Shown: piece by piece, positions 1 to 32,000 of the stretch
How positions within the stretch are numbered: the stretch's first letter is position 1
How the letters are laid out: every line of letters starts with the position of its first letter
Assembly (NCBI RefSeq): GCF_000007145.1
Contig: NC_003902.1
Span: 4,823,426 to 4,855,425 of the forward strand
Reading direction: 5' to 3'
DNA length: 32,000 bases
Origin: Xanthomonas campestris pv. campestris str. ATCC 33913
GTDB taxonomy: Bacteria; Pseudomonadota; Gammaproteobacteria; Xanthomonadales; Xanthomonadaceae
Position numbers and translations under genes: made by a program
The notes under the pieces: model-generated
Told to the model about the DNA's origin: nothing
The model's input: the letters and a program-made list of their open reading frames with translations, nothing else
The model's database searches: none

Positions 1-585
1 GCGTAGACGGATCTTGCGGATGCCGTTGACGAACAGATAGCGCGCGCTGTCTTCGCCCACCACGTGGCCCGGGTCGATGCAGCCGGCGATCTTCAAATCG
101 ATCGGCGCGCTCCATGGGCCACGGATGTCATCGGCCCAGATCACGAAGATCGACCAGCCGCGGTCGTCCGGATTGGCCGGGATGTAGATGAAGTAGCGGC
201 CGTCGTGCTTGCACAGGTCCAGCGCCCAGATGGTGCCGAGCTGCTGGCGCAGGGCCGGGCCGATCGGCGTCCAGTTGACCAGGTCGGTGGAATGCCACAG
301 CACGATGCCCGGGTAGGAGAAGAACGACGAAAACGTCATGGAGTAGTCGTCGCCATCCTTGAGGATGGTTGGGTCCGGGCGGTCGCCGGCCACGATGGGA
401 TTGCGATAGGTGCCGTTGCCCAGATCCGCAGTGCGCTGGCCCTCGACTCCGCGCCCCCACTGCAGGAGTTGCCCGCAGGCTGCGGCCGGCGGGGCTGCGG
501 TGGCGCCCAGCGCCGCCGGTGCCACGGCGGCACCGGCACTTGCCGCCAGCAGCTTGAATACGTCCCGCCGGGTGGGGGTTGGCAC
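1..585 (-). CDS. Glycoside hydrolase family 43-like enzyme, N-terminal part only (gene continues past the left window edge), with a Tat-type signal peptide
   Basis: Absent from the supplied ORF track because it is open at the window edge. Manual minus-strand translation from GTG at 585-583 gives MPTPTRRDVFKLLAASAGAAVAPAALGA, a twin-arginine signal. This is followed by NPIVAGDRPDPTILKDGDDYSMTFSSF...GIVLWHSTDLVNWTPIGPAL...WALDLCKHDGRYFIYIP, which I recognise as the first blades of GH43 xylosidase/arabinofuranosidase-type enzymes. The frame stays open for 195 codons down to position 1. Confidence 0.75.
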   Translation of the reverse strand, partial: MPTPTRRDVFKLLAASAGAAVAPAALGATAAPPAAACGQLLQWGRGVEGQRTADLGNGTYRNPIVAGDRPDPTILKDGDDYSMTFSSFFSYPGIVLWHSTDLVNWTPIGPALRQQLGTIWALDLCKHDGRYFIYIPANPDDRGWSIFVIWADDIRGPWSAPIDLKIAGCIDPGHVVGEDSARYLFVNGIRKIRLR

Positions 586-855
586 GCAGGGCCTGTGGCG
601 TCATGAAGACCTGGTATCTAGCCCCAGCACCTGCATGCAGGCAACAGGGATTTGCCCTGCCATAGGAACCTCGACTGGCAGGCACGCCTGCCGGCATATG
701 CTGCACTGCAGCGTGCCCTGTTTACTTATGATTGCGATATTCATATGCGAACAGCCCGGCCCCACCGGCTGCTGGATGTCCCCGATGTCGCATCACCGCT
801 GTGCCGATCACGTGCGCCCCCTTGCCGCCCGCGCCCTGCGCACCCGGTGGCCGGC

Positions 856-1863
856 ATGAATGTGCCGCGCCAGCGTGTGGGCAGCACTGCGGTGCAGTTG
901 TCGGCACTGGGCTTTGGCGCGGCGCCGATCGGCAATCTGTACAGCGCAGTCGACGAGGGCGACGCGCTGGCCGCGGTGACGGGCGCGTTCGAGGCCGGCA
1001 TCCGCCATTTCGATGCCGCGCCCTACTACGGCTACGGGCTGAGCGAAGCGCGCCTGGGCCGCGGGCTGGCCGGCGTGCCGCGCGCGGACTACACGCTGTC
1101 GACCAAGGTGGGCCGCTGCGTCTATGACGACGCAACGGCGGTTGCCGGGCGCGACGGCTTTGCGGTGGCCGGCCGGCGCGCCGAGTTCGACTACAGCGCC
1201 AATGGCGTGCGGCGCGCGTTCGCCTCCAGCCTGGAACGCCTGGGCACCGACTACATCGATGTGCTGTTGCTGCACGACATCGGTGCGCTGACCCACGGCG
1301 ACAACCATGCCAACGTGCTGCGCCAGGCCTTGGAGGAGGCCTTGCCGGCAATGGCGGAGCTGAAGGCGGCCGGTGCGTGCGGGGCGATCGGGCTGGGCGT
1401 CAACGAGCAGGACGTGGCACTGGAGGTGCTGCCACGGTTTCCGCTGGACTGCGTGATGCTGGCCGGCCGCTACACGCTGCTGGAACAGCACGGCGCCGCT
1501 GCGCTGCTCGACCAGGCGCAGCAACGCAACGTGGCGATCCTGTCGGCTGGCCCATACAGCTCGGGCCTGCTGAGCGACGCGCGCGGCCCCGGCGCCACCT
1601 ATAACTACGCGCCGGTGGATGCGGCCACGCTGGACCACGCGCAGCGCCTGTACGCCGCCTGCGCCGCGTTCGGCGTGGATATCGGTGCGGCCGCGTTGCA
1701 GTTCCCGCTGGCGCATCCGGCGGTGATCACGGTGGTGGCAGGCATGCGTAGCGTGGCCGAAGTGCAGTCGGCCAGTGCGCGCCTGCAGGCGACGGTGCCG
1801 GCCGCACTGTGGCAGCGGCTGCGCGACGACGGCCTGCTCGACGCGGCGTTGCCTACGCCATGA
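856..1863 (+). CDS. Aldo-keto reductase, likely L-fucose (D-threo-aldose) 1-dehydrogenase
   Basis: Internal ATG at 856 of track ORF 652..1863; the upstream 68 codons are Pro/Arg-rich junk. The protein starts MNVPRQRVGSTAVQLSALGFGAAPIGNLY and carries AKR signatures (FDAAPYYGYGLSE, STKVGR, LLLHD). It is the first gene of a fucose-pathway cluster like the one characterised in Xanthomonas campestris. Confidence 0.85.
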   Translation: MNVPRQRVGSTAVQLSALGFGAAPIGNLYSAVDEGDALAAVTGAFEAGIRHFDAAPYYGYGLSEARLGRGLAGVPRADYTLSTKVGRCVYDDATAVAGRDGFAVAGRRAEFDYSANGVRRAFASSLERLGTDYIDVLLLHDIGALTHGDNHANVLRQALEEALPAMAELKAAGACGAIGLGVNEQDVALEVLPRFPLDCVMLAGRYTLLEQHGAAALLDQAQQRNVAILSAGPYSSGLLSDARGPGATYNYAPVDAATLDHAQRLYAACAAFGVDIGAAALQFPLAHPAVITVVAGMRSVAEVQSASARLQATVPAALWQRLRDDGLLDAALPTP

Positions 1864-2732
1864 GCCGGGTCGATGCGCACCTGCATTTCTGGCATCTGGG
1901 CCGTGGCGATTACGACTGGCTTACGCCGGAGCTGAGTGCGCTGTACCGCGACTTCGGTCCGGACGATGTGAGCGCCGCGCTGGATGCGGCCGATGTCGAC
2001 AGCGTGGTGGTGGTGCAGGCCGCCGCCACCGAGGCGGAAACCTGCTACCTGTTCGAGCTGGCGCGCGACACCCCGCGCATTGCCGGCGTGGTGGGCTGGG
2101 TGGATCTTGCCGCGCCCGATGCACCGGCGCGGATCGGCGCATTGGTGCGCGCCGGCGGTGGCCTGCTCAAGGGCCTGCGCCCGATGGTGCAGGACATTGC
2201 CGATGTGCAGTGGCTGGCCAGCCCCGCGCTGGATGCCGCCTTCGATGCATTGATCGCGCACGACCTGGCATTCGATGCCTTGATCCGCGCCGCGCACGTG
2301 CCTGCGTTGCAGGCGCGCCTGCAGCGTCATCCCGGCCTACGCGTGGTCGTCGACCATGGCGGCAAACCGGCGATTGCCGCCGGCGAATTCGTTGCCTGGG
2401 CCGCCAGCATCGCGGCGCTGGCGCAGCATCCCGGCGTGCACTGCAAATTCTCCGGCCTGCTCACCGAAGCGGCGCGCGGCGCCACCGCGCAAACGCTCGA
2501 GCCCTATGTGGCGCATCTGTTCGCACGCTTCGGCGCGCAACGTGTGCTGTGGGGTAGCGACTGGCCGGTGCTGACCCAGCGCGCGGACTACGCACAGTGG
2601 CTGCAGATCGCACAGCAGCTGGTACAGCAGTACGCCGACGGCAATGCCGCGGCGGTGTTCGGCGACAACGCACGCACGTTCTATCGTCTGCCACGGCCGG
2701 CGGCCCCCACCCACGGAACCTTATCGGTATGA
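1860..2732 (+). CDS. Amidohydrolase-2 family lactonase, likely L-fucono-1,5-lactonase
   Basis: ATG at 1860 overlaps the upstream stop (ATGA, 1860-1863). The protein starts MSRVDAHLHFW (HxH metal motif) and contains VVDHGGKP and WGSDWPV, typical of amidohydrolase-2 sugar lactonases. Confidence 0.85.
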   Translation: MSRVDAHLHFWHLGRGDYDWLTPELSALYRDFGPDDVSAALDAADVDSVVVVQAAATEAETCYLFELARDTPRIAGVVGWVDLAAPDAPARIGALVRAGGGLLKGLRPMVQDIADVQWLASPALDAAFDALIAHDLAFDALIRAAHVPALQARLQRHPGLRVVVDHGGKPAIAAGEFVAWAASIAALAQHPGVHCKFSGLLTEAARGATAQTLEPYVAHLFARFGAQRVLWGSDWPVLTQRADYAQWLQIAQQLVQQYADGNAAAVFGDNARTFYRLPRPAAPTHGTLSV

Positions 2733-3499
2733 CAGTCTCCATTCCCACGACGCCCAACACCCGCCTGCAGGGCAAGCGCTGCCTGATCACCGCCGCCGGC
2801 GCCGGCATCGGCCGCGAAAGCGCACTGGCCTGCGCACGCGCCGGTGCGCACGTGATCGCCACCGACATCGACGCCGCCGCGCTGCAGGCGCTGGCCGCCG
2901 AATCCGACGCCATCACCACCCAGCTGCTGGATGTCACCGACGCGGCGGCGATCACTGCGCTGGTCGCGGCGCACGGCCCGTTCGATGTGCTGTTCAACTG
3001 CGCCGGCTACGTGCACCAGGGCAGCATTCTGGACTGCGACGAGCCGGCCTGGCGCCGCTCGTTCTCGATCAATGTCGATGCGATGTACTACACCTGCAAG
3101 GCGGTGCTGCCGGGCATGCTCGAGCGCGGCCGCGGCAGCATCATCAACATGTCCTCGGTGGCTTCCAGCATCAAGGGCGTGCCGAACCGCTTCGTGTACG
3201 GCGTGACCAAGGCCGCGGTGATCGGCCTGAGCAAGGCGATCGCCGCCGATTACGTGGCTCAGGGCGTGCGCTGCAATGCGATCTGCCCCGGCACCATCAA
3301 GACGCCGTCGCTGGGCCAGCGCGTGCAAGCGCTCGGCGGCGACGAGCAGGCGGTGTGGAAGAGCTTCACCGACCGCCAGCCGATGGGCCGCCTGGGCGAC
3401 CCGCGCGAGATCGCGCAGCTGGTGGTGTACCTGGCATCGGACGAGTCCTCGTTCACTACCGGCCAGACCCACATCATCGACGGCGGCTGGTCCAACTGA
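2729..3499 (+). CDS. Short-chain dehydrogenase/reductase, likely 2-keto-3-deoxy-L-fuconate 4-dehydrogenase
   Basis: ATG at 2729 overlaps the upstream stop (ATGA, 2729-2732). It has the Rossmann motif ITAAGAGIGRE, the NMSS and YGVTKAAV (YxxxK) catalytic signature, and a PGTIKTP motif. Confidence 0.85.
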   Translation: MTVSIPTTPNTRLQGKRCLITAAGAGIGRESALACARAGAHVIATDIDAAALQALAAESDAITTQLLDVTDAAAITALVAAHGPFDVLFNCAGYVHQGSILDCDEPAWRRSFSINVDAMYYTCKAVLPGMLERGRGSIINMSSVASSIKGVPNRFVYGVTKAAVIGLSKAIAADYVAQGVRCNAICPGTIKTPSLGQRVQALGGDEQAVWKSFTDRQPMGRLGDPREIAQLVVYLASDESSFTTGQTHIIDGGWSN

Positions 3500-3667
3500 G
3501 CGCGGCAACGCATCAAGGTGGCGCTCACCACAGCGTGGACGCGGCCAGTGCCAGATGCGGTCTGTATCGCGCGTCCGCCCTGATTTGAGCACCCCATCCT
3601 TACCCACCCGATGCACGCGCGCTAGGTTTGCTAGCCGCTCCATTCCTCATCTGCAAAGGAAGACTGC

Positions 3668-4525
3668 ATGAAACTCGTACGCGTAGGCGCCCCCGGCCAG
3701 GAACGTCCCGGCCTGATCGACAGCGACGGCAAGCTCCGCGACCTGAGCGGCGTGATCAGCGATGTGGCCGGTGAGCACATCACCAACGCCGGTCTGGACA
3801 CGTTGCGCGCGCTGGATGTCGCATCGCTGCCGCTGATCGAAGGCGAGCAGCGCTACGGCGCGGCGGTTGGCCAGATCGGCAAGTTCATCTGCGTGGGCCT
3901 GAACTACGCCGACCACGCCGCCGAATCGGGCATGGAAGTGCCCAAGATGCCGATTCTTTTCATGAAGGCGACCACCGCGGTGTGCGGCCCCAACGACACG
4001 GTGATCATCCCGCGCGGCTCGGTGAAGAGCGACTGGGAAGTGGAACTGGGCGTGGTGATTGGCGATGTGGCGCGCGATGTGTCGGTGGACGAGGCGCTGA
4101 ACCACGTGGCCGGCTATGCGGTGATCAACGATCTGTCCGAGCGCGAATTCCAGCTCGAACACGGCGGCCAGTGGGTCAAGGGCAAGAGTGCCGACACCTT
4201 CGGCCCGATCGGCCCGTGGCTGGTGACGCGCGATGAGATCGCCGACCCGCAGAACCTGTCGATGTGGCTGGAGGTCAACGGCCACCGCTACCAGCACGGC
4301 AGCACCCGCACGATGGTATTCGGCGTGGCCGAACTGGTCAGCCACATCAGCCGCTACATGACGCTGATGCCGGGCGATGTGATCAGCACCGGCACCCCGC
4401 CGGGCGTGGGCCTGGGCCAGAAGCCGCCGGTGTATCTCAAGCCGGGCGACGTGATGGAACTGGAGATCGAAGGCCTGGGTCGCCAGCGTCAGCCGGTGGT
4501 GGCCCATCCGCGTGATGCTGTTTGA
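3668..4525 (+). CDS. Fumarylacetoacetate hydrolase (FAH) family protein, likely 2,4-diketo-3-deoxy-L-fuconate hydrolase
   Basis: Full track ORF, with AGGAAG 7 nt upstream of the ATG. FAH-family motifs are present: FICVGLNYADHAAE, EVELGVVIG and PGDVISTGTPPGVG. The fucose-cluster context supports the assignment. Confidence 0.85.
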   Translation: MKLVRVGAPGQERPGLIDSDGKLRDLSGVISDVAGEHITNAGLDTLRALDVASLPLIEGEQRYGAAVGQIGKFICVGLNYADHAAESGMEVPKMPILFMKATTAVCGPNDTVIIPRGSVKSDWEVELGVVIGDVARDVSVDEALNHVAGYAVINDLSEREFQLEHGGQWVKGKSADTFGPIGPWLVTRDEIADPQNLSMWLEVNGHRYQHGSTRTMVFGVAELVSHISRYMTLMPGDVISTGTPPGVGLGQKPPVYLKPGDVMELEIEGLGRQRQPVVAHPRDAV

Positions 4526-4616
4526 GGCTGCCTAACTCCCTTCCCGGGATGCTGGTCCCCTGGGAGCGAGCTTGCAGTCAAGACAGGTAATGATGCATCC
4601 GCGCGATGCAACTCAA

Positions 4617-4929
4617 GCCCCTCTCCCCGCGGGAGAGGGGTTGGGGTGAGGGTACGTAGCGACGTATCCGAACAGTTCGTCGCGCTGTCACGATTGTTGT
4701 TAGACGTGACGTGTCGGCGCTTGTATTGATACGTCATGCGTAATTTGTTTGCGGTACGGCTGCGCGTTGAATGACTAAGCGCTGTCGCGCGTTGATATCG
4801 ATGCATCGTGAGTTGTGCAGTAATTCGTCGGTCTGTAGTGCAAACGCTTGAGTGACTGCAGTGCTTCGACAACCTAGGCGCTGCGCGTTCGTACCCTCAC
4901 CCCAACCCCTCTCCCGGTGGGAGAGGGGC
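4617..4929. mobile_element. MITE-like nonautonomous element: 40-bp terminal inverted repeats (4617-4656 and 4890-4929) flanking a 233-bp AT-richer core
   Basis: The reverse complement of 4890-4929 matches 4617-4656 at 38 of 40 positions. Both mismatches fall in the 3-nt loop of an internal 10-bp hairpin (CCCCTCTCCC / GGGAGAGGGG). The repeat core GGGAGAGGGGTTGGGGTGAGGGTACG is a motif I recognise as a dispersed intergenic repeat in Xanthomonadaceae and pseudomonads. I could not find a target-site duplication or any coding capacity. Confidence 0.5.
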
Positions 4930-5016
4930 TCTGGCGCCTTTCTCCGCCTCCGTCTCCGTTCCCCGTTTCTGTTTTATTTCGCACGTTTTATCCCCGTTTC
5001 CATCGCCAGGACTTCC

Positions 5017-6342
5017 ATGCGCACCATCATCGCCCTCGAGACCCACGACGTCCGCTTCCCCACCTCGCGCGAGCTCGATGGGTCGGACGCGATGAATCCC
5101 GATCCGGATTACTCGGCCGCCTATGTGGTGCTCCGCACCGACGGTGCGGAAGACCTGGCTGGCTACGGCCTGGTGTTCACCATCGGCCGCGGCAACGATG
5201 TGCAGACCGCCGCCGTGGCCGCATTGGCCGAGCACGTGGTTGGCCTGTCGGTGGACAAAGTGATCGCGGACCTGGGCGCGTTCGCACGCCGCCTCACCAA
5301 CGACTCGCAGCTGCGCTGGCTGGGCCCGGAAAAGGGCGTGATGCACATGGCGATCGGCGCGGTGATCAACGCCGCCTGGGATCTGGCCGCGCGCGCCGCC
5401 AACAAGCCGCTGTGGCGCTTCATTGCCGAGCTCACGCCAGAGCAGCTGGTGGACACCATCGACTTCCGCTACCTCAGCGACGCCCTCACCCGCGACGAAG
5501 CGCTGGCCATCCTGCGCGATGCACAACCGCAGCGTGCAGCACGCACCGCCACGCTGATCGAACAGGGCTATCCGGCCTACACCACCTCGCCCGGCTGGCT
5601 CGGCTATTCGGATGAAAAGCTGGTGCGCCTGGCCAAGGAAGCGGTGGCCGATGGCTTCCGCACCATCAAGCTCAAGGTCGGCGCCAACGTGCAGGACGAT
5701 ATCCGTCGCTGTCGCCTGGCGCGCGCCGCGATCGGCCCGGACATCGCAATGGCGGTAGACGCCAACCAGCGCTGGGACGTGGGCCCGGCGATCGACTGGA
5801 TGCGCCAGCTGGCCGAATTCGACATCGCCTGGATCGAAGAACCCACCAGCCCGGACGATGTGCTCGGTCACGCCGCCATCCGCCAGGGCATCACCCCGGT
5901 GCCGGTCTCCACCGGCGAGCACACCCAGAACCGGGTGGTGTTCAAGCAGCTGCTACAGGCCGGCGCAGTAGACCTGATCCAGATCGACGCCGCACGCGTG
6001 GGCGGCGTCAACGAAAACCTCGCCATCCTGCTGCTGGCCGCCAAATTCGGCGTGCGCGTGTTCCCGCACGCCGGCGGCGTGGGCCTGTGCGAACTGGTGC
6101 AGCACCTGGCCATGGCCGACTTCGTCGCGATCACCGGCAAGATGGAAGACCGCGCCATCGAATTCGTCGACCACCTGCACCAGCACTTCCTGGACCCGGT
6201 ACGCATCCAGCACGGCCGCTACCTCGCTCCAGAGGTGCCCGGTTTCTCGGCGGAAATGCACCCCGCCTCGATCGCAGAATTCAGCTACCCCGACGGCCGC
6301 TTCTGGGTCGAAGACCTGGCAGCCAGCAAGGCGAAGGCCTAA
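5017..6342 (+). CDS. fucD: L-fuconate dehydratase (enolase superfamily, mandelate racemase subgroup)
   Basis: Internal ATG at 5017 of track ORF 4852..6342; the upstream 55 codons translate the repeat element. The protein starts [39 protein letters not shown] and has enolase-superfamily ligand and catalytic positions ([35 protein letters not shown]). At 441 aa it matches my memory of the characterised X. campestris FucD. Confidence 0.9.
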
Positions 6343-6353
6343 GCAGCGTCAAC

Positions 6354-6450
6354 GCACCGCGTGCTGCATCAGTGCGCGGTGCAATGACGGCTTCAATAGC
6401 GACAGCCAGTCTTCGCTGAGCCTGATCGCGACTGAAGCCGTTTCTCGTTG
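6354..6450 (+). terminator. Two stem-loops downstream of fucD (candidate terminator region)
   Basis: The first is GCACCGCG (6354-6361) paired with CGCGGTGC (6375-6382). The second is a 9-bp long-range stem, ACGGCTTCA (6387-6395) with TGAAGCCGT (6433-6441), followed by a T-rich tail TTTCTCGTT. There is no canonical long U-tract. Confidence 0.35.
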
Positions 6451-6880
6451 GTTTGCAATGGACCCCGCGCGTGGACCGAGCGGTGCGTTGACAAACACAG
6501 TTGGGCGGCGCGGGGCACGACTCTATGCGTCACTTATGGAGTGACGTACCTCCGGACTGACGCACCTCCAAAGCGGCAACCCGCGACAACGCGCCGCATT
6601 CCACAACACTCCACACCGATCGGCTGCCCAACAGGCGCGAACGGCACTGACAATGCCACAGCAAGAAACGCATGTTCGGTATGCAACGTCAGCACCGAAG
6701 CAAAAAGACAACAAGTCCAGGCCAGGCCAGGCACATCGCGTAAACGTCACGACGCAACGTGACCGCCTTCTTCGAGCTTTTCTTCAGCGGTCCCGCTGAA
6801 CCTGTACGCACTTCCGGCCGGCGACGCGACGCAGAACAGCAACGGTAAGAACCTACTGCGATCGCCCAACGACTGAGCCG

Positions 6881-7078
6881 CTGTTCTTGCTTTGGTTACT
6901 GCTTTGCCTGCTGTTGCTTCGGCTCTTACTGCGCTGCTTGCTGCACTGACTTTTTTGCTCCGAGCATGTCTCCAAGTGCTGCTCTAACCTTCGCGCGCAC
7001 TCGCTTTTACTTTGGGTCTTGCTGTCGCTCTTACTGTGTTCTTGCTGTTGCTCTTGCTGCTGTTGCTCTTGCTTTGCC
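6881..7078. repeat. Low-complexity CTT/GCT/GTT-rich tract (imperfect trinucleotide-phase repeats such as CTTGCTGTTGCTCTTGCTGCTGTTGCTCTTGCT)
   Basis: Direct reading. It generates the Q/E/K/S-rich pseudo-ORF 6853..7353(-) and the C/L/S-rich + strand pseudo-ORFs. Confidence 0.7.
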
Positions 7079-7140
7079 ATTCCGCTTCCGGGGCCCCATA
7101 CCGCAGCGGCAAGGCCGGCAGATACAACCCGCAGGGCGGC

Positions 7141-7330
7141 GCGCATGGATGCGCGACGTTTTTGTAAGGGACACGGATGTCCCTTACAAAAATTTCTGCC
7201 GGCCTTGCGCACCCGTCGTGCGCAGCGCGCCGGGCGCGAGGACGGGGTGTGCTTTCTTTTGGTTACTTTTCTTTGCACAAGCAAAGAAAAGTGACTCGCG
7301 CCCGCAAGGGCGTGAAAGCCCTTGCCCTTA
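7141..7330. repeat. Structured intergenic repeat module with three strong hairpins
   Basis: GCGCATGGATGCGC palindrome at 7141-7154. A perfect 14-bp stem, TTTTTGTAAGGGAC (7159-7172) with GTCCCTTACAAAAA (7179-7192), has a 6-nt loop. A second stem of 12 perfect bp pairs 7265-7276 with 7281-7292, extends to 15 bp with one G-U (7262-7295), and has an ACAA loop. CGCCC-GCAA-GGGCG and AAGGGC...GCCCTT follow. The pseudo-peptides it generates (..FLLVTFLCTSKEK, ..FFAQAKKSDSRPQGRE..) resemble a dispersed repeat I have seen mis-annotated as hypothetical proteins in Xanthomonas- and Pseudomonas-type genomes. Confidence 0.55.
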
Positions 7331-7406
7331 GAGCAACGAAAACAGCACATCACTCAAAAGCTGCGCCAGCGGAAACACAACTTGGCGCTACACAGTACGA
7401 AGCAAT

Positions 7407-7784
7407 CTACGCAGCAGAACCCTGCTGCACACTCACCGCCTCACTCAACGCAAAAATCCGCCCAGCCTCCCGCCACTTCTCCCCAGGCGCACTCCCAGGC
7501 AAGGCTTTCTGAAACCGCCACATCAGCGCCTCCCATGCCTGGATGCGGGGATCCCCCGCATCACGCGCCGCCTTGGCCGCCGGGTCGTAATCCTCACCGA
7601 CCGTCATCAACATCACCAACCGGTCACCGCTGCGAAAGATCTCCAGCTCCGCAATCCCGGCCTGCTGCAACGACGCCACCACCTCCGGCCACACCTCGCT
7701 CGGCCGATGCCAACGCTCGTACTGCGCAATCAACGCCGCATCGTCGTGCAGATCCAGCACATAGCACAGCCGCTGCATGCTCAT
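7407..7784 (-). CDS. RhaM/YiiL-family sugar mutarotase, likely L-fucose mutarotase
   Basis: Internal ATG at 7784 of track ORF 7407..7874; it overlaps the fucP stop as ATGA (7784-7781). MSMQRLCYVLDLHDDAALIAQYERWHRPSEVWPEVVASLQQAGIAELEIF...LVMLM aligns by eye with E. coli L-rhamnose mutarotase (..AFVMQV.PD..EEY.RRH.PIWPE....L...G...Y.I..). Confidence 0.75.
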   Translation of the reverse strand: MSMQRLCYVLDLHDDAALIAQYERWHRPSEVWPEVVASLQQAGIAELEIFRSGDRLVMLMTVGEDYDPAAKAARDAGDPRIQAWEALMWRFQKALPGSAPGEKWREAGRIFALSEAVSVQQGSAA

Positions 7785-9079
7785 GCCCCCGCCACCACAG
7801 GCGCAGCACGACGGGCACGCAACGCGAACAGCAGGATCACGCCGAAGCACACACCGGGCACCACCATTGCCCAATGGATGCCGGCCATGTCCGACACCGC
7901 ACCCATGAGCGCAGTGAGCAAGGCGCCACCAATGATGGCCATCACCAGCAACGAAGACCCCAGCTTGCGTGCGTCATCGTGCATGCCATCCAGGCCCAGC
8001 GCGAAGATGGTCGGGAACATTACCGACATGAACACGCTGGCCGCAACCAGCGCATACAGGCCAGTCCAGCCCGGCAAGGCAATCGCGACTGCGCACAGCA
8101 GCAGATTGATCGTGGCAAAGCTGGCCAGCAACTTGGCCGGCGCCAGATAGCGCAGCAGTGCGGTGCCGACAAAGCGCCCGGCCATGAATAGCACCAGCGA
8201 GATCGTCAGATAGGTGGCCGCGCTTTTTTCCGGCGTACCGGGGACCGCATCCTGCAGGTAGCGAATCAAATAACTCCAGATGCCGACCTGCGCGCCCACG
8301 TAGAAGAACTGCGCCACCACCGAAAACACGAACAGCCGGTTACGCAGCAATTCGCCGAACTTGGCACGCTTGGGGGCCGCCGTGCCCACGCCGGCGTCGC
8401 CGGTTGGGAAGCGCACCAGCGCGATCAGGATCGCCCACAGCACCACCACCACGCCGATGATCAGATAGGGCATCTGCACCGCTGAGGATTCGGTGGCGAA
8501 GAAGGCCTCGCGCGCGGCCGGCGCCATCGCCGCCAGCTCGGCTGGGGTGTGCTCCACGCCGGAGAAAATGAAATGCTGGCCCACCAGCACGCCGGTGATC
8601 GAGCCCAGCGGATTGAAGGCCTGCGCAAGATTGAGCCGCCGCGCCGCGCCGTCGGCCGGGCCCAGCACGGTGACCAGCGGATTGGCGGTGGTTTCCAGAA
8701 ACGCCAGGCCGCTGGCGATCACGAACAACGCCAGCAGGAACAGCCAGTAGGTGTGCACCTGCGCGGCCGGATAGAACAGGAACGCGCCGCAGGCATATAG
8801 CAGCAGGCCCAGCACCACCGCGGCCTTGTAGCTGTAGCGGCGCATGAACATCGCCGCTGGCATCGCGAACACGAAATAGCCCAGGTAGAAAGCGCTCTGC
8901 ACCAGCCCGGCCTGCAGGTCGGACAGCTCGAAGGCCTTCTTGAACTGCTTGATCAGGATGTCGTTGAGGTTGTTCGCCATGCCCCATAGAAAAAACAGGC
9001 TGACGATCAACAACAGGGGCACCACGGCGGTACGCGCCAGGTTGCCGCGCGGTGACGCGGCGGTATCGCTGTAATGCAT
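7781..9079 (-). CDS. fucP: L-fucose:H+ symporter (MFS, FucP family)
   Basis: FFLWGMANNLNDILIKQFKKAFELSDLQAGLVQSAFYLGYF is near-identical in pattern to E. coli FucP (FFLWAVANNLNDILLPQFQQAF.L..FQAGLIQSAFYFGYF), and similarity continues through the protein. I chose the ATG at 9079 (MHYSDTAASPRG..) because GGGAGGGGAGAGG lies directly upstream. The track start at 9154 adds 25 unlikely residues. Confidence 0.9.
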   Translation of the reverse strand: MHYSDTAASPRGNLARTAVVPLLLIVSLFFLWGMANNLNDILIKQFKKAFELSDLQAGLVQSAFYLGYFVFAMPAAMFMRRYSYKAAVVLGLLLYACGAFLFYPAAQVHTYWLFLLALFVIASGLAFLETTANPLVTVLGPADGAARRLNLAQAFNPLGSITGVLVGQHFIFSGVEHTPAELAAMAPAAREAFFATESSAVQMPYLIIGVVVVLWAILIALVRFPTGDAGVGTAAPKRAKFGELLRNRLFVFSVVAQFFYVGAQVGIWSYLIRYLQDAVPGTPEKSAATYLTISLVLFMAGRFVGTALLRYLAPAKLLASFATINLLLCAVAIALPGWTGLYALVAASVFMSVMFPTIFALGLDGMHDDARKLGSSLLVMAIIGGALLTALMGAVSDMAGIHWAMVVPGVCFGVILLFALRARRAAPVVAGA

Positions 9080-9153
9080 GCGACCTCTCCCCTCCCAAGG
9101 CTGTGGCGCTTGCGCAGATTGTGCAGGCGAGCGTACTGCGCGCCGCAGTGGCA

Positions 9154-9184
9154 TGCAAATATAAAAACTTTGTTTATATTTGCA
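9154..9184. promoter_or_regulatory. Perfect 12-bp inverted repeat TGCAAATATAAA-N7-TTTATATTTGCA; candidate operator (IclR-type) overlapping the divergent fucP / iclR promoters
   Basis: Arms at 9154-9165 and 9173-9184 are exact reverse complements. The palindrome centre (9169) coincides exactly with the midpoint between the fucP ATG (9079) and the regulator ATG (9259). It is the only strongly AT-rich block in the 179-bp divergent region and contains TATATT/TATAAA -10-like hexamers on both strands. Confidence 0.5.
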
Positions 9185-9258
9185 CCGAGTGGCGTTGGCG
9201 AGCCTCCAGCCGATGCCTGTACCCTGACGCGCCGCATCGTGCCTGGAGTTGCAAACGG

Positions 9259-10008
9259 ATGAGCATCGAACCCGCCAAGTACCGTGCCCCCGCCCTGGAC
9301 AAGGGCCTGGACATCCTGGAGCTGCTGGCGCGCCAGGCGCAGCCCATGAGCATGGGCGCGATCTCGCAGGGCATTGGCCGTTCGCGCGGGGAGATCTTCC
9401 GCATGCTGCAGGTGCTGGAAGAGCGCGGCTACCTCACCCGCGATGGCGAAGGCGACTACGTGCTGACCAACCGGTTGTTCATGCTCGGCATGCAGCAGCC
9501 GCAGGTGCAGACCATCACCGATGCCGCGCTGCCGGTGATGCGCCGGCTGGCCGATGCGATCTTCCAGCCCTGCCATTTGGTGGCGCCCTCCGGCGACCAG
9601 ATCGTGGTGATCGCGCAGATGGACGTGCCCAGTGACCTGGGCCTGGTGGTGCGGCCCGGGCATCGCCGCCCGCTCGCCCATTCCACCTCGGGCCTGGTGC
9701 TGTTCGCCTTTCAGCAGCCGGAGGTGCAGACCCGCTGGCTGGAGCAGCTGGACGCCAGCGACGTGCCCTACAACCGCGCGCAGTTCCTGCGCGATGCCGA
9801 GCAAACCCGCCAGGCCGGCTACGCGATGCACGCCAGCGAGGCGGTGGTGGGCGTGGTGGACCTCACCGCACCGATCCTGCAGCGCGGCAGTGCCACCTAC
9901 ACGCTCACCGTGCCCTTCATCGAACGCCGCCCGGAGCTGGTCGGCCCGCAGGCCGCATTGAGCGCGCTGCGTGCGGCAACTGCCGAGATCTCGGCCGGGC
10001 TGCATTGA
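9259..10008 (+). CDS. IclR-family transcriptional regulator (probable fucose-locus regulator)
   Basis: Internal ATG at 9259 of track ORF 9052..10008. It has the N-terminal winged HTH LDKGLDILELLARQAQPMSMGAISQGIGRSRGEIFRMLQVLEERGYL and a C-terminal IclR effector domain pattern. It is divergent from fucP. Confidence 0.85.
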   Translation: MSIEPAKYRAPALDKGLDILELLARQAQPMSMGAISQGIGRSRGEIFRMLQVLEERGYLTRDGEGDYVLTNRLFMLGMQQPQVQTITDAALPVMRRLADAIFQPCHLVAPSGDQIVVIAQMDVPSDLGLVVRPGHRRPLAHSTSGLVLFAFQQPEVQTRWLEQLDASDVPYNRAQFLRDAEQTRQAGYAMHASEAVVGVVDLTAPILQRGSATYTLTVPFIERRPELVGPQAALSALRAATAEISAGLH

Positions 10009-10108
10009 CACACCGTTGTTGCGAGGCTGCGGAGATGGCTGCACGCACCTGATGCACCGCGCCGCGGACGCGGGCCTATACTCGGCGCGATCGGCACAGC
10101 GGGATGAC

Positions 10109-11305
10109 ATGTCCAGCATCAGTTTCGGGATGTGGAGCACCAGCCTGCTACTCGGGAGTGCGCACGGCGTGATCGGCGCGGGACTGCTGCTCTGGGCGCC
10201 GCGCAACCGCATCGCCAACCGCTGTCTGGCCGCACTGCTGCTGGTGGTGGTGGCGCTGATTACGCCCTATACGCTCGGCTACGCCGGTGCCTACGACGCC
10301 TATCCCGACCTGACCTACGCCCCCTTGTTTTGGGAGCTGGCGATCGGCCCGCTGGTCTGGCTCTATGTGCGCCAGTTGGCGCGCGCGCATCTGCCACGCC
10401 GGTGGGCGCTGCACTTGCTGCCGGCACTGCTGCAGGGCGGCTACTACGCCTGGCTGTTCACCTGGCCGCTGCAGCGCAAATGGGCCTGGGACGACGCCGT
10501 GCAGCGGCCCTGGATCGCGCCGCTGCAGGACGCGCTGGTGCTGCTCTCGCTCGGCGTGTATCTGCTGATGGCCTGGCGCGAATATCTGAGCTATCAGCGC
10601 TGGCTGGAACATCACAGCGGCGCACGCGAGGAACTACGCCTGCCCTGGCTGCGCGGCTTCCTGCTGGCGGCCAGCGCGCTGCTGCTGTTGCGGCTCGGCT
10701 TCACGGTCAGCGACCGCTGGTGGCACCGGCTGTCGTACTTCGACGAATTTCCACGCTACCTGGCCACCGTGGCAGTGGTCTATTACCTGGGGCTGGAAGG
10801 CTGGCGCCATGCGCGTGCCCGGTATCCGCGCCGCGATCTCCTGCTGAGCGGCGATGCGCTGGCCGATGCGCCGGCACGTGCAGGGTCCGCGCCACCCGTC
10901 GTTCCGCTGCCGGAGCACGCCAGCGCCCCGGCGGGGCTGGCAGTGGTCAGCGCGACCCAGGAAAAAGACTGGCACGCGTTTGGCGCGCGTATTGCGGCCG
11001 AGGTCGATGCACATGGATGGTGGCGCGAGCCGGACCTGAGCCTGCCGGAACTGGCGCGGCGCATGGGCACCAACAGCAACTACCTTTCGCGCGGCCTCAA
11101 CGAGGGGCTGGGGCAGACTTTCAGCGGGTTCATCAACGGACTGCGGATTGCCGAGGCGCGGCGTCTGCTTGCCGGCGACCAGGACATCCTCACCATCGCA
11201 CTGGCGGTCGGCTTCGGCTCCAAGGCCAGCTTCAACCGCGTGTTCCGCGCCAGCCTGCAGTGCACCCCCAGCGACTACCGCCGCTCGCAACGTCCCATCG
11301 CCTGA
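10109..11305 (+). CDS. AraC/XylS-family transcriptional regulator with an N-terminal polytopic membrane domain (about 7 predicted TM segments)
   Basis: The C-terminus LSLPELARRMGTNSNYLSRGLNEGLGQTFSGFINGLRIAEARRLL...ALAVGFGSKASFNRVFRASLQCTPSDYRR is a classic AraC HTH pair. The N-terminal ~260 aa is a series of hydrophobic helices (e.g. CLAALLLVVVALITPYTLGYAG, ALVLLSLGVYLLMAW). The start is uncertain: ATG 10109 was chosen, and 10052 or the track start 9971 are alternatives. Confidence 0.75.
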   Translation: MSSISFGMWSTSLLLGSAHGVIGAGLLLWAPRNRIANRCLAALLLVVVALITPYTLGYAGAYDAYPDLTYAPLFWELAIGPLVWLYVRQLARAHLPRRWALHLLPALLQGGYYAWLFTWPLQRKWAWDDAVQRPWIAPLQDALVLLSLGVYLLMAWREYLSYQRWLEHHSGAREELRLPWLRGFLLAASALLLLRLGFTVSDRWWHRLSYFDEFPRYLATVAVVYYLGLEGWRHARARYPRRDLLLSGDALADAPARAGSAPPVVPLPEHASAPAGLAVVSATQEKDWHAFGARIAAEVDAHGWWREPDLSLPELARRMGTNSNYLSRGLNEGLGQTFSGFINGLRIAEARRLLAGDQDILTIALAVGFGSKASFNRVFRASLQCTPSDYRRSQRPIA

Positions 11306-11334
11306 AAATCGTCGCGTCATTGGGCCGTTGAGTC

Positions 11335-11360
11335 GCCTGCTGCAGCAGCGATCAGCAGGC
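11335..11360 (+). terminator. Hairpin between the AraC-type gene and the S41 peptidase gene
   Basis: GCCTGCTG (11335-11342) pairs with CAGCAGGC (11353-11360) around a 10-nt loop. There is no U-tract, so its function as a terminator is uncertain. Confidence 0.25.
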
Positions 11361-11386
11361 TGGGTGCTCCCTATCAAGGAGTCGCC

Positions 11387-12907
11387 ATGTCCCGTCGCCT
11401 TTGCCTGTTGTTGGTCGTGGCACTGCTGAGCTGGCAGCCGGCTGGCGCCACCCCTGCAGCCTCTGCGCCACCGGTGCGCAGTGATAGCGTCCTGCCTGGC
11501 CCCGCCATGCTTGCCGACATCGCAGTGCTGGAGCAGGCGTACGGTGCGCTGCATCCTGGGCTGTATCGGTATTCCAGCGAGCAGGCGGTGGCGCAACGCT
11601 TTGCAGCGCTGCGCGCCGAACTCGGCCAGGGCGCCACCCTGGCCCAGGCCTATCTGGCGATCTCCCGCCTGACCGCCAGCGTGCGTTGCGGCCACAGCTT
11701 CCCCAACTTCGTTAATCAACCCGAGGCGATCCAGCACGCGCTGTTCGACCACGACCGCCATCTGCCGTTCTACTTCCGCTGGCTGGACGGGCGCATGGTG
11801 ATCAGCCGCAACGGCTCGAACCAGCGGTCGCTGGTCCCCGGCACCGAGGTGCTGGCGATCGACGGCGTGCCCGCCGCGCAGATCCTGTCGGCCCTGATGG
11901 GCGTGGCACGCGCGGACGGCAGCAACGATGCCAAGCGCATCGCGCAGATGGAGGTGCAGGGCTTCGCGCGCATCGAGGCGTTCGATGCCTACCTGCCGCT
12001 GCTGTTTCCGCAGATCAGCGCCGAACCGCTGCTGCGCGTGCGCGGGCCTGGGGGTGGCGCAGTGCGCACGCTGCAGGTACACAGCCTGACGGCGGCGCAA
12101 CGGCAGGCGATGGCGCCGATCCAACCGCGCGACAGCACCGCGCCGGCATGGCGCCTGGAGATGCCAAACGCACGGCTGGCGATCCTGCGCATGCCCGATT
12201 GGGCCTTGTACGACAGCCAGTGGGACTGGCGCGGATTTCTGGCGCAGAGTTTTTCCACCCTGGCCGCGCGCAAGGTCCCCGCGCTGGTGATCGACCTGCG
12301 TGGTAACGAAGGCGGGCTTGATGTGGGCAGCGTGCTGCAGGGGTATCTGTCCGTGCGTGCGCTCGGTGTGCCGCCGATGCGCAAGCGGGTGCGCTACCGC
12401 CGCCTGCCCGCGTCGCTGGCACCGTTTGTTACCACTTGGGACGCCTCCTTTCGCGATTGGGGCGCGCGCGCGGTTGAAGACGCTGACGATGCGCGCTTCT
12501 ACACACTGCGTGACGCGGCCAGCGACGATGCACCCACCGAGACGTCAACGCAGATCGCGCCGCGCGCGCCGCATTTCGCCGGCAACGTGTTCGTGCTGAT
12601 CGGCGCCGAGAACAGCTCGGCCACGTTCGAATTCGCCCAACGCGTGCAAGCCAATGGGCTGGCCACGCTGGTCGGGCAACCCACCGGTGGCAATCTGCGT
12701 GGCATCAATGGCAGCGCGTTCTTCTTCGTGCAGCTGCCCAACTCGCACATCGAAGTGGACCTGCCGCTGGTGGGCCAGTTCCCTTTGACCGCACAACCGG
12801 ATCGCGGCGTGCTGCCCGACATCACCGTGCGGCCAAGCGCTGCGGATCTGCAGCACGGTACCGATGCGGAAATGGCGGCGGTTACCGCATTGCTGCCCGG
12901 TGCGTGA
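11387..12907 (+). CDS. Secreted S41-family serine peptidase (C-terminal processing/tail-specific protease-like)
   Basis: CAAGGAG lies 6 nt upstream of the ATG. Signal peptide MSRRLCLLLVVALLSWQPAGA. The hallmark S41 motif LVIDLRGNEGG is present, followed by VLIGAENSSATFEFAQ...LVGQPTGGN (catalytic Ser region). Confidence 0.8.
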   Translation: MSRRLCLLLVVALLSWQPAGATPAASAPPVRSDSVLPGPAMLADIAVLEQAYGALHPGLYRYSSEQAVAQRFAALRAELGQGATLAQAYLAISRLTASVRCGHSFPNFVNQPEAIQHALFDHDRHLPFYFRWLDGRMVISRNGSNQRSLVPGTEVLAIDGVPAAQILSALMGVARADGSNDAKRIAQMEVQGFARIEAFDAYLPLLFPQISAEPLLRVRGPGGGAVRTLQVHSLTAAQRQAMAPIQPRDSTAPAWRLEMPNARLAILRMPDWALYDSQWDWRGFLAQSFSTLAARKVPALVIDLRGNEGGLDVGSVLQGYLSVRALGVPPMRKRVRYRRLPASLAPFVTTWDASFRDWGARAVEDADDARFYTLRDAASDDAPTETSTQIAPRAPHFAGNVFVLIGAENSSATFEFAQRVQANGLATLVGQPTGGNLRGINGSAFFFVQLPNSHIEVDLPLVGQFPLTAQPDRGVLPDITVRPSAADLQHGTDAEMAAVTALLPGA

Positions 12908-13021
12908 GCCGGGTCAGTCGCCTTCCGCAGTGCTGCCACATAGCTTCGGCTATAAAGATCAGACCGACCTTCGCGTGCAGGCAAAACGCGCTGATCCGTG
13001 GCGCACGTTGGTACACTGCGC

Positions 13022-13128
13022 GCCCCCTTGGGGAGTAGCCTGCTTCCAGTCGATGGAAGCGCCCGCATCAACATACTCGGCCGTTGCGCCGTGGTGCGGG
13101 CAACCACTCTTGGTTTGGCGAGACCAGC
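13022..13128 (+). promoter_or_regulatory. yybP-ykoY family Mn2+ riboswitch aptamer (mntP leader)
   Basis: Contains the conserved CUUGGGGAGUAGCC 5' element, a GCUUCCA/UGGAAGC hairpin, CCCGCAUCAACAUAC...GUGGUGCGGG helices and the conserved UUGGUUUGGCGAGACCAG 3' element. It closely resembles the Xanthomonas oryzae Mn2+ riboswitch as I remember it. It lies directly upstream of mntP, the canonical regulated gene. Confidence 0.85.
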
Positions 13129-13198
13129 GGCATGCGTGCACAACGATGGTTGGGCGCGGGCGCATGCCGTTGTGATCGTGCCCAACCCGAGGTTGTCG
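13128..13198 (+). promoter_or_regulatory. Riboswitch expression platform with two mutually exclusive hairpins ahead of the mntP SD
   Basis: Hairpin 1 pairs CGGCATGCG (13128-13136) with CGCATGCCG (13161-13169) and is followed by TTGTGAT. Hairpin 2 pairs GGTTGGGC (13148-13155) with GCCCAACC (13180-13187), immediately before GAGG (13189-13192) and the ATG at 13199. Each 5' arm lies in the loop of the other hairpin, so they cannot form together as simple hairpins. Confidence 0.5.
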
Positions 13199-13780
13199 AT
13201 GTCTCCGCTCTCTATCGTGTTGCTTGGTTTTGCGATGTCCACCGACGCATTTGCCGCGGCCATCGGCAAGGGCGCGGCGATGCGTCGGCCGCGTTGGCGT
13301 GATGCCGTGCGCGCCGGGTTGGTGTTCGGTTGCATCGAAGCGATCACCCCGGTGATCGGCTGGATGCTCGGACGCGCGGCCTCCGATTACCTCGCCGCCT
13401 TCGATCACTGGATCGCCTTCGGCCTGCTCGGCGCGCTGGGAGCGCACATGATCGTGGCCGGGCTGCGCAACGAGTCCGAGGTGGATGAGGCACTGCGCGA
13501 TACACCCAAGCGCTATGGCTTGCTGGCACTGGCCGCCACCGGCTTTGCCACCAGCATCGATGCGATGGCGGTGGGCGTGAGCCTGGCGTTTCTGGATGTG
13601 CACATCGGCGTGGTGGCGGCCGTGGTCGGGCTGTGCACGCTGAGCATGGTCACCGCCGGCGTGATGCTCGGCCGTGCACTGGGCGCGCTGATCGGCAAGC
13701 GTGCGGAGATCCTGGGCGGCGTGATCCTGATCCTCATCGGCAGCACCATCCTGTACGAACACCTCAGCGGCGCGGCGTAG
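13199..13780 (+). CDS. mntP: Manganese efflux pump MntP (DUF204 family)
   Basis: Internal ATG at 13199 of track ORF 12998..13780; the upstream part translates the riboswitch. The protein starts [26 protein letters not shown] and has a second DUF204 repeat, [16 protein letters not shown]. It is a 193-aa hydrophobic protein. Confidence 0.9.
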
Positions 13781-13797
13781 GCAGCGCGATTGTCGTG

Positions 13798-14576
13798 GTA
13801 GGAGCGCGCTTACGCGCGATGGGGCGTTATCGGTAATGCCGCGTTCCCGGTAACGCTTCATCGCGCGCGAGCGCGCTCCTACGGTGCCTGCGTGCTCTGC
13901 AAGCAGCGCGATCGAGTCAGGCCGCCGCGTATCACGCATCATGTCGTGATACGCACTTAAGACCTGCACACGTCGAGATCAGCGGACTGCTACCTGCGCG
14001 CAGACTTTATATCGGCCCGGGCACTGGTAGGAGCGTGCTCGCGCGCGATGGGGCGTTATCGGTAATGCCGCGTTCTCAGTAACGCTTCATCGTGCGCGAG
14101 CGCGCTCCTACGGAATTCGCGTCTGCTGTAATCAGCATGGTGCATCCATAAACCCCGCGTATCAGCGGATCATGCGCAATAGGCACTCAGGGATGCGCGC
14201 GTCGAGATCAGTGGAAAATTGCCTGCGCGCAGACACCGGTACCGGCCTGGGCACTGGTAGGAGCGCGCTTGCGCGCGATGGGGCGTTCCCGGTGATGTGG
14301 CGTTCTCGGTAACGCTTCATCGCGCGCGAGCGCGCTCCTACGGTGTTGGATGTTCTGTAAGCAGCGTGGTGCATCATAGATGCCGCCGTGCATCAACGCA
14401 TCTTGTCGCGATGGGCGCTCAAGAATGCGCACGGCGACATCAGCGACCGTTGCCTGCGCACAGGCTCCTGGATCAGGGCACGACTCACTCGTAGGAGCGC
14501 GCTCGCGCGCGATGGGCATTCCCGGTGATGTGTGGCGTTCCCGGTACGGCTTCATCGCGCGCAAGCGCGCTCCTAC
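13798..14576. repeat. Tandem array of four ~230-bp units, each carrying an ~85-bp REP-pair palindrome (GTAGGAGCGCGCTYGCGCGCGATGG ... CTTCATCGCGCGCRAGCGCGCTCCTAC)
   Basis: Palindromic modules lie at 13798-13882, 14027-14111, 14257-14341 and 14491-14576, giving periods of 229, 230 and 234 bp. The inter-palindrome segments are also homologous to each other (e.g. GTCGAGATCAG.GG...GCCTGCGCGCAGAC shared by units). The array fills the whole mntP-kinase convergent gap. Confidence 0.85.
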
Positions 14577-14625
14577 GGTGTTGCGTGTTTTGTAAGTAGC
14601 GCGATCAAGCTGCAACTAACGCACG

Positions 14626-17600
14626 TCACCGCATGGTGTCGTGATACGCACTCAAGAACGCGCGCAATGACGCCGGTTTGACCGGTTTGGTGAGCAGGCG
14701 GTAGCCGCGTTGGCGCGCCAGTTGCTTGAGTTCATCGCGGCCGTCGGCGGTGAGCAGTGCGCCGGCGATCGGGTCCACGGCGGCGGCCTGCAAGGCGTCC
14801 AGGGTGTCCAGGCCATCGAGGCGGTCGTGCAGGTGGTAGTCCACCAGCATCACGTCCGGGCGTTCGCGGGCAAGCTCCAGCGCCTGGTCCACGGTGCTGG
14901 CAGTGATCACCTCCACCTGCCAGCGGCCGAGCAGCGCGCGCATGCCGTCCAGAATCTCGCGGTCGTTGTCCACGCACAGCACGCGCAACCCGGCCAGCGA
15001 ATCGCCGCTGGCCTGCGGGCGCACCGCCAGCACCGGCACCGGTGCGGCCGGCACCGCGTCCACGCGCGGCAGCAGGATCGAGAACATGCTGCCCTGGCCC
15101 ACCTGGCTGCGCGCGCTCAGGTCGTGATCGAGCAGGCGCGAGATGCGCTGGCAGATCGACAGGCCCAGCCCCAGCCCTTGTTCGCCCCAGTCGAATGGCT
15201 GCTGGTAGCGGCGAAATTCCTCGAAGATCTGCCGCATGTGGTGCTCGGGAATGCCCGGGCCGGTGTCCCACACCTGCAGCTCCACCTGCGCGCCGCGCCC
15301 GCGCATGCCCAGCACGATGCGGCCCTGGCGGGTGTAGCGCAGCGCATTGGCCAGAAAGTTCTGCATCACCCGGCGCAGCAGGCGGCGGTCGCTACGCACC
15401 CACAGCGCGCGGGCGTGCACCTGCAGCCGCAGCCCGCGGCTGCCCGCCACCGGTGCGTACTGCGCGGCCAGCTCGTGCATCAAGGCACTGGCATCGAAGT
15501 CTTCGACCGTGGGGCGCAAGCCGCCGGCATCCAGCCGCGAGACGTCGAGCAGGCCGTCCAGCAACTCTTCGGCTGCACGCAGCGAGGCATCCACGCGCTC
15601 GGCCAGGTGGCGCTGTTCTTCGTTGTTCTGGTGGCTCTCGCGCAATGCCGAAGCAAACAGCCGCGCGGCGTTGAGCGGCTGCAACACGTCGTGGCTGATC
15701 GCCGCCAGAAAGCGCGTCTTGGACTGCTGCGCCAGCTCGGCCTCGCGCGAGCGGTCGGCCACGCGTTGCTCCAGGTTTTCGTTGGCGTCCAGCAGCGCGC
15801 GCTCGGCGCGCTTGTAGTCGGTGATGTCGTTGTAGCTGGTGACGTAGCCGCCGCCGGGCAGCGCCTGGCCACGCATTTCGATCACCTTGCCGTCGCTGCG
15901 GGTGCGCTCGAACACGTGCGGCGAGCCGGCGCGCATGTGGCGGATACGGCGGTCGATCTGGTCTTCGATGTCGCCCTCGCCCAGCTCGCCGCGCTCGGCG
16001 TTGTAGCGGATCAGGTCCGCCACCGGGCGGCCGACGTAGAGCATGCCGTCGGGGTAGCCGAACAGCTGCTGGTAGCGGCGATTCCACGCGGTCAGGCGCA
16101 TGTCCGGGTCGACCACGCTGACCGCGGCGCTGATGTTTTCCAATGTGGTGGAAAGAATTTCGCGATTGAAGCGCAGCTCCTGGCCGGCCTCGTCGAGCAC
16201 CGCCACCACCTCGCCCAGCTCCATGCCCGAGCCACGCAACAGGCTGGTCAGCACCAGCCGCGCGGAAGCGGCGCCAATGGACGCGGCCAGCAGGCGCTCG
16301 GTGAACTGCACCCAGGCGCGGTCGGCCACTGCGGTGGGCTGCAGCTCGCGTTCCAGCAACTGCGCCTGATCCAGAAACGCACGATGCGCATGCCGCTCGC
16401 CCACCACGCGCTCGGCCAGCGCCTGCAGGTCGGCCACATGCACGTGGCCAGGCCATTCGCCGGCCACCGCCGGCCGCTGCGAATACGGGTCCAGGAACGG
16501 CGCTGCGCGCAGGCGCTCGTCCACACCGGGCCGCCAGCGCGCCGACACCACCATCATGGTGCCGGTATTGATCAGCAGCGACCAGAACGTGCCATGCGCC
16601 AGCGGGTCCCAGCCGCTCATGCCGAACAGTTGCTGCGGCTGAAGCCAGCCGATGCCGAACGGGCCATCCACCAGCCACTCCGGCTGCAGCCAGCCGGCGC
16701 GCGTGGCCGCCGGCAGCAGCAGCGTGTAGATCCAGGTCATGAAGCCCAGCACCATGCCGGTCTCCACGCCCTTGCGGCTGGCGCCGCGCCAGTACAGCCC
16801 GCCGATCACGCCCGGCGCGAACTGCGCCACCGCCGCGAACGCCATCAACCCGTAGGCGGCCAGCGTGGTGTCGTTGGCCACGCTGCGGTGGTAGCCGTAG
16901 GCGATCAACGCCAGCAACAGGATTGCCACGCGGCGGATCCACAACACCCGCGAGGCCACGGTGGCGCGCGCGTCGGCACTACTGCGCCGGCGCAGCAGCA
17001 CCGGCATCACCAGGTCGTTGCTGACCATGGTGGCCAGCGCGATGCTGGCCACGATCACCATGCCGGTGGCCGCAGAGAACCCGCCCACGTAGGCCACCAG
17101 TGCCAGCACGGTGTTGCCCTGGCTCAGCGGCAGCGCCAGCACCACCGCATCGTCCACCACCGAGCTGTCCTGGCCGAACAAGGCCACACCGGCCGAGGCG
17201 ATGGGCACCACCATCGCCGAGATGATCACCAGGTAGGCGCCGAACAACCAGCGCGCGCGGCGGATGTCGCCGACATCGCTGCATTCCACCACCGCCACAT
17301 GGAACTGCCGCGGCAGGCACACCACGGCCAGGAAGCTGAGCAAGGTCTGCGAGATGAAGCCTACCGATGGCGTGTGCTGGAACAGTGTGCGCGCCGAATC
17401 GGCGATGTGCAGCTGGTGATCACCCAGCCACAGCCAGGCGAACACGCCCACCGCCACGATCGCCACCAGCTTGATCACCGACTCCAGCGCAATCGCCAGC
17501 ATCATGCCGTGGTGATGCTCGGTGGCATCCACCTGGCGGGTGCCGAACAAGGTGGCGAACAACGCCATCAGCAACGCCACGTATAGCGCCGGATCGGCAA

Positions 17601-18069
17601 AGATGCCGCGCCCGGCGCTGCTGTGGCCGGTGAGCACTTCCAGGCTCATCGCCACCGCTTTGTACTGCAGGGCCAGGTAGGGAACGATGCCGACCAGCGC
17701 GATCACCGCCACCAGCGCCGCCAGCCGCCGCGAGCGGCCATAACGCGAGGAAATGAAGTCGGCGATGGAGACGGTGTTTTCGGCGCGCGCGATCAGCGCC
17801 AACCGTTCGATGATGCGCCAGCCAAACAGCAGCAACAGCAGCGGGCCCAGGTAGATCGGCAGGTAGCCGATGCCGTTGCGCACCGCCGAGCCCACGGCGC
17901 CGTAGAAGGTCCACGACGAGCAGTACACCGCCAACGCCAGGCTGTAGACCGCCGGCCGCAGCCACGGCCGCTCCGGGTACAGCGGGCGGTGATCGCCCCA
18001 CCACGCCACCCCGAACAGCAGCGCGGCATATCCCAGCGAGACCAGCAGCAGTATCCAGCTCGAGACCAA
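14626..18069 (-). CDS. Hybrid sensor histidine kinase with an N-terminal sodium:solute symporter (SSF/SLC5)-like domain, then PAS, HisKA, HATPase and C-terminal receiver domains (CbrA/CrbS-like architecture)
   Basis: 1147 aa. The first ~480 aa form a 12-13 helix transporter-like domain (MVSSWILLLVSLGYAALLFGVAWWGDH.., YCSSWTFYGAVG). This is followed by a PAS domain (ISAAVSVVDPDMRLTAWNRRYQQLFGYP), the H-box FLAAISHDVLQPLNA, N/G boxes (NALRYT, DTGPGIP, GLGLGLSI) and a receiver (LRVLCVDNDREIL...VMLVDYHLHD...LTKP). The track start is a TTG at 18069 with AGGAAG 4 nt upstream. There is no ATG alternative that keeps TM1. Confidence 0.85.
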   Translation of the reverse strand: MVSSWILLLVSLGYAALLFGVAWWGDHRPLYPERPWLRPAVYSLALAVYCSSWTFYGAVGSAVRNGIGYLPIYLGPLLLLLFGWRIIERLALIARAENTVSIADFISSRYGRSRRLAALVAVIALVGIVPYLALQYKAVAMSLEVLTGHSSAGRGIFADPALYVALLMALFATLFGTRQVDATEHHHGMMLAIALESVIKLVAIVAVGVFAWLWLGDHQLHIADSARTLFQHTPSVGFISQTLLSFLAVVCLPRQFHVAVVECSDVGDIRRARWLFGAYLVIISAMVVPIASAGVALFGQDSSVVDDAVVLALPLSQGNTVLALVAYVGGFSAATGMVIVASIALATMVSNDLVMPVLLRRRSSADARATVASRVLWIRRVAILLLALIAYGYHRSVANDTTLAAYGLMAFAAVAQFAPGVIGGLYWRGASRKGVETGMVLGFMTWIYTLLLPAATRAGWLQPEWLVDGPFGIGWLQPQQLFGMSGWDPLAHGTFWSLLINTGTMMVVSARWRPGVDERLRAAPFLDPYSQRPAVAGEWPGHVHVADLQALAERVVGERHAHRAFLDQAQLLERELQPTAVADRAWVQFTERLLAASIGAASARLVLTSLLRGSGMELGEVVAVLDEAGQELRFNREILSTTLENISAAVSVVDPDMRLTAWNRRYQQLFGYPDGMLYVGRPVADLIRYNAERGELGEGDIEDQIDRRIRHMRAGSPHVFERTRSDGKVIEMRGQALPGGGYVTSYNDITDYKRAERALLDANENLEQRVADRSREAELAQQSKTRFLAAISHDVLQPLNAARLFASALRESHQNNEEQRHLAERVDASLRAAEELLDGLLDVSRLDAGGLRPTVEDFDASALMHELAAQYAPVAGSRGLRLQVHARALWVRSDRRLLRRVMQNFLANALRYTRQGRIVLGMRGRGAQVELQVWDTGPGIPEHHMRQIFEEFRRYQQPFDWGEQGLGLGLSICQRISRLLDHDLSARSQVGQGSMFSILLPRVDAVPAAPVPVLAVRPQASGDSLAGLRVLCVDNDREILDGMRALLGRWQVEVITASTVDQALELARERPDVMLVDYHLHDRLDGLDTLDALQAAAVDPIAGALLTADGRDELKQLARQRGYRLLTKPVKPASLRAFLSAYHDTMR

Positions 18070-18115
18070 CGGGCTTCCTAGGCGGGAATGCGAGGGGGGA
18101 GTTTACGCAGTGGGG

Positions 18116-18178
18116 TCGGAAATCGGGAATCGGGAATCGGGAATCGGGAATCGGGAATGGGGAATGGGGAGTCGGGAA
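18116..18178. repeat. Heptanucleotide tandem repeat, 9 units of TCGGGAA (5 perfect in a row, 4 variants)
   Basis: Direct reading gives TCGGAAA, then TCGGGAA x5, then TGGGGAA, TGGGGAG, TCGGGAA. The repeat lies 47-109 bp upstream of the kinase TTG start at 18069. Confidence 0.9.
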
Positions 18179-18280
18179 TCGCAAGAGCGGCTGGCTGGGG
18201 CGCGGTGGAGGGTGTTGGCTATGGCGGTGGATGCCGGTTATCCGCGCAGGGCACTGGCCGGCGTCCGCTGGCCGGCTGTC

Positions 18281-18721
18281 GTAGGAGCGCGCTTGCGCGC
18301 GATGGGCTTCACCGGGACGCCCTTCGTGCTCCTCACCCACGCTGCGCCGTTATCCGAGCGCTTAGCGCGGGCAGCCGTATCTGCCGCTGGGCCGTAGCTA
18401 CAGCTACTAGATGAGGCGCCCTGCCGGACGTGCACGGCCTGGGGGCTAACAGCCGCGGTGAGACGGCGCTATGCGTTCGGCGTATCGGGACAGCTTCATC
18501 GCGCGCAAGCGCGCTCCTACAGGGCGTTGTGTTCGTGGCGACTGGCTGGTGGCGGCCTGCGGGGGGCATCGAGAACCGCATGTGCTGTCGTATCGAAACG
18601 CGCGTGGCCTATCCGTTGGCGTTTAACGTGACAGCGCGGCCGATGGCGCCCATCCGCACAGGAACGATCTGGCCAACGTCCGCTGCCCCGCTCCCGTAGG
18701 AGCGCGCTCGCGCGCGATGGG
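18281..18721. repeat. Scattered partial copies of the same REP family
   Basis: 18281-18336 has a left arm GTAGGAGCGCGCTTGCGCGCGATGGG plus a truncated right arm. 18494-18520 has a right arm only, CTTCATCGCGCGCAAGCGCGCTCCTAC. 18696-18721 has a left arm only, GTAGGAGCGCGCTCGCGCGCGATGGG, followed by a GCGATGGG...CCCATCGC hairpin. Confidence 0.75.
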
Positions 18722-18810
18722 CTCTACCAGCGATGGGCGTCACCAGGAACCCCATCGCGCACCTCAATCCTCAACACTGCGCCGTCAAACGCTCCACCGT
18801 CACCGGGCGC

Positions 18811-21207
18811 TTAGCCCGGCAACCGTACCTGGAGCTGGTAGGTGCGTCCGGCGACGATGCCGTGCACGCGCTGGTCCGGGCTGACCACGCCATCCACCTG
18901 CACTTCCAGCTGCGTGCGGCCCGGCTCGCGGGTCAGGGCCACCTCGAACTGCGCGCCGCGGAACTGCCGGGTCACCTGCGCCTGCGGCCAGTGCGAGGGC
19001 AGTTGCGGGCGCACCGCCAGTGCATCGCCGTCACCCACCAGCCCGAACAGGCCCTCGAGCACGCAGCGGTACACCCAGGCCACCGTGCCGGTGTTGAAGA
19101 GCTGGCTGGAACGCCCGGCGGTACGCGGATACTGGTGCCAGGCACCGCGGTAGTAATTGGGCAGCGACACCGGCAGATGGCCGCGTTGCAGCGCGTCGGC
19201 CATGTCCGGGCCCGGCAACATGGCGCGCAGGATCTCCCAGGCACGATCGGCGTCGCCGATCTGATACAGGCTGTAGAGATAGAACGCCACCGCGTGGTTG
19301 TAGACCGCACCGTTCTCCGCGGCGCCCGGCCATTTCTGGGTCAGGCGGCCCACGTCGTCGCGCATGTGCGTGTACGCCGGCGCCAGCATCACCGGCCCGT
19401 ACGGGGTATGCAGTTGCTCGCGCACCGCGGCCAGCAGTGCCGTGCGTTGTTCGGCATCGGCGGTCCCGGCCAGCAGCGCCCAGCTCTGTGGATTGAGATA
19501 GATACGGCCTTCTTCATCGTCGGCGATGCCGAAGCGCACGCCATCATCGGTGATGCCGCGCGCATACCAGTGGCCATCCCACAGCTCGCGGTTGGCGGCA
19601 GCGTTGACCTCCTCCACCGCCTGGCCGAACTGCGTTGCCTGCGCGCTGCGCCCGTTAGCGGCGCAGATCCCGGACCACAGCCGCAGCGCATAGGCCGTGG
19701 CCACGGTCAGCCAGCCGGACACCCCCACGCCGCGCCAGCCCACCATGTTCATCGGGTCGTTCCAATCGCCTTGCGCGATGAAGCTCAGCCCGCGTGCATC
19801 GCGCGCATCCAGCAGCCATTGCATCGCTGCGTCCAGCCGCGCGGCCACGCTGAGCGCCTGCCCGTCGTGCGTGCGCACCACTGCATCCAACACCGCCACA
19901 TCACCGGTTTCGGCCAGATACGCATCCAGAAAGATCGGCAGCCACACGCAGTGGTCGGTATGCGGCACCTGGTTGATGTATTTGAGCTCGGCGCCTTCCA
20001 CCAGCAGGATGCCGTCCGGCATCGCACCGCTGGGCTCCTGTTGCGACAACGCATGCAGCAACGCCGCGCGCGCGGTGGCCGGCTGCAGGTAGGCCATGCC
20101 CATGTGGTCCTGCAGATAGTTGCGCGTCTGCGGATCGGTGGTCAGGCGATTGACGTCGCCGTGATAGAACACCTGGCGCGGCAGCCAGTGATTGACCAGG
20201 TTGTCCAGCGCCGCATCGGGCGTGGCGATCTGCACGCAGCCGCGCCCGGCCTGCAGATACTGCGCATAGTCCTGCGCGGCAGCGGCGAAACCTTCGGCAG
20301 ACAGGTACCGCGCACGCAGGGCCGCAATCTCCGCATCGTCCTTGGCCGGGCCGAACGCGAAGCGATACACGGTTGCCGCATCCGGCGCCAGGCTGAGCCG
20401 GTACTGCAGCGCCGCGGCGGGGTTTTCGTAATGCGCGTCGTGGTTGCCTAGTTGCTCGGCCTGCACTGCCGACGGTGCATGCAACCCGCCCTCGCCTTCG
20501 AACGCCATTTGCTGCGCGTCCCAGGCCACTGGCGGCTGCTCATGCAGCAAGAAGGTGCAGTCCTTGAAATCGCGCTGGCGGAAGTAGTCATCCACCTTTT
20601 GATACGGCGTCACGCTGCGGCAGACGATGCCACCGAGCTCCGGCGAGTAGCCGCCGCTCTGGTGCATCCACGACATGTAGCCGATCGGGAAATACGGATA
20701 CAGGCTGAGCCGCCGCGTACGCCCGGACTGGTTGTGCACGCGGCATTCCCATAGCTCCACCGCATCGTCGGTGGGCAACGACACGCACAGCTCCACCACG
20801 ATGCCGTCGTGGCGCACCCGCCAGCGCACATCGTGCTTTCCGGCGGAAAACTCGAACGTTTCCGCCGGCGCACGCACCGGTTCATGCGGCACCGAATACA
20901 GCGCGCCGGTGTCTTCGTCCTTGAGGTAGAAGAAGCGCCCGGGATGATGCGCGTAGTACGGCTGCTCAGGCATCATGAAATTGCGCGCTTCCAGCAGCGG
21001 CGCATGCGCGTACTTGGCCGGCTCCGGCTGCATGAATTGCGCGGTGGCGTAACCGCGGCAGGTCAGCTGCACCATCATGCGGCGGTTCCACAGGAAGCCG
21101 CCGGCCGTGGGCATGGCGGTGGGGCTGTAGAGCGCATAGCGCATGCCGTCGGCGCTGGGCGCCATCAACGTGGCGAGATCGTCGGGTGCGGGGGAAGCTG
21201 CAGACAC
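18811..21207 (-). CDS. GH94 glycoside phosphorylase, likely cellobionic acid phosphorylase
   Basis: 798 aa. It has the GH94 catalytic-region motif [10 protein letters not shown] (compare RADWNDCLN in cellobiose phosphorylases), a C-terminal [33 protein letters not shown] pattern (compare LTGTAAW..V..YLLG.RP...GL.V.PQ.P), and N-terminal MRYALYSP...GFLWN. The substrate call is from context (gluconokinase and sugar-acid type transporter adjacent) and from my recollection that the X. campestris orthologue was characterised as a cellobionate phosphorylase. The start is the GTG at 21207, 2 nt after the upstream stop. Alternative starts are the two in-frame ATGs encoding MAPSADG.. and MRYALYS... Confidence 0.75.
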
Positions 21208-21209
21208 GG

Positions 21210-22592
21210 TCAGGGGTGCTCCGGTTCGTCGCGCTTGCGCGCGGCCAGTTCAAGCTGGATGCGACGTAGCAGGCCGTCGTCCAGCGGGTAAAAACGCATG
21301 GTCCAGGCGGCCAGCAAGGCCACCACGCCGGGGATCACCGTCAACAGCAGCACGATGCCCGTCAACGATGCTTGCGACTGCGCGCTGTTGGCGACATAGC
21401 CCATGCCGGCCAGCACCCAGGCGATGCCGGCCGAGGCCAGCGCGCCGCCAAGCTTTTGCGAGAACGTGGCCGCGGCAAAGGTCATCGCGGTGGCACGCCG
21501 CCCGGTGCTCCATTCGGTGTAGTCGGCGCTGTCGGCATACATCGAGAACGCCAATGGCGATTTCGGCCCCAGCGCCACGCCGATCAGCATGTTCAAGGCG
21601 AAGATCGCCCACACCATGTCGGCGGGGATGAAGAACATCAGGCAGCTGAGCAGGCCCACGACGGCCATCAGCGCAGTCATCAGCGTTCGCTTGTCCCAGT
21701 GACGCGTCAGCAGCGGCGTGATTGCCGCACCCACCGCCAGCGACACCGAATAGCCACCCAGAAACAACCCGGTGAGCTCCGGGCGCTGCACGTAATACTT
21801 GAGGTAGTACACGCCGGCACCGCCGCGCATCACGATGGTGATCATGATGATCAACGACAGCACGAACAGCACGCACCACGGGCGGTTGTGCAGCAGGTCG
21901 GCGATGTCCTGGCGGATCGGTGAGCGCTGCTGCGGCGGTGGCTGCACACGTTCGCGCGTGGTCAGCGCCACGGTGACGAACAACGCCACCGCCACCGCGC
22001 CATACAGCATCATCGTGCGTTGCCAGCCCAGCGCATCGTTGCCGCCGCCGAACCACTTCACCAGATCCATCGTGCAGTAATTGACCAGCGTGGTGCCGGC
22101 AAAGGCGGCGATGAAGCGCAGGCTGATCAGACTGGTGCGCTGGTTGCTGTCGGCGGTGATCACGCCCGACAACGCCGAGTACGGAATGCTCACCACCGTG
22201 TAGGCCAGCATCATCACCAGGAAACTGATCGTGGCCCACCACATGCGCCCGTTCTGATCCAGCGCCGGCGTGGTGTAGGCGAGCACGCCGGTCACCGCCA
22301 TCGGGACGGCGCCCCACAACAGATACGGGCGGAACTTGCCCCAGCGGCTGCGCGTGCGGTCGGCCAGCGCGCCCATCGCCGGGTCGGCGATCGCATCGGC
22401 GATCTTGGTGAGCAGGATCATCGTGCCCACGGCCGCGGCCGGTAGGTGCATGGTGTCGGTGTAGAAGATCAGCAGGAACGCGGAAATGTTGGCCCAGTAC
22501 AGATTCAGGCCCAGATCGCCGGCACCGTAACCGAGTTTTTCGCGCAGGCGCAGTGGCGCCAACGGCGGAGGCGTTGCAGGCGATGACGTCAT
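21210..22592 (-). CDS. Glycoside-pentoside-hexuronide (GPH)/MFS-type sugar:cation symporter
   Basis: Internal ATG at 22592 of track ORF 21210..22661. The protein starts [33 protein letters not shown] (GPH-family N-terminal signature) and has 12 hydrophobic segments. It is presumably co-transcribed with the GH94 gene. Confidence 0.8.
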
Positions 22593-22750
22593 CGACAGAC
22601 CTTCGGATGCGTTGAACCCGGCGGAGCGCACCGTTACGCTGCTGGACCGCTCACCTGGCAAGGAGCGCCGACGCTACACCACGCATCGGCCTGCCGCCAA
22701 CGTGAAATCCGGCAACATGCCGAATCGATCCGGAGATATAACCTGACGTG

Positions 22751-23290
22751 ATGGAGACTGCAGCAGCTGCCACGCCCGCGTCCGCTTCGCCCCTGGCCAT
22801 CGTGGTGATGGGCGTTTCGGGCAGCGGCAAGACCACCATTGCGCAGGCCCTGGCCACGCACTACGGCTTCCGTTTTCTCGATGCCGACGACTATCACAGC
22901 GTGGCCGCGCGCGCGCAGATGGCATCCGGGCAACCGCTCACCGATGCGATGCGGCTGCCCTGGGTAGAGCTGCTGTCGGCGACCTTGCGCGACTGTGTGC
23001 AGAGCGGTGAATCGGTGGTGCTGGCGTTCTCCGGATTGCGCGGCACGCACCGCCAATTGCTGCGCCGCAGCGGGGTTCCGATGCGCTTTGTGTTCCTGCA
23101 TGCCGCGCCGCACGTGATCGCCGCACGCCTGAGCGCACGCGCGGGCCATTTCATGCCGCCGAGCCTGCTCGACAGCCAGCTGCAGACGCTGGAACTGCCG
23201 CTGGACGAAGCCGACGTGGTATCGGTGGACGTGGATGCCACCGTGCCGGAGGTGGTGCAGGACGCGATCGCGCAGCTGGCATTGGAGTAG
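22751..23290 (+). CDS. gntK: Gluconokinase (GntK/IdnK family, P-loop kinase)
   Basis: IVVMGVSGSGKTTIAQALA..GFRFLDADDYH...MASGQPLTD..RLPW is the canonical gluconate kinase N-terminus. The start is ATG 22751 or the adjacent GTG 22748. It is divergent from the GPH-GH94 operon. Confidence 0.85.
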   Translation: METAAAATPASASPLAIVVMGVSGSGKTTIAQALATHYGFRFLDADDYHSVAARAQMASGQPLTDAMRLPWVELLSATLRDCVQSGESVVLAFSGLRGTHRQLLRRSGVPMRFVFLHAAPHVIAARLSARAGHFMPPSLLDSQLQTLELPLDEADVVSVDVDATVPEVVQDAIAQLALE

Positions 23291-24080
23291 CGCAACGCGT
23301 TGCAGTGGCAGTGGGATCGATGGGTCGCATGTGTGGGCGGCGTGCGTGCGATAACGCCGCTGCAACGCCAACTCAGGTGCGGTGACGGCGTGATGTGTGG
23401 CAGCGCGTGGGGTCCGCCGCACAGCATGTAGCTTCAACTTGCGGATGCGATAGAAATTGCTGCCGCAGAACGCGCTGCTGACGCTGCGGCGCACGGCACG
23501 TTGCAGCAAACGGCACCATCGCGTTCGCATTCGGCGACGATGCGCAGCTGGCTGCTTCCGCGACATCCAACTCAGTGCGCCCTCGCATATCCGCGGGCAC
23601 GCGCCAATACGTAATCGGTGCATGCATCGAACCCCACCGTGACCCGCGCGCGCGTAGACACGCAGCATGCTGCGCCGCTACAGGATTGAACGCATCGCGC
23701 CGCTTGAAGCGCGGCGTATTGGTAGTCTGCAGATGCCGCGATGCAGGGCAGCTCACGCGAGTGCCAGGCGTCACACAGGATGCGCAACGTGGCCAGGTTA
23801 CTTTCAGTAGACCGCTGTTTTACAGGGGTTTGCGTGATCGTCCGATTGAATCATTTTGTCTATCACAGCCCGCGCAGATCGTGATGCATCATCAGTATTT
23901 GTGCGAATAACGAACGCGCTGAACAGAATTTTTCCAAGCTGGTACTACCAGACACAACCAGACCCGACCGCGACATGAACACGGCGCCACCGATGGGTTG
24001 CACGGTCATCGCAATCGGCGATCTTCACCACGCAGATCCGGGGGGATTCAGCGCTTTCCTTCACCAATGGACACGCCGTG

Positions 24081-25808
24081 ATGACCAATTCTCTTCGCCG
24101 CTTGCGGTTTCGCAGTTTGACGCTCATCCCCTGCCTGCTCGCCAGCGCAGTGGCTTTCGCCCAGTCCGGCACAACCGCCCCACCGTCGGTGTCCTCCCTG
24201 GATACCCGCGCCTTTGCAGCGTCCGGCCAGATCTGGCGTTCCTTTGGCAGCAATCTTCCGTTTGCCAGCCCCAATAATTGGCCTACCGCTGGTGGCGGTT
24301 ATTTCAACAGCCGCTTCGCGCCTGGCGAATGGAAGATCAATCGCACTACCGCCCCGACCCTCAAGCCGGCGTGGACCTTGACCACCACTGGCGACATCTC
24401 GGCGACGCCGAGCGTAGAAGGCGGCACGCTGTACGTGCCCGACTGGGGCGGCACGCTGTATAGCGTGGACACGCAGAGCGGCAAGCCGAACTGGCAGGCC
24501 AAGCTGTCCGACTACACCGGCAACGCCAACTCGGTGACGCGCAATACGCCGGCGATCAGCGGCAAGAGCATCATCGTTGGCGACCAGGCCTCCGGTACGG
24601 TGATGGCAATCGACAAGAAGACCGGCAAGTTGCTGTGGAGCAGCGTGGCCGAATCCAACCCGCAGGCACGCATCACTTCTTCGCCGGTGATCTACGGCAA
24701 CCGCATCTACGTGGGCATTTCGTCGGGTGACTGGGGCAACCTGGCCGCCAACCACACCTTCAGCTTCCGCGGCAGCGTGGTGGCACTGGATCTGAACACC
24801 GGCAAGAAGGTGTGGCAGTTCTACAACGTGCCCGAGGGCTATACCGGCGCATCGGTGTGGGGCCAGGTGGCAATCGATCCGATCAGCCGCCGCCTGTATT
24901 TCGGCACCGGCAACAACTACAACATCCCCGCTGGCGTGGGCAACTGCGTCTCCAATGCGCGGTCCTACCGCGGCAGCGAACTCACCGTGCAGGATGAGTT
25001 GAACTGCATGGCGCCGGACAACTACGTCGACTCGGTGGTCGCCTTGAACCTGGACACCGGCAAGCTGGCCTGGGCCGACCGCGCGCAGGGCTACGACGCC
25101 TGGAACCTGTCCTGCATCGTGGCGCCCACCAATGGGCTGTGCCCGAACACGCAGGCCACCAACCTGACCGGTCCTGACTACGACTTCGGCGGCGCCGGCG
25201 TACAGCTGTTCACCGTCTGGCGCGACGGCAAGCCGCAGCAGTTGGTCGGCGCCGGCCAGAAGAGCGGCATTTACTGGGCCTTCGACGCCAGGACTGGCGC
25301 CAAGGTGTGGTCCACGCAGGTGGGCCCGGGCGGCACCACCGGCGGCGTCGAGTGGGGCACCGCGTTCGACCCGTACAAGTCGCAGGTCTATGTGGCCATC
25401 AATAACAGCTCCAACGCCACCTATACCCTGGGGCCGGACAACACCGTCAGCCACAACGGCGGCTCGTGGGCAGCGCTGGATGCGGCCACCGGCAAGATCA
25501 AGTGGCAGGTCAAGGTGCCCGGCGTAAACAGCGTCAACCCGAACGTGCCGGCCGGTGGTCAGGGCTCGCTGACCGTGTCGCCGAACCTGCTGTACGCCGG
25601 TTCGATGGCCGGCAACATGGTCGCCCTGGATACCGACACCGGCGCCACATTGTGGAACTACAACGCCACCGGTTCGGTGATCAGCTCGCCGGCAGTGGTC
25701 GACGGCGCGCTGTATTGGGGCGCGGGCTATGGCCGCTTCAACTTCGGCACCGCCGCCACCAGCAACCAGCTGATCAAGTTTGTGCCGGACAGCGGTGCGG
25801 CCAAGTAA
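24081..25808 (+). CDS. Secreted PQQ-like beta-propeller repeat protein (quinoprotein dehydrogenase-like; no cytochrome c motif seen)
   Basis: Signal peptide MTNSLRRLRFRSLTLIPCLLASAVAFAQ. Repeated blades of the type GTLYSVDTQSGKPNWQ, GTVMAIDKKTGKLLWS, GSVVALDLNTGKKVWQ, DSVVALNLDTGKLAWA, WAALDAATGKIKWQ and GNMVALDTDTGATLWN are present. No CxxCH was found. The start is ATG 24081 or GTG 24078. Confidence 0.7.
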   Translation: MTNSLRRLRFRSLTLIPCLLASAVAFAQSGTTAPPSVSSLDTRAFAASGQIWRSFGSNLPFASPNNWPTAGGGYFNSRFAPGEWKINRTTAPTLKPAWTLTTTGDISATPSVEGGTLYVPDWGGTLYSVDTQSGKPNWQAKLSDYTGNANSVTRNTPAISGKSIIVGDQASGTVMAIDKKTGKLLWSSVAESNPQARITSSPVIYGNRIYVGISSGDWGNLAANHTFSFRGSVVALDLNTGKKVWQFYNVPEGYTGASVWGQVAIDPISRRLYFGTGNNYNIPAGVGNCVSNARSYRGSELTVQDELNCMAPDNYVDSVVALNLDTGKLAWADRAQGYDAWNLSCIVAPTNGLCPNTQATNLTGPDYDFGGAGVQLFTVWRDGKPQQLVGAGQKSGIYWAFDARTGAKVWSTQVGPGGTTGGVEWGTAFDPYKSQVYVAINNSSNATYTLGPDNTVSHNGGSWAALDAATGKIKWQVKVPGVNSVNPNVPAGGQGSLTVSPNLLYAGSMAGNMVALDTDTGATLWNYNATGSVISSPAVVDGALYWGAGYGRFNFGTAATSNQLIKFVPDSGAAK

Positions 25809-25856
25809 TCGGCTAGCACGTGCGCTGCGTTGAATGACGCGTAGTGACAGCAAAAC

Positions 25857-25884
25857 AACGACGCCACCTTCGGGTGGCGTCGTT
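25857..25884. terminator. Perfect 12-bp stem hairpin between convergent genes (candidate bidirectional terminator)
   Basis: AACGACGCCACC (25857-25868), TTCG loop, GGTGGCGTCGTT (25873-25884). It is followed by GTGTGTG on the + strand and preceded by CAAAA (UUUUG on the - strand). Confidence 0.6.
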
Positions 25885-25990
25885 GTGTGTGGCGCCGAGA
25901 GACGGGCCGTATCCGATGCGCGTGTGCACATGATCGGCGCCCTCGTTGCTGCACGTCCCACACCGGCCTTGCTTCGAGCGCGAGCACGCC

Positions 25991-26218
25991 CTACAGCCGC
26001 GTGACCTGGCATAAGCGGATCTGCCCCGCTTCCAGCCCATGCGCTTCGGCCGCGCGACGGCGCAACGCGCACACCAGTTCTGCGGCATCGAGCACACCAT
26101 CGGCAGGCACTTCCACGCTGTAGGCCAGTTGCCCCCACAGCACCGGCCGACCATCGCAATAGCCTTCGTAGTCGGCGAAGTAATGCAGCAGCTGCCGCTC
26201 AGGTGCCAACGTGGACAT
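25991..26218 (-). CDS. Small hypothetical protein (75 aa), third gene of the AroQ-like operon
   Basis: Internal ATG at 26218 of track ORF 25991..26377; the longer form overlaps the upstream gene by ~180 nt and is Arg/Trp-rich junk. MSTLAPERQLLHYFADYEGYCDGRPVLWGQLAYSVEVPADGVLDAAELVCALRRRAAEAHGLEAGQIRLCQVTRL has protein-like composition but no family I recognise. It overlaps the upstream gene by 20 nt. Confidence 0.5.
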   Translation of the reverse strand: MSTLAPERQLLHYFADYEGYCDGRPVLWGQLAYSVEVPADGVLDAAELVCALRRRAAEAHGLEAGQIRLCQVTRL

Positions 26219-26648
26219 CGCCCTGAATCTCCGTGCAGCCCAGATGTTCCAGCGCGATCTCCAGCCCAAGCAAATAACTCTGCGCGCAATAGCCACGCAC
26301 GATGGCCACCCGCTGGCCCAGCCCGGCGGGCAAACAACGCTCCGGCCGGTCCGTGCTGTCGTCGTGGGCTTCCACATACGGATACGCCAGCCCGGCGAGC
26401 ACGCGGTGCAGCCGCACGCTGTCCACGCAGCTGCCCGGATCGATCAGCGCGATCTCCATGCGCGCCTGCCCGGCCACGCGTAAGGCATCCAGCAACTCCT
26501 GCTCCGACCCACAGGCGCGCAGCGCCACCGTCTTGCCCGCATCCCTGGCGCAGCGCACCAACTGGGTGATCACCGCACGCGGCAATGCCTGCGGCCCACG
26601 CACCAGCGACGATGCCGCTTCCGGCCCACGCAGAATCATGATCGACAT
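26199..26648 (-). CDS. Type II 3-dehydroquinate dehydratase (AroQ)-like protein B, probably non-catalytic
   Basis: 149 aa. MSIMILRGPEAA.., CGSEQELLDAL, IALIDPGSCVDSVRLHRVL, PYVEAHDDS and VAIVRGYCAQSYLLGLEIALEHLG line up by eye with AroQ hallmarks (I.VL.GPNLN, SN.EGE.ID, I.NP.A.THTS.A.RDA, .IEVH.SN, G.I.G.G..GY..AL..L). The lid R..P..YG segment and the THTS His are missing. Confidence 0.6.
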   Translation of the reverse strand: MSIMILRGPEAASSLVRGPQALPRAVITQLVRCARDAGKTVALRACGSEQELLDALRVAGQARMEIALIDPGSCVDSVRLHRVLAGLAYPYVEAHDDSTDRPERCLPAGLGQRVAIVRGYCAQSYLLGLEIALEHLGCTEIQGDVHVGT

Positions 26649-26658
26649 GTCGGCGGCC

Positions 26659-27081
26659 TCAGGCAGCCACGCGCATCAGCGCATGCAGCGCCGGTAAACA
26701 CCGCGCTGCAATGCCGAGTGACATCGCATACGCACGCGGCGCATCGTGCGGCGTGATTACCACCGCCAGCGGCGCATGCTGCGGATGCAGCCACGGCTCC
26801 AGCTCCTGGCCGGCGTCGGCATGCAGCTCGATGTACGGCGTGGGCAAGGCATCTACTGCCGCACGCAAGGCCGTCGCACACGTCCGCTCGTGCAGCGGCA
26901 GATCGCCGGAATCCAGCAGCACCAGTTCCACATCGGAATCGCCACCGGCTGCCTGCAGCCCGGCGATCAAGCTCGCAAGGTCAGCACACGCCAGCGTGCG
27001 CAGGTCACGCCCGGCACACAGCGGCAGCGGCGCCACCGGTATCGCATCGGACTGCGGGCCACGCAAAATCAGGATACACAT
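26659..27081 (-). CDS. Type II 3-dehydroquinate dehydratase (AroQ)-like protein A, more diverged paralogue, probably non-catalytic
   Basis: 140 aa. MCILILRGPQSD.., VELVLLDSGD..., TPYIELHADAG, LAVVITPHDAPRAYAMSLGIAA. It shares the same spacing of motifs as protein B. The stop lies 10 nt before the start of B. Confidence 0.55.
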   Translation of the reverse strand: MCILILRGPQSDAIPVAPLPLCAGRDLRTLACADLASLIAGLQAAGGDSDVELVLLDSGDLPLHERTCATALRAAVDALPTPYIELHADAGQELEPWLHPQHAPLAVVITPHDAPRAYAMSLGIAARCLPALHALMRVAA

Positions 27082-27250
27082 CGTCTTCGACTCAACGCAC
27101 CACGGTGCGGGAGTGCCAAAGTAGGCCTGCCGGGCATAAAGGCGCTATTTGCGCCGAGGCCACAGACCATAAAAAAGGCGTAAGCGGCCAGGTAGGTAGG
27201 CGACAGACGCGCGACGATCAGTGTCGTGGGAACAGTCAACTACCCGTCAT

Positions 27251-27291
27251 CACATATGCAGCGCGATGAGATCCATCGCGCCGCATATGTG
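27251..27291 (-). terminator. Long hairpin just downstream of tamB
   Basis: CACATATGCAGCGCGATG (27251-27268) pairs with CATCGCGCCGCATATGTG (27274-27291), 17 of 18 bp, around a 5-nt loop. It begins 34 nt after the tamB stop. No U-tract follows on the minus strand. Confidence 0.4.
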
Positions 27292-27324
27292 GTCGGCAGA
27301 ACACAGCGCGCAGCAGGCGCTCGC

Positions 27325-30300
27325 CTACTTCTCACGCCGCCAATTGATCGATCCCTTGGTCTCCACCGTGCTGGATTCGGCTTCCACATCGAAGCCGCGG
27401 CTGAGCAGGTATTTGAGCGTGAGCACCGAGCCGCTGCCGACCATCGAGACGCCGTAGCCGACGTAGAGTTTGGGCGAGAGGTACTTGCCGAAGCCCACGA
27501 CCGAGCCGACGGTGCTGGATTCGCTCACGCCGGCTTCGTCCAGGCCGAGCTTGGCGCCGATCTGCGAGGCGATCAGGCTGCTGCCGGCCGAGAGCGCGGC
27601 CGAGGCGGCGCTGACCTGCTGGGTTTCATCGCTGCTGGCGGTGGACAGGCCGCGGCCGAGCACCAGGTACGACAGCGCTTCGGATTGCGACATTGCCGGC
27701 TCCGACCACACATCCGCACGCGGCGATTCGGCGCGTCCGCTGACGTCGATGCCGGCGGTGACGTCGCCGATCTTGCGTTCGGCGCGCAGGCTCACGCGCG
27801 GGTCGGAGACGATGTTGTTGTTCCAGGTCAGCTGGCCGCGGCTGATGGTCAGATCCTGGCCATAAGCCTTGTAGCGGCCGCGCACGTCCAGCCCGCCATT
27901 GGCGGTCATTTCGCGGCCCGGGCGCGCGCGGATCTGCATCTGCCCGCTTAGCCCGCCTTTCAGGCCGAAACCGCTCATGTTGACCTTGTCGCCGAGCACG
28001 ATGGCCAGGTCCATATCCAACGGCGAGGCGGGTGCGGCTTCCGGGTCCACCGGGTCCAGCACCACCACGTCTTCGGACACCGAGGTGCCGCGGTCGAGCC
28101 GTTCCAGATCGATGTCGGCCTCGGGCACGGTGACCTTGCCGCGCAGCTGCATGGTGGTGTCGACGATGCCGAACTGCATGTCCGGGTTGGCGACGATGCG
28201 CAACTCGCTGGTGTTGTAGGCCAGCACGTTTTCACCGCGGATATTGAGCAGCAGCGGCGTACTGGTGCCGAACCACGACAGCCCGCCATCGATGTTGAGC
28301 GTGCCGTCACCGGACTTGGCCGAGGCGGTGATCTTGGCCGAGCCATCCGGCAGCGCGTCGAAGCGGCCCTTGCCTTCGCTCAGGGTCAGGCCCATCGACG
28401 GGTATTCGGCGGTGAAATCGCTCAAGGTCGCATCGCCGCCGAGCAGCGGTTTGTCGCGCGTGCCGCGCAGGCTCACGTGGCCTTCGACCAGCCCCTTGGG
28501 CCGCACCACATCGGCCACCACCAGCTCCAGCCAATACAGCCGCGACATGTTGAGATACAGCTCGCCGTTGAGCGGCGCATACGCATCCCAGCCGGTGTTG
28601 AACTTGGCATCCACAAAGCCATTGCCCTGGAAGCCCACGCCGAGCTTGCCCTGGATCTGTTGCGGGGTGAAATCGGCCTGCACGCTGAACTGGTCGTAGC
28701 GCAGCAACTCGCCACGATTGGGATTGCCGGCCACCGCCGCGTAGCGGTTCTCGCCCAGGCGCACGCCGCCTTCTGGCGAAGCGATGCGGAACGAGCCTTC
28801 CCAGGCATTGCCGCGTGGCTTGAAGCTGCCGTCCAGGCTGAGGTCACCGCGTAGATAGATCTGCCGGCCTTCCTGCTTGGGCAGCCACGGCTGCACCAGC
28901 GACAGCGGCAACGCGCCGCCATGCACCACCATGCCCTCGCGCGGCCAGTTGGCGCTGGCGCACAGCGCACCGCCGGTGGCTGCGCCGAGGCAGGTGTCCG
29001 ACAGAGTGAAGGCAGCGCCCTCGGTGCTGAACTGCGCCGGCTGGCGCAGCGCCCAAGCATCGCCCTTGGCCGGCACGATGCGCAGCGTGCTCACCTGCCC
29101 CTGCCAGCGCGCGCCGTTGCGGCGCACGTCGCCCTGCAGCGCGACGCTGGCCATGCTGTTGGCGATGTCCGCATCCAGCCGCAGCGCTTCCACCGCACCG
29201 CGTGCCTGCACGCGCACGCTATCCAGCACCACGCCCGCTTCGATGGCGGTGCCCTGCAAGGCCAACTGCCCGTCGCTGCCGCTCCATGGCAGGCGCCCGC
29301 GCAGGCTCACGCTCTGCGCGCTGTAGTCGTTCCAGCGCAGGCCAGTGCCGGCCAGGTCGGCGGTGACAGTCGGCGCGTCGCGGCGGCCGTTGACCTGCAA
29401 CTGCCCACGCACGGTGCCGGTGGCGCCGGGTAACAGGTCGTCCAGCTGCAGCGGCTGTAATTGCGCGGCGATGTCGAGCTGGTCGCCCACGGTGCCCTTG
29501 GCGTCGATGCGGCTGCTGCCCAGTGCCAGCTGCAGCTGACCTTCGCCCTGCGTGCCGCGCAAGGCGAACTTGCCATTGGCCGACAGCGCGCGTTGGCGCA
29601 ACTGCCCGGTCAGGGTTGGGATGTCGGCGGTGGCCTCGTAGCCCGGCGAGACGCCCCCGGCCGGTGCCGGCAACTGGCGGCCCTTGGAGGCGACCTGGCC
29701 GGACAGATTGCCGTTCCAGCCCGGCACGAAATAGCCCGGGTCGAACTTGGCCAGCTGCGCGGTGAGGTCCCACTGCAGTGCGGGCGCCCAGGCCACCTCG
29801 CCGGTGAGATCCAGCGAACCGCCCGGGGTCTTGGCCTGCACCTGCTTGAGCTGGGCACGCTGGTCGTTGCCGCGGCTGTCGAACACCAGTTCGGCCTGCT
29901 GGCCATCGCGCTGCACGGTGGCCCGCCCGATGGCGGCCCAGGCCTTGAGCGTCCCGGCCAGGCCCAGGCGCGCGTCGGTGAGTTCCACCGGCACCGCCGG
30001 CGCATCCGGAGTGGCGGGGTCCGCAGCTGGCGTGAAGCGCAGGCCGCTGGCATTGACCGAAAACCGGAAGCTGGCGTTGTCGGCATCTCGGAAATCGGCG
30101 CTGCCGCGTAGCTGGGTGCGGCCTTCGAACGCATCGATGATCAACGGCTCCACCGTGAGCACCTGGTCTTGCAGGCTCACGTGCGAGGGCTGCAAGGTGG
30201 CACTCAACTCGCCTTGTTTGACGCTGCCACGCAAGTCGGCCTTGCCGCCCTTGCCCGAGGCCTGCAGGTCCAGCGCGATGGGCGTGGCCGGCGGGGTCTC

Positions 30301-31182
30301 CTGCCCGGCGGGCGCCGGTATCAGCAGCGAGGTATCCAGAGCCTCGGTCACCGCATTGAAGGCCCAGGTCGGGTCGTCGCGGCCGGTGAACACCAGGCTG
30401 GCGCGTAGCGGCGCCGGCGCACGCCCGGCGATCGCCACTTCCATCTTGTCCAGGTCACCGCGTGCCACCAGGCCCAGGCTGGCCGGCGTGCGCCCACGTG
30501 CGGCCGGCAACACCGCGGTGGCGGTGAGGTCGGCGCGGTACTCGTCACTGGGCACGTAATCGCCGTTGAGGCGGAAGTCGCCCATGTCGGTATCGACCAC
30601 CAGATTGCGCGTGCGTAATTCGCCGGTGGCCACTTCCAGGCCGCCCTGTACGCGGTGCAGGGTGATCATTGGCTGTTGCAGCTGGGTGATACGCAGGTTG
30701 TCCACGCCGATGTGGTCGGCCTGGATCGCCAGCGGCACATTGATCTGCGGCAGCGACTCCGGCCAGCTCGGCAGGGTGAAGGGCTCGTCGCTCTTGCCCA
30801 GGTTCAACGTGGCATTGCTGACCTGCACCGCGTCCAGTTGCAGCTTGCGGCCCAGCAGCGGGCGCAGGTCGGGTTCCAGGTACACGCGCTCGGCGGTGAA
30901 GTGGATGTCCTGATACCTGAAGTCGACATTGCGCAGGGTCAGCGGGCCGGCCACCGGGCCTTCGACGCTGCCGTAGGTGAAGCTGGCACCCACCGGCAGG
31001 CGCGCGGTGACCTGGGCCAGCAACACATCGCGCCCGGCCACGGTCTGCAGCAACCAGTACAACGCGATCAATGCCAGCAGGCCCAGGCCGAGCACGGTCA
31101 GGCCGGAACCCACCCAGAACCGGCGGCGCCGGTAGAAGCGCGGGCGCGGCGCGGGGCTGGTGGGGGGCGTTGTTGTATTCAC
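27325..31182 (-). CDS. tamB: Translocation and assembly module inner-membrane subunit TamB (DUF490 family)
   Basis: 1285 aa. It has an N-terminal anchor RRRRFWVGSGLTVLGLGLLALIALYWLL, a long beta-rich Gly/Ser/Thr/Asp repetitive body, and a C-terminal DUF490-type end, FGKYLSPKLYVGYGVSMVGSGSVLTLKYLLSRGFDVEAESS. I place the start at GTG 31182, which overlaps the tamA stop as GTGA (31182-31179). The track start at 31281 lies inside tamA. Confidence 0.85.
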   Translation of the reverse strand: MNTTTPPTSPAPRPRFYRRRRFWVGSGLTVLGLGLLALIALYWLLQTVAGRDVLLAQVTARLPVGASFTYGSVEGPVAGPLTLRNVDFRYQDIHFTAERVYLEPDLRPLLGRKLQLDAVQVSNATLNLGKSDEPFTLPSWPESLPQINVPLAIQADHIGVDNLRITQLQQPMITLHRVQGGLEVATGELRTRNLVVDTDMGDFRLNGDYVPSDEYRADLTATAVLPAARGRTPASLGLVARGDLDKMEVAIAGRAPAPLRASLVFTGRDDPTWAFNAVTEALDTSLLIPAPAGQETPPATPIALDLQASGKGGKADLRGSVKQGELSATLQPSHVSLQDQVLTVEPLIIDAFEGRTQLRGSADFRDADNASFRFSVNASGLRFTPAADPATPDAPAVPVELTDARLGLAGTLKAWAAIGRATVQRDGQQAELVFDSRGNDQRAQLKQVQAKTPGGSLDLTGEVAWAPALQWDLTAQLAKFDPGYFVPGWNGNLSGQVASKGRQLPAPAGGVSPGYEATADIPTLTGQLRQRALSANGKFALRGTQGEGQLQLALGSSRIDAKGTVGDQLDIAAQLQPLQLDDLLPGATGTVRGQLQVNGRRDAPTVTADLAGTGLRWNDYSAQSVSLRGRLPWSGSDGQLALQGTAIEAGVVLDSVRVQARGAVEALRLDADIANSMASVALQGDVRRNGARWQGQVSTLRIVPAKGDAWALRQPAQFSTEGAAFTLSDTCLGAATGGALCASANWPREGMVVHGGALPLSLVQPWLPKQEGRQIYLRGDLSLDGSFKPRGNAWEGSFRIASPEGGVRLGENRYAAVAGNPNRGELLRYDQFSVQADFTPQQIQGKLGVGFQGNGFVDAKFNTGWDAYAPLNGELYLNMSRLYWLELVVADVVRPKGLVEGHVSLRGTRDKPLLGGDATLSDFTAEYPSMGLTLSEGKGRFDALPDGSAKITASAKSGDGTLNIDGGLSWFGTSTPLLLNIRGENVLAYNTSELRIVANPDMQFGIVDTTMQLRGKVTVPEADIDLERLDRGTSVSEDVVVLDPVDPEAAPASPLDMDLAIVLGDKVNMSGFGLKGGLSGQMQIRARPGREMTANGGLDVRGRYKAYGQDLTISRGQLTWNNNIVSDPRVSLRAERKIGDVTAGIDVSGRAESPRADVWSEPAMSQSEALSYLVLGRGLSTASSDETQQVSAASAALSAGSSLIASQIGAKLGLDEAGVSESSTVGSVVGFGKYLSPKLYVGYGVSMVGSGSVLTLKYLLSRGFDVEAESSTVETKGSINWRREK

Positions 31183-32000
31183 AGGTTCGCCCCGATGTCG
31201 ATGTAGAGCTGGAACTGCGAATCGGGGTCGTTCAAGCCGTGCGCAATATCCACCCGCACTGGCCCCACCGGCGAGCGCCAACGCAAGCCGAAGCCAATGC
31301 CGGTGCGCCAGTCCGGGGTGTCATCGAAGGCACTGCCGCTATCGACGAACACCGCCCCGCCCCACGGCCCGCCCTTGAGGTAATGCTCGTATTCGGCGCT
31401 GGCGGTGACCACGTTCTTGGCACCCAGCGCGAATTCGTCCGGCTTGGGCGTGCGCGGGCCCACTTCGCGGAATGCATAGCCGCGGATGCTGTTTGGGCCA
31501 CCGGCAAAGAACCGCAGGCTCGGCGGCATCGCCACCAGATCGCTGGTCCAGGTGGTGCCACCTTCGCCACGCAGGATCACCCGCCCATTGTCGCCGGCGC
31601 CCAGGAACCACCGTAGCTGGCCGTAGAGCTGACCGAAATTGGTGTCCGACCCGGCGCCCTCGGCGCCGCCGCGGATGAACATCTGCCCGGACACGCCGCT
31701 GCGCGGGAACAGCCGGTCATCGACGTTGACGTAGTTGGCCTGCAGCTGCGGATAGATCAGCGTGGAGGTCTCGTACACGGCATCGGTGAAATCGCTGCCA
31801 CTGCTGAAACGCCAACGCTCGCGCAAGGCGTTGATCGAGGCGATCGCACTCCAGCGCTCGTTGATCTGGCCACTGCGGCTGCCGGTGAGTTTGACGTTGC
31901 GCAGGTCGATGTATTCGGTCTGCTCGTCGTACAGGCGCGCCGAGGCGGTGTACCAACCATCCAGCCAGCGGAACGCCGGCACCCGGTAGCTGGTGGTCAG
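31179..32000 (-). CDS. tamA: Omp85-family outer-membrane protein TamA, C-terminal beta-barrel part (gene continues past the right window edge)
   Basis: The frame is open to position 32000. The C-terminus ...GIGFGLRWRSPVGPVRVDIAHGLNDPDSQFQLYIDIGANL is the typical Omp85/TamA barrel end. It lies immediately upstream of, and is coupled to, tamB. Confidence 0.8.
   Translation of the reverse strand: MTTSYRVPAFRWLDGWYTASARLYDEQTEYIDLRNVKLTGSRSGQINERWSAIASINALRERWRFSSGSDFTDAVYETSTLIYPQLQANYVNVDDRLFPRSGVSGQMFIRGGAEGAGSDTNFGQLYGQLRWFLGAGDNGRVILRGEGGTTWTSDLVAMPPSLRFFAGGPNSIRGYAFREVGPRTPKPDEFALGAKNVVTASAEYEHYLKGGPWGGAVFVDSGSAFDDTPDWRTGIGFGLRWRSPVGPVRVDIAHGLNDPDSQFQLYIDIGANL

Follow-up and report, generated by a model that had tools for sequence, protein, structure and literature searches.

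Three tightly packed genes on the minus strand of Xanthomonas campestris pv. campestris ATCC 33913, lying next to tamB, raise the question of what proteins that resemble AroQ, the type II form of 3-dehydroquinate dehydratase, do in this bacterium. They belong to the window, i.e., the whole stretch of 32,000 nucleotides that was analysed, and are listed here with the terminator predicted beyond them:

26659..27081, minus strand: gene A, 140 aa, A-type paralogue with the AroQ fold (ORF call)
26199..26648, minus strand: gene B, 149 aa, B-type paralogue with the AroQ fold (ORF call)
25991..26218, minus strand: gene C, 75 aa, small beta-beta-alpha-beta protein, accessory member of the module
25855..25886, no strand assigned: GC-rich 14-bp stem followed by a T-run, intrinsic terminator (terminator scan)

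The coordinates and spacing originally given for the trio matched the ORF list. A and B are separated by a 10-nt gap, with the ribosome-binding site of B (GAGG) overlapping the stop codon of A; B and C overlap by 20 nt, and the ATG of C lies inside a longer 128-aa ORF. The predicted terminator sits past gene C, between the module and a convergent gene. All the motifs quoted in the original prediction were found (MCILILRGP, MSIMILRGP, PYIELH, PYVEAH, SEQELLDAL, IDPGSCVDS and Y..SL.IA or Y..GL.IA). Against other Xanthomonas species, dN/dS was 0.14–0.22 for A, 0.07–0.14 for B and 0.08–0.22 for C, and all three genes are under purifying selection. The A-B pair was present in 79 of the 80 species-level genome loci, the single exception being cut by a contig end. 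The trio consists of real genes.

The supposed homology with AroQ held for B, and for A by way of profiles. Pfam model PF01220 matched B just below its gathering score (E 2.4e-4, 21.3 bits against 23.3), and the NCBIfam models (TIGR01088 and NF0038xx) scored it at 22–27 bits, with cut-offs of 130–195. Protein A matched no family model of Pfam or NCBIfam. When family profiles were searched against the PDB, AroQ entries were the only matches, both for the B family (E 1.2e-12) and for the A family (E 5e-8). The AlphaFold model of B (pLDDT 85) found 4l8l as its best Foldseek match in the PDB (TM 0.72, E 2e-8), and the top 50 matches were all AroQ structures except one designed nanoparticle protein (9clz). 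A and B are 28% identical to each other (BLASTP E 2e-7), and their paralogy, also proposed at the outset, was upheld by hhalign (99.2%). The two proteins are paralogous, and both are genuinely homologous to type II dehydroquinase, with the flavodoxin-like fold kept. The likeness to the enzymes of Pseudomonas aeruginosa (4L8L) and Mycobacterium tuberculosis (1H05) extends over the whole length of the sequence and includes the GP turn after beta-1, the P-x-(I/V)-E-x-H strand and the C-terminal helix. In contrast to AroQ, A and B score under all curated family thresholds, have a shorter lid, and are encoded as an A+B pair with or without the 75-aa partner; the B-type proteins carry in addition an invariant C-terminal HVGT tail.

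Catalysis by AroQ relies on Tyr24, carried by a flexible lid, together with Arg19 and Arg108 (residue numbers are those of the M. tuberculosis enzyme). We compared the representatives of 38 canonical AroQ clusters with 34 B-type and 23 A-type representatives. N12, R19, Y24, N75, H81, D88, E99, H101, S103, R108 and R112 were conserved in the canonical set. The Tyr24 column contained Tyr in 38/38 canonical sequences and a gap in 34/34 B-type and 23/23 A-type sequences. In the other columns, Asn12 was changed to Glu, Asp or His, Asn75 to Asp (32 of the 34 B-type sequences), Ser103 to Asp (31 of 34) and His81 to a varied residue or a gap; Arg108 gave way to Pro or Leu and Arg112 to Leu in the B-type. 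Ser52 was replaced by Cys in 34/34 B-type sequences. The Glu99-His101 pair was retained (E93/H95 in B, E85/H87 in A; 91–100% conserved among the representatives), each residue being kept in 31/34 B-type sequences and at 100% in the 23 A-type sequences, which followed the same trend as the B-type. The anticipated deletion of the lid tyrosine, loss of the THTS histidine and preservation of E-x-H were thus seen across the cluster representatives, 34 of the B-type and 23 of the A-type.

Neither A nor B retains the lid tyrosine or the Arg, His, Asn and Ser residues for binding dehydroquinate, and judged by these residues the two are predicted not to be dehydroquinases. The original description of catalytically dead pseudoenzymes stands as far as the AroQ catalytic residues are concerned, but it was overstated, as a near-invariant new signature occupies the crown of the former active site. 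At the same strand-end positions, A and B have the changes Ser52 to Cys and Asn75 to Asp in common, and the B-type has also Ser103 to Asp. In B the residues C46, D70, E93, H95 and D97 and the C-terminal HVGT are near-invariant; the signature of A comprises GP, LLDSGD, PYIELH and HAPLAVVI. This new set of Cys, Asp and Glu-x-His-Asp suggests that the crown is a retained pocket rather than a decayed one. To see a metal site in the Cys/His/Asp/Glu cluster is speculation. The module is a clear case of an enzyme fold with its active site rebuilt, not merely lost. Tandem AroQ-AroQ fusions from metagenomes (P0220, P0226 and P0235) also show a duplicated fold, with a degenerate second domain devoid of lid and catalytic residues, and suggest that the mixing of diverged AroQ domains in oligomers is recurrent. 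The first domain of these fusions is a canonical, apparently active AroQ, whereas here both copies are non-canonical and encoded by separate genes.

The region upstream of A is conserved among Xanthomonas and across genera, and contains the following elements:

27118..27184, minus strand: candidate kdp-type (KdpE-box) promoter (conservation and kdp-promoter profile)
27184-27179, minus strand: half-site CTTACG
27173-27168, minus strand: half-site TTTATG, 11 bp from CTTACG with N5 between them
27140-27135, minus strand: third box TTTATG, 33 bp after the second box
27123-27118, minus strand: -10-like hexamer TACTTT
27096..27109, minus strand: short inverted repeat CGCAC-N4-GTGCG, lying between promoter and start codon

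The same upstream element was found in Stenotrophomonas, Pseudoxanthomonas, Dyella and a B-C locus (L086). Of 86 loci, 78 had the paired boxes, which matched at one further place in 2.04 Mb. We also built an nhmmer profile from 59 kdp promoters and nothing else; these came from S. maltophilia, Pseudoxanthomonas, Pseudomonas and Acinetobacter and included no Xanthomonas kdp promoter. Its single match in the window was at 27124-27183 on the minus strand (E 5.4e-6). In 1.1 Mb this profile recovered only three kdp promoters and the module upstream region in about 85 loci. The kdp promoters and the module upstream region have the same boxes at the same spacing: TTTAYR direct repeats phased by 11 bp, a third box 32–33 bp downstream and a -10-like hexamer 11–12 nt after it. 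The putative promoter of the module is, in both sequence and geometry, of the gammaproteobacterial kdp operon type. It differs from the kdpFABC promoter by a weaker upstream half-site. In Escherichia coli the KdpE half-sites read TTTATA-N5-TTTACA and their first two T's are invariant (PMC3264566); the module has a degenerate upstream half-site, CTTACG in the window (a deviation at the first base) and GCTACG in Stenotrophomonas. The KdpE orthologue of one module-bearing genome kept the DNA-contact residues R193, R200 and T215. From the sequence we infer that A-B-C may be under KdpE control.

Other readings of the upstream region were considered. A sigma-70 consensus scan found no promoter there, and sigma-54, sigma-32, sigma-28 and ECF interpretations of the boxes, made by eye, were discarded because the spacings do not fit. 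A riboswitch or structured leader was rejected: Rfam returned only spurious miRNA-like matches on hairpins, the folding z-score of the leader was -1.6, and RNAalifold on 16 genera and species predicted only a small 4-pair hairpin without covariation on both sides. The upstream conservation is therefore read as that of a promoter or operator. The inverted repeat, a possible operator or 5'-UTR hairpin, was seen in all genera, with a changed stem sequence in Stenotrophomonas (CGCGCC/GGCGC).

Three lineages have the module fused to kdp genes, embedded among them or divergently oriented from them. At locus L092 the order is gcw-kdpABC-kdpD-kdpE-A-B-C; at L093 it is kdpFABC-B-kup-kdpDE, the stop codon of B overlapping the start of kup; at L070, kdpCBA-gcw is divergent from A-B, with kdp-type promoters back-to-back. 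Most genomes, and the window too, have the module away from any potassium gene. The link with kdp, i.e., with potassium starvation, was absent from the original prediction.

The best explanation, which we hold to be somewhat better than an even bet on the sequence evidence, is that A, B and C are an AroQ-derived protein set without dehydratase function, belonging to the potassium-limitation (KdpE) regulon. We propose that under potassium limitation the TTTAYG direct repeats (about -73 to -57) would be bound by phosphorylated KdpE, which would activate transcription. The products would be cytoplasmic; A and B would form an AroQ-like oligomer of which C would be an optional third subunit. The rebuilt pocket, with its positive charges gone and acidic and thiol groups added, would for this reason bind a cation, another ligand or a partner rather than an anionic sugar acid. 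The complex may then assist or regulate potassium acquisition, B being translationally coupled to kup at one locus. A more specific version is tentative and has clearly less than an even chance: A-B-C would be an unrecognised component of the potassium-starvation response across Xanthomonadales, a cytoplasmic oligomer induced by KdpD/KdpE whose pocket senses or binds a cation or docks onto Kup or Kdp. If true, this would add a novel type of accessory or regulatory subunit to potassium homeostasis. Cys and His are not typical potassium ligands, and this counts against a potassium-binding pocket. The KdpE regulon of most bacteria is not known to hold much more than kdpFABC, and the module genes, in contrast to that regulon, encode neither a transporter nor a two-component system. 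If the kdp-type promoter is functional, the KdpE regulon gains a conserved operon in an order that counts major plant pathogens and the opportunist S. maltophilia among its members. We found no paper on KdpE binding to the module or on its induction by potassium limitation, and literature searches on dehydroquinase-like pseudoenzymes, on Xanthomonas aroQ paralogues and on KdpE in Xanthomonas or Stenotrophomonas turned up nothing on the A/B family.

It is also possible, if unlikely, that A and B are a new enzyme, in which the retained Glu-His pair and the new Cys and Asp act on a different, non-anionic substrate in a role that has nothing to do with potassium; in that case another OmpR-family regulator or chance would explain the promoter resemblance, and our estimate applies to this reading as a whole. 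The strongly conserved new signature exactly at the strand-end crown, the place of the AroQ active site, would fit an enzyme, as would the low dN/dS and one solo A-type gene that adjoins polyamine-synthesis genes and a P-II gene. Against it are a kdp-promoter profile without unrelated matches in 1.1 Mb, the three independent physical links to kdp genes, and the lack of a conserved metabolic neighbour. An enzymatic role and KdpE control are compatible with each other.

The neighbourhood of the trio had suggested a different role. In the window an Omp85/TamA gene precedes tamB (PF04357), whose end at 27325 lies 243 nt upstream of A; a hairpin with 18-nt arms lies at 27251-27291, between tamB and A; and on the other side the convergent gene (24078-25808, 576 aa) encodes a PQQ-type beta-propeller with a signal-peptide-like N-terminus. 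The layout described at the outset was found. On this reading, the trio would be a dead pseudo-dehydroquinase scaffold or regulator with a functional tie to the TamAB translocation module or, by way of the PQQ propeller, to a quinate route in the periplasm. Its position between tamB and the propeller gene is repeated in many Xanthomonas species, and the tamA-tamB-A-B-C order occurs also in a Stenotrophomonas clade and on a metagenome contig. The association with tamAB is nevertheless not conserved, and the trio does not always follow tamB in relatives: tamB lies within 6 kb in only 22 of the 80 loci, several Xanthomonas species carry insertions (Hsp70/J-domain cassettes and an IS3 element) between tamB and A, and the neighbours are quite different in S. 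maltophilia, Pseudoxanthomonas, Dyella, L086 and L092. About 110 nt upstream of A are conserved while the tamB side is not, so that, with these insertions, A-B-C is best read as an autonomous operon with its own conserved promoter and not as an appendage of tamAB. The PQQ gene adjoins the module in Xanthomonas only, which argues against a link with the quinate route, and no shikimate or quinate gene links of the module were found. A and B begin directly with strand beta-1 and, lacking a signal peptide, are expected to be cytoplasmic. The comparative data have already weakened the TamAB or quinate proposal, and we consider it very unlikely.

That B could be a working isoenzyme of type II 3-dehydroquinate dehydratase, as its NCBI and UniRef names say, is less probable still. 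The weak PF01220 and TIGR01088 matches and the AroQ fold speak for it, but the scores of B are far from the curated cut-offs, Tyr24 is deleted, and Arg19, Arg108, Arg112, His81, Asn12, Asn75 and Ser103 are replaced in every representative. The public-database name is almost certainly wrong, and this misnaming affects the metabolic reconstruction of Xanthomonas and Stenotrophomonas. In an S. maltophilia transcriptome paper, an aroQ gene bears the annotation "Type II 3-dehydroquinate dehydratase"; it was taken as the housekeeping gene.

That the ORFs, C above all, are chance open frames in GC-rich DNA is a negligible prospect, refuted by conservation, for although the window holds numerous overlapping spurious ORFs and C is short and without a database family, dN/dS is far below 1 for A, B and C, and C is 58–66% identical in Stenotrophomonas, recognisable in Pseudoxanthomonas, L086 and L092, differently spaced from B, and confidently modelled by AlphaFold (pLDDT 92). 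Its searches gave no Pfam or NCBIfam match, nothing below E 0.2 for a profile search of the PDB, and a best Foldseek match to archaeal ribosomal protein LX that was not significant (E 0.025). PADLOC defence-protein models matched none of A, B and C at E <= 1, and an anti-phage defence system was dropped. C has a conserved core, LHYFADYEGY..GRP.LWGQ, and a C-terminal RL. It occurs in Xanthomonas, in part of Stenotrophomonas, in Pseudoxanthomonas and at L086 and L092, and is absent from the S. maltophilia group. A hetero-oligomer of A and B, with or without C, is plausible because of the tight coupling of the genes in 79 loci; it would not be obligatory, since A-type genes also occur alone and B-C occurs without A at L086.

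The three minus-strand genes of the original prediction were found as open reading frames (ORFs), and every motif quoted for A and B was present in them:

26659–27081, minus strand: gene A, ORF, 140 aa
26199–26648, minus strand: gene B, ORF, 149 aa
25991–26218, minus strand: gene C, 75 aa, starting at an ATG internal to a longer 128-aa ORF
25855–25886: intrinsic terminator after C
27251–27291: hairpin (palindrome) just after tamB, with 18-nt arms (CACATATGCAGCGCGATG and CATCGCGCCGCATATGTG) and a 5-nt loop

A and B are separated by 10 nt, the stop codon of A being overlapped by the GAGG ribosome-binding site of B, and B and C overlap by 20 nt. The neighbours were also as predicted: TamB (PF04357) ends 243 nt upstream of A and is preceded by an Omp85/TamA gene, and C is convergent with a gene for a PQQ-type beta-propeller whose N-terminus resembles a signal peptide. 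The palindrome looks perfect but for T's: it lacks a T-run. None was present at that position in the further Xanthomonas species of the alignment, and a tamB terminator or a REP-like element would each be a possible reading. Elsewhere the window encodes sugar-acid catabolism, regulators of the IclR and AraC types, an S41 peptidase, a GH94 enzyme, a hybrid histidine kinase and an MFS_2 transporter, and no shikimate-, quinate- or potassium-related genes were found there. The cluster at 652–6342 (aldo-keto reductase, Amidohydro_2, SDR, FAA-hydrolase-family protein and MR/MLE enolase-family protein) looks like a sugar-acid catabolic pathway of the fuconate/rhamnonate type, with no relation to A-B-C. 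A candidate 344-aa ORF (22634–23668, minus strand), flanked by the MFS_2 transporter and the PQQ-propeller gene, matched no Pfam family and had an intermediate third-position GC of 0.69.

A, B and C are real, conserved genes under purifying selection. Their dN/dS ratios against other Xanthomonas species (Nei-Gojobori) were 0.14–0.22, 0.07–0.14 and 0.08–0.22, respectively. The closest database match of B was in X. campestris (97% identity). A scan at one genome per species gave 140 loci with a relative of B, the best 80 of which belonged to Xanthomonas and Stenotrophomonas; among these best 80, A lay 3–10 nt upstream of B in 79, the sole exception being interrupted by a contig end. C was found in every Xanthomonas locus, one Stenotrophomonas clade, Pseudoxanthomonas and some metagenomic relatives, and was missing from the S. 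maltophilia group. In X. arboricola CFBP 7645 (L013, 6513–6659) only a 41-aa ORF matched C, an apparent truncation or frameshift, which could reflect either pseudogene formation or an error in sequencing. The composition of the module varied among the genome and metagenome loci compared (L-numbers):

A-B-C: Xanthomonas, Pseudoxanthomonas, L084, L092
A-B: S. maltophilia group
B-C: L086
B alone, within a kdp operon: L093
A-type alone: Dyella (L081, L090), L091

Because of this variation, the putative A/B hetero-oligomer, likely where both genes occur, is not obligatory. C was confidently modelled as a beta-beta-alpha-beta fold (pLDDT 92), and the searches for structural or sequence relatives of C gave no significant match.

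All named members of the family (Xanthomonas, Stenotrophomonas, Pseudoxanthomonas, Lysobacter, '[Pseudomonas] boreopolis' and Dyella) fall within the order Xanthomonadales/Lysobacterales. An A-B pair at Stenotrophomonas-like identity in an assembly labelled Bacillus subtilis subsp. subtilis SK7B5 (L045, JAHREJ010000027.1) is almost certainly Stenotrophomonas contamination; the NCBI entry 'hypothetical protein KQ945_11015 [Bacillus subtilis]' (P0023 in the list of relatives) derives from this contig. A literature search found no paper on the A/B family, which is a new, order-restricted variant of the type II dehydroquinase (AroQ) fold.

B narrowly missed the gathering score of PF01220 (21.3 against 23.3 bits, E 2.4e-4), scored 22–27 bits against NCBIfam aroQ models with cut-offs of 130–195, and matched AroQ chains of the PDB with E-values as low as 2e-6. 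A alone as a query gave no match. A and B shared 28% identity (E 2e-7), and their family profiles aligned with 99.2% probability. Against the PDB, the B-family and A-family profiles reached E-values of 1.2e-12 and 5e-8, with significant matches essentially to AroQ chains only. AlphaFold modelled B (pLDDT 85) as a five-stranded alpha/beta fold whose top Foldseek matches were AroQ structures (4l8l, TM 0.72). The AroQ homology that had been predicted for two paralogues is thereby established for A as well as B.

When 1.8 billion cluster representatives were searched exhaustively by profile, 261 relatives emerged, and the full-length proteins among the matches listed were aligned with M. tuberculosis AroQ. 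Residues were numbered on the M. tuberculosis sequence used as reference, which was consistent with the PDB alignments of B.

Active-site residues in 38 canonical AroQ, 34 B-type and 23 A-type representatives (among the matches listed)
Tyr24 (lid): canonical, Tyr in 38/38; B-type, deleted in 34/34; A-type, deleted in all
Ser52: canonical, Ser in 35/38; B-type, Cys in 34/34; A-type, mostly Cys
Asn75: canonical, conserved; B-type, Asp in 32/34; A-type, Asp in 91%
His81: canonical, conserved; B-type, lost; A-type, lost
Glu99 and His101: canonical, conserved; B-type, each retained in 31/34; A-type, 100%
Ser103: canonical, conserved; B-type, Asp in 31/34; A-type, variable, often Asp
Arg108 and Arg112: canonical, conserved; B-type, Pro/Leu; A-type, mostly Leu

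Asn12, Arg19 and Asp88 were likewise near-invariant among the 38 canonical representatives. In the HMMER alignment AroQ carried insertions relative to B, namely the THTS His and the four-residue lid segment 'xxYG'. Judged from these alignments, the proposal that the catalytic Tyr and His are lost and Glu-x-His is kept was right, and the name '3-dehydroquinate dehydratase' given to B in NCBI and UniRef is almost certainly an over-annotation. The near-invariant positions of B (R7-G8-P9, C46, D70-P71-G72-x-C74, E93-x-H95-x-D97 and G119-Y120) lie at the C-terminal ends of the beta-strands, the active-site location in AroQ. Positive charges are gone from this pocket, and acidic and thiol groups are added. 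The former active site looks rebuilt rather than decayed: the aligned residues indicate loss of the dehydratase machinery and a new conserved pocket signature. B-type proteins end in an invariant HVGT, and this tail was disordered in the AlphaFold model.

Tandem AroQ-AroQ fusions were seen in five metagenomic proteins, each about 300 aa long. P0150 and P0209 have two canonical-looking domains; in P0220, P0226 and P0235 the lid Tyr and further catalytic residues are missing from the second domain, so that an apparently active AroQ domain is again, independently, joined to a degenerate one.

A link to tamAB or to PQQ-dependent quinate oxidation was not supported. Of the best 80 of the 140 loci, only 22 had tamB upstream at a distance of up to 6 kb, and the PQQ propeller adjoins the module in Xanthomonas only. 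The neighbours were a signal-peptidase gene and dcp in S. maltophilia; in Pseudoxanthomonas the module lies between hemerythrin and an ECF sigma/FecR/TonB-receptor set. Neither A nor B has a signal peptide, both opening straight into strand beta-1. A functional tie to TAM or periplasmic quinate oxidation was therefore rejected. Several Xanthomonas species carried insertions between tamB and A, an insertion hot spot in this genus:

L001, 370–5332, and L028, 368–5265: J-domain/Hsp70/J-domain three-gene cassette
L006, 3155–4524: IS3-family transposase
L004 and L009: low-GC DNA without any ORF of high third-position GC

In two Pseudoxanthomonas loci (L082/L083, 5433–11927), with hemerythrin just upstream, A-B-C is followed by the ECF sigma factor, a FecR-like anti-sigma factor and a TonB-dependent receptor. 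The sigma-factor gene of L082 begins within the stop of C, and the arrangement could be a local operon fusion.

Linkage to kdp genes, which neither the window nor most loci showed, recurred in three independent arrangements:

L092: gcw-kdpABC-kdpD-kdpE, then directly A-B-C
L093: kdpFABC-B-kup-kdpD-kdpE, the stop of B overlapping the start of kup
L070 (a Stenotrophomonas): kdpCBA-gcw divergent from A-B, with kdp-type promoters back to back

One solo A-type gene had the polyamine genes speE and speA, as well as a P-II gene, in its vicinity.

The Xanthomonas alignment showed conservation limited to about 110 nt next to A; the tamB-proximal part was not conserved. Irrespective of which genes flanked the module, the same architecture preceded its first gene in Stenotrophomonas, Pseudoxanthomonas, Dyella and L086. 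It comprised the direct repeat (A/G/C)YTACG-N5-TTTAYG; a third TTTAYG box, placed 33 bp past the second in 74 loci and 32 bp past it in 4; a -10-like hexamer another 11–12 nt on; and a short inverted repeat. The paired boxes were present in 78 of 86 loci, 58–63 nt upstream of the start codon, and their pattern had one other match in 2.04 Mb. A structured RNA in this region was unsupported by Rfam and RNAalifold.

Since distant B-type genes were found inside kdp loci, the promoters were compared. The gcw_chp-kdpF-kdpABC operon promoters of L092, L093 and L070 carried TTTAYG-N5-TTTAYG, as did 63 of 80 metagenomic kdpA loci. Like the module promoter, they have a -10-like hexamer and a third box, 32 or 33 bp past the second. 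For several compared loci, identical KdpA proteins occur in S. maltophilia, other Stenotrophomonas, Pseudoxanthomonas and Acinetobacter, and the 90%-identity cluster of the L104 KdpA includes Pseudomonas KdpA. The TTTAYG-box promoter is therefore the general kdp promoter of gammaproteobacteria. With 59 unique kdp promoters as its sole input, an nhmmer profile was run against 1.1 Mb of module loci and the window. Its only matches were three kdp promoters and, in about 85 loci, the region directly preceding the module; the match in the window was at 27124–27183, minus strand (E 5.4e-6). The module thus has its own conserved predicted promoter, kdp-like in sequence and geometry. Module promoters differ from the kdp promoters compared, none of which came from Xanthomonas, in having a degenerate upstream half-site, a weak point of the KdpE reading. 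With TACTTT (27123–27118) taken as the -10, the half-sites would lie at about -73 to -57, a position which presumably resembles that of the E. coli KdpE site. E. coli KdpE has the half-sites TTTATA-N5-TTTACA (PMC3264566). In L092 the module is adjacent to a response regulator that is orthologous to KdpE (4KNY, E 2e-56) and retains the DNA-contact residues R193, R200 and T215 (PMC3264566).

We propose that KdpE would activate the module under K+ limitation, that the products would assemble into an oligomer, and that this complex may bind a cation, or assist or regulate K+ uptake. Cys and His are not typical K+ ligands, which is a weak point of the cation reading. This regulatory context is testable and was previously unnoticed.

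The Xanthomonadales kdp operon opens with a Gcw_chp (PF09694) gene, to which no function is assigned, before kdpF/kdpA (L092, 761–1492; L093, 4594–5325; L070, 4617–5243). Its upstream region carries the KdpE-type boxes, some 860–950 nt ahead of kdpA.
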